Below are positions 1 through 64,000 of a stretch of DNA of 64,000 nucleotides, one piece after another. The stretch comes from an uncultured Candidatus Saccharibacteria bacterium (lineage in GTDB: Bacteria; Patescibacteriota; Minisyncoccia; Phycocordibacterales; UBA9973), in assembly GCA_964596395.1 (NCBI GenBank), contig CAZQSY010000001.1, positions 108,091 through 172,090 on the forward strand. Direction: 5' to 3'. The first letter of the stretch is position 1. The number at the start of each line of letters is the position of its first letter. A program made the translations under genes and the position numbers. The notes under the pieces are model-generated. The model was not told the DNA's origin, did no database searches, and saw nothing but the letters and a program-made list of their open reading frames with translations.

Positions 1-1448
1 CTGATCTGGGCCATAATGGTAGCTCCAGCTGTAAGCGGAGAACCGTCAACAGCCAAGAGATCAACCAAGATGCGACCTTCAACTTTGTCGCCTGCCTTGA
101 GGGTAAAGTCAACATCATCGAAGAGAACCGCCTCAGTCGTACCTACATCACCGTCGGTATCCTCAGTATAAGAGGTGTCGCCGGCGCCGCCGTAAGTAGC
201 TGTACCATACTTGTCACCATCAAGTTCGAGGTAAATCGCCGGAGTAGCACCACCAGCAATTATGTCATCGATATGTGATTCGACAGTTGCAGTAAGGAAT
301 ACAGGGAACTTTTGGATCTTAAGATCTGAATCACCATCAGCTTCAAGTGTGAAGTTCAAAATGGCAACATCATCAGTGGTGGTAGAAGCTGCACCGTCAA
401 GCATGTGGCCAACGTTGGCATCTTCATCGTCACTAGATTCCGAGATCTTAAGTTCCGCGTCAGTTGCAGTAGCAAAGTTCTGGAAGGTAAAGGTGCGAGT
501 TGCGGTGCTCGGATCTTCCGAGGTGCTTGCGCCCTGCGCATCTTCATAACGAACTGAACGGAAATCTACCGTCCAAGAATCGTTGGCATCGTTGGTATCA
601 AGGTTGGAAATACCAGATACAGCTACGGTTAGCTCGCCGGTATCACCTTCCTTAATCACGCCACCGTCCAATGTAACGGTTGCAATCCAGTTGTTGTCAT
701 CGTTGAATTCATTAGCATCTACGCGGCCGATCTCTTTACCATCGAGCCATACGGATACTTCTGTTGCATAATCTTCGAAGTCACTTCCTGCCGTGCCTTC
801 GTCAAAGACGAGACGAACTGCAGTAAGCTTTAGATCAGAACCGTTGGCTTCAATTTCAAGACCCGCAACCTCAACATCTTCCTCATCCTCACCAACTTGC
901 TCGTTGGAAAGAGAAGACATCAGTGTGTAGTCGGCAGATCCTGCTCCACCTTCCAATCCTGTTGAGGGAGTTGAAGGGGTGCTGGAACCATCACATTTCT
1001 GACCAGTCGTTACGCTGTACATGTAGCCGGGCATGCATCCTGCTGGAAGATTGCCAGAGGACATGCTGTCGCACTTAACACCGCTGACCGGGCTGTAGCC
1101 TGAAGTCGAGGTGCATCCTGCCGGAAGATTGCCGGAAGACGGAGGCGTGTAAGTCGGCGTATAACCTGCCGAAAGCTTCGCGCCAGTCATCGGGCCAACC
1201 ACTCCGTCAGCTACGAGGCCATTCGCGGCCTGGTAAGACATAACCGCGGCCTTTGTGAGCGAACCGAAGTATCCAGTAGACGGGGTAACACCCAGGGTCT
1301 GCTGAAGGCTCAACACTTGTGAACCGCTCATTCCTTGCTTCAGAGTAACGGTGTGCATGTAAGCGGCGTTAGCTGTACCAGCCAAAACCACTAGAGCTAA
1401 AACCATGACTCCAAAAACAAAGAGTTTTGATTTCAATAATTTACTCAT
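1..1448 (-). CDS. Secreted repeat protein with peptidoglycan-binding-like domain (partial, C-terminus beyond window start)
   Basis: Manual minus-strand translation from ATG at 1446-1448: MSKLLKSKLFVFGVMVLALVVLAGTANA signal peptide; LKQGMSGSQVLSLQQTLG...GLVADGVVGPMTGAKL resembles PG_binding_1; two SSGNLPAGC repeats; long acidic D/T/E-rich repeat region; frame stays open to position 1 so it is absent from the ORF track. Confidence 0.6.
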   Translation of the reverse strand, partial: MSKLLKSKLFVFGVMVLALVVLAGTANAAYMHTVTLKQGMSGSQVLSLQQTLGVTPSTGYFGSLTKAAVMSYQAANGLVADGVVGPMTGAKLSAGYTPTYTPPSSGNLPAGCTSTSGYSPVSGVKCDSMSSGNLPAGCMPGYMYSVTTGQKCDGSSTPSTPSTGLEGGAGSADYTLMSSLSNEQVGEDEEDVEVAGLEIEANGSDLKLTAVRLVFDEGTAGSDFEDYATEVSVWLDGKEIGRVDANEFNDDNNWIATVTLDGGVIKEGDTGELTVAVSGISNLDTNDANDSWTVDFRSVRYEDAQGASTSEDPSTATRTFTFQNFATATDAELKISESSDDEDANVGHMLDGAASTTTDDVAILNFTLEADGDSDLKIQKFPVFLTATVESHIDDIIAGGATPAIYLELDGDKYGTATYGGAGDTSYTEDTDGDVGTTEAVLFDDVDFTLKAGDKVEGRILVDLLAVDGSPLTAGATIMAQI

Positions 1449-1970
1449 AATTTTTTCTACGCCATTAATTAGTTTCGACTAAACCAAGGGCGTATTTTTC
1501 TATCACTGCTCTCGCCCGCTCGAATAATTTTTAAAACTTATAATGGAGCGCGCGACAAACAATGAACAGATATCTAACTAAACTTGAAAATAAAATGTTA
1601 ACTTATTTTATTTTCAATGACCTTTCTTTTGCCCGAAACATTTTTTGACCTGTCTCGGGTTCATCCTCATTCGCGATTTTTTCGACGAAATCACGAACGA
1701 AAACAAATGCAAACTTATGCGAATACAGAATAAACCTTGCGGCTTCATTCTGTAAGCACACGAAGTATTATAATATAAGGCCCGAAAGCTGAGCAATATA
1801 TTATGTGGATAACTATCGAGTTACAGAAAACTCTTGCTCTTCAAAGAGCCGGATAGATTGCCCACAGGGCTAATTGTCACACAATTTTAAAGAAAAAGCA
1901 AATCGAGACAGAAACCCAAAATCAATATAAAGCGCTGTCAATCCCGCTTTTGATACCCCGATTTAATCCT

Positions 1971-2945
1971 TTATAAAAGGGGGCTGTTTTCCCGGGGCGT
2001 TTGCTGCTTTGACACTGCCGTCTCGGGCGCCGCCTGCGGAGAAACTAGGAAATACTGGCTCCATCTTTTTGACCCTGTCCGATAGAGAATTCTATCGGAC
2101 ACCATAGACACCAGTTCTCTTTGTAGTGTCTTTTCACTACATGAAACAAGCGTGTCCTTTGCATTATTTTTTATGTCCGTTATCGTCAAACCGACGGAAA
2201 CACCTCCGGTAATATTTTTTGATTTTATAATTGAAGTTATTTCTTCACGTCTTTTATTTTTTAAAGCATCAAAATTGTCGGCTTTTTCTTTAAGGACATG
2301 ACCTCCACGGTTTGAATTATTCAAATGAGAAGAAAGGTTATCGGACATCCTGACGCTCTTCAGAGCATTCACCAAAGTACTTCCCTTTTGGACACCAATA
2401 CTAGTTCCATGTCCTTTACCGGAAAATCCACCAATCGGAGGTACAACTCTGTCTATCATTCTAGAAACCGGCGACGCGGGCGATTTAAAATCTATTTCTA
2501 CCGAAGGCGCCGTAGTTAGAAAATCTTTCAGCCAAAGGTTGCTTTGTACAAAGTTTTTTTGTATCGATTCTCTCAAGGAAGAAAATTCTTTGGAGAGAAT
2601 TCCCGCGTTCATTTCGGATATCATTCCGACATCACGGCCTATGTCTAATAGAAACAAAACTTCCGTTATTCCGCTCTCAAAGTCCTTTAAATGCTCTCTG
2701 GAGCCAGACACTATGTCCGATAAAATTTTTATACCTAATTCTCTTAATTTTGTCCTTAATGGTTCATCGTAACGCATCATGTCCGTTACCATATATAACG
2801 CCGTAATAAGCTTGTTTGTTCTTATATAGTAGGCAGAGTAATCTGTCCGATACGGCATCAGGGAAACGGAAGAATTTGATGTGTCCTTTATAGAATCCTG
2901 AGGAGTGTCTTTTAGGTTTTTTTCCTCTGGTAACATTGTGTCCAT
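1971..2945 (-). CDS. Hypothetical protein
   Basis: ORF track 1971..3023; start moved to internal Met (MDTMLPEE...) at 2945 because the upstream 78 nt run into repeat element copy A; no recognisable motif. Confidence 0.4.
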   Translation of the reverse strand: MDTMLPEEKNLKDTPQDSIKDTSNSSVSLMPYRTDYSAYYIRTNKLITALYMVTDMMRYDEPLRTKLRELGIKILSDIVSGSREHLKDFESGITEVLFLLDIGRDVGMISEMNAGILSKEFSSLRESIQKNFVQSNLWLKDFLTTAPSVEIDFKSPASPVSRMIDRVVPPIGGFSGKGHGTSIGVQKGSTLVNALKSVRMSDNLSSHLNNSNRGGHVLKEKADNFDALKNKRREEITSIIKSKNITGGVSVGLTITDIKNNAKDTLVSCSEKTLQRELVSMVSDRILYRTGSKRWSQYFLVSPQAAPETAVSKQQTPRENSPLL

Positions 2946-2975
2946 TATATATAGGACAGCGAAAAACGCAAGCTG

Positions 2976-3089
2976 GGGGTTCCGCGAAGTTTGTGTTTTT
3001 TGAGCTGGTCTGGTTGAGCCCACACCTTTTAAAAATTACTGTGTGGGCGACCCGAGGACCCGAGAAAAATACAAACTTCGCGGAACCCC
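2976..3089. repeat. Nested inverted-repeat element, copy A (outer 19-bp perfect IR ggggttccgcgaagtttgt / acaaacttcgcggaacccc enclosing core gagctggtctggttgag-hairpin-cgacccgaggacccgagaaaaat)
   Basis: Outer IR 2976-2994 and 3071-3089 are exact reverse complements; core 3002-3070 has an internal hairpin cccacac...gtgtggg; the same termini recur at 5694-5779 and 21642-21734. Confidence 0.7.
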
Positions 3090-3110
3090 AAAGTGTGCTA
3101 AAATACGCGC

Positions 3111-5354
3111 ATGGCGAAAAAAATCTCGAAGTCCCTGGCTAAATCTTTCATGCCGGCAAGCAAGCTGAGAACCGAAACCAAACACGGAATTTTGGCAATT
3201 CTTTTTTTTGTTTTGGCTTTATTCCTTTTCATGTCTATGTTTGACTTCGGAGGCATCGCGGGAAAAAATATTTACGAATTTCTGGATTATTTTTTTGGCG
3301 TGGGGTACATCCTTCTGCCGACGGTTCTCATGCTGCTCGGCTACTCTTTCTTGAAATCCGAAACCCCCGACATCGGCTTGACCCGCGCGACAAGCGGAGT
3401 GCTCTTCATACTGTCGAGCTTGGGTCTGATAGACCTCGTGTCGCAAACGCATGCCGGCGGATTCTTAGGCAGAATACTTTCGGGTCCTCTATTTTATTTG
3501 TTTGACGTTTACGCCAGCATAATTTTTCTCGGCGCGCTTCTGCTCATTTCGATTTTCATGATGTTTGACGCCAAGCCCGATCTAGCGGGCATCGGCAGAA
3601 AAATCTGGGCCGCCCTGAAGGGCGAAAAACAGAAACCGCTGCCTCTGCCCGAAGAAGAACCGGCCGAGTATGAAACCGAAGAAGAATATGAAACAGAAGA
3701 AACAAAACCGGAAAAAGACAAAAACGGCATGAAGGAAAAAATAAAAAAAGCTCTGGCGATAAAAAGCGGCGACGAAGAGCCCGCCCGCCATGCTTCGCAA
3801 GGCGATGCGGGCGGGGAAGAAGACCTGCCGATAAAAAAAAGAAAAACAGTTTTCGGTTCGACCTATGTACCCCCTTCGCTCTCGCTCCTTGAAGAGGACC
3901 AGGGCAAGCCAAACACCGGCGACATCAAAGCAAACGCAAACATAATCAAACGCACACTGCAGAACTTCGGCATTGAGGTAGAGATGGATGAAATAACCAT
4001 CGGTCCCACCGTCACCCGCTACGCGCTGAAACCGGCCGAGGGAGTAAAACTCTCGCGCATCGTCGGCTTGCAAAATGACCTGGCGCTAGCGCTGGCCGCA
4101 CATCCTATTAGAATAGAAGCGCCGATACCGGGCAAATCGCTGGTGGGCATAGAGATACCGAACAAATCAAAATCCATAGTCGGGCTGGCCACGCTTCTCG
4201 CAGACGGCAAATTCCAAAATTCGCAGAAACCGCTCACGATGGCCCTGGGCCGAGGCATCTCGGGCAAGGCGATGTTCGGCAATCTGGCCAAGATGCCGCA
4301 CTGCCTGGTAGCCGGCACCACCGGTAGCGGAAAATCGGTAACGATTCATTCTATGATTACTTCCCTGCTCTACCGCAACGGACCGGATGACCTGAAATTC
4401 ATATTAATAGACCCGAAACGGGTGGAGCTGACTCTTTATAACAACATCCCGCATCTCCTGACTCCGGTCATAACCGACGCCAAGAAAACAATCCTGGCCC
4501 TGAAGTGGGCCGCCAAAGAAATGGACCGCCGCTATGACATACTTGAGGCCGAATCAGTACGGGATATAGAGTCGTACCATAGCAACGTCTTGGGCAAAAG
4601 CCCGAAGAAAACAAAAACCGACGAAAACGGCGAAGAGGTCACGGTGGATGCCGACCGCCTGCCCTACATAGTCATCGTCATTGACGAACTGGCGGATATA
4701 ATGAGCGCGTATCCGCGCGAACTCGAAGCGGCAATCGTGCGTTTGGCGCAAATGTCGCGCGCGGTGGGTATACACCTGGTGCTTTCTACCCAGCGCCCCG
4801 AAGTAAACGTCATTACCGGCCTCATCAAAGCAAACATACCGGCCCGGGTAGCACTGAAAGTTTCTTCACAAGTTGACTCGCGCACCATACTAGATGCCGG
4901 CGGCGCAGAGAAACTCTTGGGAGCCGGAGACATGCTGTACTCTTCGGGGGACGCCCAGCCCGAACGCCTGCAGAGTGCGTTTATTTCGGAACCGGAAGTG
5001 AAAAAAGTCGTAAAGTACCTGGTGGATTCGTACAAAGACGAACTCATGGATGAAATTTCTCTCACCTCCGGTTCAATATCCGCCGACAAAAGTATCTTTG
5101 AAAGCACTCTGGATGATGAAGATATCGACGGAGACAACGATGAAATGTACGAAGAAGCGAGGGCCTGCGTAATCGAGGCGGGCAAGGCCTCGACTTCGTA
5201 CCTGCAGAGAAAGTTGAAATTGGGCTACGCGCGCGCCGCCCGGCTTATGGATAAACTCGAAGAACGCGGGGTCATCGGCCCCGGCGAAGGAGCCAAGCCC
5301 AGAGAAGTGCTCGAAAAAATAACGCATGACGAAAACGGCGGCAATGTGATATGA
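3111..5354 (+). CDS. ftsK: DNA translocase FtsK/SpoIIIE
   Basis: N-terminal TM helices, acidic linker, Walker A GTTGSGKS, Walker B VIVIDELAD, C-terminal gamma winged-helix (KASTSYLQRKLKLGYARAARLMDKLEERGVIGP). Confidence 0.95.
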   Translation: MAKKISKSLAKSFMPASKLRTETKHGILAILFFVLALFLFMSMFDFGGIAGKNIYEFLDYFFGVGYILLPTVLMLLGYSFLKSETPDIGLTRATSGVLFILSSLGLIDLVSQTHAGGFLGRILSGPLFYLFDVYASIIFLGALLLISIFMMFDAKPDLAGIGRKIWAALKGEKQKPLPLPEEEPAEYETEEEYETEETKPEKDKNGMKEKIKKALAIKSGDEEPARHASQGDAGGEEDLPIKKRKTVFGSTYVPPSLSLLEEDQGKPNTGDIKANANIIKRTLQNFGIEVEMDEITIGPTVTRYALKPAEGVKLSRIVGLQNDLALALAAHPIRIEAPIPGKSLVGIEIPNKSKSIVGLATLLADGKFQNSQKPLTMALGRGISGKAMFGNLAKMPHCLVAGTTGSGKSVTIHSMITSLLYRNGPDDLKFILIDPKRVELTLYNNIPHLLTPVITDAKKTILALKWAAKEMDRRYDILEAESVRDIESYHSNVLGKSPKKTKTDENGEEVTVDADRLPYIVIVIDELADIMSAYPRELEAAIVRLAQMSRAVGIHLVLSTQRPEVNVITGLIKANIPARVALKVSSQVDSRTILDAGGAEKLLGAGDMLYSSGDAQPERLQSAFISEPEVKKVVKYLVDSYKDELMDEISLTSGSISADKSIFESTLDDEDIDGDNDEMYEEARACVIEAGKASTSYLQRKLKLGYARAARLMDKLEERGVIGPGEGAKPREVLEKITHDENGGNVI

Positions 5355-5704
5355 CCTTAAACGCGAAAAAGCTGCTAAAAATTGTTTCCTTCTCAGTGCT
5401 TATTCTCTTTGTGGCTATCTACGCTTTCTACCGCTCCAGAGACCTCGTCTTTGGAGTCAAAATAAAAAATGTGAACATAACCGACGGCGCAACAGTCATT
5501 GAAAAAGTCCTGCCGGTCGAAGGGAACGCCAGAAACGCCGTTTTGCTCGCGCTTGACGGCAGGGCCGTATCAATAGACGAAGAAGGCAATTTTAAAGAAG
5601 AAATCGCGCTCTTTTCGGGTTATAATGTAGTGAGTATAAAAGCGGTAGACAAGTTCGGCAATAGCGACGAAAAAAATTATAAGTTAGTGTTTATTCCGCG
5701 ATAA
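5351..5704 (+). CDS. Small membrane-anchored hypothetical protein (ATGA overlap with ftsK stop)
   Basis: 117 aa, one N-terminal TM helix (IVSFSVLILFVAIYAFY); the last codons FIPR plus the stop lie inside the outer IR of repeat copy B. Confidence 0.5.
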   Translation: MTLNAKKLLKIVSFSVLILFVAIYAFYRSRDLVFGVKIKNVNITDGATVIEKVLPVEGNARNAVLLALDGRAVSIDEEGNFKEEIALFSGYNVVSIKAVDKFGNSDEKNYKLVFIPR

Positions 5705-5779
5705 TTATATTTTTCTCGGGTCCTCGGGTCGGCCTCTCGGCCTCAACCAGACCAGCTCGAAAAACACAATTATCGTGGA
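5694..5779. repeat. Nested inverted-repeat element, copy B (inverted relative to copy A)
   Basis: Core atttttctcgggtcctcgggtcg-gcctctcggcc-tcaaccagaccagctc is the reverse complement of the copy-A termini; outer imperfect IR ttccgcgataattat (5694-5708) / acaattatcgtggaa (5765-5779). Confidence 0.65.
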
Positions 5780-5791
5780 ATCAGTAAAAAC

Positions 5792-6832
5792 ATGATTAAG
5801 AAAAAAGAAAAGGAAGAAAAAAAGAGCAATGATAGTTCTATGCTGGATGATACTTTGAAAGCCATTCAGGCCAAATTCGGAGAAGGGGCAATTATGAAAC
5901 TCGGCGAAACCCCGAAAGTCGACGTGAATACCATACCGACCGGCTCTATCGGTCTCGACATGGCGCTCGGCGTAGGCGGCATACCGCGTGGCAGAATCAT
6001 TGAAATCTTCGGACCGGAATCCTCGGGCAAAACCACCCTTTCGCTTCACATCGTGGCCGAAGCGCAAAAGCGCGGCGGAGTTTGCGCCTACATCGACGCC
6101 GAACACGCCATGGACCCTGAATACACTAAGAAGCTCGGAGTAAACATCGACCAGCTCTTGATTTCCCAGCCGGACACCGGAGAACAAGCGCTTGAAATTA
6201 CCGAAAGCTTGGTGCGCACCGGAAAAATCGACGTAATCGTGGTTGACTCGGTGGCAGCGCTGACACCCAAAGACGAAATCGAGGGAGACATGGGCGCATA
6301 TCATGTAGGCAAACAGGCCCGACTGATGTCTCAAGCGCTCCGTAAACTCACGGCCATCGTTGCGAGAAGTAAAACGGTAGTGATTTTCATAAACCAAATC
6401 CGCATGCAAATCGGCGTGATGTTCGGCAACCCCGAAACTACGCCGGGCGGCAAAGCGCTGAAATTCTATACTTCGGTTCGGTTAGACATTCGCAAAATCG
6501 CGCAGATTAAGAAGGGTGAAGATGTAGTCGGCAGCCGCACGCGCGTGAAAGTGGTGAAAAACAAAGTCGCCGCGCCGTTCAAACAGACAGAATTTGATAT
6601 TATTTACAATGAAGGCATTTCTAAAGAGGGTGAAATGATGGCCCTAGGAGAAAAATTCAAAATCATAGAAAAAACCGGGAACTCCTATTCATACAAACCC
6701 GAGAACGGGGAAAAAGTGAAGCTGGGGGTCGGCTACGACTCTACCCGCACCTTTCTCAAAGCCAAAGAAAACGCAAAGCTGGCCGAGCAAATCCTGAAAG
6801 ACATCCGCAAAAAATTCGCGGAAGAAGCGTAA
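5792..6832 (+). CDS. recA: Recombinase RecA
   Basis: [21 protein letters not shown] Walker [10 protein letters not shown]2-loop region; Lys-rich N-terminal extension, true start may be Met at about 5840. Confidence 0.95.
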
Positions 6833-6850
6833 TCTTTAGAATATTTTAGA

Positions 6851-6878
6851 TTGACAGCAAAATTTTATTTGCTAGTAT
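6851..6878 (+). promoter_or_regulatory. Sigma70-like promoter for efp (TTGACA-16 nt-TAGTAT)
   Basis: ttgaca at 6851-6856, tagtat at 6873-6878, ATG at 6886. Confidence 0.4.
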
Positions 6879-6885
6879 ATTCGCC

Positions 6886-7464
6886 ATGTCACAACTGCAA
6901 TATAATGAAATTCGCGAGAAGAAAATAATTATCTATGATGACGAGCCGTATGAAGTGGTGGATTCGCACGTGGCCCGCACCCAGCAGAGAAAACCGCAGA
7001 ACCAGGTGAAATTGCGAAGCTTAATCTCTGGGAAGACCATCGCCGCTACTTTTCACGTTTCTGACACGGCCGAAGAGGCGGAAATAGAAAAAAAAGAAGT
7101 TAAATTTTTATACCACAACCGGGGCGAGTACTGGTTCTCTGAACCCGAGAATCCGAAAAACAGGTTTAAACTGGATGCGACACTTCTCGGCAACACGGCG
7201 AAATTTTTGAGGGAAAACAGCTTAGCAACCGCTCTGGTCTGGGGTGAAGACGAAGAGGCGAAAATTATCGGGCTCAAACTGCCGATAAAAATGGAATTCA
7301 AGGTAAAAGAAGCCCCGCCGGCCGTGCGCGGCGATACCTCAAAGAGCGGCACCAAGACCATAACACTTGAAAATGGTGCCACCCTTTCCGCCCCTATGTT
7401 CATCGAAGAAGGAGACGTAATTCGCGTCAACACCGAAACCGGAGAATACACCGAGAGGGTATAG
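6886..7464 (+). CDS. efp: Elongation factor P (divergent loop: KPGKG replaced by ARTQQRKPQNQ)
   Basis: Three-domain EF-P layout; C-terminus ITLENGATLSAPMFIEEGDVIRVNTETGEYTERV matches the EF-P C-terminal OB domain. Confidence 0.85.
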   Translation: MSQLQYNEIREKKIIIYDDEPYEVVDSHVARTQQRKPQNQVKLRSLISGKTIAATFHVSDTAEEAEIEKKEVKFLYHNRGEYWFSEPENPKNRFKLDATLLGNTAKFLRENSLATALVWGEDEEAKIIGLKLPIKMEFKVKEAPPAVRGDTSKSGTKTITLENGATLSAPMFIEEGDVIRVNTETGEYTERV

Positions 7465-7636
7465 GCGCGAAACCCTTTCTTGGCATATTTTTTATAAAGC
7501 AATCTGTCTGGCCAAGCTTGGCCAGCGAACTGCTCGTCACTCAAGAAAAACAATAGCCGGAGTACCGGCTTTGTTTTCTAAGCTCCTGCGCAAGGCTTTC
7601 TAAAAAATACGCCTGCGACCGGGTTTCGCAAACAAA

Positions 7637-7837
7637 TTATTTCGCCACGAAAGGAAGCAGGCCTAGGAAGCGAGCGTTTTTGATGGCGGTGGCGAGTTTG
7701 CGCTGGTTCTTGGCCGTCACGCCGGTGCGCCTGCGGCTCATGATTTTGCCGCTGGGATTGATAAAGCGCTTTAAGATTTCAACGTCTTTGTAATCGATAT
7801 ATTTTATGTTGTTGGCTGAAAAATAATCTTGTCGCAT
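7637..7837 (-). CDS. rpsR: 30S ribosomal protein bS18
   Basis: [14 protein letters not shown]...[29 protein letters not shown]. Confidence 0.9.
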
Positions 7838-7843
7838 AATTGA

Positions 7844-8290
7844 TTAAAATGGTATATCTTCGGGATTAATGTCTTCTTCGGGATACTCTATCGCGTCGGT
7901 CTCTTCGGCGCCTTTCGCCTCCCCTGTCTTTGCGGGGCTGCTGCCTTGCCCGCCTCCGCTTCCTTTGGGCCCGAATTGCACTCTCTCGGCCACGATTTCG
8001 GTGCGGTATTTTTTCTCGCCGCTGTTTTTGTCTTCCCAGCTCCGGGTCTGCATCCTGCCTTCTACCAGCAAAGAACTTCCTTTCTTCAAATACTGCGCGA
8101 CCGTTTCTGCCTGGCGGCCGAATACTACTATGTTGTGAAATTCGGCTGATTCCTGGCGCGCGCCGTTTTTGTCTTTCCAAACGCGGTTGGTGGCGACTCC
8201 CAGCGTGCAAACCTTTACCCCCGACGGCAGGGAGCGAAGCTCGGGGTCGCGAGTGAGGTTGCCTATTACAATCGCTTTGTTTAGATACAT
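7844..8290 (-). CDS. ssb: Single-stranded DNA-binding protein
   Basis: OB fold (AIVIGNLTRDPELR...), Gly-rich linker, acidic C-terminal tail ending DIPF. Confidence 0.9.
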   Translation of the reverse strand: MYLNKAIVIGNLTRDPELRSLPSGVKVCTLGVATNRVWKDKNGARQESAEFHNIVVFGRQAETVAQYLKKGSSLLVEGRMQTRSWEDKNSGEKKYRTEIVAERVQFGPKGSGGGQGSSPAKTGEAKGAEETDAIEYPEEDINPEDIPF

Positions 8291-8328
8291 GTTGTCAATT
8301 GTTAGTTGATAAAAAAATTAATTGACAA

Positions 8329-8841
8329 TTAATTTGCCACCATTGCTTCGATTTCCTTGTCGATTTCTTCCTTGTCTATCGGGGCAGCCGCTTCGTCTTC
8401 TTTGCCGGGGACCGAAATTTTCTTCCTTATATCTCTTTGCACGAACCTCTTTGAAGCAATCGTGTTTTCCCGAAGGGTTTTAACGGTGAGAAATCTTATA
8501 ACATCCGGCTCGTCTTTAAACTTTTTCTCTATGGCCGAAATTTTCTCCGGCTCGGCTTCAAACTTAAACCAGCCGAAATAAGCGTCGTCGAAATTTTTGC
8601 GCGCGTTTTGTAAAACCTTGGATATGGTGTAGGCGAGGCGCACTTCTTTGGGCATTTCATCCGAAATAATTGCCCCACCGGTGCTCGCGACAAGCTCTTT
8701 CAGATTGCCGTATACAGCCGGCACGTTTTCGGGCGCGACAGAGGGCGCCAAAAGATAACCGATTTCGTAAATCCGGTTGTCTGTACCTTCGGTTTCCTCG
8801 GCGGAAGTGGCCGCTGCGTCTTGGTTTTCTGCTTCTGACAT
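8329..8841 (-). CDS. rpsF: 30S ribosomal protein bS6 with acidic C-terminal extension
   Basis: RIYEIGYLLAPSV... bS6 core; conserved rpsF-ssb-rpsR order; start taken at internal Met (MSEAEN), ORF track begins at 8889. Confidence 0.8.
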   Translation of the reverse strand: MSEAENQDAAATSAEETEGTDNRIYEIGYLLAPSVAPENVPAVYGNLKELVASTGGAIISDEMPKEVRLAYTISKVLQNARKNFDDAYFGWFKFEAEPEKISAIEKKFKDEPDVIRFLTVKTLRENTIASKRFVQRDIRKKISVPGKEDEAAAPIDKEEIDKEIEAMVAN

Positions 8842-9009
8842 GAGCCCTATACTAGCAAAAAGGGTAAAATAAGTAAAGATGAAAGGCAAAACCCTTCGCA
8901 GGCGTACTTTTTGGAAGGCCTCGCGCAGGCCGGCGGGCCGAGCAGTTCGCTCCGCAAGCTTGCGGAGATAGATTGCCTTACAAAAAGTATGCCAAGAACA
9001 GGGTTTTGC

Positions 9010-9870
9010 CTATATCTGAAAAATCTTTTTGGCGTTTGCCAAAATACCCCTGGCGACATTTTCCTCGGGCAGGTTTTTTATCTGGGCAATTCTTTTTACT
9101 ACTTCCCTTACATAGACCGGCTCGTTCCTCTTGCCTCGGTAAGGTGCCGGCGCGAGGTACGGCGAATCAGTGTCGGTCAAAATCATATCAAGCGGAATTT
9201 CTTTCAAAATTTTCTCGTAATCGCAATTCCGGCCTGTTTTGCGCAGCGGGTAAGTAATCACGCCGGTAAAAGAAACCATAAAACCTAGAGAAACGAAATT
9301 GAGCGCGTCCTCTATGTCACCCTCGAAAAAATGCACCACACCTTTCACCTTTGCGTATTTTTCTAAAATATCCAGTGTGTCTTTATACGCGTTCCTGTCT
9401 TTTTTTTCGTAGTCGTTCCTGATATGAAGCATTAATGCCTTCCCTGTTTCGTTTGCTAATTCGATTTGTTCAATAAATGATTTAGCTTGTTTTTCAATAA
9501 GCCCCGGGTCAGTGCGGTAATAATCCAAACCGCACTCGCCAATCGCCACCGCTTTCGGGCTTTTCAGAATTTCGCGGTAAACATTTTTATCAAAGACCTC
9601 TCCGCGGGAAGTAAATTCTTTACCTCCCTCACCCAGTTCTTTTTCATCATGATATGAAGCGCTGGTATGTATTGGGTGGAGCCCAACAGCGGCATACACG
9701 CCCTCGCCGTATTTCTCGGCAAGCTCCACCGCTTTTCTTGAGGTGTCCGCCTGCGTGCCGACATTTATCATCCAGGTATCATTCTCAAGCGCTCTTTTTA
9801 TGACTTCTTCCCTGTCCGCCTCAAAAGCGCTGAAATTCACGTGGCAATGTATATCGATGTACTTAGACAT
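9010..9870 (-). CDS. tatD: TatD-family metal-dependent DNase/hydrolase
   Basis: IDIHCHVN, AIGECGLDY, HIRN, DTDSPYL motifs; conserved position downstream of metG. Confidence 0.9.
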   Translation of the reverse strand: MSKYIDIHCHVNFSAFEADREEVIKRALENDTWMINVGTQADTSRKAVELAEKYGEGVYAAVGLHPIHTSASYHDEKELGEGGKEFTSRGEVFDKNVYREILKSPKAVAIGECGLDYYRTDPGLIEKQAKSFIEQIELANETGKALMLHIRNDYEKKDRNAYKDTLDILEKYAKVKGVVHFFEGDIEDALNFVSLGFMVSFTGVITYPLRKTGRNCDYEKILKEIPLDMILTDTDSPYLAPAPYRGKRNEPVYVREVVKRIAQIKNLPEENVARGILANAKKIFQI

Positions 9871-9872
9871 AA

Positions 9873-11354
9873 TTATTCTTTCCTGAGAAAAAGCGGGGTT
9901 TCTGGTTTTTTGTTTTCTTTGATAAGGTTTTTAATTTTTTCCGATGTCTCCGGCAGAAACGGTAAAAGCTCATCTGCTATAGCGGAGATACCCAAAACCA
10001 ATTCTTTTATCATTCCCTTTCCTTTTTCTTCGTCCATTTTTATAACCTTGAAGGGTTCTTCTACTTGGATTTTTTTGTCTAAATTCTGCACCTGGTTCCA
10101 AATGTGCTCCATCGCTTTCTGCAAATCAAACTTTTCAAAATGTTCAGAAAATTCTTCCGGCAATTCTACTGAATTTACAGGCAAGGCCTGTAAATATTTT
10201 CCCGAGAGAGTCAAAACCCGTGAAACCAAATTCCCCAACCCATTCGCCAAGCCCGAATTGTACGCGTCTTTGAACCGCTCCAAGGTAAACGGACTGTCTT
10301 CGAAACTGCTGACTTCCTTCAGCAAAAAATACCGCAGGGCGTCCGTACCGTATTCTTTTACGATGTCCCTCGGGTCAACACCATTACCCAATGTTTTTGA
10401 CATCCTGATTCCACCCTCGCCTGTAATGAAACCGTTAACGACAATCTGGCGCGAATTCGGCAAGCCCGCCGCCATGAGCATCGCCTGCCACATCGCCCCT
10501 TGAAAACGGGTATTGTCTTTGCCGCAGTATTGCGTCGGATTGCCGTTCACCCAATATTTTTCAAAATTGCCGCTAGAACTCTCATCGGGCCCGCCTGCAA
10601 CGCTATGCGTAGCATTGCGGGCAGGCCAGCCAAGGGTAGAAATATAATTCGTCAGCGCGTCAAACCACACATACATCACATGCTCCGAGTCGCCCGGCAC
10701 AGGAACGCCCCAGGGCATTTTCGTTCTAAGGCGGGAAATTGAAAAATCCTGAAGCCCGGCTCTGACGAAGCTTTTGAGTTCGTTGAAGCGAAAATCTGGC
10801 ACGACGAAATCTGGATTCTTTTCATAGAATTGCAGAAGTTTCTCTTGAAACGCAGAATACTTGAAAAAATAATTTTCTTCTTTGATTGTCTCTAATTTTT
10901 TACCGGGATGCACCGGGCATTCGCCGTTTTCATCTAATTCCGATTCGGTTTTCTCGCTTTCACAACCCACGCAGTATTTTGTTTCGTAATCCTTTTTGTA
11001 TATATACCCGTTCTTCTCGACTCTCTGCCAAAATTCCTGCGCCGCCGCCTCATGCGGTTTATCGGTGGTGCGCACGAAATGCACATCCTCGCTTACTCCA
11101 AACATTTTGAGCTGTTCTTTAAATGTCTCGAACCCGCGGTCTACAAATTCCTGCGGCGGCAAGCCGGCTTCTTTCGCCTTTTCATAAATTTTCATCCCAT
11201 GCTCGTCGGTGCCGGTATTAAAGTACACGTCATAGCCAGAAAGTTTTTTGTAGCGGGCAATCGCGTCTGCCCGCACGAATTCAAGCGCGTGCCCCATGTG
11301 AAGCGGCGCGTTGACGTAGGGCAAAGTGGTTGTAATATAAAAACTTTTTATCAC
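9873..11354 (-). CDS. metG: Methionyl-tRNA synthetase
   Basis: HMGH (HIGH-type) motif, KMSKT motif (IRMSKTLGNGVDP), zinc knuckle CVGCESEK...CPVHPGK. Confidence 0.95.
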   Translation of the reverse strand: MIKSFYITTTLPYVNAPLHMGHALEFVRADAIARYKKLSGYDVYFNTGTDEHGMKIYEKAKEAGLPPQEFVDRGFETFKEQLKMFGVSEDVHFVRTTDKPHEAAAQEFWQRVEKNGYIYKKDYETKYCVGCESEKTESELDENGECPVHPGKKLETIKEENYFFKYSAFQEKLLQFYEKNPDFVVPDFRFNELKSFVRAGLQDFSISRLRTKMPWGVPVPGDSEHVMYVWFDALTNYISTLGWPARNATHSVAGGPDESSSGNFEKYWVNGNPTQYCGKDNTRFQGAMWQAMLMAAGLPNSRQIVVNGFITGEGGIRMSKTLGNGVDPRDIVKEYGTDALRYFLLKEVSSFEDSPFTLERFKDAYNSGLANGLGNLVSRVLTLSGKYLQALPVNSVELPEEFSEHFEKFDLQKAMEHIWNQVQNLDKKIQVEEPFKVIKMDEEKGKGMIKELVLGISAIADELLPFLPETSEKIKNLIKENKKPETPLFLRKE

Positions 11355-12436
11355 TTTTCTTTAGAAGCAATCTTTTTCTTCTCCATATCGCTCATCAGCT
11401 CCATAATAAACACCGACACCGGTATGGCAAGCACTAATCCCCAAAAACCGCCGAGCTCAAAACCAATGAGGGCGGAAATAATAACCACTAGGGGCGAAAG
11501 ACCAACAACGCTTTTTATAATGAGGGGGGCAAACAAGAAATTCTCAAACTGCTGAAGTATTACATATGCGCCGGTCACCATAAGCGCGCTAGGCACTCCG
11601 CCCGACAAAAACGCGAAATATAAAGCCGGCACTAAAGAGACAAAAAAGCCGTAAGGTATGAATTCGAGCGCGCCGGCTATGATAGAAAGAAGCAGAGCGT
11701 ACGGTATGCCCATCACTGAAAGCATCAGATAGGTGAGCACCGCCATTAAGATAGCCAGAAGCAGCTGGCCCTTCATCCAAAGTGCTATCTTCTTTCTAGA
11801 CCTTTCCCATAAATCAACTACATACTCTTCATGCTCGGGAGGCAATATGATTCTTAAGAATTTTTCTATTCCCTTTTCCTGTATAGCGAGATAGAAGGAT
11901 ATCAAAACTATGAGTATGACATTGAAAATACTGCCGAAAGCTACCGAAAGCGCTTCAAAGAAACCGCTTGAGAGTTTAGTAATAAATGCGTTTGAAGTAG
12001 AGACAAGCGTAGAAAAAGACAAGCCGTGCGAGAGATTACCGATTACATCCTTCGCGCCTGAGAAAGCATCGTTCTTGAAGTAATTTATCAGGGGCGAATT
12101 CGGAACGTATTCCGAAATAAAGACGGAAAGGTTATAAACCTCGGTGATAAGAAGCGGAGCAAAAAGGTAAAACAGAAAAGCCATCAGAAGAATGATAAGA
12201 ATATAAAGTATCACTACCCCAAAAACCCTGTTTAGTTTCCACTTTTTGAAATGAGGCGCCGCCGACTCTACGAAAGAAGCTATTATCACCGCGGTCAAGA
12301 TAACCAGAAGGAGGTCTCGCAAAAACCAAATCATGAAAAAACCGATGGCCACCAGGAAAAACCGCACAATCGTGCCGGTAGAAAGGACTATTGGAGTTGT
12401 ATTGTCCCGTCCGGGCATACGGACATCATAACACAA
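11351..12436 (-). CDS. AI-2E family (PerM/UPF0118-like) membrane transporter
   Basis: 8 predicted TM helices; pattern typical of the AI-2E family. Confidence 0.6.
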   Translation of the reverse strand: MCYDVRMPGRDNTTPIVLSTGTIVRFFLVAIGFFMIWFLRDLLLVILTAVIIASFVESAAPHFKKWKLNRVFGVVILYILIILLMAFLFYLFAPLLITEVYNLSVFISEYVPNSPLINYFKNDAFSGAKDVIGNLSHGLSFSTLVSTSNAFITKLSSGFFEALSVAFGSIFNVILIVLISFYLAIQEKGIEKFLRIILPPEHEEYVVDLWERSRKKIALWMKGQLLLAILMAVLTYLMLSVMGIPYALLLSIIAGALEFIPYGFFVSLVPALYFAFLSGGVPSALMVTGAYVILQQFENFLFAPLIIKSVVGLSPLVVIISALIGFELGGFWGLVLAIPVSVFIMELMSDMEKKKIASKEK

Positions 12437-12456
12437 CAGCGCCGCGCGGAAAAATT

Positions 12457-13725
12457 TTAAAGTTTGAGTATTTCCAGAAATCTGCCCCTATCTTTAAACG
12501 GCCCGATGAGGGCTAGATTAAGTTTTTCGTTTCTAAAAATCTTTCTGGCCATATTTCGCACCTCCTCGGCCGTGACTTTCCTTATTTCTTCGGCCTTTTC
12601 TTCGGATGTTTTTATTTCTTTCTTCAAAAGCTCCTGCCCGCCGTAAAAATTCGCTATGTCGTCGCTAGATTCGAGTGAGAGCTCCATATTGCCCACCAGA
12701 CACTCCTTCGTTCTTTCTAGTTCGCCCTCCGGAATTTTCTCTTCTTTTAATTTATTAAATTCAGCCAGAATAACTTTTATAACCTCTTCTATCCTTTGAT
12801 TATTCACGCCGGCCGAGACCTGAAAAAATCCGTGGTCGGTGTAGGCATCGTCGTAAGCGCGCACGTAGTACCCCACCCCCATTTCTTCGCGCAGTTTCTG
12901 AAAAAGGCGCGAGCTCATACTCCCACCCAAAACCCCGGCCAAAACTTGAAGCGCCGCGTTCCGCTTGTCAAAAAGTCCGAAACTTCGCACGCCGAGCACG
13001 AAATGCGTTTGGTCGGTTTCCTTAAATTTCAAAAGAACGGCCGGTTTCTTTTGCGTTTCTTTCGTTTTCACTTTGCCTGCCTTCTTGCCTCGAGAAACCT
13101 TACCGAAGGTTCTTTCGACTTCCTTACGAACTTCATTTTCTTCCACCCTGCCCGCCACGACCACCAGCGTCGCTTCGGGTAAATAATGAACTTTCTTGTA
13201 CTTAACGAAGTCGTCCCGCCTCATCGCCAAAATATTCTTCTTCTCGCCGGCAATGTTCCACCCGGCCGGCTGGTCACCGTACAAGAGCTTCATTACGAGG
13301 TCCTGCACGTGCCGCTGGGGCATGTCTTCGTACATATTTATCTCTTCGACAATCACGCCTTTTTCTTTTTCCATTTCCGTCTCCGGAAAAGTGGAATTAA
13401 GATAAACATCCGAAACCACGTCGAAAATTTTCCTAAAATGTCTCGCGTCGGCTTTGGCGTAGTAGCCCGTGTATTCTTGCGCGGTGAAAGCGTTGTATTG
13501 GCTGCCGATAGCGTCGAGCTCTTTCGAAATATCTATCGCTTTTGGCCTTTTTTCTGTACCCTTGAAACACATATGCTCCAAAAAATGTGAAATACCATTT
13601 ACTTTTTTCGTCTCGTATTTCGAACCGGCTTCTACCAAGACCAGCACCGTAACCGTCGGGTTGTCCTTCATCGGCACGGTGATTAACTTCAGCCCATTTT
13701 TTAAAACTTTTTTTGAGAATTTCAT
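12457..13725 (-). CDS. M16-family zinc peptidase (insulinase/pitrilysin-like)
   Basis: Inverted zincin motif HFLEHMCFKGT (HxxEH) near the N-terminus, about 420 aa. Confidence 0.85.
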   Translation of the reverse strand: MKFSKKVLKNGLKLITVPMKDNPTVTVLVLVEAGSKYETKKVNGISHFLEHMCFKGTEKRPKAIDISKELDAIGSQYNAFTAQEYTGYYAKADARHFRKIFDVVSDVYLNSTFPETEMEKEKGVIVEEINMYEDMPQRHVQDLVMKLLYGDQPAGWNIAGEKKNILAMRRDDFVKYKKVHYLPEATLVVVAGRVEENEVRKEVERTFGKVSRGKKAGKVKTKETQKKPAVLLKFKETDQTHFVLGVRSFGLFDKRNAALQVLAGVLGGSMSSRLFQKLREEMGVGYYVRAYDDAYTDHGFFQVSAGVNNQRIEEVIKVILAEFNKLKEEKIPEGELERTKECLVGNMELSLESSDDIANFYGGQELLKKEIKTSEEKAEEIRKVTAEEVRNMARKIFRNEKLNLALIGPFKDRGRFLEILKL

Positions 13726-13730
13726 GTTTT

Positions 13731-14171
13731 TTATTTTGGCAATTTGTCTTTAAATCTTTCTAAAATAATTGGGGTACTTGAATGGAGGGGATCTGGAAGG
13801 TTATTTAAGTTGAACCACCCGATGTCTTCAAAACTATCAAAGTCATTGTCATTATTAATAACTTTAGACGGGTCAAGAAGAACAAGAAACACTAAAAGAA
13901 CCCAGTGAGTATTTGTATCTCCCATACTGCGAAAAAGATCCATAAAACCTAAAAATTCATAACTTATTGGTTCTGCGTTATTTTCTTCTTTCAGCTCTCT
14001 CCTTAAACAATCTTCAACTTTCTCGTGCATATCAAGCGTCCCGCCGCCGAATTCCCATGCACCGTGTTCATCACGGCAACGTATACCTCTTTTTTTCATC
14101 AAAAATTTGCCACTGCCGTCATGACAAATATGAGTAATAGAGATGCCAATGCAATCTATTCCTTGTTTCAT
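13731..14171 (-). CDS. NUDIX hydrolase
   Basis: Nudix box GGGTLDMHEKVEDCLRRELKEENN. Confidence 0.8.
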   Translation of the reverse strand: MKQGIDCIGISITHICHDGSGKFLMKKRGIRCRDEHGAWEFGGGTLDMHEKVEDCLRRELKEENNAEPISYEFLGFMDLFRSMGDTNTHWVLLVFLVLLDPSKVINNDNDFDSFEDIGWFNLNNLPDPLHSSTPIILERFKDKLPK

Positions 14172-14172
14172 A

Positions 14173-15558
14173 CTAAATTTTTCCTTTTATAAAATTTATC
14201 AACCCCGCCACTTTCACTCTCTCCTGTTGCCCTGTATCTCTGTCGCGGACGGTGACTGTGTCGTCGGTGAGTGTGTCGAAGTCTATGGTAATGCAAAAAG
14301 GCGTGCCGATTTCGTCCTGCCTTCGATAGCGCTTGCCTATATTGCCGTTATCGTCCCACATCACTCGGCCAAATTCCACCTTGAGCGGGGCAAAAACTTT
14401 TTCACTAGCATAGTTCACCAACTCGGGCTTGTTTTTAAGCAAAGGTGAGACAGCGCAAATTACCGGCGCGATAGCAGGGTTAAATTTCAAAAAGGCGCGT
14501 GCTTCGTCTCCTTTCTCGTCTTCCGAATAAGCGGAGAGAAGCAAGGCCAGAATCGCACGGTCAAGCCCGAAAGACGGCTCAATTACATGTGGCACTATTT
14601 TTTGCTTGGTTTCCTCGTCCATATATTCAAGCCCGTGATTTTTTAAATCAAAATCGGTACGATAAGCCAAACCGAAAAGTTCTTTACGGCCGAAAGGATA
14701 GTCAAATTCAAAATCAATAGTTCTTTTTGAGTAATGCGCTCTGTCTTCGTCTGGTACTTCTAGCTCGTGCACCTTGCCCATATCAATTCCCACTTCTTCC
14801 ATCCATTCATTCATTTCGTCCTTCCAGTATTCAAAATATTTTTCCCATTCTTCCGGCCTGATAAAGTATTCTATTTCCATCTGTTCAAACTCTCGCAGAC
14901 GGAAAATAAAATCCCGCGGAGTGATTTCGTTCCTAAACGCTTTCCCGATTTGCGCCGTACCGAATGGAAGCTTTGGATGGTAAGCATCGACAACATTTTT
15001 AAAATTCACAAACATTCCTTGCGCGGTCTCGGGGCGGAGGTACGAAATCGCAGAAGAGTCGTCTGAAGCGCCGACTTTTGTCTGAAACATCATGTTAAAT
15101 TGTTTCGGTAATTCAAGCGTTTTACCGAGAATCCATTTTTCGCCACATTTCGGACACTTTGTCCCCGAATCCATTTTAATGTGTTTTCCTTTCATGCCAT
15201 TTTCTAAATTTTCTTCAGAATAGCTAAGTCCTGAAACCTGATCCGCTCGAAATTTTTCTTTGCATTTTTTACATTCAATCATCGGGTCGGCGAAATTCGC
15301 CACATGTCCTGTCGCCTGCCAAACTTCCTGCCGCATTAAAATAGCCGCATCCACGCCATACATATCCTGCCTTCCGTCGACGAACTTTTTCCACCAGGAG
15401 TTTTTGATATTATTTTTCAGCGCCACACCGAAGTGTCCCCAGTCGTAAGCGCCGCCGAGACCGCCGTAAATCTCCGAGCCGGAAAAAACAAACCCCCGCC
15501 GTTTGCAGAGCGAGACAATTTTATCCATCAAGTTGTTTTCTTTGTCAGAATTTTTCAT
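14173..15558 (-). CDS. glyQS: Glycyl-tRNA synthetase, alpha2 (class II) type
   Basis: About 460 aa single-chain GlyRS; RGFVFSGSEIYGGLGGAYDWGHFG; class II motifs and anticodon-binding C-terminus. Confidence 0.9.
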   Translation of the reverse strand: MKNSDKENNLMDKIVSLCKRRGFVFSGSEIYGGLGGAYDWGHFGVALKNNIKNSWWKKFVDGRQDMYGVDAAILMRQEVWQATGHVANFADPMIECKKCKEKFRADQVSGLSYSEENLENGMKGKHIKMDSGTKCPKCGEKWILGKTLELPKQFNMMFQTKVGASDDSSAISYLRPETAQGMFVNFKNVVDAYHPKLPFGTAQIGKAFRNEITPRDFIFRLREFEQMEIEYFIRPEEWEKYFEYWKDEMNEWMEEVGIDMGKVHELEVPDEDRAHYSKRTIDFEFDYPFGRKELFGLAYRTDFDLKNHGLEYMDEETKQKIVPHVIEPSFGLDRAILALLLSAYSEDEKGDEARAFLKFNPAIAPVICAVSPLLKNKPELVNYASEKVFAPLKVEFGRVMWDDNGNIGKRYRRQDEIGTPFCITIDFDTLTDDTVTVRDRDTGQQERVKVAGLINFIKGKI

Positions 15559-15585
15559 CAGGATTTTTAAAACCGCGGCCGGCCG

Positions 15586-17517
15586 TTACTCGGAAACCCT
15601 TCCCCCGTCAAACGGAAAGCCGGGGTCGTTCAACAATTTCGTGTCTAACCCCGTTCTTTTCACCTTTATGTCCACATTAGCAAAATCATCGTGCCCGGTC
15701 AAAACGGATTCATTGATAATGAGAGGGGTCGAACCGGTCTGAGACAGCGAGGGGATAAACTCAATCTGGAAAGAAACTTCTTTCCCCGCCGCGACAATGC
15801 CTGCGCCCTTGGGCACAGTACCGACGGTCCACAAGACCTCACGGGTAGAAGAATTATAAACCAAGTTTTCTCCGGACGGGACGGGAGAGCCGACCATTTT
15901 GACCCAAGGGGGTAAACTGGCGCGAACCGATACCTTAGAGACGCTGTTTGAAGTGTTGGTCAAAGACCAGGAGACGGTATAAGTCGTCTTCGATCCGGCT
16001 CGGGGTGGTATCGGGCCGGTATTCGTAAAAGGCCCCGAGTAGTAAAAAGCTTTGGTTGAAAGACCAACATCTGATTTAATCCTAATTATCCCTTTTTCAC
16101 TCCCGCTAAGTTCGGTAACCGAATCGCCAATATCAGGCCTTATACCGGTCGTAAAGACCTCTATCGAAATCTCGGGCGAAGATATTACCCCGCCCGAAGC
16201 GCTGTATAGAGGCAGAGCGTAGAAAGAAAAAGATACGTTACCTGCTTCGCCGGGCGAAACTTCGGCAAATTTGTTCCGCGAATTTTTATCCCAGATTATC
16301 ACGTCCTGCGACGAATCGTAGAAACCTTCGTTGGCCGAGATAGTCCTCTTGTCTAAAGCATTGCCGGATATTTTCGCCTTGATTTGCATATTTTTGATTT
16401 TCGTATCCAAATTGTTCTCCCATTGAATCTGCCCGACCACGCTGGTCCTAGAATCTACTGCGTATTCCCTGCTTGAGACGCCGTTCACGAATAAAACTGT
16501 CTCTACCGACGGCTTTTGTACCAGCAAGCTGTGTTCCGAGGAATTGAAGAAGGTGCCTATAGAGTACTTATCTCTCGGAGAGGGCGCACCGCTCGAAACC
16601 CGGAAAATTTTTTCTTCCCCTTCAAAGACATCCGTCATCCGGCCTGATATTTTTACTTCCCTTTCCACACCCGGTGCGAGATCCCCCAAAACCCAAACAT
16701 TGTTGCCAAAAGACGGAGCGGGATTTGCCTCAATAAACTGGAAACCGATAGGGTAATCAACCCGAAGCAATACGTCGGGAACACCTTTGCCGGAATTCAA
16801 GGAGGCCTTGATGTTGAGGTCTATATCCTGATTGGGAGTGGCCTCCCGCGGAGCGTCAACGAGCAAATTGACAGGGGTGGAATTTATGAAAATGTCAAAA
16901 AGTTTTTCTTTGACAAAAATCGCGTTTGACCCCTCCACTCGGTACTCTAATGTTATTTTTACTTCCCTCTTGCTTCCTTGTTCGCCGTACAAAATCAGCT
17001 TCACACTTTCGTTTTTCACTCCGCTGGCCGGTATGGTACCGAGTGACACGCGCACGCGTTCTTTGTCGTCGCTTCCGGACACTGCGGAATTTTTCGAATA
17101 TTCAAACACTACGTCCGCTAATTCAAGCGGGGTGTTGTTTTTGTTTGATACCTGCAAAAGAAGCGAGTACTCTTCACCGCCTTCGGTGAAGGCCGCGCTT
17201 TTCACCGAAATGTCTATATTCTCGTTCGATACGGTATTGCTCTCAGCGAAAAACATGTACGCCGCGTATCCCAAGGCTAAGGTAAAAAATATCAGCGAAA
17301 AAACAAAAAATTTTTTGAACATGGATGTCTGCATGAAAAATTGTTCCTTCACCTCGGGCTCACGAAGCCCTTCTTTCTGCCAAGAATCCGGCACTTCTTT
17401 GTTTTGAAAATGAGGAAAACTGTCGCGGTGCTCTACTCTCGTCTGGTAATTCTTGTTGAAAAGCTTAGCTTTAAGCTGTTCTATTTTATTCAGCTTGTCT
17501 TCGCTTAAAGGCGGCAT
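15586..17517 (-). CDS. Hypothetical membrane-anchored surface protein (large extracytoplasmic beta-rich domain)
   Basis: 643 aa; about 70-aa cytoplasmic N-terminus, one TM helix (FFVFSLIFFTLALGYAAYMFF), then Ig/CARDB-like repetitive extracellular region; no catalytic motif recognised. Confidence 0.5.
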   Translation of the reverse strand: MPPLSEDKLNKIEQLKAKLFNKNYQTRVEHRDSFPHFQNKEVPDSWQKEGLREPEVKEQFFMQTSMFKKFFVFSLIFFTLALGYAAYMFFAESNTVSNENIDISVKSAAFTEGGEEYSLLLQVSNKNNTPLELADVVFEYSKNSAVSGSDDKERVRVSLGTIPASGVKNESVKLILYGEQGSKREVKITLEYRVEGSNAIFVKEKLFDIFINSTPVNLLVDAPREATPNQDIDLNIKASLNSGKGVPDVLLRVDYPIGFQFIEANPAPSFGNNVWVLGDLAPGVEREVKISGRMTDVFEGEEKIFRVSSGAPSPRDKYSIGTFFNSSEHSLLVQKPSVETVLFVNGVSSREYAVDSRTSVVGQIQWENNLDTKIKNMQIKAKISGNALDKRTISANEGFYDSSQDVIIWDKNSRNKFAEVSPGEAGNVSFSFYALPLYSASGGVISSPEISIEVFTTGIRPDIGDSVTELSGSEKGIIRIKSDVGLSTKAFYYSGPFTNTGPIPPRAGSKTTYTVSWSLTNTSNSVSKVSVRASLPPWVKMVGSPVPSGENLVYNSSTREVLWTVGTVPKGAGIVAAGKEVSFQIEFIPSLSQTGSTPLIINESVLTGHDDFANVDIKVKRTGLDTKLLNDPGFPFDGGRVSE

Positions 17518-17536
17518 TACCCAATTGTAGCATACT

Positions 17537-18118
17537 CTAAAGATGTGTTTCTTTCAGAGCGCTGTTTATTTCGCGAAGTATCCGCGCCCTGTTCTTCGAG
17601 GCCTCAAAAATCAAATTCTCTTCAAACGGCGACTCGGTGAGGTTGCCGATGGCCTCATTGCCTCCGCCTATGTACCCCAGCTTGTGTAAAATACGCAGCA
17701 CTATCACCGCTTCGACGCTGCCTGTTTCTTGCGGCATCGCCGATTTTTCCAAAACGCGCAACCCGCTCAAAATATCTCCGAACAAAGCCGGGTTCGGGTC
17801 CTCACCCGGCAAGAGCCGTATCAAAAGCTTCGCGATGTTCCCCATTGTCGGCAAAATTTCGGGCGCGAGCAGGCCGCAAAGCTCGTTCGTCTTTGAAGCA
17901 CTGCCTATGCGCCAGAAATCTTTCCCTTTTACCAGGTCAATCTTCACATAAGAGAAATCCTGAAGCACATAACGCAATTTTGAAGACATTTTGCGCACGC
18001 CCGAGGCCGTAGCCAAGACCAACCCCAAATCGCGGGTGCACAAGCGGTAATATTTGCCGGTCTCGCCAAAATTTCTGCTCCCCAAAACTATGCCCTCGGT
18101 GTGATAAATGTGATGCAT
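17537..18118 (-). CDS. recO: DNA repair protein RecO (short form)
   Basis: N-terminal OB-fold region EGIVLGSRNFGETGKYYRLCTRDLGLV resembles RecO; 193 aa. Confidence 0.6.
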   Translation of the reverse strand: MHHIYHTEGIVLGSRNFGETGKYYRLCTRDLGLVLATASGVRKMSSKLRYVLQDFSYVKIDLVKGKDFWRIGSASKTNELCGLLAPEILPTMGNIAKLLIRLLPGEDPNPALFGDILSGLRVLEKSAMPQETGSVEAVIVLRILHKLGYIGGGNEAIGNLTESPFEENLIFEASKNRARILREINSALKETHL

Positions 18119-18121
18119 GCG

Positions 18122-18153
18122 TTACATAATCTATTACGTAATAGATTATGTAA
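18122..18153. promoter_or_regulatory. 32-bp perfect palindrome ttacataatctattacg|cgtaatagattatgtaa, 4 bp upstream of the recO start codon
   Basis: Exact self-complementarity checked base by base; sits in the 39-bp gap between the HD-domain gene and recO. Confidence 0.5.
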
Positions 18154-18157
18154 CTAA

Positions 18158-18817
18158 TTATATAACGAAATCCCGGAGTTCTTCTATTATTGGCTTGACT
18201 GTCTCGTCGTTTATATCTTCCGGCTTGATTTTGCACTTCGCGAAAATTTGCTTTTCAATGTTTCTCAGCGACTCACACAGGGGCTCAAAATTATCTGTCG
18301 CGATGGCGTGATTCAATTCTTTTATTCTTGCCAAGTATCTCTTTCTGCCTTCCTGAATACGCTCTCCCATAGAAACCACGCCGTGCGGGCTAACCCTCAT
18401 ATCTGAATAATTGGTAATTTTCTCCGCGAAAGACCCGCTTTGTTCAACCTCCGCGGCCTTAGAAAACCCCAGATTTTCAAGAAACATTCCGATCCCTCCC
18501 GAGACCCCCATCTCTTCAGCTATTAGTTTCGTGGCCAGATACTCGTCCGCGCCATATTTTCTCACATATTCATCTTTAACCTTTTGCCAATGTTCCAGCC
18601 CTTCCGGCTCCAGGAACTCCGGGAAGGCATTTAGATTGAACTTGATTATATTTCCCATATCATGAAGCAAACATGCCGTAACAATTTCCTGTCTTGGTAA
18701 GACCTCATCGAAATTTTCGCAAACCAAATACGCCACCGCCGCCACACGTAGCATGTGCTCCTGCAAACTAGGCATAATCTTATACTCTTCGTAAATTTCA
18801 GTGATTTTTCTTGCCAC
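18158..18817 (-). CDS. HD-domain phosphohydrolase
   Basis: H...HD signature (LQEHMLRVA ... LLHDMGNIIKF). Confidence 0.6.
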   Translation of the reverse strand: MARKITEIYEEYKIMPSLQEHMLRVAAVAYLVCENFDEVLPRQEIVTACLLHDMGNIIKFNLNAFPEFLEPEGLEHWQKVKDEYVRKYGADEYLATKLIAEEMGVSGGIGMFLENLGFSKAAEVEQSGSFAEKITNYSDMRVSPHGVVSMGERIQEGRKRYLARIKELNHAIATDNFEPLCESLRNIEKQIFAKCKIKPEDINDETVKPIIEELRDFVI

Positions 18818-21800
18818 TTATTTATTTTGGAGAATTTTTACCTTAAAAGCAAGGTCGCCTGCTTTTACTTCCTGGCCATCGTTTTTCTCCAGTTTCAAAT
18901 TTGACACAAGAACGGTCTTCAGCAGTTCCGGCTCAAATTTTTTCACCAGTTCTTCCCCATTCTTTTCTGTCTCAATATAAAGCGTTATCGAATCTTTCGG
19001 CGTAAGTCCCATATCTTTGCGCATGTCCTGCAAAGCCCGCACAAGCTCGCGAAAATCGCCTTCGGCTTTGAGTTCCGGAGTAATTTCCGTCCAGAGCAAG
19101 ATATTTTCGTCAATGTTGGTGCCCTCAACAACCTCTTTCACATTAAGTTCGTCTTTGACTAAATCAAGATATTCGCCGTCCAACTTTGAATCTTTCCATA
19201 TCTCTATTTTAGCTAACGGCTGCCTAACTTTTATTTTTTCATACTGCCGGCGCTCTAATCCGAGAGTGACTATCTTGCGAACTGTTTTCATTTTTTCCAA
19301 GACCTCTTTATCGCCAAACCGGAAAAACTTAAAACCTGCCTTAGGCCACTCGGCTAGATGCACACTTTCAGCTTCTTTTTCGTTTTTCAATTTCTGCCAG
19401 ATATCTTCAGCTGTAAACGGCGCGAAGGGAGCCAAGAGCTTCACTAAATTTTTCAAGACAAGATACAAGGTCTGTTTTGCTTCTTTGTCGCCTTCTTTCA
19501 TCCTATCCCTTGAGCGACGCAAATACCAAGTAGAAAGGTCTTCAATAAAATCCCGAACGCCCCGCACCGGCTCAAGTAATCTGTAATTTTCCAAACTTCG
19601 GGTAACAAGCTCGGTCAACTCGTCCATTCTCGCTAAAATCCATTTATCCAAAACATCGCCCGATTTCGGCTGGCTGTTTTTCTCGACCGAAGTGTCGCGG
19701 TAAAGTTCGTAGAACGCGAGAATATTGTAAAGCAGTCCGAAGACCTGCTGATGCAAGAGACGCACGGTTTTCTCGTCAAAATTTTTGGATTCGCCCGGCT
19801 GGTTGACTGAATACATCCATAGGCGAAGCGTATCAGCGCCGTATTTTTCTATCATTTCCCACGGGTCGACAATGTTGCCCAATGACTTCGACATTTTTTT
19901 GCCCTGCGCGTCGAGCAAATGCCCGAGGCAAATCACGTTTTTGTACGCCTTACCTCGGCCCATTAAAATCCCGACTGCGTGCAATGTGTAAAACCACCCG
20001 CGCGTCTGGTCTATGGCTTCAGAAATGTAATCGGCCGGGTATCCGGCACCTTCTACCCATTTCTTGCTTTCGAACGGGTAATGGTCCTGCGCGAAAGGCA
20101 TGGCACCCGAATCAAACCACACGTCCATCACTTCTTTCACTCGCTTTAAATCGCCCCCGCACTCGCAGACAACTTCCGTTTCGTCAATGTACGGTCTATG
20201 AAAATCAAGTTCGAAATCTTTATTGTGCGGAAGCGGAACAAAAGGAAACTCGGTAAATTCAGAGAATCCCACAGGCGGAATTGACGCTTCAAGTTCTCTG
20301 ATGGTTTCCTCGTCATTTAACCCAAGTGCACCAGCGACAATCAGTCTGCGTGGACCTTCGTGGGTAACGATGAGTATGTTTTCATTCTTGTATTTTTTGT
20401 CTATGTCGTAGAGAAAATTGGAAACTCTAAGTTTTACATCTCTCTGCGTTTCACTTCCATCCGTATCAAGAAAATATCTTTTTTCTCCGGTTTTATCCCC
20501 CCAAAATTCCCGCCATGTTCTACCCTTGAAACTGCCGGTGAATATCTCACGCAAACGTTTATCAAAAACAAGTTTGTCCTGCGGTAAGTCAAGCTCTTTC
20601 AAAATTATTTCCGCCGTCTCTTTGGTTCTCAAAAAATCTGAAGATATCATAAGAGTGATATCTTCTTTCCTCAGTTTCCGAGCCGAATCGAGTGCCTGCT
20701 TTTTACCCTCTTCGGTCAAATGGTCGTTGTCGCTTTCAATTTTGTTGCTTATGAGCCCCTTCAAATTCGCCTCGGCTTGCGCGTGTCGTATCGCGAAGTA
20801 TTTATTGCCGGATTTTTTGGTTTTTTCTTTCAGTTCTTCCAAACTGCCGATGACTTCTCTCTTATGGCATTTCTCGCATTCCCATACCGGAAGGGGCGTA
20901 CCCCAGTACCGCTCGCGCGAAATTGCCCAATCTTTAATCTCTCTTAGCCATTCGCCGAAGCGTCCTTCGCGTATGTGCGCCGGCTCCCAATTTATTTTCT
21001 CGTTTTCTTTTATGAGCTCATCCCTCAACTTTGACATTCCGATATACCAGGAATCGCGGGCGTAATATATGAGCGCGGTCTTACATCGCCAGCAGTACGG
21101 GTATGAGTGCTCGTATTTTTCTTTTTTCAAAAGTAGACCCCGGTGCGCCAAATCTTTGATAATCTCAACCGCGGTTTCTTCATCTCGGGTAAAACGCCCT
21201 TCCAGGAATCCTGTCCCCGACAGAAACTTTCCATCCAAACCTACCAGGTGATGCTTCGGCAGACCGATTTTCGTACCCAGCTCAAAGTCATCTTGGCCGT
21301 ACATCACGGCGGTATGCACCACACCGGTACCGTCTTCGGTCGTCACGAAATCAGCAGGATACACCTTGTATGCTTTTTCTAATTTAGGTTTCTCGCTTTC
21401 GGATATAACATTTTGCAAAAACGGATAAAGCGGCTCGTACTCAAGGCCGATTAAATTTTTTCCCTTTAGTTTTTCCAAAACCTGATACTCGCCTTGAATT
21501 TCCTGCAATCTTTTTTCCGCCAGTATTAAAACTTCATTTTCTTTTTTAATTTTTACGTAATCAATATCTTCCCCCACCGCGAGCGCGACGTTGCCCGGCA
21601 ACGTCCATGGTGTCGTCGTCCAAGCAAGAATGTAAAGCGGAGCCGCGGAATGATTTTCGAGTGTCTGGTTGAGGCCGTTCTTTGCCGAACTTTCTGCACG
21701 GCCGACCCGAGGACCGAGAAAATCATTCCGCGGCGAAGCGATAATTTTAAACTTTACGTAGACCGACAAGTCCTTCACATCCTGGTACCCCTGCGCGAGC

Positions 21801-22384
21801 TCGTGCGAAGAAAGAGCCGTGCCGCAACGCGGGCACCAGGGCACCACTTTGTAGTCCTTGTATAAAAGTCCCCGTTCGTTTACTTTCTTTACGATGTTCC
21901 AAAGCGATTCAATGTAGTCATTGTGATAAGTAACGTACGGATTCTCCTGGTCAACCCAATAGCCAATACGCTCGGTAAACTTGTTCCAGAATTCCAGATA
22001 CTCCCAAACGCTTTCTTTGCATTGCTGATTAAATTTCGCGATGCCATACTCCTCGATTGCTTTTTTTGAATCAAGCCCGAGCTTTTTCTCAACCTGCAGT
22101 TCCACCGGCAAGCCGTGCGTGTCCCACCCGCCTTTTCGGCGCACATGGCATCCGCGCATGGTCTTGTACCGAGGGATGGCATCTTTGAAAGCGCGAGCTT
22201 CGAGGTGGTGAATACCCGGCTTGCCATTGGCTGTCGGCGGGCCTTCATAAAAAACGAACTCCTTTCTGCCCTCGGTTTGCTTTACCGATTTTTCAAAAAT
22301 TTTATTCTCTTTCCAAAATTCCAAAATCCGTTCTTCACGTATCGTCGCTTCACATTTTTCGATTTTTTTGCTTTCCTCGTTCAT
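18818..22384 (-). CDS. ileS: Isoleucyl-tRNA synthetase with two insertions (31-aa repeat-element-derived segment; about 190-aa histidine phosphatase domain)
   Basis: HIGH-type motif PTANGKPGIHHLEAR, WTTTPWTLPGN (CP1 start), KMSKSLGNIVDP; 1188 aa, oversized because of the insertions. Confidence 0.95.
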   Translation of the reverse strand: MNEESKKIEKCEATIREERILEFWKENKIFEKSVKQTEGRKEFVFYEGPPTANGKPGIHHLEARAFKDAIPRYKTMRGCHVRRKGGWDTHGLPVELQVEKKLGLDSKKAIEEYGIAKFNQQCKESVWEYLEFWNKFTERIGYWVDQENPYVTYHNDYIESLWNIVKKVNERGLLYKDYKVVPWCPRCGTALSSHELAQGYQDVKDLSVYVKFKIIASPRNDFLGPRVGRAESSAKNGLNQTLENHSAAPLYILAWTTTPWTLPGNVALAVGEDIDYVKIKKENEVLILAEKRLQEIQGEYQVLEKLKGKNLIGLEYEPLYPFLQNVISESEKPKLEKAYKVYPADFVTTEDGTGVVHTAVMYGQDDFELGTKIGLPKHHLVGLDGKFLSGTGFLEGRFTRDEETAVEIIKDLAHRGLLLKKEKYEHSYPYCWRCKTALIYYARDSWYIGMSKLRDELIKENEKINWEPAHIREGRFGEWLREIKDWAISRERYWGTPLPVWECEKCHKREVIGSLEELKEKTKKSGNKYFAIRHAQAEANLKGLISNKIESDNDHLTEEGKKQALDSARKLRKEDITLMISSDFLRTKETAEIILKELDLPQDKLVFDKRLREIFTGSFKGRTWREFWGDKTGEKRYFLDTDGSETQRDVKLRVSNFLYDIDKKYKNENILIVTHEGPRRLIVAGALGLNDEETIRELEASIPPVGFSEFTEFPFVPLPHNKDFELDFHRPYIDETEVVCECGGDLKRVKEVMDVWFDSGAMPFAQDHYPFESKKWVEGAGYPADYISEAIDQTRGWFYTLHAVGILMGRGKAYKNVICLGHLLDAQGKKMSKSLGNIVDPWEMIEKYGADTLRLWMYSVNQPGESKNFDEKTVRLLHQQVFGLLYNILAFYELYRDTSVEKNSQPKSGDVLDKWILARMDELTELVTRSLENYRLLEPVRGVRDFIEDLSTWYLRRSRDRMKEGDKEAKQTLYLVLKNLVKLLAPFAPFTAEDIWQKLKNEKEAESVHLAEWPKAGFKFFRFGDKEVLEKMKTVRKIVTLGLERRQYEKIKVRQPLAKIEIWKDSKLDGEYLDLVKDELNVKEVVEGTNIDENILLWTEITPELKAEGDFRELVRALQDMRKDMGLTPKDSITLYIETEKNGEELVKKFEPELLKTVLVSNLKLEKNDGQEVKAGDLAFKVKILQNK
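21642..21734. repeat. Nested inverted-repeat element, copy C, inserted in frame (93 nt) in ileS
   Basis: Perfect 16-bp outer IR gccgcggaatgatttt (21642-21657) / aaaatcattccgcggc (21719-21734); core gagtgtctggttgag ... ggccgacccgaggaccgagaaaat matches the copy-A termini; on the minus strand it encodes SPRNDFLGPRVGRAESSAKNGLNQTLENHSAA. Confidence 0.65.
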
Positions 22385-22436
22385 GACTTTCTATTCTAAA
22401 ATTCTATAGAATATTAGAATACTTTTAGTGCTAAAA

Positions 22437-22600
22437 TTAAAAAACTCGTCCTCAAATTACAAAATAAATTTATAATTCAAGGACGAGTTTCCCCGTGGTA
22501 CCACCTTGTTTACTTCTCATTTTCCCGGGTTCTACTCTCCGAAAGGCAAGGCCTTTCGGGTTTCTTCCCGTAGCTCCAGAGTGATTACTCCTTCAACGCT
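22437..22600 (-). promoter_or_regulatory. T-box riboswitch leader (putative Ile specifier AUC) with intrinsic terminator, upstream of ileS
   Basis: Minus-strand RNA contains AACAAGGUGGUACCACGGGGAAA (T-box consensus GGUGGUACC), then the hairpin CUCGUCC...GGACGAG plus UUUUUU; a Stem-I-like region GGAGUAAUCACUCUGG has AUC followed by A; extended -10 TGTTATACT at about 22606-22614. Confidence 0.7.
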
Positions 22601-22620
22601 TGAAGAAAGTATAACACAAT

Positions 22621-24249
22621 TCACATCTTTTCCAATACCGGAATGCCCAAAACAGTAAGCCCGTTTTTCATAACGGTGGCAAAAGCATGGCTTAGGGCAA
22701 CTTTGTAGGGAGAGGACGGGTCTTCTGAATTAACGATTTGCTCTTTGCCGTAAAAGCTATTATACGCACGGGCAAGTTCTACCAAGTAACTAGCTATATA
22801 GTGGGGCGCGAATTCTTCCCCGGCTCTTAAGACAACCTCGGGAAAACGGTAAAGCAATCTTTCAACTTCCATCACCTGCCAATCTTGCGGAAGTCCGACT
22901 TCCGCAGAAATTTTATTTTCTTTCGCTTTTTCCAAAATAGAATTCGCGCGAGCGTAAGAGTACTGCAAATACACGCCCGAGTCGCCCTCGGTAGAAACCG
23001 ATTTTTCAATATCAAAAATTATATCCCCGCCCACGGCTTGTCGCAGAATCATGTACTTGATTGCGCCGATGGCCACCCGCTCGTCCCCTTTTACTTTTTC
23101 TTTGAGAAGATTAATCAAACTCTCGGCGGTAATAACATCGCCGGTGCGGGAACTCATCTTTCCCGTAGGTAGGCGAAGCATGCCGTGGGAAAGATGTTTT
23201 AGTTTTCCTTTGAGTTCTGGAAAAACCTCCCCGATGGCAACTTCGGTAACATCAAAAAAAGCATCCTGTTCGTTCGCGGTTATAGTTATTGACTGGTCGT
23301 AGGCGAATAAGTCCTTTTTGATTTTTGCCAGCCCGACTTCTTTGGCTTCGTAAGTGGGAAGTTTTTCGGAATTAAGAAATACTCTCGTATGCAAACCAAA
23401 TTTTTCACCCTCAAAAACAACAGCCCCTTCCGATTCTTTAAATACTTTACCTAGATTTTCTAAAACTAGTTTCTGTCCTATTTCCCCCGCTTCGCTTTCT
23501 AAAAAGTGGTGGTCGAAATGACTGTCTAGTTTTTTATAAATAGACTCAAAATATTCAAAAGAGGATTCCCTGCCAGCTTCAAATAAAAGGTTGATTTGTG
23601 AATCTGTGCCATCATAGATTTTTTTATTAATCTCAATGATTTCTTTCCTCGCACTTTCATCTTCCTCGTAAGCTTTATGACCATTGGCATACGCTACTAT
23701 AAAATTACCCGAGTGTTTCAAGAGATACCACACTGCTTTGGCCACATGCAAACCCTTGTCGCCATGATATGTGGCCGCCTTGACCTCCCCGCCACAAACT
23801 TTCACCAACCTCACTACCGCTTCGCCGATAGCATTGTTCATTAAATGCCCGATATGAAATTCTTTAAACGGGTTGGGCTGGGTGTGCTCTATAAAAAATT
23901 TCCTTCCGGAAAAAATATCACTCGCCCCAAAATTTCCATTTTCTGTAATTTTCTTTACGCTATCGGCAAAAAATTCTTTAGACAGATGAAAATTTATGAA
24001 CCCCGGCCCGGCAACTTGAATTTCCTGAATTTCGGGAAATCCACCCTGAGCTTGCCGAAGGGTCATTACGATTTTTTCCGCCAACTCTTTCGGATTCGTT
24101 TCTAGCTTTTTTGCCAGAACCATCGCTACGTTACTAGAGTAATCGCCGTTTTTGATATCTTCAGGGTGTTCAATGGCAAAATCCACATCTTCTTTTATTC
24201 CAAGATTTTTTAAAGCACTTTGTATTATTTCTTTTATCTTATCCTGCAT
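22621..24249 (-). CDS. argS: Arginyl-tRNA synthetase
   Basis: HIGH-type motif in FIEHTQPNPFKEFHIGHLMN; ArgRS N-terminal add-on and DALR-type anticodon-binding C-terminus; ORF track start 24273 overlaps dut, internal Met at 24249 chosen. Confidence 0.9.
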   Translation of the reverse strand: MQDKIKEIIQSALKNLGIKEDVDFAIEHPEDIKNGDYSSNVAMVLAKKLETNPKELAEKIVMTLRQAQGGFPEIQEIQVAGPGFINFHLSKEFFADSVKKITENGNFGASDIFSGRKFFIEHTQPNPFKEFHIGHLMNNAIGEAVVRLVKVCGGEVKAATYHGDKGLHVAKAVWYLLKHSGNFIVAYANGHKAYEEDESARKEIIEINKKIYDGTDSQINLLFEAGRESSFEYFESIYKKLDSHFDHHFLESEAGEIGQKLVLENLGKVFKESEGAVVFEGEKFGLHTRVFLNSEKLPTYEAKEVGLAKIKKDLFAYDQSITITANEQDAFFDVTEVAIGEVFPELKGKLKHLSHGMLRLPTGKMSSRTGDVITAESLINLLKEKVKGDERVAIGAIKYMILRQAVGGDIIFDIEKSVSTEGDSGVYLQYSYARANSILEKAKENKISAEVGLPQDWQVMEVERLLYRFPEVVLRAGEEFAPHYIASYLVELARAYNSFYGKEQIVNSEDPSSPYKVALSHAFATVMKNGLTVLGIPVLEKM

Positions 24250-24250
24250 T

Positions 24251-24673
24251 TCATTTTCTTCCGGTTGAACCAAACGCGCTCAAACCGCGAGAAGAATCTG
24301 AAAGTTCATCCGCTTCTTCAAGCTCGACAATTTCAACCGGATAAATTATCAACTGAGCCACTTTGTCTCCTATCTCGACAGTATAAGGCTTGTCGGATAA
24401 ATTAACTAGGTGAGTGTTGTACTCACCCCGAAACCCGGCATCGAAAACGCCGCCCATGGTGTGCAGTCCAGCTTTGGAAATACTGCTTTTATCTTTCACC
24501 ACAGCCGCGTAACCAGCCGGAAATTCAAGGGCGAAACCGTGGAAAAATCGATGGTGCCCCATCGGGGGGATGGTAACTTCTTCCATCGCATACATATCCA
24601 TACCTACATCTCCCGGATGGGCATATTTGGGCAACTTCGCGTCTTTATGCAATTTTTTTACTTTGATTTTCAT
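24251..24673 (-). CDS. dut: dUTP diphosphatase
   Basis: dUTPase motifs: AGYAAVVKDKSSISKAGL, GVFDAGFRGE, C-terminal RGLSAFGSTG. Confidence 0.85.
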   Translation of the reverse strand: MKIKVKKLHKDAKLPKYAHPGDVGMDMYAMEEVTIPPMGHHRFFHGFALEFPAGYAAVVKDKSSISKAGLHTMGGVFDAGFRGEYNTHLVNLSDKPYTVEIGDKVAQLIIYPVEIVELEEADELSDSSRGLSAFGSTGRK

Positions 24674-25149
24674 TTAAAAAATTCTTCGGGATAAAATTTG
24701 AAACTGGGTATAAATATTTCCGGTTTTTCTTTCAGTAGCTTCTTAAACTCTTCCACAGAAAACCATTTTACCTGTTCAACTTCGTCATCTTTTTTTACGA
24801 AGGGATAATCATGAGCGACTTTGGCGAAAAACCACTGTGCAAAGTATTCGTGGCCGGCCGATATCCTGACTTTTGAGCCAAGGGTAAATTTCACTCCAGT
24901 CAAACCTATTTCTTCTTTCGCTTCTTTTATTATATTAGATTCATATGTCTCACCTTCCTCCACAGTACCGGCAACCGCAGGCCCCCAGAGACCCGGGTCA
25001 TGTTTCTTGTTGAAAGCCCTTTGCGCAAGCAAAACATTCCCCTCATGGTCGGCAAGCCACAAACCACTAACACGAGAAACACCTTTCTTGTCTTTTCTAT
25101 CTTTGTACCCTATTATTTCATCCTGCTCGTTTACAATCGGAATTTTCAT
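24670..25149 (-). CDS. NUDIX hydrolase
   Basis: Nudix box GTVEEGETYESNIIKEAKEEIGL; start set at internal Met (MKIPIVNEQ) to avoid an 86-nt overlap with tmk. Confidence 0.75.
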   Translation of the reverse strand: MKIPIVNEQDEIIGYKDRKDKKGVSRVSGLWLADHEGNVLLAQRAFNKKHDPGLWGPAVAGTVEEGETYESNIIKEAKEEIGLTGVKFTLGSKVRISAGHEYFAQWFFAKVAHDYPFVKKDDEVEQVKWFSVEEFKKLLKEKPEIFIPSFKFYPEEFFK

Positions 25150-25153
25150 AAAG

Positions 25154-25858
25154 CTATTTAAGTACTTTCTTGACTTTTGCGTAGACTTTTTCGTGCACTT
25201 CTTCACGGGATAAAATCTTTCCTCCCTTGGAGCATTCAACTTTCACAAAATTCGGGATTTGTTTTGAAAGCCATAGCGCGCTATTGCGGGAATTTACCAA
25301 ATGACTTACATCTGCTTCGTGTACATCTTTTTTCTTTTTCAAGTACGCTCTTTTCATCTTACTACTTTCTCTGTCTTTCAAAAGCTGCAAAACTATTTTT
25401 ATCGGGAGTGACAAGTAAAGCGTAATATCCGGCCTGGGAATTTTGAAAACTTCATATTCCATTTTATCCAGCCAATTCAGAAAATCATTCCTCTTTTTCG
25501 CGCTTTTTATTTTTCCTCCCTGATGAATTTGATTGGCCGAAACATATCTGTTGGCGATAACGACATATCCCTCCTGGAGCCATTTTTTAATCCCTTCACC
25601 TGATTCCCAGCGGTCAGCCGCGTACAAAACCGAAGCAATTTTGGGGTGCACGTGCAAGAATTTGTAATACTGCTCCGACAAACAATGCCCGATAAAAGCG
25701 CCGAAGAAATTTTTGTAATACTCGGGAAAATCCACAATTTTCACCATGTGTCCTTCCCGTTTCAGACGCCCGGAAAGCAAAGTGACCTGCGTATGCTTCC
25801 CGCTTCCGTCAGTGCCGTCTATGACTATCAATTTTCCTTTAGTCTTTTTCTTTGCCAC
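25154..25858 (-). CDS. tmk: Thymidylate kinase
   Basis: P-loop IVIDGTDGSGKHTQ, DRW/LID region. Confidence 0.9.
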   Translation of the reverse strand: MAKKKTKGKLIVIDGTDGSGKHTQVTLLSGRLKREGHMVKIVDFPEYYKNFFGAFIGHCLSEQYYKFLHVHPKIASVLYAADRWESGEGIKKWLQEGYVVIANRYVSANQIHQGGKIKSAKKRNDFLNWLDKMEYEVFKIPRPDITLYLSLPIKIVLQLLKDRESSKMKRAYLKKKKDVHEADVSHLVNSRNSALWLSKQIPNFVKVECSKGGKILSREEVHEKVYAKVKKVLK

Positions 25859-25902
25859 AAGAGAAATATAGCAGAAATAGATTCAAATTAAAAACGCAAT
25901 TT

Positions 25903-26517
25903 TTACACGGTAATTTTTTCCAAAACTTTCCTACAAGAACAACTGTATCCCAGTTGACAAATCGCTATTTCGTTAACAGATACCCGGATTGGAAATTCAA
26001 TTTTTAGATGCTCCGTATTTCCGTTCCCTAAAGTGATGTGTGGGTAAAAGTTGTCGCCGACTCGAGCATTTCTAAAATTTCTCACGTATTCTATGGAGCC
26101 GTCAGTTACCTCTGGCTCCACAAACATTTCTCGCACCGCGTCTTGACCTAAATTTACAGATTTCATCACTTCATAATGCAGTGCAAATAAACCACCTGTT
26201 TTCTCTACCGTCAAAATTGGAAATTTTAAACTGGTGTCAATTCCTGTTATGTGTACCTCCAGTGGTAAATATTTTTTTACTATCGGTTCAATTTTTTCCT
26301 TGACGGAAAAAATATTGTCTCTTTCGATAGTTCCCATAAGAAGAGAGACGTGAGAAAAATATACCTTATTATCTATAATATAGGGTTTCATATTATTAGT
26401 GCGAATCAAGCTAGCACTTAAGTCACACACAAACGCGCCAATTTTCTCCGGCAAAAATAGAGCTATATCTATGGCAACTTTGGTGCTCATTTTGTTATTG
26501 GCTTTGTATTTTAGCAT
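25903..26517 (-). CDS. 2H-phosphoesterase (LigT/ThpR-like) family protein
   Basis: Two H-x-T/S-x motifs (HVSLL and HITLG) at the spacing typical of 2',5'-RNA ligase-type 2H enzymes. Confidence 0.55.
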   Translation of the reverse strand: MLKYKANNKMSTKVAIDIALFLPEKIGAFVCDLSASLIRTNNMKPYIIDNKVYFSHVSLLMGTIERDNIFSVKEKIEPIVKKYLPLEVHITGIDTSLKFPILTVEKTGGLFALHYEVMKSVNLGQDAVREMFVEPEVTDGSIEYVRNFRNARVGDNFYPHITLGNGNTEHLKIEFPIRVSVNEIAICQLGYSCSCRKVLEKITV

Positions 26518-26550
26518 ATTTCTGACCGATTGTTATGTTTTTCAAATTGG

Positions 26551-26578
26551 GACATTCTCTGCCATGGCAGAATTTGTC
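26551..26578. promoter_or_regulatory. Composite palindrome gacattc-TCTGCCATGGCAGA-atttgtc upstream of PaaX-like regulator gene 1
   Basis: 14-bp perfect palindrome 26559-26572 with partially complementary flanks; lies in the divergent promoter region between the ligT-like gene and 26609..27088. Confidence 0.45.
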
Positions 26579-26608
26579 CTATTGTTGCTTTTTGGCTATA
26601 ATCAAACT

Positions 26609-27088
26609 ATGCCCATCGCAAGCGAAATACTAAAAGAACTGTGGAACACAGAGCTAAAATGCAAAGGAGCACCTGTGAACATTTTTGGCATTCCACGTTT
26701 TGGGAAATACCCTGTCGGGAGCATCCGAAGAACTATAGACCGTTTGAAGGAAAGAGGTGTGTTGGAAAAAGAATTAGGTGGGATTGTACTATCAAGACAC
26801 GGAATAAAATACGCGAGAAAAAAAATTGATTCACTGAAACAGTTTGAAAAACCGAAAGGGATTTCAAAAGAGAGAACTCTGCTTCTGATGTTTGATATAC
26901 CCACGGGAAAGAAAGGAGAAAGGGAGTGGTTGCGGTGGCACTTGAAAAAATTCAATTACACGATGGTTCAGAAAAGCGTCTGGGTTGGGCCATGGCCGTT
27001 ACCGAAAGATTTCAAGGAGTATTTGGCAAAAATAAAGCTGGACAAACACATTAAAATTTTCAAACTGGCCAAATCGTATGTAAAATGA
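26609..27088 (+). CDS. Small PaaX-like regulator (N-terminal wHTH-like region + C-terminal Cas2-fold-like/PaaX_C-like region), paralog 1
   Basis: Start set at MPIASEILKELW by alignment to paralog 34384..34866; shared motifs PVNIFGIPRF, MFDIPTGKKGEREWLRWHLKKFNYTMVQKSVWVGPWPLPKDF; C-terminal pattern resembles the PaaX C-terminal domain. Confidence 0.55.
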   Translation: MPIASEILKELWNTELKCKGAPVNIFGIPRFGKYPVGSIRRTIDRLKERGVLEKELGGIVLSRHGIKYARKKIDSLKQFEKPKGISKERTLLLMFDIPTGKKGEREWLRWHLKKFNYTMVQKSVWVGPWPLPKDFKEYLAKIKLDKHIKIFKLAKSYVK

Positions 27089-27118
27089 GACACTTTCTGC
27101 CATAGCAGAAAGTGTCTC
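27087..27118 (+). terminator. 14-bp perfect stem / 4-nt loop hairpin gagacactttctgc-cata-gcagaaagtgtctc followed by a U-run; related in sequence to the 26551-26578 palindrome
   Basis: Arms are exact reverse complements; starts at the stop codon of 26609..27088; followed by gtgtatttttta. Confidence 0.6.
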
Positions 27119-27131
27119 GGTGTATTTTTTA

Positions 27132-27605
27132 TTACTTCCCGGCCAGTTCTTCCAGCGCTTGAGTTGCGTAAAACAAAACATTCGGCCTCAAATCCATACT
27201 CTTTAATTCTTCCCGGGTCACCCAGCGAATTTCTGTGCGTTCATGTGCGTTTTGTGGCTCAGAAACTTTATCAGTATCCGAAGTGGCAAAATACACTAAA
27301 ACCACATGCTGGTGCGTGTCGTTCACATGATGAATATCCATATAACGCGGCGCAAAAAGGTGTCTGTATTTAAATTTATCATTAATCTCATCCGGCATAG
27401 GTTTAGAACCAGTTATTTTTATATCCAATCCCACCTCCTCTTTTGCCTCTCTTGATACCGCTTGGTTGGGTTCTTCGTCAAGCTCTACGTGGCCACCCAC
27501 AGAAAGCCAGATTTTATATTTATCGTGCTTGCGCAATAAAACTTTGTTTTTATGGACAATAAAAACTTCTACCGTAAAATCTATTTTTTCATGGATGTGG
27601 GGCAT
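27132..27605 (-). CDS. NUDIX hydrolase
   Basis: Nudix box GGHVELDEEPNQAVSREAKEEVGL. Confidence 0.8.
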   Translation of the reverse strand: MPHIHEKIDFTVEVFIVHKNKVLLRKHDKYKIWLSVGGHVELDEEPNQAVSREAKEEVGLDIKITGSKPMPDEINDKFKYRHLFAPRYMDIHHVNDTHQHVVLVYFATSDTDKVSEPQNAHERTEIRWVTREELKSMDLRPNVLFYATQALEELAGK

Positions 27606-27628
27606 GATCTCTTAATATTTCCTATTTC

Positions 27629-28090
27629 CTACCTTGCTAAGAATTTTGAGTAAAATTCATAATTTTTTAAGAAAATTTCCAACGCAGGTCGTTCGTCCCA
27701 AACTATATCCAAATCTAAAATGTTTTTTATGCTAACCCAGTGACTTTCCAAAGTCGTCTCTAACTCCTCTTTCGCTGAATTGATATCTCCGCTTACATAG
27801 TCACAGATTCTCGCTATTGCATTGATTTGTATCTGGTCGTTATCTTTAGCGTATTCCCAGTTCCAACAATAAATCGGCGTTCCCGGTCTGCATACTATCC
27901 CTGTTTCCTCTTTAACTTCCTCCATAATAGATTCGTCGGGGGTTTGCCCAAACTCTATTTTCCCTCCAGACAACCCATACTTTCCTACTACTTTCGTGGC
28001 AGTATATTTGGAACTTGAATACTTAATCAGCAAAACTTCACCAAGCTTATTCAGCACTATGGCTTTTTGCGCAAATTTCTGTATGTGCAT
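27629..28090 (-). CDS. NUDIX hydrolase
   Basis: Nudix box SGGKIEFGQTPDESIMEEVKEETGI. Confidence 0.75.
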   Translation of the reverse strand: MHIQKFAQKAIVLNKLGEVLLIKYSSSKYTATKVVGKYGLSGGKIEFGQTPDESIMEEVKEETGIVCRPGTPIYCWNWEYAKDNDQIQINAIARICDYVSGDINSAKEELETTLESHWVSIKNILDLDIVWDERPALEIFLKNYEFYSKFLAR

Positions 28091-28123
28091 AAATTTTCAC
28101 CCCGACCTGGAGTTCCATAAATT

Positions 28124-28852
28124 TTATTTTCCAGATATTGAATACCCGCCATCCACTAAAATCGTCTGCCCTGTTATAAAACTGGCTCTATCACTCGCCA
28201 AGAATAAAATTGCTTCAGCAATTTCTTTTGGTTGACCTACTCTACCAAGTAAAGCACTTTTCACTTGTTTCCAAACCTGTTCGTCCCAAATCTTAGACAT
28301 GGGTGTTTCAGTAAAACCGGGAGCAACCGCTTTCACGGCAATAGTTGGAGCAAAGTCTTTTGCTAAGGTAGATGTTAGATTTACTATTGCCGCTTTCGAG
28401 GCAGAATACGCAGGGCGACCTGAAGTGTTTTCGTAAGCTCGAATTGAAGCCACGTTTACTATTCGTCCGTATTTTTTCTTCTGCATCTTTGGTATAACCG
28501 CCTGACAGAAATGAACTGTCCCTAAAACGTTAATCTTGAAAAGGTTTAGCCAGGATTCATCTGTCGATTCAAGTAATCTTTCCCTACTAGCGGTGCCTGC
28601 GCAATTCACTAAAGCGTCTATTTTTTTAACTTTCTTCAATATCTCGGCAATAGCTCTGTCGACAGCTTCTTTTTCCGACACATCGCAAAAAATATAATCA
28701 CTCTTAAGCTCTTTTGCTAATTTTTTAAGTTTTTCGCTTTCAGTCCTGCCGTGCAAAATTACTTTTGCACCATACTTTTTTGCCAACCTAGCAGTAGCCA
28801 TGCCAATCCCAGAAGATGAACCGGTTATCAAGATGATTTTGCCTTTTAACAT
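28124..28852 (-). CDS. Short-chain dehydrogenase/reductase (SDR) family oxidoreductase
   Basis: TGSSSGIG cofactor-binding motif, catalytic YSASKAA. Confidence 0.85.
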   Translation of the reverse strand: MLKGKIILITGSSSGIGMATARLAKKYGAKVILHGRTESEKLKKLAKELKSDYIFCDVSEKEAVDRAIAEILKKVKKIDALVNCAGTASRERLLESTDESWLNLFKINVLGTVHFCQAVIPKMQKKKYGRIVNVASIRAYENTSGRPAYSASKAAIVNLTSTLAKDFAPTIAVKAVAPGFTETPMSKIWDEQVWKQVKSALLGRVGQPKEIAEAILFLASDRASFITGQTILVDGGYSISGK

Positions 28853-28900
28853 GTTTTTCGCTTTAGTTAAGTAAAGTGGGTAATAGAAACGAAATCATTT

Positions 28901-30145
28901 TTACACAAATTTTTTCGGAATCGGGAATTTTTGGGCTAATTTTTTGATTTCTTTATGCACGGATTCTTTTACTCTTTTGTTATCTTTGTTCTTAAGCGCC
29001 TCAATCATAAGCTCGGCTACGAGCGCGCAATCTTTTTCTTTAAAACCTCTAGTGGTTATCGCCGGCGTGCCGAAACGTATGCCCGAAGGGTCCATCGGCT
29101 TCCTCGGGTCATCGGCAATCATATTCATGTTGAGCGTTATGCCCACTTCATCGAGCACCGTCTGCGCCTCTTTACCGGTAACGCCCAGCGAGCCATATAC
29201 ATCAGCCAAAATTAGGTGATTATCCGTCCCGCCGCCGATCATTCTGATTTTGTGCTTATGCAAAACTTTCTCCATGGCCTTTGCGTTCTTCAAAATCTGC
29301 AGAGCATACTTTTTGAATTTAGGTGTGAGCGCTTCGCCAAAAGCGACGGCTTTCGCGGCAATGGTATGCATATGCGGACCACCCTGTATGCCGGGAAAAA
29401 TGGCTTTATCTATTTTCTTCGCGATTTCTTCGTTTTCGCGTACCAGAATCATCCCTCCTCTCGGGCCCCTCAGTGTCTTGTGAGTGGTGGTGGTAATTAT
29501 GTCAAAACCGTCGCTAAACGGATTGCGTAATGCCCCGGCGGCAATCAGCCCGGCGATATGCGCCATGTCGGCCATGGTAATGGCGCCGACTTCGTGCGCA
29601 ATTGCGACAAATTTTTTGTAATTAAGCGTGCGCGAGTAGGCGGAAAAGCCGGCCAAAATTATTTTTGGTTTCTTTTCTATAGCTACGCGGCGCAGGTCAG
29701 CGTAGTCAATTTCTCCCGTTTTGGTATTTTTCATCTTATACCTGACGAAATTGTAAATTTTCGCCGGGAGCGTCATTGGATGGCCGTGTGTCAAGTGTCC
29801 GCCGTGCGACAAATCCATGCCTAAGACGGTATCCCCCGGCTCGAGCAAAGCCGAATACACGGCCAGATTGGCCGGCGCTCCGGAGTGCGGTTGCACGTTC
29901 GCAAATTTGCATTTGAAAAGTTTGCAAGCCCGCTCGATTGCCAGATTTTCCACGGCATCAGTAAAATCCTGGCCGCCGTAATACCGCCGGCCGGGATAAC
30001 CCTCGGAGTATTTATTGGTAAAAACCGAACCGTTGGCCTTTAAAACATCTTCGGAAACATAGTTCTCGGAAGGTATCAGTTCTAAACCTTCGGCTTGCCT
30101 CTTTTCTTCCCCTTTTATGAGTTTTTCGAGTTTTTTATCTCGCAT
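28901..30145 (-). CDS. glyA: Serine hydroxymethyltransferase
   Basis: LELIPSENYVS, PLP-lysine region TTTTHKTLRGPRGG. Confidence 0.95.
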   Translation of the reverse strand: MRDKKLEKLIKGEEKRQAEGLELIPSENYVSEDVLKANGSVFTNKYSEGYPGRRYYGGQDFTDAVENLAIERACKLFKCKFANVQPHSGAPANLAVYSALLEPGDTVLGMDLSHGGHLTHGHPMTLPAKIYNFVRYKMKNTKTGEIDYADLRRVAIEKKPKIILAGFSAYSRTLNYKKFVAIAHEVGAITMADMAHIAGLIAAGALRNPFSDGFDIITTTTHKTLRGPRGGMILVRENEEIAKKIDKAIFPGIQGGPHMHTIAAKAVAFGEALTPKFKKYALQILKNAKAMEKVLHKHKIRMIGGGTDNHLILADVYGSLGVTGKEAQTVLDEVGITLNMNMIADDPRKPMDPSGIRFGTPAITTRGFKEKDCALVAELMIEALKNKDNKRVKESVHKEIKKLAQKFPIPKKFV

Positions 30146-30993
30146 CCTGCGATTATATCACACCTGAAAATTATCGTACCCATAGTGTCTGTGCGCAGTA
30201 TTTTGGCTCCGAACACGGTCAAAATATCCAGTACATCCTGATGCGGGTGGCCGTACTTGTTTTCCTTGCCGGATGAAATCAAGGCGTACGCCGGAGAAAC
30301 CGCTTTGACAAAATTCCCCGAAGTCGAAGTGCGCGAGCCATGATGACCGGTCTTTAAAATATCACTGTCAATTTTTGGCAAAGGGTTCCTAGTGAGAACA
30401 ATTTCTTCGGTTTTCTTCGTAGCATCCCCGGTAAACATTATGGAGGTCTTGCCGTAAGAAAGCCGGGCCACCACCGAGCCGTCATTCGGCGCCCAGTACG
30501 AAACGTCCCGGTCGGGAAAAAGAATCTCTATAACCGCCCCGCCGCCGATATCGAGTTTCATACCCTTTCGGGCGAGAATATCCGGAATATTTTTTCTTTT
30601 TATCTCGTCCTTCAAGTTTTGAAAAACTTTTGAGTCGTTAAAAGTCCCGGGTTCGAACACCGCGCCAATTTCATAATTCTTCAAAACATCCGAGAAGCCC
30701 GCGATATGGTCTTGGTCGGGGTTGGTAATAACCAACGCGTCAATGCGTCTGTCAAAAGGAGATATCGCACGCGCGAGCTCCCCTAGGATTCTTCCATTCG
30801 GGCCTCCGTCGAAAAGAATTTGCGTTCCGGTTGGAGATTCTATGAAAAACGCGTCGCCTTGGCCGACATCAAGCATAGCTAGAGTAAGCGCCCCCTGAGA
30901 ACCGCGCCAATCAAGATAAAGTACAAAGGCGTCGAATACAATAAGGAAAAAAAGTATGAGGAGAAGCCAATGTTTTTTAGAGGAGGAAGACAT
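30115..30993 (-). CDS. Membrane-anchored metallo-beta-lactamase-fold protein (ComEC C-terminal domain-like)
   Basis: N-terminal TM helix, then LDVGQGDAFFIESPTG..ILFDGG, ITNPDQDHIAG, GHHGS motifs typical of the ComEC/Rec2 MBL domain. Confidence 0.75.
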   Translation of the reverse strand: MSSSSKKHWLLLILFFLIVFDAFVLYLDWRGSQGALTLAMLDVGQGDAFFIESPTGTQILFDGGPNGRILGELARAISPFDRRIDALVITNPDQDHIAGFSDVLKNYEIGAVFEPGTFNDSKVFQNLKDEIKRKNIPDILARKGMKLDIGGGAVIEILFPDRDVSYWAPNDGSVVARLSYGKTSIMFTGDATKKTEEIVLTRNPLPKIDSDILKTGHHGSRTSTSGNFVKAVSPAYALISSGKENKYGHPHQDVLDILTVFGAKILRTDTMGTIIFRCDIIAGCEIKNSKNS

Positions 30994-31031
30994 GCTACAA
31001 TTTTAACATTACTATTAAAACAATCAGAGCC

Positions 31032-31625
31032 ATGAAAAAATTTGAAGAAGCAAAATTTGAAATCGGCGAGCTCGCGGGTATTTCGAAGAAAAATATAGAA
31101 GAGCATTTGAAACTTTACTCGGGGTATGTGAAAAATGCCAACTTAATACTGGAGAAAATAGTGGAGCTAGCGCAAGATTCAGAAAAAAACGCTTACGCTT
31201 TGGGGGAAATTCAAAGAAGGTTTGGTTTTGAATACAACGGCATGCGAAACCACGAAGTTTATTTTGATTCTCTTTCCGACGGAGCGCAGTCCCTCGGAGA
31301 AAATAGCGAACTCAAGAAAGCAATCGTAGAAGAGTGGGGCTCGTTTGACGTGTGGCTTGCCCGATTCAAAGCTGTGGCGCTCACGCGCGGCATCGGCTGG
31401 GCCATGCTTTACTACGACAAAAAAGACGGAAGATTGCTTACGACTTGGGTGGATGAACAGCACTTGGGGCAACTCCAGGATTGCGCCCTGATACTGGGAC
31501 TCGACATGTGGGAACACGCATACGTCTATGATTACCCGACCTCGGAGAAGAAAAAATACGTGGAGGCATTTTTTGAAAATCTGAATTGGGAGAGCGCGGA
31601 GAAAAATTTCCTAAATGTAAAATAA
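31032..31625 (+). CDS. Fe/Mn superoxide dismutase-like protein
   Basis: DMWEHAYV (D/H metal ligands), NHEVYF (His ligand), N-terminal helical hairpin with a single His (IEEHLKLY) where HHxKHH is usual. Confidence 0.8.
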   Translation: MKKFEEAKFEIGELAGISKKNIEEHLKLYSGYVKNANLILEKIVELAQDSEKNAYALGEIQRRFGFEYNGMRNHEVYFDSLSDGAQSLGENSELKKAIVEEWGSFDVWLARFKAVALTRGIGWAMLYYDKKDGRLLTTWVDEQHLGQLQDCALILGLDMWEHAYVYDYPTSEKKKYVEAFFENLNWESAEKNFLNVK

Positions 31626-31635
31626 AAAATCGAGA

Positions 31636-31712
31636 AAAGGTTTTTAAGGGGTTTGGCGAGCGACGGCGAGCCAATTTCAGGAATTTTTAAGCTTCAAAAA
31701 TTCCGTACCGAC
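31636..31712. repeat. GC-rich palindromic intergenic module (host form, no nested inserts)
   Basis: ggggtttggcgagcgacggcgagccaatttcaggaatttttaagcttcaaaaattccgtacc; 9-bp stem ggaattttt/aaaaattcc; the same scaffold recurs at 56736-56862 with two inserted palindromes; outer IR atcgagaaaaggttttt / aaaaaccttattctcgat. Confidence 0.5.
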
Positions 31713-31719
31713 AAAAACC

Positions 31720-33246
31720 TTATTCTCGATTTTTTATCTCAAGGAGAAAGCTTTTCGCATTTCCCCCAAAAAGCTTGTAAGCAAACCAAGCGTATACGGC
31801 CATTGTCAGCACTAGAGGAAATTCTGGAATAGAGAGCGAAGCGAAAGGAACTCGCGCGAAAAAATTTACTACGGACATTTCGTAATGAAGTAAGAGATAC
31901 GACATGAAACCGAAAGGAACGGAAGCAAAATACCAAATTAACCCGGCGAATCCGGCAATAAAACCAAAACCCATGGTGAAAGGAATGAGCGGCAAAATCA
32001 AGACGTTGGCCGGCAATGCCACCAGCGAAAGGCTGCCCATTTTGTAAAGTATGAAAGGCAGAACAAAAATATAAACGGCAGTAGTAATAGAGAAAATTTC
32101 CCGCAGGCCGAAATAGGGCGTGACCCACTCAAAATATTTTTCAACTTTCGGAGCAAAAAATATCACCGCGACAGTGGCTAAGAAGGAAAGCTGAAAAGAT
32201 ACGTCAAAACGCAAAATGAAAGGGTTCCAGAGTACCATGACGATGCCTGCCAGAAGAAGCGCCCGGCCGGCATCATAGCCCCTGCCTGAAACTTTCGCGA
32301 AAAGAGAAATTACCGCCATCACCCCCGCTCGCACCGCGGTAGAAGGAGCGCCGGTCATGAGCACGAACAAAAATATGGAAAACATGCCGGCCCCCGCCGC
32401 CCATCCCATAGGCAAAAAAGAGAAAAATTTCATGAACCACTTGGCGACAATCATGATGTTGTAGCCGGAAAGAGCGACAATGTGTATCGTACCTGTTGAG
32501 ACGAGATTCTCCCGAAAAGATTCTTCAAACGAGGCCTTTTCACCTAAAATAAGGCCGGCCATGAGCAGAGATTCTGGTTCTCGAATGGCTTGATTTATTT
32601 TTTCGGAAAATTTTTCTTTGACGGAAAATAAAATTTCTTTCACCTTGTTCCCATCCCCACGCGAAATTATTTCAGCATCCGGATACTTCATCAGGTAAAA
32701 AATCCCGTCCTTGCGCAAGTAATTCACATAATCAAATTCTTTACCTTGGTCGGTTATGAAATTTTCCGGCTTTTTTAAAACTCCTTTTATATCCAATTTA
32801 TCTCCGTACTTAGAATTATTTTCCAGCCCTACTGTAACTAAAATTCTTGTTTTGAAACCTTTTTCTTCGGCTTCCACGATAAATTTCTGATTATTTTCGG
32901 CCACGTTCGGCTCATCGGCAATTTCACCGGTCAAAGAAACTCTCTGGCCTACTTTTGATTCGAAAAACTCCGGCACAGGCCTATCCGCAACGCTAAATCT
33001 CCAAATCCCAAAACAGAAAAGCAGAACAAAAACCGAAATTAAAACCCCTATTTTATTCTTGGAAACAAAAGTAAAAAACAAGAGCAGTGCAAAAGCTAAG
33101 ACCCCAAATAAAATAACAACGTGTAAATTCACAAAAACACCTGCCTCGCCGGCACCTGCCTGTCCGGTAGGCAGGGGCAGGAAAGAGCGCACAAGCACTC
33201 CCAGGATAAAACCCGCGCAAGCCGAGTAAAAAATTTTATCTTGCAT
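31720..33246 (-). CDS. comEC: ComEC/Rec2 competence channel protein (N-terminal OB/DUF4131 + competence domain, no MBL domain)
   Basis: Polytopic membrane protein; HIVALSGYNIMIV competence-domain signature; ends before any MBL motifs. Confidence 0.85.
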   Translation of the reverse strand: MQDKIFYSACAGFILGVLVRSFLPLPTGQAGAGEAGVFVNLHVVILFGVLAFALLLFFTFVSKNKIGVLISVFVLLFCFGIWRFSVADRPVPEFFESKVGQRVSLTGEIADEPNVAENNQKFIVEAEEKGFKTRILVTVGLENNSKYGDKLDIKGVLKKPENFITDQGKEFDYVNYLRKDGIFYLMKYPDAEIISRGDGNKVKEILFSVKEKFSEKINQAIREPESLLMAGLILGEKASFEESFRENLVSTGTIHIVALSGYNIMIVAKWFMKFFSFLPMGWAAGAGMFSIFLFVLMTGAPSTAVRAGVMAVISLFAKVSGRGYDAGRALLLAGIVMVLWNPFILRFDVSFQLSFLATVAVIFFAPKVEKYFEWVTPYFGLREIFSITTAVYIFVLPFILYKMGSLSLVALPANVLILPLIPFTMGFGFIAGFAGLIWYFASVPFGFMSYLLLHYEMSVVNFFARVPFASLSIPEFPLVLTMAVYAWFAYKLFGGNAKSFLLEIKNRE

Positions 33247-33265
33247 CTAAGAAAGAAGCAAAAAA

Positions 33266-33745
33266 TTATTTTCTAAGTTCTACCGGAACATTGTCCGCGA
33301 AACTGGCGGCGATTTCATCCGCCCGCTCGTTCCACCGGTCGCCATTGTGACCTTCGACATAACTCCATCTTGGTTTTAATTCCTCCGCGAGTTTATGCAG
33401 TTCTTCCCAAAGTTCACGATTGAGTACCGGTTTTTTATTGGCGTTTCTCCAATTATTTTTCTGCCAGTTGTGTATCCATTCGGTAATTCCCAAAATCACG
33501 TATTTGGAATCCGAAAAAATTTCCGCCTGATCAATGTCAAAGGTGCCCTTTGACATGCATGCTTTAACGTACTTCAGTGCCTCTATCGCCGCGGTAAGCT
33601 CCATCTGGTTATTGGTGGCGTGCTCGCTTCTCCCGCCGATTTCAAAAACATTGTCGCCTGCCAAAAAAATCGCCGCCCAGCCGGCTTTCCCCGGGTTCCC
33701 CCTCGCCGCCCCGTCAGTATAGATTGTGATTTTATCTTTTTGCAT
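33266..33745 (-). CDS. rnhA: Ribonuclease HI
   Basis: IYTDGAARGNPGKAGWAAI, NNQMELTAAIEAL, SDSKYV, VEGHNGDRWNERAD; start set at internal Met (MQKDKITIYTDG), ORF track start 33793. Confidence 0.85.
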   Translation of the reverse strand: MQKDKITIYTDGAARGNPGKAGWAAIFLAGDNVFEIGGRSEHATNNQMELTAAIEALKYVKACMSKGTFDIDQAEIFSDSKYVILGITEWIHNWQKNNWRNANKKPVLNRELWEELHKLAEELKPRWSYVEGHNGDRWNERADEIAASFADNVPVELRK

Positions 33746-33807
33746 CCGGTTTTTCAGAACTAATCTCAAGAAAAGAATCAATATATTCGTCAATTATGGC
33801 AATCGTC

Positions 33808-34281
33808 TTAATCTTTTTGTTTTCCAGAGATTTTATCGCGTTTTTTATCTCTGACACATCTTCTATAATTATGTATGTCTGACATGGAATCAACAAATGG
33901 GTGAATCCAGTCTTCTACCAACTTGCCACAGAAAAGCAGGTTTGGCCTTCTATGATAACTGTCTTTAGGTAAAACAGTTATCACTGGTTTCCTGAAATAT
34001 TTCGCTATCACAAACTCCATAGCGGTACCGGCACCAATACCGCGGTCTTTTTCCTCAGCGTTTACTATGATCAAGTCGTTTTGTCTAATATGCAAGCAAT
34101 CCGCACCAAAAACAAGTTTTGGATTTCCTTCTAAGGAATTAAGGTAAAAATTATTCGGGTCAAACAGCTCAAAGTCGCCAGAAATTTTGGAAATCACTTC
34201 GGAATATCTTTTACGCCAGTCTACTAGCTTTTTGGCTTCATTGTCTCCCTTCGGCACCGAACCTGCCAGATAAATTTTCAT
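33808..34281 (-). CDS. Nucleoside 2-deoxyribosyltransferase-like (LOG/YtoQ-like Rossmann) protein
   Basis: MKIYLAGS start and GADCLHIRQNDLIIVN...GAGTAMEFVIAKYFRKPVITV pattern of the nucleoside deoxyribosyltransferase-like superfamily. Confidence 0.5.
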   Translation of the reverse strand: MKIYLAGSVPKGDNEAKKLVDWRKRYSEVISKISGDFELFDPNNFYLNSLEGNPKLVFGADCLHIRQNDLIIVNAEEKDRGIGAGTAMEFVIAKYFRKPVITVLPKDSYHRRPNLLFCGKLVEDWIHPFVDSMSDIHNYRRCVRDKKRDKISGKQKD

Positions 34282-34316
34282 GCTCGCGATTATAGCAAAA
34301 AAACATCACGTACGCC

Positions 34317-34358
34317 AACGTCAATATACTCTGCGATAGCAGAAAAAATTGACACTGA
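34317..34358. promoter_or_regulatory. 42-bp composite palindrome aacgtcaat-atac-tctgcgatagcaga-aaaa-attgacact upstream of PaaX-like regulator gene 2
   Basis: Outer IR gtcaat/attgac enclosing inner tctgc-gata-gcaga; direct repeat of 34869-34910. Confidence 0.4.
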
Positions 34359-34383
34359 TAAGAACAAAGAATATAATACAAAC

Positions 34384-34866
34384 ATGTCTCTCGCACGAGA
34401 AATTATAAAAGAACTCTTAAAACCTACCCTGAATTATAAAGGTATGCCAGTGAATATATTTGGCATACCGAGATTCAGGAAACATTCCTTTGGTTCACTT
34501 AGAACAACTGTCTGGGAAATGAAAAGAAAAGGATTGATAGAAAAGCGAGGAAGCGGGTGGTATTCCACACCCGCTGGGAAAAAATTCGTGCAGAGGAAAT
34601 ACGAGTCACTCGAACAATTCTCAAATAGCTTTGCGAAAGGCACGCCAAAAAACCTTTTAGTTATGTACGATATACCTGAATATAAAAAAGCAGAAAGAGA
34701 ATGGTTTCGCTGGCATTTGAAAAAATTCGGCTATCTGATGATTCAAAGAAGTGTATGGATTGGTCCTTCTCCTTTGCCGAAAGATTTTTTAGACTACGTG
34801 GAAAAAATAAAACTGAAAAGAAACATAAAAACTTTTAGGCTGGCAAAACCGTATAAGGCAAAATAA
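34384..34866 (+). CDS. Small PaaX-like regulator, paralog 2
   Basis: 160 aa; clear paralog of 26609..27088 (MPVNIFGIPRF, LLVMYDIPEYKKAEREWFRWHLKKFGYLMIQRSVWIGPSPLPKDF). Confidence 0.55.
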   Translation: MSLAREIIKELLKPTLNYKGMPVNIFGIPRFRKHSFGSLRTTVWEMKRKGLIEKRGSGWYSTPAGKKFVQRKYESLEQFSNSFAKGTPKNLLVMYDIPEYKKAEREWFRWHLKKFGYLMIQRSVWIGPSPLPKDFLDYVEKIKLKRNIKTFRLAKPYKAK

Positions 34867-34868
34867 AC

Positions 34869-34910
34869 AAACGTCAATGAATCTTGCTATCGCGTAAAAT
34901 ATTGACACTC
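34869..34910. repeat. 42-bp composite palindrome aacgtcaat-gaa-tcttgctatcgcg-taaaat-attgacact downstream of regulator gene 2
   Basis: Same outer IR gtcaat/attgac as 34317-34358; inner part is a degenerate, inverted version of gcgatagca. Confidence 0.4.
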
Positions 34911-34951
34911 AAACATTCTTCTTAAACATCCTCGGAAAATAGTTAGGGGGC

Positions 34952-36610
34952 TTACAAAATATCTATCACCCGAAGCCGTAATTCTTCCCTGCCGCCGAAG
35001 CGGGATAGGTCGAGAGAGGCCAAAAGGTTCACTCGCGAGCCGAGAGTGACGGGGGTCTTGAAAGAATCGCCGTTTGAAAAAAAGGAAACAGCTTTTACTC
35101 CGCTTTTGCCCGAACCGGAGAAAGTTATCTCTAGATGTTCCCCGCCGTTCTTGCCGAATTTTTTTATATTTTCCACTTTCACGCCTTCAAAAAGAAAAAC
35201 CGGCTTGGGGTTACCCAGACCGAAGGGAGCGAGCTTGGATATCTCTTTCCAGTTTTTCATATTCACCGCCTCCAGGCCGGATTTTATGTCGTACGGAACT
35301 CCTTCTTCCTTCTTTTCCCGTTTAACTTTCGTAAAAGAGAAGCAAAGCGCTTCTTCCAAAGAATGGATTTTCTCGCTTCGCACTGTAAAACCGCCGGCCA
35401 GCTCGTGCCCGCCGAATTCCGAAAAAAATTCTCTCGTTTCCTGCATCAGTTCAACAACTGAAACCGAGCCGTCGCTCCGGCAGGATCCTTTGATTAAATC
35501 ATTCTCGTCCCGCCCCCACACAAAAACCGGCTTCTTGTATTGGTCTTTCATCTTGCCCGCCACCAACCCCAAAACCCCTACCCGCCACACGGGGTTACCG
35601 ATTACGAGCACTTCTTTCAAATTTTCTGCTTCCCTTGCCTCAAGTTTCTTGTGGACTTCGCGAACAATGCTCGTGACAACTGTTTTTCTGTCGTCATTTA
35701 TTTTGGACAAACGAGCCGCGAGCGCGCCCGCTTCTCCATCGTCTGAAGTGGCCAAAAGTTCGTAGGCAAGACGGGGACTATCCATGCGGGAAGCGGCATT
35801 CAACCGCGGGGTGAGCATAAAGCCGATGTCGTCTTCGCTAACATGTCTCTGTTCGATGTAAAGCTTCGAAAAAATTTTTTGTAAACCGGGACGTGGGGAT
35901 TTTCTTAGAACCTTCATACCGAAATAAGCAATAGCTCTGTTTTCTCCGGTGAGCGGGACCTGGTCGGAAAGCGTAGCGAGGCCCGCCATATCCAAGAGCC
36001 ATTTTTCCCACCCTTCGCCTATTTTATAGAATTCGCCGTATTTTTTTATGAATCCCTGAATAAACTTGAAAACAACGCCGGCGCCGCACAGCATCTTTTC
36101 GGGATAACCGTCGACTTTCGGATTCAGAATCGCGCAAGCTCTAGGTAACTCGGCGGGCGGTATATGGTGATCGGTGACTATCGTGTCGATATTTAAAACC
36201 TTCGCCTGCGCAATTTCGGAAACGGCTGTGGTGCCCAAATCAACGGTTATTATGAGCCGGGCTCCTTTACCCGCGAATTCTTTAATGGCGGCGAGGTTTA
36301 AACCGTATCCTTCGGAATTTCTCTCGGGGATATACACTTCGTAATTTTCAAAGCCGATTCTTTTAAAAAGGTCCCTCAACATCACCGCTCCGGGAATGCC
36401 GTCGCAATCATAATCGGCGTATATTATGATTTTTTCCTTGGCCTCAACCGCCTCGAAAAGCCGTACGCAGGCATGCTCCATATCCCTCATTAAAAAAGGG
36501 TCGTGAATGTCGCGCCTGTATTCGGGGTTCAAAAAGGCCTCGGCTTCCGCCTCGGCAGTAATTCCCCTTCTCGCAAGCAATTCGCCGAGCAACTCCCCGT
36601 ATTTTTGCAT
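34952..36610 (-). CDS. recJ: Single-stranded-DNA-specific exonuclease RecJ
   Basis: DHH motifs ([19 protein letters not shown]), DHHA1 region, C-terminal OB-like domain. Confidence 0.9.
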
Positions 36611-36667
36611 AAAAGAATTCTATCACACGCGGCTTGTTTTCTCTTTGGCTGCTGGTATAATCAAGGC

Positions 36668-37021
36668 ATGCAAGAATGCGTTTTCTGTAAAATCGCAAGA
36701 AAAGAAATTCCGGCCGAAGTAATTTATGAGGATGATGATTTTATCGCGTTTTTGGACATAAAGCCGCTCGGGCCCGGACACGCCCAAGTGATACCGAAAA
36801 AGCATTACCGATGGGTCTGGGATGTGCCGAACGCGGGAAAATATTTTGAAGTGGTAAAAAGAATCGCGCTGGCGCAGAAAAAAGTGTTCAAGGCGGACAT
36901 CGCCCGTTCGCAAATTTACGGCGAAGAAATTCCCCACGCCCATATCTGGGTTTGGCCGGAAACAGTGGGAGACGCGACAGACCTGAAAGCGAACGCCAAA
37001 AGAATTACCTCAATACTTTAA
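36668..37021 (+). CDS. HIT-family (histidine triad) nucleotide hydrolase
   Basis: CVFCKI zinc-finger-like start, HIT motif PHAHIWVWP; start set at MQECVFCKI (ORF track 36503); TGGTATAAT extended -10 at about 36651-36659. Confidence 0.8.
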
Positions 37022-38060
37022 TACCCGGCAAAGTTCCTTTGGCCAGGAATTCCAGAGTGGCGCCGCCGCCGGTGGAAACGAAAGAAAACTTTTTCTCCAT
37101 TTTCATTTCTGAAATAATCTGCACCGTGTCGCCCCCGCCGATTATAGAGACGGCGGCGGCGCCCCCCACCATCTTGAGAACTTTTTTGGTAGCGCCGGAA
37201 TCTTTGCCGAGCGGGCCGTTCCACAGGATGAGCTTAGATTTTTTTATGTAGGGCGCGAGTTCTTGAACCGACTCTTTGCCGATATCCACAATGAAATCGC
37301 CTTTAGCTACTTCGCTTATTTTCTTGTTTTCGAGAACGCCGTCTTTCTCTACCAAAACATCAACTGGTAAAATCAGTTTTTTGTTCGCGAGAATTTTTTT
37401 CAAATCAAAACCAGGAGCTTCGTATAAAGACCTGCCTATCTCATAACCCTTGGCCCTAAGCAAGACATTTAAAATCGCTCCGCCCACAAAAACGTAATCG
37501 GCCAGTTTCAAATATTTTTTGATTAGCGGAACCTTGGTGGAAAATTTTGCCCCGCCCAGAATGAAAAGAAACGGATGTTTCGGGTTCTTGAAGGCCTTGG
37601 ATAAATTTTTCACTTCTTCTTCGAGCTGAAAACCGGCGTAAGCGGGCAGAAATTTTGGCACGGAAACAATCGAGGCGTGCGCGCGGTGCGAAACCGAAAA
37701 AGCCTCGTTCACGTAAATATCCGCCATGGCCGACATTTGCCTAGCAAAAGACGGATTGTTTTCGGACTCGCCCGGAAACTTTCTGACGTTCTCAAAAAAT
37801 TCTATTTTTGACTTTGGCCCGCGGAAAATTTCAAAAAAACGCTTTTCTACGGGCGTCAAACTTTCTGAGCCGTCCTTGCCGAGGTGAGTCACCAGAATTA
37901 TTTTCCCGGGATTTTTTTTCAAAAGAAACTCTATGGTCGGCAGGGCTTTGCGAATCCTGAAATCATCTTCTACCCTCCCGTCTTTCACCGGCACGTTGAA
38001 ATCAACCCGCACTAGAATTTTCTTTCCTCTCAAATTTTTTAATTTTCGGATGCTTCGCAT
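37005..38060 (-). CDS. pgk: Phosphoglycerate kinase (compact form)
   Basis: [13 protein letters not shown]-terminal signature; C-terminal GGGDT...STGGGA nucleotide-binding motifs. Confidence 0.9.
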
Positions 38061-38824
38061 GCGTTTACTATGTTAGAAAATTTTCCGGCATCCAAGCTTG
38101 CCCGGCCTACCAGAAACCCGTCTACTTCTCCGTTGTTCAGGAATTCAGCCACGTTTCTCTCGTCCACCGAGCCGCCATAAATTATTTTCACGCGCTCGGC
38201 CGAGGACAGACCGAATTTATCGGACAAAACTTTCCTGGCGAAAATTACCATCTCTCGGCATTCTTCGGCGGTGGCGGCCGTCGCGCCTTTGCCGATGGCC
38301 CAAATCGGCTCGTAAGCGACAATTATCTTCGAAAGCGCTTCTTTGGGAATTCCGGACAAGCATTCCTCGATTTCTTTCCTGATAAAATTAAGATACTGGT
38401 GTTCTTCATCGCGGGACGGCTCGCCGAAACAAAGCACGGGCGAAAACCCGATTGCGAGAGAAGCTTTCAGTTTTTTGTTCACTGTCTCGTTTGTATCGCC
38501 GCCGCCCGAAGAATGGTCGCGGCGTTCCGAATGGCCGAGAATGACATATTTCGCTCCGGCCTCGCGAAGCTGTAAAGCGGAGACCTGACCCGTAAAAGCG
38601 CCTTCTTCCTTCCAAAAAGCGTCTTGCGCGCCAATGTAAATTTTCTTTGCCGAGCGGCCGGAAAGCTTTTTTATTTTTTCCAAATATAAAACAGGGGGGC
38701 AAATTACGATTTCGGTTTTCTTAAGGCCAGATGCCGCTTTCGCGGTATTCTTGAAAAGAATTTCTGCTTCTTTGGAAGAAGCCGGATTCATCTTCCAGTT
38801 GGCTATGCATATTTTCCTAGACAT
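38039..38824 (-). CDS. tpiA: Triosephosphate isomerase
   Basis: ICIANWKMN, ILGHSERR, AYEPIWAIGKGATA. Confidence 0.9.
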   Translation of the reverse strand: MSRKICIANWKMNPASSKEAEILFKNTAKAASGLKKTEIVICPPVLYLEKIKKLSGRSAKKIYIGAQDAFWKEEGAFTGQVSALQLREAGAKYVILGHSERRDHSSGGGDTNETVNKKLKASLAIGFSPVLCFGEPSRDEEHQYLNFIRKEIEECLSGIPKEALSKIIVAYEPIWAIGKGATAATAEECREMVIFARKVLSDKFGLSSAERVKIIYGGSVDERNVAEFLNNGEVDGFLVGRASLDAGKFSNIVNACEASEN

Positions 38825-38849
38825 GGGGGAAATTGTAGCACAAAAAGAC

Positions 38850-40595
38850 CTATTCGGTTTCCTTCCAGGAAGAAATGCTCCACCCGCCGGACGGACCGTT
38901 CACGAAATTCAAATCCGCCAGACCGGTCTCGTAAGTCACAACCGAATTGTTGTTAAGTTCTATCCATTTCCCGTTCAGCGCTTTGGCGGTGGCGTTGTTC
39001 TCGAGCTCCACTTCCCCATAGGCGGCGTATAGTATCACCGCGCCGCCGTTGTTGTGCAGTTCAATAGCCGAAGTAGAAGGCCAGGTGGAGAGAGCCATAA
39101 TGTAACTGCCGGGCACGCCGGAACCGCTAAAGGTTGTGTTGTTGTCTATCAGTATTTTGCCGTCGGCGATTATCAACCCCTCGGAAGAAGAGTAACTGGC
39201 GGAAAGATTTACGGTTGAATTATTTTTTATGGTTATGGTGCCTGTAACCCACAAAGTGCCCGTTATGGTTAAATGACCTCCGTTATCAACCAGCAAATTG
39301 CCAACCACTTTTTGCGGACCAAGAGACATAGACTCACCATTGGCGATGGTATAGTCGCCCGTGTGCGTCCCGCCCGCTTCGGCTTCGCTTTTCCAATCCA
39401 ATACGTTCTGGTCGGAAATCGGCATCGGCGTCTGCACCGGGTCGGCCAAACTGGTATCGCAGGATTTATTGTTGCCGGTTCCCGTTTGGCAATAATTTGT
39501 ACCGGCAATATTTGAATTATTCACCGTGTGCGCGTAAGCATTGCCTACGCCGCCGGAACCCACCGTTATGCCGTCGATTAACCCGGTCACGCCTCCCAAG
39601 TACAATCTGAAAAACCCATCCAGTCCCGACGGGGAAGTGTTGTTCCAAGTACCCGAATATTGCCCGACCTTGCCGAGCCCGCTCGGATAGCCATTACTGT
39701 TTCCACCTATTGTGTAATATTTTGAGGAATTCGTCGCTCCGTCAAGCACAAGCCAGTAAGTAACACCGGCCGTAAGTTCCGGATTAGAAGAAAAAGGCAA
39801 ACTCACCCAGTTGTAAGTGGCAGAAACCAATGAAGCGGACAAAGAGCGGGAGGTTATGGTAGTCGTACCGGGATTGCCCGACGCGTCATTTACAATACGA
39901 ACCGTCAAGTTCGAAGGAGTGCTGACCTTTTTCAAATACAGTTCAACTTTGTTGATTTGTCCCGTACTGCTCACCTGAAAACTTTGGGCAAAATCCTGGG
40001 AACCGCTTGCGTTCCCAAAAGTCACATCATAAGCGGGGGGCAGTATGTCGTTCGTCTGGTCGGCGGTGAGGGAAGCGGAATTGGCGGACGTGGCACTGCC
40101 GGTAATAGTGCCGGTGCCGGTGATGATACCGTTTGAATAAACGCTTCCGTTAATTACCGAATTGCTTCTCAAGTCGATGCCGCCGGTGCCCGATTGAACT
40201 CCGAAATTAAACGATGCCCCGGTGCCTGTGTTTAGCACCAGCTGAGTTGTCCTCTGCCTGTTCGACACGTCGCCGACAGCCGATACTGTTTTTTGGTTGT
40301 AGCCGGAATCAGCGATAGTGGCCGAACCCGAATTGCCGTTAAGCTCAATAATGTTTGTTCCTCCGATATCCTTTCCGGTCTTTAGGCGAAAATACGCGTC
40401 TTCCACCGCCGACTCGGCCAAGTACAAACTCTGGCTTGATTTAACCTGATTGTCCGCGCTTTTGAATCCGCGAACGGATGGCGAAACGAGACCGGAAGTA
40501 ACAGCCAAAGAAAGAAACAGGAAAAAAACCACTGACACGAGCATCGCCGCTCCGCCCTGCCTGTCTAAATTTTTAATTTCTTTAAGGTAGTACAT
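38850..40595 (-). CDS. Large pilus-associated protein (PilX/PilY1-like minor pilin or tip protein candidate)
   Basis: N-terminal hydrophobic pilin-like segment (GGAAMLVSVVFFLFLSLAV), then 550 aa of Gly/Ser/Thr/Asn-rich beta-type sequence; last gene of the pilus operon. Confidence 0.5.
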   Translation of the reverse strand: MYYLKEIKNLDRQGGAAMLVSVVFFLFLSLAVTSGLVSPSVRGFKSADNQVKSSQSLYLAESAVEDAYFRLKTGKDIGGTNIIELNGNSGSATIADSGYNQKTVSAVGDVSNRQRTTQLVLNTGTGASFNFGVQSGTGGIDLRSNSVINGSVYSNGIITGTGTITGSATSANSASLTADQTNDILPPAYDVTFGNASGSQDFAQSFQVSSTGQINKVELYLKKVSTPSNLTVRIVNDASGNPGTTTITSRSLSASLVSATYNWVSLPFSSNPELTAGVTYWLVLDGATNSSKYYTIGGNSNGYPSGLGKVGQYSGTWNNTSPSGLDGFFRLYLGGVTGLIDGITVGSGGVGNAYAHTVNNSNIAGTNYCQTGTGNNKSCDTSLADPVQTPMPISDQNVLDWKSEAEAGGTHTGDYTIANGESMSLGPQKVVGNLLVDNGGHLTITGTLWVTGTITIKNNSTVNLSASYSSSEGLIIADGKILIDNNTTFSGSGVPGSYIMALSTWPSTSAIELHNNGGAVILYAAYGEVELENNATAKALNGKWIELNNNSVVTYETGLADLNFVNGPSGGWSISSWKETE

Positions 40596-40598
40596 ATC

Positions 40599-41099
40599 TT
40601 AATAATCGCCGCGCAAAACCACCGTATCGTAAAAATCCGCCGTGCGACCTGCCGGGTCACGCTCGGATGAAACACTCACGAAAATTTTTACCGCCGTGCC
40701 CATGTTGGTATTTATTTGTGTGAAAGAAACGGAAGAAATCAGAGTATTGGGCGAATTTAAATTGTCGGTAAATACGTCGTTCTCTAAAAACCTCAGGGCC
40801 GAGCCGGAACGGGAGAATTCAACCGTCTTATTCGCCCCGTCATGGTCGACGGTGTTGATTTTGAGGTTGGTGCCGGTTATGGCGGCAATGCTTTTTGAAT
40901 TTTTTACTTCTCTGGAAATTCTTTCCATTATGACACCCCCCTGCGCGAGGTCCCTGTATATCGCCGCCTCTTTGAAAGACTTGGTCATCACCGCCAAGGA
41001 ATTGATAATGGCTATGGAAAAAATGGCGAAAAGGGAAACGTAAAAAACGGCCTCCAGAAGCGCGTATCCTTGATTATTTTTAAAGCCGTTTAGGTTCAT
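40599..41099 (-). CDS. Prepilin-type (class III signal) minor pilin/pseudopilin
   Basis: QG|YALLEAVFYVSLFAIFSIAI: Gly at -1, Glu at +5, hydrophobic helix. Confidence 0.6.
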   Translation of the reverse strand: MNLNGFKNNQGYALLEAVFYVSLFAIFSIAIINSLAVMTKSFKEAAIYRDLAQGGVIMERISREVKNSKSIAAITGTNLKINTVDHDGANKTVEFSRSGSALRFLENDVFTDNLNSPNTLISSVSFTQINTNMGTAVKIFVSVSSERDPAGRTADFYDTVVLRGDY

Positions 41100-41104
41100 A
41101 AATT

Positions 41105-41584
41105 TCAGCTGAATATGTCCATAACGTAAAATTGCAAATTTTTTGAAATGCTCTGCCCGCCTTCATTCCAGGAAATCGTGACTGTTACCAGTTTGGTGCC
41201 GGGGTCATCATCGCCAGAGTCGGCAATATCGTCGGTGGCGGGGTCGCGATTGACCGGCGAGATGCTTACCGTTCGCGTAAAAATACCCACCGTGCTCGGG
41301 GTGTCGGAGAGCGTCCAAGTGCCCGAGAAAGCCGGGTAGTACGGGGTCTCTTCGGAGAGGGCGGAAATGTTTCCCCAAGAATTATCGCGCAAAATGCGCA
41401 CGGCTTCGGCACCTTCCTCTAAAAGAAAACTCGCCTGGATATCGTGAAGCGCCTGGCGCGACACGGAAACCGATTTTCCCGCCACCGACATGGCGCCCAA
41501 CACCGAAGCGACGATGATTGATACCGCCACCAGTACTTCAACCATCATGAAGCCGCCGATTTTGATTTTTGGAAATTTTTTCAT
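41105..41584 (-). CDS. Prepilin-type minor pilin/pseudopilin
   Basis: GG|FMMVEVLVAVSIIVASVLGA: class III signal with Glu +5. Confidence 0.65.
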   Translation of the reverse strand: MKKFPKIKIGGFMMVEVLVAVSIIVASVLGAMSVAGKSVSVSRQALHDIQASFLLEEGAEAVRILRDNSWGNISALSEETPYYPAFSGTWTLSDTPSTVGIFTRTVSISPVNRDPATDDIADSGDDDPGTKLVTVTISWNEGGQSISKNLQFYVMDIFS

Positions 41585-41589
41585 GCTGA

Positions 41590-42057
41590 CTAATCAATGC
41601 CAACCGAGCCGGTGGCAAAAATGGTAATCGTTTTCTCTGAAGAAGGCGTGGCCACGGTCACGACACCGGTTTTGCTGGGAGCTCCGGACAATTTCTCGAA
41701 ATACAGCTCGCCGCTTGAGGCACTAACCCCCGCTAGGGTGACATCGGTGATATTCGCCGGAGAAATAATATCGATTATTTGATTATCCGAAGCGACTTCA
41801 GAAAAAACTTTGCCTTTGAAAATTATAACCCGGTCGGATTCGAAACGCACACCGTATTCAGACGAATCCAGAGAAGCCAAGCTCTTTGACTGAGCGTCGC
41901 GTAGGGCGGAGGCCGCATCTTCCAGCGCGTTTTTCAAAACCTGGTTTTCTTTTATATCTGAAAACTGGGCCAGCACCACCGAGACCAGAAAAATCAGAAT
42001 AGCCAAAACCACGAGTATCTCCATAAGTGTTATTCCTTTTTGGCGAAAATTTTTCAT
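41590..42057 (-). CDS. Type IV pilin (major pilin candidate)
   Basis: KG|ITLMEILVVLAILIFLVSVVLA: canonical prepilin peptidase site with Glu +5. Confidence 0.75.
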   Translation of the reverse strand: MKNFRQKGITLMEILVVLAILIFLVSVVLAQFSDIKENQVLKNALEDAASALRDAQSKSLASLDSSEYGVRFESDRVIIFKGKVFSEVASDNQIIDIISPANITDVTLAGVSASSGELYFEKLSGAPSKTGVVTVATPSSEKTITIFATGSVGID

Positions 42058-42107
42058 AAGGTTAAACCTTTTTTAAATTCCCAAGGTTTAACCTTGGGAC
42101 AAATGGC

Positions 42108-43325
42108 TCAGTTTATGTTATCCAGCACGGAATACAGGGGCGAAATCATGGATACGGCGAAAAAGCCGACAGCCCCGCCGATAATCACCATTAGCACCGG
42201 CTCGATAATCGTGGAAAGATTTTTGGTTTTGTTTTCTATCTCCGTTTCGTAAAAAGAAGCGATTTGCGAAAGCATTTCCGACAGCTTGCCGGTTTCTTCC
42301 CCGACTTGCGTCATTTCTTCCATCATTATCGGATAAAAATTCGTGTTTTCCTCGAACGCCTTCGAGAAAGGCGAACCCTTCTCTATGTATTCTTTCGCTT
42401 GCTCCAAAATTTTCTTGTAGTAAATATTTTGAACCACGTCTCCTGTTATTTCTATCGCCCGGGTAATAGACACGCCCGAAGACAAAAGCGAAGACATGGT
42501 GCGCGCCGTTCGCGCCGAATTGAGCTCCTTGGTCATGCTGCCGATAATCGGCAGCTTAATCAACGCGAAGTGCGTGTATTTCCGCATAAAGGGTGCCTTG
42601 AGGAGGTATACCGTTCCCGCCGCCGTGCCGATTATCAAAGTAAAAGAAATGAGCAGGTGCTCCGAGAAAAAGTTTCCGAGGGCGATAATAAATTTAGTGG
42701 AAGCAGGAAGGTCCACATTTAACTCCTTGAAGGTGGAGGCCAGCGTCGGCACCACAAAAGCAAACATCAGCACGCCAATCAGCACCATGGCCGAGAGAAT
42801 CACGCTCGGATAGATAAGCGCTCCCTTAACTTTCCTACTCAAAGAATACGCTTTTTCCAAATTCGCGCCCACTTCGGATAACGCGCCCGAGAGATTGCCC
42901 GATTCTTCGCCGGCCTTCGTCATGGAAACGAAAAGATTCGAAAAAACATTCGGAAATTTCGCGAAACCCGAAGAAAGCGTGCCGCCCGCGTCAATTTCTC
43001 CGGCCAGCGCGGTCAAAACATTCACGAAGCCGGGATTTTTCGTCTGCTTTTTCAAAACCGAAAGGGCTCTGGAAAGCGAAAGCCCGGCCTTGAGCATCCC
43101 GCTCAAATTTTTGGTGAAAATAATAAGTTCGCCAAGCCCCACCCTAGAAAGAAAGCGCGCGGTCAAGTTGGATAAATCGAACGGACTCGATTTTCCTTCT
43201 TTTATGGAAATCGGGAGGTCTCCCTTGTCGCGCAATTCGCGAGACAAGGTAAAACGGTCGGCCGCCTCCATCGTGCCTTCAAAAATTTGCCCGTTTTTCA
43301 ATTTTGCTTTGTAGGTAAAAAGCAT
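42108..43325 (-). CDS. pilC: Type IV pilus assembly platform protein PilC (GspF family)
   Basis: Two T2SS_F repeats, three TM segments, about 400 aa. Confidence 0.85.
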   Translation of the reverse strand: MLFTYKAKLKNGQIFEGTMEAADRFTLSRELRDKGDLPISIKEGKSSPFDLSNLTARFLSRVGLGELIIFTKNLSGMLKAGLSLSRALSVLKKQTKNPGFVNVLTALAGEIDAGGTLSSGFAKFPNVFSNLFVSMTKAGEESGNLSGALSEVGANLEKAYSLSRKVKGALIYPSVILSAMVLIGVLMFAFVVPTLASTFKELNVDLPASTKFIIALGNFFSEHLLISFTLIIGTAAGTVYLLKAPFMRKYTHFALIKLPIIGSMTKELNSARTARTMSSLLSSGVSITRAIEITGDVVQNIYYKKILEQAKEYIEKGSPFSKAFEENTNFYPIMMEEMTQVGEETGKLSEMLSQIASFYETEIENKTKNLSTIIEPVLMVIIGGAVGFFAVSMISPLYSVLDNIN

Positions 43326-43326
43326 A

Positions 43327-45078
43327 CTACTCTGAAACGACGCGAAAGACCTCCTCTAAAGAAGTATTGCCCAAAACCGCCTGGAAAACTCCGTCTTCGA
43401 GAATCGTCATCATGCCTTCGGTTTTCGCCTGCTTTTCTATTTCGTCCGAAGAAGCGCCACGCAAAACCATTTCTTTCACGGCCGGAGAAACCTTCAGGAC
43501 TTCGTGAATCCCCACGCGGCTCTGGTATCCGTCGGCCGACTCCTGACTCTTGGCCGGCTTGTAAAAAGGAACTTTGCTCCAGTCCTCCTTCGGCCCGACG
43601 AGCTTTTCGTTTTTTAGAAGCTCAAGCATCCGCTCTAAATTCACAACTTTCCCCAGATTTTTCAATTCATCCGCCGAGAGAAAATATTTTTCCCTGCTCG
43701 GCGTGAGCTTGCGCACCAGACGCTGGGCGATAATCGTCTTTACCGTTGAAACTATCAGAAACGGCAGAGCGCCCATGTCGATGAGACGGGGTATCGCTCC
43801 GGCCGCGGAATTGGTATGTATTGTAGAAAGCACCAGGTGGCCGGTCAGCGCGGCGTTTATCGCGAGACCGGCCGTCTCGCTGTCGCGGATTTCGCCCACC
43901 ATTATTATGTTCGGGTCTTGGCGCAGAAGCGAACGCAAGCCGCCCGCGAAAGTAAGCCCAATTTCGGGTTTTACCTGCACTTGGTTCACTCTGGGCATCT
44001 GATATTCTATCGGGTCTTCGACGGTGGAAATATTAACTTCCGGCCGGTTCAGCATCTCGAGCATGGTGTAAAGGGTAGTGGTCTTTCCGCTGCCGGTAGG
44101 GCCGGTGGCCAGCACCATGCCAATTTTTTGTTTCAGCGAATCGTGAATTCTCTCGAGCGCTTCCCCGTGAAAACCCAAGCCCTCCAGGGTAAAGCCGTGG
44201 GCGTTTTCTTTGAGTATTCTTATGACCGTTTTTTCTCCGTAAAAAATAGGCAGAGTAGAAACGCGAAAGGAAACTTTTTCTCCATTTTGCTCTATTTTGA
44301 ATCGTCCATCCTGCGGCAATCTTTTTTCGTCAAGCTTCAGGTTGGCCAGTACCTTGATGCGGGTGGTTATGCCGGGCGCCGCAGCTTTTTCCAAAACCAT
44401 GGCATCGTGCAGGATTCCATCTATCCTGTACCGCACAATCAAATCGCTCTCCCCGGGCTCTATGTGTATGTCCGAAGCGTTCTGAAGTATGGCGTGAAAA
44501 ATCAGAGAGTCCACGATTTTTACGACCGGCAAGTCCTCGGCCATGGCCTTGAGTTCCGCTTCCGTTTTTTCGGTATCCTTGGCGTCAACTTTCAGAGAAG
44601 CCGCTTCTTTTTTTATGATACTGTCAAAGTCGGCCTGCAAACTTTTTCGATACTGCACTAACGCTGATTTTATCGATAGAGAATCAGTCAGCCGGGGAAG
44701 AATTTTTTCTCCCGCCTTTTTCTTGATGAAATCAATCATCGGCAAATCGTCCACGTCGAGCATCGCCACCTCCAATCCCGATTTTGAATTTTGATAAGCG
44801 ATGATGTTGTGATTTCTGGCAATCGGTTCGGGAATCAAGGAGAGAACCGAAGAATCTATTTTTTTCTTGGTCAGGTCAACGAAGGGAATGCCCAGCACGA
44901 AGGCCTCCATGCGCTTCAAGTCGGTTTCGGACATTTTTTCTTCCGAAATCAAGAGGTCTCCCAGTTTTTGTTTTTTTGCCTCGGCTTTTTTCGCCAGCTC
45001 TTCCAAGTCGCTTTTCGCGATGACTCCCGATTGCAAGACCGCTTTCTTGAATTGCTCTTCGTTGATTTGCATTACCAA
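43327..45078 (-). CDS. pilB: Type IV pilus assembly ATPase PilB (GspE family)
   Basis: N-terminal GSPII_E_N domain, Walker A GPTGSGKTTTLY, Asp box, Walker B, His box. Confidence 0.9.
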   Translation of the reverse strand: MVMQINEEQFKKAVLQSGVIAKSDLEELAKKAEAKKQKLGDLLISEEKMSETDLKRMEAFVLGIPFVDLTKKKIDSSVLSLIPEPIARNHNIIAYQNSKSGLEVAMLDVDDLPMIDFIKKKAGEKILPRLTDSLSIKSALVQYRKSLQADFDSIIKKEAASLKVDAKDTEKTEAELKAMAEDLPVVKIVDSLIFHAILQNASDIHIEPGESDLIVRYRIDGILHDAMVLEKAAAPGITTRIKVLANLKLDEKRLPQDGRFKIEQNGEKVSFRVSTLPIFYGEKTVIRILKENAHGFTLEGLGFHGEALERIHDSLKQKIGMVLATGPTGSGKTTTLYTMLEMLNRPEVNISTVEDPIEYQMPRVNQVQVKPEIGLTFAGGLRSLLRQDPNIIMVGEIRDSETAGLAINAALTGHLVLSTIHTNSAAGAIPRLIDMGALPFLIVSTVKTIIAQRLVRKLTPSREKYFLSADELKNLGKVVNLERMLELLKNEKLVGPKEDWSKVPFYKPAKSQESADGYQSRVGIHEVLKVSPAVKEMVLRGASSDEIEKQAKTEGMMTILEDGVFQAVLGNTSLEEVFRVVSE

Positions 45079-45090
45079 TCATTTTATAAC

Positions 45091-45165
45091 AGAAAACTAA
45101 AAAAGCATATCTCTAGAAATTCGTACCCTAGAAAAGATATGCTTTTTAGTTTTCTGTTGAGTTAG
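45091..45165 (-). other. Long near-perfect hairpin (about 28-bp arms) between the giant surface protein gene and pilB
   Basis: aacagaaaactaaaaaagcatatctctag ... ctagaaaagatatgctttttagttttctgtt; arms complementary except for a 1-nt indel and 2 mismatches; loop aaattcgtacc. Confidence 0.55.
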
Positions 45166-48100
45166 TTTTCTATAAACACCGGTTTCTTGCCGCCGGTAGA
45201 TACGTACACCCACAATTCGTCGGGGGCCTGGCCGCCTGGGCCGGTGCAGGTGATTGAATATTTCGTGCTGCGCGAAGGCCCCGGGCTGACTAAAACACTT
45301 CCCTCAGTATCGCCGCCGGTCGTAATCGCGCCACCTTCGTAAATAATATTAGAGCAAGACGTGGTGTTGGTAGATGTCCATTCCAGAGTAAACGGCTCGC
45401 CAGAAGATATCGGGTTCTTTGAATCCGCCGAAAGCGAAAGGTTAGCGTTCGGAGAAGCCACTGTATCTGTGCAGATGCTCCCGTTCCAGAAAGTTGCAGA
45501 CGCGCAGTCAGCGAAAGCGGTAGCGCGAGCGAGCTCAATCCCGTCATTGTACAAGAAAAAAGTCCTCGGGCTTGAATCGTATGGAACCGGCAAACCTACG
45601 TTGTTCCCGAAATTTCCGGCCATAACAGTAGTTTTTGCTTCTGGATAGTTTGAGGTTATTGCCGAGTCCCCTGCCGGGTTTATGGTGGTCCAATCAAAGT
45701 GAACATCACAGCTACTGTTGCCCGAAAGTATCTCGCAAGGGCTGTCTAGGGGGGTCAAACTTCCAGTCGGAGCTTCGCCGCAAGCCGGCGCCTGGCAGGA
45801 TTGCGTGGGACTTCCTACACAATCAGCCCCGCCGTTGGCTGGAGCAGGGTTGGTGCATGTGCGTGTCTGCACGCCGGACTCTCCGCACATTGTCGCGCTA
45901 CAGGCGCCCCACTGCGACCATCCGCCGTCCACCGGGTCGCTGGTCACGGTCACATCCACCCATGCGCCGCAGTTATTGTTTTCGTTCGACTCGGTCACGA
46001 CGCCGGTAAAGGTCGGGTCATTGTCGGCGCAGGCGCGAACCGAATATGTGCCTGGAGCGATAAAGGTGTACGAGGGAGAGAAAGTTGTGTTATTTCCTCC
46101 GGCGGAAAGCGCTGGCATCAGGGTTGCGTTCAGCGATTCTATCGTGCCGAAACCGCCGGTACTTGAAGCCACCTGGAAAAAGTTCGGGAACGAAGTCGGG
46201 GTCGCGGCAGTGCCGGAGTTTGAGATGGTAGCCGAGAAAGTTACAGCTTCATTCGCGTTGACTTCTGTCGGCGAAGAACTGGAAGCAGTCAGTTCGGGTA
46301 AGGACGCGCCCGGGGTGGCAAAAGTGGCATCCGGAGAGTAGCCGGTGAGTCCCGCCGAGTTCGTGGCGTAACCTCGGTAGTAGTATACTGTTCCACCCGA
46401 CAAGCCGGTCCTTACGTGGGAATAGGCGACATTTACAGAAATACCGCCTTCGGCGCTGCAGTTTGAAGAAGGATTCGGCGCTGTTCCGAGACACGTGCCG
46501 CGGGCGGTGATAGTCGCCGGGATTCCGGCTGAAGTTACAGTCGCTCCGAGTGTCGCCTTATAGGTAGAACCGTCGAGAGAGATGTCCGACGAAGTGGGGC
46601 TCGCGACGGTCGGCGGGGTATTCCCCGAAGCGGCGAAGGTCGCGCTGAATGTCTGGTTTGAAGTTATGTTTGTGAAGGTGTAAGAAGTCGCGCTGGTAGT
46701 AGTCGGAGTACCGTTTACTATGTGCGAGGCAACTACATATCCGTTGCTTGGAGTGAGAGTAAGAGTAGTTGAATTCGTACCGTAAATCACCGAAGTGGTC
46801 CCCGCCGGAGAGATAGTTCCGTTTAACGCCTGAGTAACGGCGATAGTCGGTTTTGCTCTGCACTGCCCGCTTACCCAATCGCTGCCGGAAGCACACGTCG
46901 CAGTGGCGCTGCTTTGGTCGAGCAACACACCGTTGTTGTACAGATAAAATGTTTTTGTCCCGTCAGATATTTGATAATTAAGGGGCGATGTGTTGTTTCT
47001 AGAATCCGCCACCACTATTTGTGGCGGAGTAGTCACTTGAGAATAACTTGCAGGATTGTTTACGCTCCAGGAAATACTCGAGTTACAGGCGCTGGAACCT
47101 ATCGGAATAGTACAATCGGTAGAGGAGACATTGCCCGACATTTGCCCGGCTATCGCCGAGAAAGAAGCAGTAACCGTACAAGCCGAAGTTACCGGACCCG
47201 TGGTGTAAATACTTCCCGCAAGTGAGCCGCCGCAGCCGGTAACAGTATTTATCTCATAACCGCTGTTCGGAGAAATGGTGAAAGAACCAGTGGAATTGTA
47301 GTTCACATTCCTGGAAGACGGGGTGATGGTCCCGCCGACCCCTCCACTAACTGAAGTGCCGACCGTGTATGAATTTAGAGAGAACGAAGCAGATACGTTG
47401 CACCCCGAAGTAATCGCACCAGTCGTATAAGTCGTACCCGAAAGCGAGCCGTTGCAACCGGAAGCGGAAGCGGTGTAACCGGCAGTCGGGGTAACAGTAA
47501 ATGTTGTGGTAAGGCCATGATTCACTGTCCTAGTTGAAGGAGTAATTGAACCGCCGGCCCCACTACCACTTGAGGTTACCGTGTACGAATTTTGCGAGAA
47601 AGTCGCGCTAACTGTACAGTTCGCGGTAATAGAGTTTGTCGTGTAAATATTTCCGGCAAGAGATCCGCCGCAGGTGCCGCCGACCGAAGCGGTGTAGCCG
47701 GTATTCGGAGTAACGGTGAAGGAAGTGTTGTCGCCCGATGCTACGGTTTGAGCAGTATTTGGAGATATGGAACCACCAGCGCCGGCGCTGGGAGTAACTG
47801 TATAGGTATTAGAAGCCACGGTAATATTCTTCCAGGGACCGCAGTTGTTGCTCTCGTTTGATTCAGTGATGGTGCCAGCGTTTGACGAACTGGTCTTGTC
47901 AGCACAAACGCGGATGGAATACGTGCCAGCCGGGCTGAAAGTAATTGATGGGGAGGTAGCCGTATCCATTCCCCCGGCGGTAACCGCAGGCATGGTACCG
48001 CTTGGCGTTCTGTCGGCGGGTGTCCCGCACCCGCCTCCCGTATTGCATGTCTGGAAAAAATAACTGAACGAAGCGCCGGTCGAAGCATTGCCACCGTTGG

Positions 48101-51100
48101 AAATAACAGCGGTGTAAGTCCTGGCGACACCGGTGGTGGCGGCTGAAGGGCTCGCAAGGCCAGCAGTCAAGTCGGGTAAGGGTTTGTCTTCGGAACAAGA
48201 GGCGCTGCTCCCGCCGTTTGAACCCGCGCAGGTCCATGTCCAGGCGGTTGCTCCGTTCACGTTGCTGGTACTGGTACCCGAAGAACAATTGTAGTGAGCG
48301 GGGGCGCAGGAGCCATTGACCGGAGACACGACGGATGAGAATGAAGCTGTTACGGTACAGTTTGAATTTATTGAACCGGTCGTATAAGTGTAGTTCGGAG
48401 CAGTACCCGAAAGCGAGCCGCTGCAGCCAGAGGCGGAAGCGGTGTAGCCGGAGTTTGAAGTCACGGTGAAGGTAGTGGTAGTACCCGCGTTAACCACTAC
48501 CGAACTCGGGGTTATATTCCCATTCGGAGAACCGTTATCTGTGGCTGTCACGGTATAAGTCACAGCAGTTGTCCCACAAACACTTCCGTTCCAAGTGGTA
48601 CCAGCAGAACAAGAAGTCGTGGCCGTAGCAGAATCCAACTCTTGCCCGTTGTTGTATAGATAGAAAGTTCTTGAGCCGTAGTGTACCGAATATGTCGCCG
48701 AACCAGAGTTTCCCGAGCCCACAGTTATATTTGTCGGAGTGGTTACCGCCGAAGTTGAAACCGGATTGGTCGTACTCCAGCTTATGCTTGAACTACAACT
48801 ACTTTGTCCGGATGGAATCGTGCAATTCGAAGCGCTGATTGTTCCAGACATACCGCCGGCCGAAGCCGCAAACGTTGCCGTCACGCTTTTAGCCGAGTTC
48901 ATGGTGAAACTGCAAGTTCCGGTGCCGGTACACGCGCCCGACCAGCCAGAGAATGTATAACCGGAAGAAGGAGCAGCGGTGAGAGAGACGCTAGTACCGC
49001 TGCTTACGTTTGCAGAACAAGTAGTGCCACAATTTATGCCGTTGCCGGTTACGGTGCCGCTGCCGGATTTAGTTACAGAAAGAATGTATGTTGTCGGACT
49101 AAACGTCGCCGTCACGCTTTTGTTTGCGTTCATAGTGAAACTGCAAGTTCCGGTGCCGGTGCAGGCACCCGACCAGCCAGAGAATGTATAACCAGAAGAA
49201 GGAGTAGCGGCGAGAGAAACGTTTGCTCCAGTTATGATATTAACCGTACAGGGGTAAGAACTGCAACCAGACAGAATGTTGCCAGCAGAACCAGACGCGG
49301 TACCGCTCAGAGTGCCGCTGCCGCTTTTGTTTACCGTAAGCGCGCTAGTTTGAACTGAATTGAAAGTAAACGTCACCGTGCAGTTTGTGGTTATGGCGTT
49401 CGTCGTGTAAGTGGTACCGTTTAATGTTCCCCCACAAGTGCCGCCGACCGAAGCGGTGTAGCCCGAGTTGGGGATAACATTAAAGGAAATAATCCCGCCG
49501 TGCGAAACATAATAATTATCCCCCGAAGAAGACCAAGTAGAAGTCTGTTGAGATACACTCCCATTCGCGCCAGCGGTAACCGTAACACTATGGAAAAAGA
49601 AAGCTATAAGCGAGCAATTTTGGGTGATGGGCTCGGTTGTGTAAATAACTGAACCGCTCCCCAGAACTTCGACCTGGCTACCACACCCTGAAACCGCACC
49701 TAGATAGCCGGAATTCGCCGTTACGGTGAAAGTAGTAGTCTGACCGGATTGCACAGTTCTGAATGAGGGAGTGATAGACCCACCGGAACCATCTACCGAG
49801 GCAGACACAGTATAGCTAGGTGTTGTTTGGCTAAACGTAGCTGAAACGGTACAATTCGCGGTTATCACATTTGTAGTGTAAGTAGTGCCACTTAAAGTTC
49901 CCCCGCAAGTACCACCCACCGAAGATATATATCCAGAATTCGGTGACACGGTGAAAGACATGGTATACCCGTAGGTTATTGATTGGGAAGTGCTCGGAGA
50001 AATTGAACCGCCGGAGCCAGCGCTCGGCGTCACCGTCAAGACCGCTTTGTTGAATGTCGCAGTAACACTCTTGTTTGAATTCATAACGAAACTGCATACA
50101 GAACTCGCTCCAGTGCAAGCGCCCGACCAGCCCGAGAAAGTAGAACCAGTTGAGGGTGTGGCAACCAAATCAATGAGATCATTTGGATAAAAACTCGCGG
50201 AACATGTGGTCCCACAGCTGATACCGCTCGGAGAAGAGGTAATTGTTCCTGAACCAGTACCAGCTTTACTTACGGTCAGAGTGTACGGGGCTAAGCTGAA
50301 CGTCGCCGTCACGCTTTTGTTTGAATTCATGGTGAAATTGCAGGTTCCTGTGCCAGTGCAGGCGCCCGACCAATTCGAGAATACATAGCCCGCAGACGGG
50401 CTCGCGGTGAGGGACACACTCGCACCGCTTGAAACATTAACTGTGCATGGGTATGAAGAGCAGCCGGAGAGAATGTTGCCGGCAGTGCCGGAGGCAGTGC
50501 CGGATATAGTGCCACTGCCGGTCTTGCTGACAGTGAGAGCGTAGTTCTGATAAGAAGTTGTAAAAGAAACATCAGAACCATAGCTTGTGCCCGCTCCGTT
50601 TGTGGCATACGCGCGCACATGATACGTAGTACCCTGAGAAAGACCGGTGATATAACTTATCCATGGACTGCTCGCGCTACTTGTTCCATCGGCAGTTTTG
50701 CCTAGATAAGAAGAAACCGTAGGATTTGAAGAAAGCCCCCACACTATTCCGCTTGCTGAAATGGGTGAGCCATTCACGGATGTGATTTGTCCCCCACTCT
50801 GTGCGGAAGTTGGAGATATGTTTGAAACGTTGCTGGTCGTAACTGTCGGCGCCTCGGCCGGGGTCACAAATGAGGAAGTGGAAGAGTACCCCGTGAGATA
50901 GGCCGAGTTGGTGGCATATCCCTTGAAATAATAAGTTGTGCCCGGATTTAGATTTGTCAAAGAAAGAGAAAAAGGGTTAGTGGAAGAACCAGACAAGCAG
51001 GTGTTTAAACTAGAAGAAGAAGTTCCGTAACAAAAACCTCTGCTGTTTATAGTAGAAGGACTACCGAAATTTGATATGGTGTCAGACAAAGTTACACTTC

Positions 51101-52007
51101 GCGAAGCCAGATTGGAATAAGAAGGGTTGGCGAGTGTGGGAGCGGTGTTGTTCTGCGCGTAGCTTATGCTCACCGTGCAGTTGCCGGTAACCGCACCTGT
51201 GGTATATGTATAGGAAGAACTTTGCGATGAAGTAGGGCTCCCGCTGCATCCCGAAGCCGAAGCGGTATAGCCTGATGCCGGAGCTATGACGAAAGAAGTG
51301 TTAGAACCATGCGTAACATTTTTAGAAACAGAGTTTGAGGTGGAACCGTCTATTGTGCCGTTTGCAGAGTTGTCTGTTGCCGTAACAACGTAAGAGTTCA
51401 GGGCAAACGTCGCCGTCACGCTTTTGGCCGAGTTCATGGTGAAACTGCATGTTCCGGTGCCGGTGCAAGCGCCCGACCAACCAGAGAATGTCGACCCGAA
51501 ACTCGGAGAAGCACTAAGGGTAACGCTGGTACCGCTAGAATAACTTGCGCTGCAGGTGGCCCCGCAGGAGATTCCCGCCGGAGTCGAAGTAATCGTACCT
51601 GCGCCCGTGCCTGCTTTGCCCACCGTTAAAGCATAGCTTGATGCCACAGTTACGGTCACCGACTTAGAGACATCGTACATTTCACCCTGAGCATTTACAC
51701 AATAAAGGGTGTAAGTAGCGGTGGACGAAGGAGAAACACTCTGACTTCCGATGATATGTGTTGTCGCGTCGGGGTAAATGATGCCGGAGAAGCCGCTGCC
51801 TCCGGTGCTGCTTTTATAACACTCCACGGCATCATAAACAATCCAACTTAAAGTGGAAGAGCCGCCGGGCTGTATAGTAGTCGGGGAAGCGGTAAAATCT
51901 ATGCTCGTCGCCGGTCCGACAGCTGAAACAATGTTTTGTTTTAAAGCCGCAAAAAACAAAAACGCGGCTAGAACCGAAGCGAGGGTGAGAAAAATTTTCT
52001 TGAACAT
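45162..52007 (-). CDS. Giant secreted surface protein (2281 aa): InlB-B-repeat (GW-SGAC-TG-C-FTMN-N-SVTATF) modules, Ig-like repeats, one thrombospondin type-1-like module
   Basis: Signal peptide MFKKIFLTLASVLAAFLFFAAL; at least 8 copies of the G(Y/S)(T/V)FSGWSGACTG(T/A)GTCxFTMNSNKSVTATF motif; DGGWSQWGACSATMCGESGVQTRTCTNPAPANGGADC at about 45775-45930; Ser/Thr/Gly-rich; first gene of the pilB-pilC-pilin operon; extended -10 TGTATAAT on the minus strand at about 52077-52090. Confidence 0.85.
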   Translation of the reverse strand: MFKKIFLTLASVLAAFLFFAALKQNIVSAVGPATSIDFTASPTTIQPGGSSTLSWIVYDAVECYKSSTGGSGFSGIIYPDATTHIIGSQSVSPSSTATYTLYCVNAQGEMYDVSKSVTVTVASSYALTVGKAGTGAGTITSTPAGISCGATCSASYSSGTSVTLSASPSFGSTFSGWSGACTGTGTCSFTMNSAKSVTATFALNSYVVTATDNSANGTIDGSTSNSVSKNVTHGSNTSFVIAPASGYTASASGCSGSPTSSQSSSYTYTTGAVTGNCTVSISYAQNNTAPTLANPSYSNLASRSVTLSDTISNFGSPSTINSRGFCYGTSSSSLNTCLSGSSTNPFSLSLTNLNPGTTYYFKGYATNSAYLTGYSSTSSFVTPAEAPTVTTSNVSNISPTSAQSGGQITSVNGSPISASGIVWGLSSNPTVSSYLGKTADGTSSASSPWISYITGLSQGTTYHVRAYATNGAGTSYGSDVSFTTSYQNYALTVSKTGSGTISGTASGTAGNILSGCSSYPCTVNVSSGASVSLTASPSAGYVFSNWSGACTGTGTCNFTMNSNKSVTATFSLAPYTLTVSKAGTGSGTITSSPSGISCGTTCSASFYPNDLIDLVATPSTGSTFSGWSGACTGASSVCSFVMNSNKSVTATFNKAVLTVTPSAGSGGSISPSTSQSITYGYTMSFTVSPNSGYISSVGGTCGGTLSGTTYTTNVITANCTVSATFSQTTPSYTVSASVDGSGGSITPSFRTVQSGQTTTFTVTANSGYLGAVSGCGSQVEVLGSGSVIYTTEPITQNCSLIAFFFHSVTVTAGANGSVSQQTSTWSSSGDNYYVSHGGIISFNVIPNSGYTASVGGTCGGTLNGTTYTTNAITTNCTVTFTFNSVQTSALTVNKSGSGTLSGTASGSAGNILSGCSSYPCTVNIITGANVSLAATPSSGYTFSGWSGACTGTGTCSFTMNANKSVTATFSPTTYILSVTKSGSGTVTGNGINCGTTCSANVSSGTSVSLTAAPSSGYTFSGWSGACTGTGTCSFTMNSAKSVTATFAASAGGMSGTISASNCTIPSGQSSCSSSISWSTTNPVSTSAVTTPTNITVGSGNSGSATYSVHYGSRTFYLYNNGQELDSATATTSCSAGTTWNGSVCGTTAVTYTVTATDNGSPNGNITPSSVVVNAGTTTTFTVTSNSGYTASASGCSGSLSGTAPNYTYTTGSINSNCTVTASFSSVVSPVNGSCAPAHYNCSSGTSTSNVNGATAWTWTCAGSNGGSSASCSEDKPLPDLTAGLASPSAATTGVARTYTAVISNGGNASTGASFSYFFQTCNTGGGCGTPADRTPSGTMPAVTAGGMDTATSPSITFSPAGTYSIRVCADKTSSSNAGTITESNESNNCGPWKNITVASNTYTVTPSAGAGGSISPNTAQTVASGDNTSFTVTPNTGYTASVGGTCGGSLAGNIYTTNSITANCTVSATFSQNSYTVTSSGSGAGGSITPSTRTVNHGLTTTFTVTPTAGYTASASGCNGSLSGTTYTTGAITSGCNVSASFSLNSYTVGTSVSGGVGGTITPSSRNVNYNSTGSFTISPNSGYEINTVTGCGGSLAGSIYTTGPVTSACTVTASFSAIAGQMSGNVSSTDCTIPIGSSACNSSISWSVNNPASYSQVTTPPQIVVADSRNNTSPLNYQISDGTKTFYLYNNGVLLDQSSATATCASGSDWVSGQCRAKPTIAVTQALNGTISPAGTTSVIYGTNSTTLTLTPSNGYVVASHIVNGTPTTTSATSYTFTNITSNQTFSATFAASGNTPPTVASPTSSDISLDGSTYKATLGATVTSAGIPATITARGTCLGTAPNPSSNCSAEGGISVNVAYSHVRTGLSGGTVYYYRGYATNSAGLTGYSPDATFATPGASLPELTASSSSPTEVNANEAVTFSATISNSGTAATPTSFPNFFQVASSTGGFGTIESLNATLMPALSAGGNNTTFSPSYTFIAPGTYSVRACADNDPTFTGVVTESNENNNCGAWVDVTVTSDPVDGGWSQWGACSATMCGESGVQTRTCTNPAPANGGADCVGSPTQSCQAPACGEAPTGSLTPLDSPCEILSGNSSCDVHFDWTTINPAGDSAITSNYPEAKTTVMAGNFGNNVGLPVPYDSSPRTFFLYNDGIELARATAFADCASATFWNGSICTDTVASPNANLSLSADSKNPISSGEPFTLEWTSTNTTSCSNIIYEGGAITTGGDTEGSVLVSPGPSRSTKYSITCTGPGGQAPDELWVYVSTGGKKPVFIEN

Positions 52008-52162
52008 ATTTATATAATATTAGCTTTTAAACACGTAAAAATGGGATTTTATTTTTTTGAACACACGACAATCCTAATATTATACAATATAAAGAAACCG
52101 ATACCGTGTATCTTTTTAGAAAAACATGTTAATAACTTTAATTAATTAGAACTACCCTAAAT

Positions 52163-52191
52163 TTGCACCTAAAGACGCGCTGTGGTATCAT
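52163..52191 (+). promoter_or_regulatory. Sigma70-like promoter for nusA (TTGCAC-17 nt-TATCAT, TG-extended)
   Basis: ttgcac 52163-52168, tatcat 52186-52191 preceded by tgtgg. Confidence 0.45.
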
Positions 52192-52248
52192 GCGGGAATA
52201 CAAGTCCTGTCTCAAGCGGGGCTTTTTTATTTAAATAAACAAACAATT

Positions 52249-53418
52249 ATGCTAGACATCAAGACATTAAGGTCAGCCCTGGAACAGCTAGAAGAAGAAA
52301 AAAAGATTCCGAAAGAAAAAATTCTGGAAGCCATCGAGCAAGCCATGGCCGCCGCCTACAAAAAGGATTACGGCAAGAAGGGGCAGATTATCCGCGCCAA
52401 GTTTGACTTGGAAACCGGCAAGACGGATTTCTACCAGGTGAAAATTGTAGTGGACGAAACAATCATCCGCTTTGAAGACGAACCGATTGACGAGAACGAC
52501 GAGCGGGCGCGCTTCAACGAAGAGCATCACATCATGCTCGAGGACGCGCGCAAAATAAAAAAGAACGTCGAATTAAACGATGAAATAATTTTCCCGCTCG
52601 AAGCTAAAGACGATTACGGACGCATCGCGGCCCAAACCGCCAAACAGGTAATTATCCAAAGAATCCGCGAGGCCGAGAGAAGCTCAATCATGGATGAATA
52701 CGGCACTCGCGAAGGAGAAGTGGTGAGCGGCATCGTGCAAAAAATAGAAAGGGGAAATGTTTACGTCGATTTCAGTCGGGCGACCGGCGTTTTGCCGGCC
52801 GAAGAGCAGATTCCAGGAGAATTTTTTCAGCGGGGGCAAAGAATCCGGGCTTACCTGTATTCGGTAGAAGACACTCCGCGGGGAATCAACTTGCGCCTGT
52901 CCCGCACGCATCCCAAATTTTTGGAGAAGCTTTTTGCCGTGGAAGCTCCAGAGGTAGAGAATGGCGTGGTAGAAATAAAATCAGTGGCCCGGGAAGCCGG
53001 TGCCCGCTCAAAAATCGCCGTTTTCTCGAACGACGAACATATTGACCCGGTCGGTTCCTGCGTCGGCCCGAAGGGCACGCGGGTAAACACCATCACCTCG
53101 GAACTGGCGGGAGAAAAAATCGACATCATTCCGTGGTCTGCCGACCCGAAGACATTCGTCTCTAATTCTCTGTCTCCAGCCAAAGTAATCTCCGTCGAGA
53201 TTGAAGAAAGCGAACACAAAGCCGTGGTAGAGGTGACCGAAGACCAGTTGTCGCTCGCCATCGGAAAAGGCGGACAAAACGTGCGCCTGGCGGCCAAACT
53301 CACCGGATGGAAAATAGACATCAAGGGTGACGAGAAGGAAAAGCCGGAAGAAGCGAAAGAAGAAGATGGGGATGCCTTAGACCAGTCCGCGCCGGAAGAA
53401 AAGAGCGACGAGGAGTAA
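52249..53418 (+). CDS. nusA: Transcription termination/antitermination factor NusA
   Basis: N-terminal RNAP-binding domain, S1 domain, two KH domains (LAIGKGGQNVRLAAKLTGWKIDI), acidic C-terminal tail. Confidence 0.9.
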   Translation: MLDIKTLRSALEQLEEEKKIPKEKILEAIEQAMAAAYKKDYGKKGQIIRAKFDLETGKTDFYQVKIVVDETIIRFEDEPIDENDERARFNEEHHIMLEDARKIKKNVELNDEIIFPLEAKDDYGRIAAQTAKQVIIQRIREAERSSIMDEYGTREGEVVSGIVQKIERGNVYVDFSRATGVLPAEEQIPGEFFQRGQRIRAYLYSVEDTPRGINLRLSRTHPKFLEKLFAVEAPEVENGVVEIKSVAREAGARSKIAVFSNDEHIDPVGSCVGPKGTRVNTITSELAGEKIDIIPWSADPKTFVSNSLSPAKVISVEIEESEHKAVVEVTEDQLSLAIGKGGQNVRLAAKLTGWKIDIKGDEKEKPEEAKEEDGDALDQSAPEEKSDEE

Positions 53419-53498
53419 GAGGCGGTAAATTAAATTTTTTTGTTAATATTAAAAGCATTACAAATTAATTTTTTTCGTAAAGAAAAAAGAATAAAATC

Positions 53499-55499
53499 AT
53501 GAATTCGTATCTTTTGTTTGCGATTGTCTGTTCTTTGGTTGGCATCTTTTACGGGCTTTTCCTTGCCCGGACGATTCTCCGGAAAAGTCCCGGCAATGAA
53601 AAAATGCAGTCCATCGCGAATGCGATTGCCGAAGGAGCGAAAGCGTACCTGAACAGGCAATACAAAACCATCGGCGCCATTGCCGTCATTTTGTTTTTCG
53701 TGCTTTGGTTCGGTTTGGGTATTTATTCAGCGGTAGGATTCATCGTCGGCGCGTTTTTGTCTGCTCTGGCCGGCTACGTCGGCATGAACGTTTCCGTGCG
53801 GGCGAATGTGCGCACAACTGAAGCGGCCAAAGAAGGGTTGAGCAAAGCCCTGGGTCTCGCTTTCAGAGGAGGCACGGTTACCGGCCTCTTGGTAGTAGGA
53901 CTGGCTCTATTGGGAGTAGCGGTAATTTACCTCGCTACCGGCGACATGAAAGCGCTGGTCGGCTTGGGCTTCGGCGCTTCGCTTATTTCCGTTTTCGCCC
54001 GGCTTGGCGGAGGAATTTTCACCAAAGCGGCCGATGTGGGCGCCGACTTGGTCGGAAAAGTTGAAGCCGGCATTCCAGAAGACGACCCGAGAAATCCGGC
54101 TGTTATCGCGGATAATGTCGGCGATAATGTCGGCGACTGCGCGGGTATGGCGGCCGATTTGTTCGAGACATACACAGTCACTTCAGTCGCTACTATGCTT
54201 TTGGGTTCGCTTCTTTTCACAAATTTTGAAAACGCGCTTCTGTATCCGCTCGCTATCGGCGGGGCGGCGATTCTTTGTTCAATCATCGGAACCTGGTTCG
54301 TAAAACTCGGAAAAAACAAAAACATCATGGGCGCCCTTTACAAGGGGCTGATTGCCTCGGGAGTTTTGGCCGCGGCCTCTTTCTATCCGCTCACCAAAAT
54401 GCTGATGAGTGAAAATCCCGGAAACTACACAGTGGGGGGGCTTTTCGCGAGCGCAATCACGGGACTAGTAGTGACGGGATTGCTCGTCGTGATTACCGAA
54501 TATTTCACTTCTACTCAATACTCGCCGGTCAAATCCATTGCCGAGGCCTCTATCTCGGGACACGGTACGAATGTGATTCAGGGCCTGGCCGTCTCGATGA
54601 AATCAACAGCCCTTCCCCTCTTAACAATTATCATGGGAATTTTGGTTACTTACCATTTCGGCGGACTTTACGGCATAGCGGTAGCAGCCATGGCCATGCT
54701 TTCAATGACCGGGATAATCGTGGCGATTGACGCTTACGGCCCGATTACCGACAACGCCGGCGGAATCGCCGAGATGGCCGAACTTCCTGATTCGGTTCGC
54801 GATGTCACCGACCCGCTCGATGCCGTGGGTAATACTACTAAAGCGGTTACCAAGGGCTACGCTATCGGTTCGGCCGGGCTCGCAGCGCTGGTGCTTTTCT
54901 CGGCTTACACCGAAGAAATCAAGGTGGTGGCCGGCGAAGTTATGAAATTTGATTTAAGTGACCCGAAGGTAATCGTGGGTCTTTTCATCGGCGGACTTTT
55001 GCCTTATTACTTCGGCGCTTTGTGCATGGAAGCGGTGGGAAAAACCGCCGGCAAGGTTGTCGAAGAAGTGCGCCGACAGTTCAGAGAAATCAAAGGAATT
55101 ATGGAAGGCAAAGCCAAGCCCGAATACGGCAAATGCGTAGACATAGTTACAGGAAGCGCAATTAAGCAAATGATCGTTCCAGCTCTTATCCCCGTGCTTG
55201 CCCCGCTCTTGGTAGGATTCCTCTTAGGGCCGGTGGCGCTCGGCGGACTTTTGGTCGGCTCGATCATCACCGGGCTCTTTGTCGCAATTTCAATGACCTC
55301 CGGCGGTGGCGCTTGGGATAACGCCAAAAAACACATTGAAAAAGGACATCACGGGGGCAAGGGCTCGGACGCACACAAAGCGGCCGTCACCGGCGACACT
55401 GTGGGCGACCCATACAAAGATACCGCCGGCCCGGCCATTAACCCGATGATAAAAATACTAAACATCGTGGCACTCCTCATCGTCGGGCTTTTGTTCTAG
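53499..55499 (+). CDS. hppA: Membrane-bound proton/sodium-translocating pyrophosphatase
   Basis: About 16 TM helices; [20 protein letters not shown] and [19 protein letters not shown] signatures of H+-PPases. Confidence 0.9.
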
Positions 55500-55580
55500 T
55501 GTTCTCTGAAGTTAAATGGTAAAATTATTAGGTCTTCAAAGTAAGGCAAAATTTATCATTTAACTAAAAAAATAATTGTC

Positions 55581-56384
55581 ATGAAAAAATATTTAGGTTT
55601 GTTTTTGGGAGGCGCGCTTCTTCTAACTGGAGCCGTAGCCCTAGCAGAATCAGAAAACTCCGGCTCTGGTTCGCTTAATGCAGGTATGGGGCTCCGCCTC
55701 GGCGTGCCGGTCGAGGTGAAAGCGCGGCAGGACGCCATTAAAGCCAAAATTGAAGAGATGCGGCAGGAGCGCCAAGAAATGATGGCCGAGCTTGGCGAAA
55801 AAAGAGAAGAGAACAAGAAAGAGCTTTTGGAAATGCGGGAAGAAGTGAAAGCCGAACGCGAAGCTATAAAAGCTGAACTCGAAACAGATCGCGAAGCGGT
55901 AAAGGCAAAGTTCGAGGCCCTGAAGGAAAAGGTAAAGACTGAAAGAGACGCGGCCAAAGCGAAAATTTTAGAGGTGCGGCTCTCTGGCCGCGAGAAGGCC
56001 CTGCAGATTTTTGATTTGGTGGTAGAAAAACTCGGCGCTTTGAAAGACAGAGTAAATGCGCATATAGAAAAACTTGATGCGAAAGGAGTCGATGTTTCAG
56101 CCGCCGAGGAATTCGTGGCCGTCGCAGAAGTGAAGCTGGATGAAGCAAAGGTGAAAATAACCGAAGTGAACACACTCTTGGCCGATTCAGAGGAAGAACT
56201 ATCGGTCGAAGAGAAAACAAAACTCAGAACATTGCGTACCGAAGCGCAGACGCTCGTGCGCGAAGCGCATCAGGCGCTGAAGGATGCGATTAAATCACTA
56301 CGCGAGAGCGTACGGGTAAAGATAGAAGCCCAGGCAAAAGTTGAGGCCGAAAACGAGACAGAAACCGAAAGCGAAAGCGAATAG
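55581..56384 (+). CDS. Secreted Lys/Glu-rich coiled-coil protein
   Basis: Signal peptide MKKYLGLFLGGALLLTGAVALA, then heptad-like KE-rich sequence ending ETETESESE; the antisense ORF 55556..56173 is a codon-mirror artefact. Confidence 0.55.
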   Translation: MKKYLGLFLGGALLLTGAVALAESENSGSGSLNAGMGLRLGVPVEVKARQDAIKAKIEEMRQERQEMMAELGEKREENKKELLEMREEVKAEREAIKAELETDREAVKAKFEALKEKVKTERDAAKAKILEVRLSGREKALQIFDLVVEKLGALKDRVNAHIEKLDAKGVDVSAAEEFVAVAEVKLDEAKVKITEVNTLLADSEEELSVEEKTKLRTLRTEAQTLVREAHQALKDAIKSLRESVRVKIEAQAKVEAENETETESESE

Positions 56385-56424
56385 GTACAGGGTAAACTTT
56401 TATAAAATCTAAAAATAAAAAAAC

Positions 56425-56655
56425 ATGGAACCAGAAAAAAAATCCAACGGCGCGCTTATCGGGGTGATAGTCATAATCCTCATCCTCGTGCTCGGCGGCA
56501 TATATATATGGCAGTCCAAGGTGGCCAAGGCGCCAAGCGACACTCTCACCGAGGAACCCACGACCGAGGACTCAAACGAGCTTCAGAACCTGGAACAGGA
56601 ACTCAACACCACCGATGTTGAAATCGGGGCCAGCGTAATAGAGAGCGTGCAGTAA
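56425..56655 (+). CDS. Small single-pass membrane protein
   Basis: 76 aa, TM helix LIGVIVIILILVLGGIYIW, acidic C-terminal tail; followed by a strong terminator. Confidence 0.4.
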   Translation: MEPEKKSNGALIGVIVIILILVLGGIYIWQSKVAKAPSDTLTEEPTTEDSNELQNLEQELNTTDVEIGASVIESVQ

Positions 56656-56670
56656 AAAATACCAGAATAC

Positions 56671-56703
56671 AAAATCCCCCGCTTAAGGCGGGGGATTTTG
56701 TAT
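56671..56703 (+). terminator. Rho-independent terminator aaatcccccgc-ttaag-gcgggggattt + U-run
   Basis: 11-bp perfect stem, 5-nt loop, then tgtattt. Confidence 0.7.
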
Positions 56704-56735
56704 TTAGACGAAACTCGTTGAGGCATAGCTTAAAA

Positions 56736-56862
56736 AGGGGGTTTGCCGAGCCCTGCCTGCCGGCAGGCAGGGACGGCGAGGCAACTTCAGGAATTTTTAA
56801 GCCTGCCCGCAATGCTTTCAGCATAGCTGATGCAGGCGGGCTTCAAAAATTCCGTACCCTTT
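56736..56862. repeat. Composite GC-rich palindromic module: the 31636-31712 scaffold carrying two nested palindromic inserts
   Basis: gggggtttgccgagc-[ccctgcctgccggcaggcaggg]-acggcgaggcaacttcaggaatttttaagc-[ctgcccgcaatgctttcagcatagctgatgcaggcggg]-cttcaaaaattccgtacc; insert 1 recurs at 62413-62434, insert 2 at 63463-63500. Confidence 0.5.
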
Positions 56863-56936
56863 TTAAGCTATGCCGATGAAGAGTTTCGTAGATTAAGATT
56901 TTTGACAAAAAACAGTGATAAATATAGTATGGGCTT

Positions 56937-58049
56937 ATGTTAAAAACCAATATCAAAAAACTGCCCGGAAGCGAAGTTGAAATAGAGGGAGAACTGGAAG
57001 CGGATGTTTTTGAAAAATATTTTTCGGTAGCGGTGAAAAAAATCGGCGAGAATCTGGAAATTGACGGATTCCGCAAAGGCAAGGTTCCCGAGAGCGTCTT
57101 GCTTTCGAAAGTTCCCGAATCGCGAATATTAAACGAAATGGCTGAGCTCGCGCTTTCCGAGTATTACCCGAAAATCCTAGAGGAAAACAAAATAGACGCC
57201 ATTGGCCGGCCCGAAATAACCATCACCAAGCTCGCCCGCAAAAATCCGCTCGGCTTCAAAATAAAAACCGCGGCGCTTCCCGAAGTGAAGCTTCCCGATT
57301 ACAAAGAAATAGCCAAAAAAATAATTGCGGGTATTACCGACGCGGAGAAAAATTTTGAAGCGACGGAGAAAGAAATAGAAGACACCATCTTGGATATCCG
57401 CAAATCGCGCGCGCCAAAAATTCACATGGCGGATGCGGTAAAGAGCGACGGAGAAAAGACGGAAGCAACGCTTCCTTCTGAAGACAAAATTTCTGCCGAG
57501 AAGGGTGAAAACAAGCCGGCTGAACCCGAGCTCCCCGAATTGAGCGACGACTTCGTGCGCTCGCTGGGGCCCTTCAAAGATATCGCCGACTTCAGAGACA
57601 GATTGAAAGAGAACATCAAACTCGAAAAACAAAACAATCTAAAAGAAAAGACCCGTCTGAAAATCGTGGAAAAAATCATAGAAGAAATGCGGGTAGACCT
57701 GCCCGGCGTTTTAGTTCATGCCGAACTAGACAAAATCCTGTACCGCATGGAATCCGACATCACCGCGATGGGAATGAATTTTGAAGATTATCTGAAGCAC
57801 ATCAAAAAAACACCCGAAGACCTGCGCAAAGAATTTCGCCCTGACGCCGAGAAAAAGGCAAAGCTCGAGCTCGCCATACACGGCATCGCCGAAGCGGAAA
57901 ATATTTCCGCCGACCCCGAACGGGTGGCTCAAGAAGTGTCGGCAATTTTGGAACATTATAAAGACGCCGACCCCGAACGCGCCCGCATGCACGCTGAGAA
58001 CGTGCTGACGAACGAAAAGGTGTTTGAGTTTTTGGAGGGACAAGGATAA
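56937..58049 (+). CDS. tig: Trigger factor lacking the FKBP-type PPIase domain
   Basis: N-terminal ribosome-binding signature [12 protein letters not shown]; C-terminal chaperone arm present; the middle PPIase domain is replaced by a low-complexity acidic linker. Confidence 0.8.
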
Positions 58050-58096
58050 AAATTCCCCTATTAAACAAACTCATCAAAAAGGTATATAATCAAAGT

Positions 58097-58696
58097 ATGT
58101 TAATACCAACTGTTATTGAAAAAAGTCAGTTCGGCGAGAGGGCCTATGATATTTACTCGCGGCTCTTGAGGGAGCGGATTGTCTTTTTGGCCGGGCCGAT
58201 AGACGACAATGTGGCAAATATAGTAATCGCCCAACTTCTTTTTCTAGAATCCGAAGACCAGAAGAAAGATATCTCGCTTTACATCAATTCCCCCGGCGGG
58301 TCGGTTTCGGCCACGCTCGCCATAGTTGATACCATGTCTCATATCAGACCCGATGTTTCCACTTTCTGCGTAGGCCTAGCCGCTTCCGGCGCGGCGCTCA
58401 TTCTTTCGGCCGGAAAGAAGGGTAAGCGTTTCATTCTGCCAAACGCCGAGGTAATGATTCATCAGCCCTTGGGCGGCGTGGAAGGCCAGGCGACGGACAT
58501 CGCGATTACCGCCAAGCATATTTTAAAAACGAAAGACAGCTTGAACAAAATTCTGGCGAAAAATACCGGCAAACCCCTCACACAAATCGAAAAAGACGTG
58601 GAGCGCGATTTCTTCATGGATGCCGAAGAAGCAAAAAAATACGGCATTATCGATGAGATAGTAGTGAAATCCAAAACGCCGGAGAAAAAAGAGTAG
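58097..58696 (+). CDS. clpP: ATP-dependent Clp protease proteolytic subunit
   Basis: Ser-His-Asp triad context ([19 protein letters not shown]), about 200 aa; conserved tig-clpP order. Confidence 0.9.
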
Positions 58697-58698
58697 GT

Positions 58699-60594
58699 CT
58701 ATAAAATTTTCATCACCCCTCCCTGATTTCCCGCCAAGACGTACTCGGCCACTTTGTTTTCCACGATTTCCTCCATTGCCCTTTTTATCGGCCTCGCGCC
58801 GAATTCAGGGTCGAACCCCGCCCCGGCGACTTTGTCTACGAGCGCATCGGTAATTTCCAATTTTATTTTTTTATCTTCAAATAAGCGTCCAGCAAAATCA
58901 TCCAGCATCAAAATTGTTATCTTTCTCGCCTCGGCGCTATCGAGCGGTTGAAAGAGAATGATATCGTTGAATCTGTTCATAAATTCAGGAGAAAATATTT
59001 GTTCGGAAATTAAATGATTAACCAGTTCTTTTTTGCCGATACCCGGGTTCCTGACAATTTCGGCGCTGCCGGCGTTGGAAGTGGCAATAATAAGCGACTC
59101 TCTGAAACTTGCCTCACGTCCCGAACTTCTGGTAAGCCGGCCCTCATCGAGCACCTGCAAAAGCAAGTGGTGTATCGCGGTGTGTGCCTTTTCCAACTCG
59201 TCGAAAAACACCAGCGACAAGGGAGATTCTTCGATTTCCGCGCACAACCTCTCGGTAAAGACCTCTACCGAAGAAGGCATAGAAAATTCGCTCATATCAA
59301 AGCGGAGCATCGCGTTCTTCCGGCCGAAATAGATTTCGGCCAGAATTTTCGCTGTGTGTGTCTTGCCCACCCCGGTTGGCCCGAGAAAAAGAAAACTCCC
59401 CGCCGGCTTGCTCGGGTCACTTATGCCGGTGCGAAGACGCTTGAGCGCCGCAGATACTTCTCTCACTGCTTCATCCTGGCCGATTATTTTTTTCTTCATG
59501 TTTTCCTCTAAACCCGCCAGCGCCTGCCTCTCGCCAGCGCCCAAGTCGCCGACCGGAATATTCGTCTTGTCCGAAATAATCCGTCGCGCGTCTTCGACAG
59601 TTATTTTTTTATCGAGCGTCTGCAGTTCTTCGAGAATAGACAGCGATTTTTCCGGCTCCCGTTCGTTGCCGATTAGCCGCCCCGCGAGCCGTATGATTTC
59701 CGTTACCGCTTCATCCTCTATCCTTATGCCTTTTGCTCGCGCGTTTTCTTTCAAAATGGCCGCAGTGTCGGCCTCGTTCGTTTCGGCCAAATCGACTTTC
59801 TCGAATTTAGAAAGAAACTCCGGATATTTTTTCAGAACCTGGTCGTAGTTCGCGAAATCGGTAGTGACGATAATACCCAGCCGCGGGGTCGAAAGATAAG
59901 GCATAAGCCGCTCGTACAGACCTTCGTACAGATGAATGTTTTCTATTACGGCAATCACGTTCCCGGCTGAAGCGGTTTCTTTGAGGCACGCATCAAAGTC
60001 GGGTATTGAAATACCTTCCACAAAAAGCTCTACCACTCTGTGGTTCCGAATGCCGGCGAAAGAAAGCCCCGAGCGGCCTAGCCGGCCGAGGTGCGAAAGC
60101 AGGGCCGATTTGCCGACGCCGGTGTCCCCCACCACAAGCACGTTGCGCGTTCCATCTTTCGAAAGTCCGCGCTCTATCATTCTAAGCGCGCGCTCCTTGC
60201 CGTAGATTTTCTGCGAACGAGCCGACACGAGGTCGCGACTGTGTTTGCGCAAAACATACGTGTCCATGTATGAAAGCGAGGCGCCGACGCTTCCCAAACC
60301 CTGCAGACCTTCACGGTTTATGTTAACAGGAAAAATCAAAAAAAACGGGAGCGAGATAATGACAACAAGAGTAAAGCCGAGGCCTAAAATTATCAGAAAA
60401 CTGCGAGCGATGAAACCCAAAAGCCGCGAGAGTACAAAAAAAGCGAATTTTTCGACAAACGTATAGCTCTCCCTTGTGATAGTATCCATTTTCCACGGAC
60501 GAAAGAGGGTTTTAAAAAGAAGCGGAGTGGAAAAGGCGTGAAAAGCGTAGTTCACCAAGTTCCTCCAAGACACAAGCCCTTTATGCATGGGCAT
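58699..60594 (-). CDS. Membrane-anchored Clp/Hsp100-family double AAA+ ATPase (ClpA/B-like D1+D2, N-domain replaced by TM segments)
   Basis: Two TM helices in the first 90 aa; D1 Walker A VVGDTGVGKSAL; D2 QDEAVREVSAALKRLRTGISDPSKPAGSFLFLGPTGVGKTHTA, LRFDMSEF, LVFFDELEKAH, LQVLDEGRLT closely matching ClpA/ClpB D2. Confidence 0.65.
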   Translation of the reverse strand: MPMHKGLVSWRNLVNYAFHAFSTPLLFKTLFRPWKMDTITRESYTFVEKFAFFVLSRLLGFIARSFLIILGLGFTLVVIISLPFFLIFPVNINREGLQGLGSVGASLSYMDTYVLRKHSRDLVSARSQKIYGKERALRMIERGLSKDGTRNVLVVGDTGVGKSALLSHLGRLGRSGLSFAGIRNHRVVELFVEGISIPDFDACLKETASAGNVIAVIENIHLYEGLYERLMPYLSTPRLGIIVTTDFANYDQVLKKYPEFLSKFEKVDLAETNEADTAAILKENARAKGIRIEDEAVTEIIRLAGRLIGNEREPEKSLSILEELQTLDKKITVEDARRIISDKTNIPVGDLGAGERQALAGLEENMKKKIIGQDEAVREVSAALKRLRTGISDPSKPAGSFLFLGPTGVGKTHTAKILAEIYFGRKNAMLRFDMSEFSMPSSVEVFTERLCAEIEESPLSLVFFDELEKAHTAIHHLLLQVLDEGRLTRSSGREASFRESLIIATSNAGSAEIVRNPGIGKKELVNHLISEQIFSPEFMNRFNDIILFQPLDSAEARKITILMLDDFAGRLFEDKKIKLEITDALVDKVAGAGFDPEFGARPIKRAMEEIVENKVAEYVLAGNQGGVMKIL

Positions 60595-60790
60595 ATTCTA
60601 CCATAAGATTGACTTAAGCGCGGCATGCTGTTATATTGTAACAGTCAAATTTTTACAAATTATTTTGAAATTGGTTTATAGGAATATCCATATTTTATGT
60701 TGTCGCAAAGAAAAATTTTTCTAGAAACAGTATTACTGGAAGAGTAATACCCCAACATAGTGGCTGTTTTTATAAGCCGGGAAAAGGCTT

Positions 60791-62323
60791 ATGAGTTCTA
60801 CCTTAATAATAATTCTCATTGGGGCATTAGTGCTCCTTTTGGGCGTTTCCATCGGCTACTACCTGCGCGTAATTGTTGCCCTGGGAAAAAGAAAATCGAT
60901 TGAAATCGACATCAAGCAGATGCTTGTCTCGGCTAAAGAAGAAGCGCAGAAAATCACCGACGACGCCAAGGCGAAAGCCGACAAAAAGCTCGCCGAGCTG
61001 AAGGACGAGGAAAAAAAGAAAGAGGAAGAGTTTAAAGAAACAGAGAAACGCCTTATCAAGAAAGACGAGTTTTTGGACGCCCGCCAGGTGGAAATAGACA
61101 AGGAAGTTGAAAATATTAAAACAAAAGTCGAAGAGATCAAAAAAATCCAGGAGAAAGTCCTCTCGCTGGAAGCCGAGAAACGAACGGCGCTGGAAAGGGT
61201 CTCAAAACTTTCGGAGCTCGACGCCAAAGAAGAGCTCATGCGGGACATAGAAAAGAAATATGAAGAAGACCTGCTGGTAAGAATTCAGAAACTCGAAAAT
61301 TCGAGCGATGAGAAGCTCGATAAGCGGGCCAAGGAAATTCTAGCCACTTCAATTCAGCGATTGGCTTCTTCTACCGCCGCCGAACTCATGACCACCACGG
61401 TCACCATTCCGAACAACGAAATCAAAGGAAAAATCATCGGCAAAGAAGGCCGAAACATCCGCGCCTTCGAACGGGCTGCCGGCGTCGAATTGATTGTCGA
61501 CGACACTCCGGGCTCAATTATCATTTCTTCCTTCGACCCGATTCGCCGGCAAGTGGCTCGACTGGCGCTTGAAAATCTAATACTCGACGGCCGTATTCAG
61601 CCCGCCAAGATTGAAGAGTTGGTAGAAAAAGCGCGCGAAGAAATCAACAAAATAATCAAAGAAAAAGGCGAACAGGCGGTGTATGAATGCGGAATATTCA
61701 ACTTCGACCCGCGCATTGTAGCTATTCTGGGACGCCTGTACTTCCGCACCAGTTACGGCCAAAATGTTTTGCAGCATTCTATTGAAATGGCGCACATTGC
61801 CGGCATGATTGCCGAAGAACTCGGCGCCGACGTGGCCATCGCCAAAGCCGGCGCCCTGGTGCACGACATCGGCAAGGCCCTAGACCATGAGGTGCAGGGC
61901 ACGCACGTGGAAATCGGTATCAGAATCCTCCAAAAATTCGGGGCGGACGAAAGAATAATTACCTCCATGAAATCCCACCATGAGGACTACCCGTACGAAA
62001 CGGTAGAAGCGGTAATCGTGCAAACAGCCGACGCCATATCCGGCGGCCGCCCGGGCGCGCGCCGCGACTCGGTAGAGAATTATCTGAAGCGCTTGCAGGA
62101 GCTTGAAGCGCTGGTAAACGCCTTTGAAGGAGTTGAAAAATCTTATGCCCTGCAAGCTGGCCGGGAAATTCGCATCTTCGTTACGCCCGACAAAATTTCA
62201 GACGCCGAAGCGAAAATCATGGCCCGCGACATTGCCACCAAAATCGAGCAGGAGCTCAAATACCCCGGTGAAATCAAAGTAACAATCATCCGCGAAACGA
62301 GAGTTATCGAGTATGCCAGGTAG
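60791..62323 (+). CDS. rny: Ribonuclease Y
   Basis: N-terminal TM helix, coiled coil, KH domain (GKIIGKEGRNIRAFE), HD domain (HSIEMAHIAGMIAEELG...LVHDIGKA); promoter-like TTGACT-17 nt-TATATT at 60607-60635. Confidence 0.9.
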   Translation: MSSTLIIILIGALVLLLGVSIGYYLRVIVALGKRKSIEIDIKQMLVSAKEEAQKITDDAKAKADKKLAELKDEEKKKEEEFKETEKRLIKKDEFLDARQVEIDKEVENIKTKVEEIKKIQEKVLSLEAEKRTALERVSKLSELDAKEELMRDIEKKYEEDLLVRIQKLENSSDEKLDKRAKEILATSIQRLASSTAAELMTTTVTIPNNEIKGKIIGKEGRNIRAFERAAGVELIVDDTPGSIIISSFDPIRRQVARLALENLILDGRIQPAKIEELVEKAREEINKIIKEKGEQAVYECGIFNFDPRIVAILGRLYFRTSYGQNVLQHSIEMAHIAGMIAEELGADVAIAKAGALVHDIGKALDHEVQGTHVEIGIRILQKFGADERIITSMKSHHEDYPYETVEAVIVQTADAISGGRPGARRDSVENYLKRLQELEALVNAFEGVEKSYALQAGREIRIFVTPDKISDAEAKIMARDIATKIEQELKYPGEIKVTIIRETRVIEYAR

Positions 62324-62556
62324 AAAATTTAAATTTTAATGGCTCAAATGGCAGGATTTGAGCCGTTGGGTCTTATGTTTGACAACTTTTTGACAAAATA
62401 GTCAAAGTGCCTGCCTACCGGCAGGCAGGTTCGCTTCTATTGCGTTAAAAAACCCTTGTTATATAATGTATAAGCACTTTTAAAAGTAACTTGGTCGACA
62501 AGAATCCCGTTAGGGGTCAAACTAACGGAAAAATTATAAGCTTGATTTTAAGTTCT

Positions 62557-62829
62557 ATGAATAAACAAGCATTAGCTGACTGGGTATATGGAAAAATCGG
62601 CGGCACGAAAGTGCAGGCCGAAGAGGTCGTAGATGGTCTTTTTAACGCCATCACCGACACTATGAAGAAAGGAGGTGAGGTTTCTATCGCCGGTTTCGGT
62701 ATTTTCTCGGTAAAAGCTCGCGCCGCTCGCATGGCCCGCAACCCCAAGACCGGGGAGCAGGTCAAAGTGGCCGCCAAGAAAGTTCCGAAATTCCGCCCCG
62801 CCAAAGCCCTGAAGGACGCGGTAGAATAA
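62557..62829 (+). CDS. hup: DNA-binding protein HU
   Basis: MNKQALADWV...GFGIFSVKARAARMARNPKTGEQVKVAAKKVPKFRPAKALKDAV; start at internal Met; -10 TATAAT at 62467-62472. Confidence 0.85.
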   Translation: MNKQALADWVYGKIGGTKVQAEEVVDGLFNAITDTMKKGGEVSIAGFGIFSVKARAARMARNPKTGEQVKVAAKKVPKFRPAKALKDAVE

Positions 62830-62848
62830 ATTTTCTAGGAACCAAATT

Positions 62849-62873
62849 AAAAAGCCCCGCAAGGGGTTTTTTA
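62849..62873. terminator. Bidirectional intrinsic terminator aaaagcccc-gcaa-ggggtttt between hup and lexA
   Basis: GC stem with A-run upstream and U-run downstream; serves convergent genes. Confidence 0.65.
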
Positions 62874-62883
62874 ATTTCTAATT

Positions 62884-63453
62884 CTAGTATTTTCTTATCA
62901 CCGCTTTCAGGACGGCGACAATTTTTAGGCTGTGGATGGGATAAATCGGCTCATAATTTTTGTTGGCCGGTTCGAGCCAGGCCTTGCCTCCCCGCTTGCG
63001 CAGGTACTTCATAGTAAACTCCCCGTCCACTTCGGCAATCACAATTTCGCCGTCTTCGGCGTGGTCACGTTTTTCCACCAGCACCATATCCCCCGGCTCG
63101 ATGTGCGCGTCTATCATAGAATCGCCGTCAACTTCAAGAAGATACGAAAGCGATTTGTTTTTTATTAAAAGAGAATCCAAGTTCACCGTATCGGCCAATT
63201 CTTCTTCGACAGAAGCCGGGAAGCCGGCGGTCACAAAACCGAGCTTCTTAATTTCACCGAAGGTATTCGAAGGCACCAACCTCCCCAGATGGTCTTTGGC
63301 CACTATCCCCGCCTCAATCAATTTGTTCACAATTTTAAAAACGGCGTTCTTTGACTTGAAACCGAAGAGCCCTGCCATCTCTCTATACGTCGGCATGCGC
63401 TTGTTCTTCTCGTAAAAGCTCTCTAGTTTTGTTTGGTAAAAATTCCTCACCAT
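62884..63453 (-). CDS. lexA: LexA repressor
   Basis: N-terminal wHTH, cleavage-site region VTAGFPAS (Ala-Gly), S24 peptidase Ser (VDGDSM) and Lys (FTMKYL). Confidence 0.9.
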   Translation of the reverse strand: MVRNFYQTKLESFYEKNKRMPTYREMAGLFGFKSKNAVFKIVNKLIEAGIVAKDHLGRLVPSNTFGEIKKLGFVTAGFPASVEEELADTVNLDSLLIKNKSLSYLLEVDGDSMIDAHIEPGDMVLVEKRDHAEDGEIVIAEVDGEFTMKYLRKRGGKAWLEPANKNYEPIYPIHSLKIVAVLKAVIRKY

Positions 63454-63474
63454 AAAAAAATCCTGCCCGCAATG

Positions 63475-63672
63475 CTAGGCAAAGCGCAGCAGGCGGGGAA
63501 AAATCTTTCTGAAAAAATTCTGCCGGTTGTGAAAGCGGATTTTTTTAAGCAAGAGCTTGTGGTCTCTCGCTTCCCTCTTGTACTCTTCCCCGCGCAAGAT
63601 TTTGAAGTCAATTATTCTGTTAATCCTATTGATTTCTTTTTCTATGGTTTGTAAATATTGTTTTTGCGACAT
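63475..63672 (-). CDS. Small basic protein co-transcribed upstream of lexA from an SOS-box promoter
   Basis: 66 aa from Met at 63672 (MSQKQYLQTIEKEINRINRIIDFKILRGEEYKREARDHKLLLKKIRFHNRQNFFRKIFPRLLRFA); the ATG is 7 nt after the -10; ORF track lists 63475..63708. Confidence 0.45.
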   Translation of the reverse strand: MSQKQYLQTIEKEINRINRIIDFKILRGEEYKREARDHKLLLKKIRFHNRQNFFRKIFPRLLRFA

Positions 63673-63678
63673 GCAAAT

Positions 63679-63708
63679 AGTATAAGTGAACGAGCGTTCA
63701 CCTGTCAA
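63679..63708 (-). promoter_or_regulatory. LexA-regulated promoter: TTGACA - spacer containing SOS box GAACGCTCGTTC (GAAC-N4-GTTC) - TATACT
   Basis: Minus strand reads TTGACAggtGAACgctcGTTCacTTATACTatttgcATG; plus-strand box at 63688-63699. Confidence 0.6.
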
Positions 63709-63725
63709 ATGTAAGGTGTGGATAA

Positions 63726-63968
63726 CTAAAGTGGCTCAAATAGTTCTTCCAGTTCTTTTCTTTTCTCCGGATTAATTTTCGCGCTGAAAAATTCAGACAA
63801 CAATTCGGGTTCGTAGAAAGTTATGGGTTTTTCAGCCGCCATATTTATCAATTCATCCAAAGTCATAGGCGTGAATTCTATTTTTTCTCCTCCATCCAAT
63901 TCAGGAAGGGCTACTTTTTTCAACTTTCTGCCTATAAATACGTAAACCGCCCATTCGACTTTAGCCAA
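63726..63968 (-). CDS. Hypothetical small acidic protein
   Basis: 80-aa ORF, no recognisable motif. Confidence 0.3.
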   Translation of the reverse strand: MAKVEWAVYVFIGRKLKKVALPELDGGEKIEFTPMTLDELINMAAEKPITFYEPELLSEFFSAKINPEKRKELEELFEPL

Positions 63969-64000
63969 TGGCTGGAGAGCCTTCCATAAAACTAAATCAC

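What the first reader, a model, noticed from the sequence alone, without database searches (positions are those of the whole stretch)
63475..63708. LexA-regulated promoter with the SOS box in its spacer drives a 66-aa basic protein followed by lexA
On the minus strand the promoter reads TTGACA-ggtGAACgctcGTTCac-TTATACT-atttgc-ATG. The perfect GAAC-N4-GTTC (Cheo-box type) LexA operator sits exactly in the -35/-10 spacer. The near-leaderless ORF MSQKQYLQTIEKEINRINRIIDFKILRGEEYKREARDHKLLLKKIRFHNRQNFFRKIFPRLLRFA ends 21 bp before lexA. No such box is visible in front of recA in this window. The small protein is a candidate SOS effector (for example a division inhibitor in the SulA/YneA functional class, or a LexA partner) of a previously unrecognised family.
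Basis: partly seen in the sequence, partly recalled or inferred. Interest (0 to 1): 0.6.

Follow-up and report, generated by a model that had tools for sequence, protein, structure and literature searches.

The report
SOS operon: small protein plus LexA
A compact, strongly conserved promoter carrying a LexA operator and a perfect DnaA-box-like site drives a leaderless gene for an uncharacterised 65-residue basic protein followed by lexA, an arrangement shared by many Patescibacteria and pointing to an unstudied DNA-damage-response factor.

Summary

On the minus strand a TTGACA-18 nt-TATACT promoter has its spacer filled by the palindrome GTGAACGCTCGTTCAC. The ATG lies 6 nt after the -10, so the mRNA is probably leaderless. 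lexA starts 21 nt after the stop.

The downstream gene is a real LexA. It passes TIGR00498, and its Ala-Gly, Ser and Lys residues align to those of E. coli LexA.

One box in 64 kb is not significant on its own. Comparison settles it. In about 80 related Patescibacteria loci the 16-mer operator is identical in 76 of 78, lexA always follows the small ORF, and the ORF is under strong purifying selection (dN/dS about 0.11).

The small protein is a basic helical hairpin with an amphipathic C-terminal tail. It has no match in Pfam, NCBIfam, PHROGs or PDB, and its function is untested.

It is exact in 72 of 81 related promoters.

recA has no box in this window.

LexA autoregulation through this motif type is ordinary. 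The small protein family and the DnaA-box-like element are the new parts.

The parts
63717..63725 (-). TTATCCACA, identical to the DnaA-box consensus. It occupies -53 to -45 relative to the inferred transcription start and directly follows the stop codon of the upstream gene.
   Evidence: One search finds two perfect copies in the window, of which this is one. The 9-mer is exact in 72 and has one mismatch in 8 of 81 distinct related promoters, always in the same orientation, 8-10 nt (72 cases) or 0-1 nt (5 cases) upstream of the -35; the extended consensus is aG-TTATCCACA-G. It is otherwise absent from about 395 kb of the close relatives' loci (L001-L085). Binding by DnaA is inferred, not tested.
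63703..63708 (-). -35 hexamer TTGACA
   Evidence: 11/12 promoter match. The hexamer is exact in 73 of 81 related promoters.
63686..63701 (.). LexA operator GTGAACGCTCGTTCAC, a Cheo-type GAAC-N4-GTTC core with extended arms, filling the -35/-10 spacer (-30 to -15)
   Evidence: The 16-mer pattern GTGAACG..CGTTCAC is present in 76 of 78 related loci and the core in 77 of 78.
63679..63684 (-). -10 hexamer TATACT
   Evidence: It is conserved in 76 of 78 related loci.
63475..63672 (-). Gene for a 65-aa basic protein (pI 11.0): a helical hairpin plus an amphipathic C-terminal tail. The ATG lies 6 nt after the -10, so the mRNA is inferred to be leaderless.
   Evidence: Sequence and ORF. Relatives: 114 clusters at 55-100% identity; 320 clusters at the 50% level with E<=1e-3, all about 60-70 aa. 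Selection: dN/dS about 0.11 with synonymous sites saturated. Structure: AlphaFold pLDDT 87.7, helices 3-27 and 32-57. Tail amphipathicity. The same 6-nt spacing occurs in L029 and L038.
63455..63495 (-). Hairpin followed by seven U, spanning the stop codon of the small gene and ending just before the lexA ATG. It is a possible partial terminator or attenuator, or merely the lexA ribosome-binding region (GGCAGGA).
   Evidence: One search gives a terminator-like hit at 63483-63462. One search gives -23.8 kcal/mol, z = -1.9. It is not conserved: most relatives have overlapping or abutting genes.
62884..63453 (-). lexA (189 aa): winged-helix N-domain plus S24 autoprotease domain, with A76-G77 cleavage site, S112 and K149
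   Evidence: Peptidase_S24 scores 5e-27. TIGR00498 lexA scores 112.6 bits against a cut-off of 110.95. Alignment to E. coli LexA puts A76-G77, S112 and K149 on A84-G85, S119 and K156. The best solved relative is T. maritima LexA, 3k2z.

Best explanation
This is the autoregulated SOS operon of a Patescibacterium of the Paceibacteria/Nomurabacteria kind. A 53-nt intergenic region holds four elements: a DnaA-box-like site, a consensus -35, a LexA operator that fills the spacer, and a near-consensus -10.

Inferred from anatomy and from the known behaviour of LexA:
- In undamaged cells a LexA dimer sits on GTGAACGCTCGTTCAC and blocks RNA polymerase.
- After DNA damage, RecA filaments trigger LexA self-cleavage at Ala76-Gly77 and the promoter fires.
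- Transcription starts at or next to the A of the ATG, giving a leaderless bicistronic mRNA for the small protein and then LexA.
- Newly made LexA closes the loop once damage is repaired.
- The conserved TTATCCACA most likely brings a second input, DnaA. The sign of that input is unknown.

Shown: the 65-aa product is a real, strongly constrained protein, a basic two-helix hairpin with an amphipathic C-terminal tail, belonging to an undescribed family that is always encoded next to lexA.

Committed guess at its function, about 0.35 on its own: it is a damage and replication-stress checkpoint effector. Its level rises when LexA is being destroyed, and it transiently holds back a cell-cycle step, division most likely or replication initiation. 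The C-terminal amphipathic helix would act as a membrane- or partner-docking element.

Confidence by part: operon and LexA control about 0.9; leaderless start about 0.75; DnaA as the factor at TTATCCACA about 0.6; effector role as stated about 0.35.
For: Promoter anatomy.

LexA identity and catalytic residues.

Conservation:
- 159 species genomes encode a relative, and 80 loci were fetched.
- The operator 16-mer is present in 76 of 78 loci, the -35 directly next to the operator in 71 of 78 and the -10 in 76 of 78. Meanwhile synonymous sites of the adjacent ORF are saturated (pS 0.83).
- lexA follows the small ORF in 78 of 80 loci. The other two have fewer than 220 nt of sequence left.
- In 51 of those 78 loci the gap is 9 nt or less, or the genes overlap as ATGCGTAA.

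Distant family members (30-45% identity) are still in lexA operons, in either gene order and sometimes with a Y-family polymerase gene, and keep the same promoter design.

Leaderless start: there are exactly 6 nt between the -10 and the ATG in the window, L029 and L038. Closer relatives of the window have leaders of 33-130 nt.

DnaA-box-like site.

Protein properties.

From general knowledge: the genes next to lexA in several Gram-positive bacteria (yneA, sosA, divS, chiZ) and the lexA-sulA operon of Pseudomonas encode SOS division inhibitors. B. subtilis sda is a DnaA-dependent gene for a helical-hairpin checkpoint protein.
Against: - No experiment: LexA or DnaA binding, damage induction, the transcription start and translation are all inferred.
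- The small protein has no homology to any known SOS effector.
- It has no transmembrane segment, unlike the YneA, SosA and SidA inhibitors.
- Tight translational coupling to lexA, and sequence conservation as high as that of LexA itself, would fit a stoichiometric partner of LexA at least as well.
- A terminator-like hairpin lies between the two genes in this window, so co-transcription here may be partial.
- The regulon could be surveyed only in this window and in the lexA neighbourhoods of relatives.
Confidence: 0.6

Rival explanations
1. The small protein is a regulatory partner of the SOS switch itself rather than a downstream effector. It would bind LexA as a co-repressor or a protector against cleavage (as phage GIL01 gp7 does), or bind RecA filaments (as DinI and RecX do), and so tune the threshold or shut-off of the response.
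For: Linkage to lexA is invariable, in both gene orders. Translational coupling is frequent (the ATGCGTAA overlap in 18 loci, TAAATG in 5), which favours fixed stoichiometry. The core is about as conserved as LexA itself (60-88% against 76-82% identity). From general knowledge, SOS-induced feedback modulators are common.
Against: There is no homology to DinI, RecX or any known LexA-binding protein. No complex prediction could be run. LexA here has a complete DNA-binding domain and a complete cleavage domain, so nothing appears to be missing that a partner would have to supply.
Confidence: 0.3
2. The small basic protein binds nucleic acid and acts directly in repair or damage tolerance, for example as an accessory factor of a Y-family polymerase or as a nucleoid- or RNA-binding protein.
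Against: In the window and its about 80 close relatives no polymerase gene is in the operon. The fold match is not specific. No known DNA- or RNA-binding motif was found.
Confidence: 0.15
3. TTATCCACA is not a DnaA site. It is bound by another factor, possibly the small protein itself: two conserved cis elements for two co-encoded proteins.
For: The operon encodes two proteins and its promoter holds two conserved elements. DnaA binding was not tested. Only a single box is present, not a cluster.
Against: The element matches the DnaA-box consensus at 9 of 9 positions. Its extended form, G-TTATCCACA-G, matches the flanks of the strong E. coli oriC boxes R1 and R4 (recalled from memory). A 9-mer equal to that one sequence by chance is about 1 in 260,000. 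The site is asymmetric, whereas a hairpin dimer would be expected to prefer a symmetric site.
Confidence: 0.2
4. The hairpin-plus-U7 between the genes is an efficient terminator, so in this genome the small gene is monocistronic and lexA is expressed from somewhere else.
For: There is a terminator-like hit at 63483-63462 followed by seven T. The fold is -23.8 kcal/mol.
Against: No promoter-like site lies between 63475 and 63670. The z-score is only -1.9. In most relatives the genes overlap or abut and no hairpin is present. GGCAGGA, 8 nt upstream of the ATG, looks like the lexA ribosome-binding site.
Confidence: 0.1
5. The box is a chance palindrome and the small ORF is not a gene.
For: One GAAC-N4-GTTC in 64 kb is the chance expectation.
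Against: The operator is invariant in the same promoter position in 76 of 78 relatives. The ORF has dN/dS about 0.11 and a confident conserved fold.
Confidence: 0.01

Closest known systems
Cheo-box (GAAC-N4-GTTC) LexA operators and autoregulated lexA promoters of Gram-positive bacteria; the Patescibacteria SOS network of Sanchez-Osuna, Barbe and Erill, Environ Microbiol 2017 (PMID 28618189, cited in PMC8565304)
   Same: The palindromic core is the same, the operator overlaps the core promoter, and LexA represses its own gene.
   Different: The arms are extended (GTGAACG..CGTTCAC) and the centre is G/C-rich (GCTC or GAGC) rather than A/T-rich. lexA is the second gene, behind an unknown small ORF. 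The 2017 paper could not be read here, so I cannot say whether it already describes the small ORF or the TTATCCACA element.
SOS division inhibitors encoded next to lexA: lexA-sulA operon (Pseudomonas), and yneA, sosA, divS and chiZ divergent from lexA (Bacillus, Staphylococcus, Corynebacterium, Mycobacterium)
   Same: It is a small, lineage-specific, LexA-controlled gene physically linked to lexA.
   Different: There is no sequence or fold relationship. There is no transmembrane segment and no LysM domain. The gene is upstream of and translationally coupled to lexA rather than divergent. It is far more conserved than those inhibitors usually are.
Sda of Bacillus subtilis (DnaA-dependent replication checkpoint protein)
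   Same: It is a small antiparallel helical hairpin expressed from a promoter carrying a DnaA box. It is a plausible link between replication status and a cell-cycle decision.
   Different: It is not homologous (hhalign probability 3.5%). Sda targets sporulation kinases, which these organisms lack. Sda is not LexA-controlled.
SOS feedback modulators DinI and RecX; LexA-binding gp7 of phage GIL01
   Same: They are small proteins produced with or under the SOS system that act on RecA or LexA.
   Different: There is no homology to the E. coli DinI or RecX families in Pfam or NCBIfam. The interaction is untested.
DnaA-regulated promoters (dnaA, nrdAB, sda)
   Same: A consensus DnaA box lies just upstream of or abutting the -35.
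   Different: It is combined with a LexA operator at the promoter of the SOS master regulator. I know of no described case of that combination, and the literature search found none.

Membership tests
LexA-autoregulated promoter with Cheo-type SOS box | GAAC-N4-GTTC palindrome overlapping the core promoter | tested here: met
   The box at 63699-63688 lies inside the 18-nt spacer of TTGACA/TATACT.
LexA-autoregulated promoter with Cheo-type SOS box | The controlled operon encodes a LexA with a DNA-binding domain, an Ala-Gly site and a Ser/Lys dyad | tested here: met
   TIGR00498 scores 112.6 against a cut-off of 110.95. A76-G77, S112 and K149 align to the E. coli residues. The Pfam LexA_DNA_bind domain is only sub-threshold (E 0.0043).
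LexA-autoregulated promoter with Cheo-type SOS box | Operator conserved in orthologous promoters | tested here: met
   The core is present in 77 of 78 loci and the 16-mer in 76 of 78.
LexA-autoregulated promoter with Cheo-type SOS box | LexA binds the site; transcription is induced by DNA damage | not testable with these tools
   This needs a gel-shift or reporter assay, or transcriptomics.
DnaA box | 9-mer matching TTATCCACA | tested here: met
   The match at 63725-63717 is perfect.
DnaA box | Conserved in position and orientation among relatives | tested here: met
   It is exact in 72 and has one mismatch in 8 of 81 promoters, at a fixed orientation, with spacing to the -35 of 8-10 nt or 0-1 nt.
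DnaA box | Bound by DnaA | not testable with these tools
Leaderless mRNA | Start codon at the predicted transcription start, with no Shine-Dalgarno sequence | tested here: met
   Six nt (atttgc) lie between TATACT and the ATG. The spacing is identical in L029 and L038. The start itself was not mapped.
SulA / YneA / SosA / SidA-type SOS division inhibitors | Homology to SulA, or a transmembrane segment (with or without LysM) as in YneA, SosA and SidA | tested here: not met
   There is no Pfam or NCBIfam hit. The longest run free of charged or polar (D, E, K, R, H, N, Q) residues is 10 or fewer across 60 family members.
SulA / YneA / SosA / SidA-type SOS division inhibitors | Blocks cell division when induced | not testable with these tools
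   This needs expression in cells.
Sda-type checkpoint hairpin | Sequence relationship to Sda | tested here: not met
Sda-type checkpoint hairpin | Small antiparallel helical hairpin | tested here: met
   AlphaFold gives helices 3-27 and 32-57, pLDDT 87.7. The fold is generic.
DinI / RecX / other described small SOS proteins | Match to the family profile | tested here: not met
   The small protein has no hit in Pfam, NCBIfam, PHROGs or PDB sequences.

The most novel reading that the evidence does not exclude
In these reduced genomes the SOS response may be close to minimal, with the lexA operon as its main or only target. The 65-aa hairpin protein would then be its principal effector: a new class of cell-cycle checkpoint factor whose synthesis integrates DNA damage (LexA) and replication status (DnaA) at one 53-nt promoter. 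That would be the first described case of direct dual DnaA and LexA control of the SOS master operon.
Probability: 0.25. Interest if true: 0.7.

Novelty: new variant of a known kind. Interest (0 to 1): 0.45.

Why it matters
Patescibacteria are a large, mostly uncultured part of bacterial diversity, with tiny genomes and few regulators. How they control their cell cycle under stress is essentially unknown.

This locus offers three things:
- A short, highly conserved protein that is always wired to LexA. It is a concrete candidate for that control, is easy to synthesise, and can be tested in surrogate hosts.
- A promoter in which a LexA operator and a consensus DnaA box are both nearly invariant. 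If DnaA really acts here, the two classical sensors of chromosome trouble converge on the SOS master operon.
- A clean natural example of a leaderless start that arose repeatedly by loss of the leader.

If the small protein turns out to be just a LexA cofactor, it would still change how LexA function is modelled in this group.

Tried and rejected
- **Function by homology.** Pfam, NCBIfam, PHROGs and a PDB sequence profile gave nothing significant for the small protein. Pfam gave only two sub-threshold matches, the better to HisKA (E 0.0048, residues 2-22), which I read as coiled-coil-like similarity.
- **Deep profile search.** The search of 1.84 billion representatives found 320 clusters, all standalone proteins of about 60-70 aa, with no informative fusions.
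- **Complex prediction with LexA.** The two genes are in frame, separated by one TAG. One joint alignment was also misaligned (A3).
- **Defining the regulon.** No other site lies within 3 mismatches in the window. The 18 sites with one mismatch to the core show no promoter context. No extra promoter-located boxes occur in 395 kb of related loci. A metagenome scan for the perfect operator outside lexA-type flanks returned mostly unrelated, high-GC organisms and was uninformative.
- **Prior work.** The key 2017 paper on the Patescibacteria SOS network is not held, and papers citing it give no detail.
- **Structured RNA.** Rfam gave no family in the window or in 19 related loci.
- **Sda homology.** Rejected.
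- **A uORF-type role for the small ORF.** Rejected, because amino-acid conservation is strong and the gene lies downstream of lexA in one lineage.

Full report
**What is in the sequence**

Read on the minus strand, the region runs in this order.
- The upstream gene ends at its stop TAG, 63728-63726. This gene is open to the window end.
- TTATCCACA follows at 63725-63717.
- Eight nt further on comes TTGACA, 63708-63703.
- An 18-nt spacer, gGTGAACGCTCGTTCACt, follows.
- TATACT lies at 63684-63679, then atttgc, then the ATG at 63672.

The promoter scan scores this site 11/12, the best in 62300-64000. The ORF is 65 aa, MSQKQY...LLRFA, with its stop at 63477-63475. The lister's 77-aa version starts at the TTG of the -35. 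After 21 nt comes the ATG of a 189-aa ORF (62884-63453). Downstream, an HU gene is convergent, and the RNase Y gene lies upstream of HU on the same (plus) strand.

**Is it more than chance?**

A single GAAC-N4-GTTC in 64 kb is what shuffles give (1 observed, 1.39 expected). That is expected about 2e-4 times in 64 kb by my own arithmetic. Nothing else in the window comes within three mismatches of it. The decisive evidence is comparative.

**The downstream gene is LexA**
- Peptidase_S24 scores 5e-27.
- The NCBIfam lexA equivalog scores 112.6 bits against a cut-off of 110.95.
- The best solved relative is Thermotoga LexA, 3k2z.
- The Pfam LexA DNA-binding domain matches only below threshold (E 0.0043). 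The N-domain is therefore divergent but present.
- Sources name close homologues 'repressor LexA' in Nomurabacteria and Paceibacterota.

**The small ORF is a real, conserved gene**
- A word-indexed search found 114 clusters at 55-100% identity, all 60-94 aa (nearly all 64-75), all unnamed or 'hypothetical', from Nomurabacteria, Paceibacterota and other Patescibacteria.
- A full HMM scan of 1.84 billion representatives found 320 clusters at E<=1e-3, again standalone proteins of about 60-70 aa.
- The alignment has 13 invariant positions among the close members. The family signature is MSxxQY..LE.E...N..ID.KI..G..Y..EA..HK.LL, followed by a variable hydrophobic and basic tail.
- Over the first 47 codons of 74 distinct sequences, non-synonymous differences average 0.158 per site and synonymous differences 0.833 per site. 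The median dN/dS is 0.11 for pairs where dS is measurable.
- AlphaFold with this alignment gives a confident hairpin, helices 3-27 and 32-57, mean pLDDT 87.7, and a less confident short C-terminal helix.
- The protein has pI 11.0. Its last 11 residues have a helical hydrophobic moment of 0.85-0.89.
- Across 60 family members the tail is more amphipathic than its shuffles in 82% of cases, and no member has an apolar run long enough to span a membrane.

**The pair and its promoter are conserved as a unit**

A scan of one genome per species found 159 genomes encoding a relative, and 80 loci were fetched. All whose titles give a taxon below 'bacterium' are labelled as Patescibacteria lineages except one (L015), labelled Burkholderiales.
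- lexA follows the small ORF in 78 of the 80 loci where the ORF could be delimited. The other two run out of sequence.
- The genes overlap as ATGCGTAA in 18 loci and are 0-9 nt apart in 33 more.
- Of 78 loci with at least 200 nt upstream, 77 have the core box, 76 the 16-mer GTGAACG..CGTTCAC, 71 have TTGACA directly next to it, and 76 have the -10.
- The central four bases are nearly always GCTC or its reverse complement GAGC.
- This degree of invariance sits beside synonymous sites that are saturated, so it reflects selection rather than recent common descent.

**Distant members tell the same story**

Proteins at 30-45% identity were found through a second profile search. Their gene contexts are:
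- small-53aa-LexA (L086);
- small-LexA (L090);
- small-S24-81aa-Y-family polymerase (the P0245 contig);
- in a Taylorbacteria genome, LexA-small-Y-family polymerase (L088).

Their promoters keep the design. L086 and L090 read GTTATCCACATTGACTAGTGAAC....GTTCAC.TATACT. L088 has TTTTCCACA-N8-CTTGCA-tgGTGAACGATTGTTTAC-TACAAT in front of lexA. The small gene is therefore a stable component of the lexA operon, whatever the order.

TTATCCACA at 63725-63717 is the DnaA-box consensus.
- Among 81 distinct related promoters it is exact in 72 and one base off in 8, always in the same orientation.
- The flanks are conserved as aG-TTATCCACA-G, while the 8-10 nt between it and the -35 vary freely.
- In five promoters it abuts the -35 instead. 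The two spacing classes differ by roughly one helical turn.
- Apart from these promoters the 9-mer does not occur at all in about 395 kb of the close relatives' loci (L001-L085), and it occurs only once more in the window. That second copy (1812-1804) is within the chance expectation of about 0.5 per window.
- From memory, the strong E. coli origin boxes R1 and R4 share the same extended G-TTATCCACA-G.

I therefore think DnaA is the likeliest binder (about 0.6). No DnaA or origin sequence from this clade was available to test this, and the effect on transcription cannot be deduced. The site occupies -53 to -45 here, which is compatible with activation or with interference.

**Leaderless start**

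With the -10 ending at 63679, the usual start 7 nt downstream is the A of the ATG (63672), and there is no Shine-Dalgarno sequence. In most relatives the box-to-ATG distance is larger: the leader between the -10 and the ATG has a median of 51 nt and a range of 33-130 nt. In L029 and L038, which are no closer to the window than many leader-bearing loci, the spacing is again exactly 6 nt. Three instances of the same spacing argue that the ATG is used at the 5' end. Mapping of the start is still needed.

**Between the genes**

In this window a hairpin followed by seven U spans the stop codon and ends at the lexA ATG (-23.8 kcal/mol, z -1.9). It is not conserved, and no promoter-like site lies inside the small gene. 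I read it as at most a partial terminator that could raise the ratio of small protein to LexA. The GGCAGGA within it is also the likely lexA ribosome-binding site.

**Extent of the regulon, as far as it can be seen**

recA (5792-6832) has no box within its upstream region. No promoter-located site appears elsewhere in the window or in the related loci beyond the lexA promoters. One exception is noted below under 'noticed in passing': a second LexA paralogue in L086 has its own box. The sample covers only a fraction of any genome, so a very small regulon is suggested, not shown.

**What the small protein does**

Homology and fold give no answer. The context gives three readings.
1. **Checkpoint-type effector.**
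   - The gene is derepressed exactly when LexA is being destroyed.
   - Genes beside lexA are division inhibitors in several phyla (general knowledge).
   - A DnaA box at the promoter recalls sda.
   - The amphipathic basic and aromatic tail (NFFRKIFPRLLRF) resembles membrane-targeting helices such as that of MinD. This is a resemblance from memory, not a test.
2. **Partner of LexA or RecA.** This is favoured by the tight translational coupling and by conservation as high as that of LexA itself.
3. **Nucleic-acid-binding repair accessory.** This is suggested by the charge and by the link to a Y-family polymerase in distant lineages.

I commit to (1) at about 0.35, with (2) at about 0.3 and (3) at about 0.15. 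A complex prediction that could separate them was not possible with the tools.

**Comparison with what is known, and novelty**

LexA repressing its own promoter through a GAAC-N4-GTTC operator is textbook. A 2017 comparative study of the Patescibacteria SOS network exists (cited in PMC8565304 and PMC7739468) but could not be read. I do not know whether it already mentions the small ORF.

Three things are not covered by any family library or paper I could search:
- the small protein family;
- its universal coupling to lexA;
- the conserved DnaA-box-like element at this promoter.

I rate this a new variant of a known kind, of moderate interest.

Noticed in passing
window 1804-1812 (minus strand): This is the only other perfect TTATCCACA in the window. 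It lies 6 nt upstream of a promoter-like ATTGCT...TATTATAAT and about 380 nt upstream of a gene for a secreted protein with peptidoglycan-binding-like repeats (my reading of the sequence, no domain search), which runs off the window start. No ORF and no Rfam family lies in between. It may be chance (about 0.5 expected per window) or a second DnaA-type site.
   Followed up: partly
L088 225-300: In a Taylorbacteria contig, TTATCCACA lies 17 nt upstream of CTTGACA-17 nt-TATACT, followed by 6 nt and the ATG of an HTH_3/SocA_Panacea (antitoxin-like) gene. This is another leaderless promoter with the 9-mer but without a LexA box. It hints that the 9-mer's binder has other targets.
   Followed up: no
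L086 4640-4690: A second S24/LexA-like paralogue has its own promoter, TTGCCT-tatAGAACGATCGTTCG-TATACT, then 6 nt and the ATG. It again has the operator in the spacer and a leaderless start, but no small ORF and no TTATCCACA.
   Followed up: no
L088 1813-4021; contig of P0245 (no DNA held): In distant lineages the operon also holds a Y-family DNA polymerase gene (IMS domain). One has a 53-aa ORF and another an 81-aa ORF of unknown nature between the genes.
   Followed up: partly
related loci L001-L085, 12-base box: The non-palindromic centre of the operator is almost always GCTC or its reverse complement GAGC. The palindromic intermediate GATC is seen once, and GCGC never. The asymmetry seems to be kept while its orientation flips.
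   Followed up: no
leaders of L001-L085 (between the -10 and the ATG): The 33-130-nt leaders of relatives share short recurring motifs right after the start (ACATAGGTCATTTA, AAGTCGGGTCA) and small hairpins. In L001, L074 and others an ATG sits at the leaderless position and opens a short upstream ORF (17 codons in L001) that ends 4 nt before the real start. There is no Rfam match.
   Followed up: partly
L006, L008, L012 (95-104 nt) and L023, L027, L042 (72-83 nt) between the small ORF and lexA: Several lineages have acquired G/C-rich hairpin-forming inserts between the two genes, where most relatives have overlapping genes. They may be mobile repeat elements or attenuators.
   Followed up: no
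window 63453-63672: The small ORF and lexA are in the same reading frame, separated by one TAG and seven sense codons. Stop-codon read-through would give a fusion protein. The frame relation is not conserved in relatives, so this is probably incidental.
   Followed up: partly
L092 2925-2990: The metagenome scan hit a contig reading TTATCCACC-attgtg-GTGAACGTCCGTTCAC-taTATAAT, then 6 nt and an ATG. It has the same overall design in front of an unidentified gene at a contig end.
   Followed up: no
window 40000-44000: Cumulative GC skew reaches its minimum here and rises afterwards, together with a change in the dominant coding strand. There is no cluster of DnaA-box-like 9-mers, so this is not obviously an origin.
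   Followed up: no
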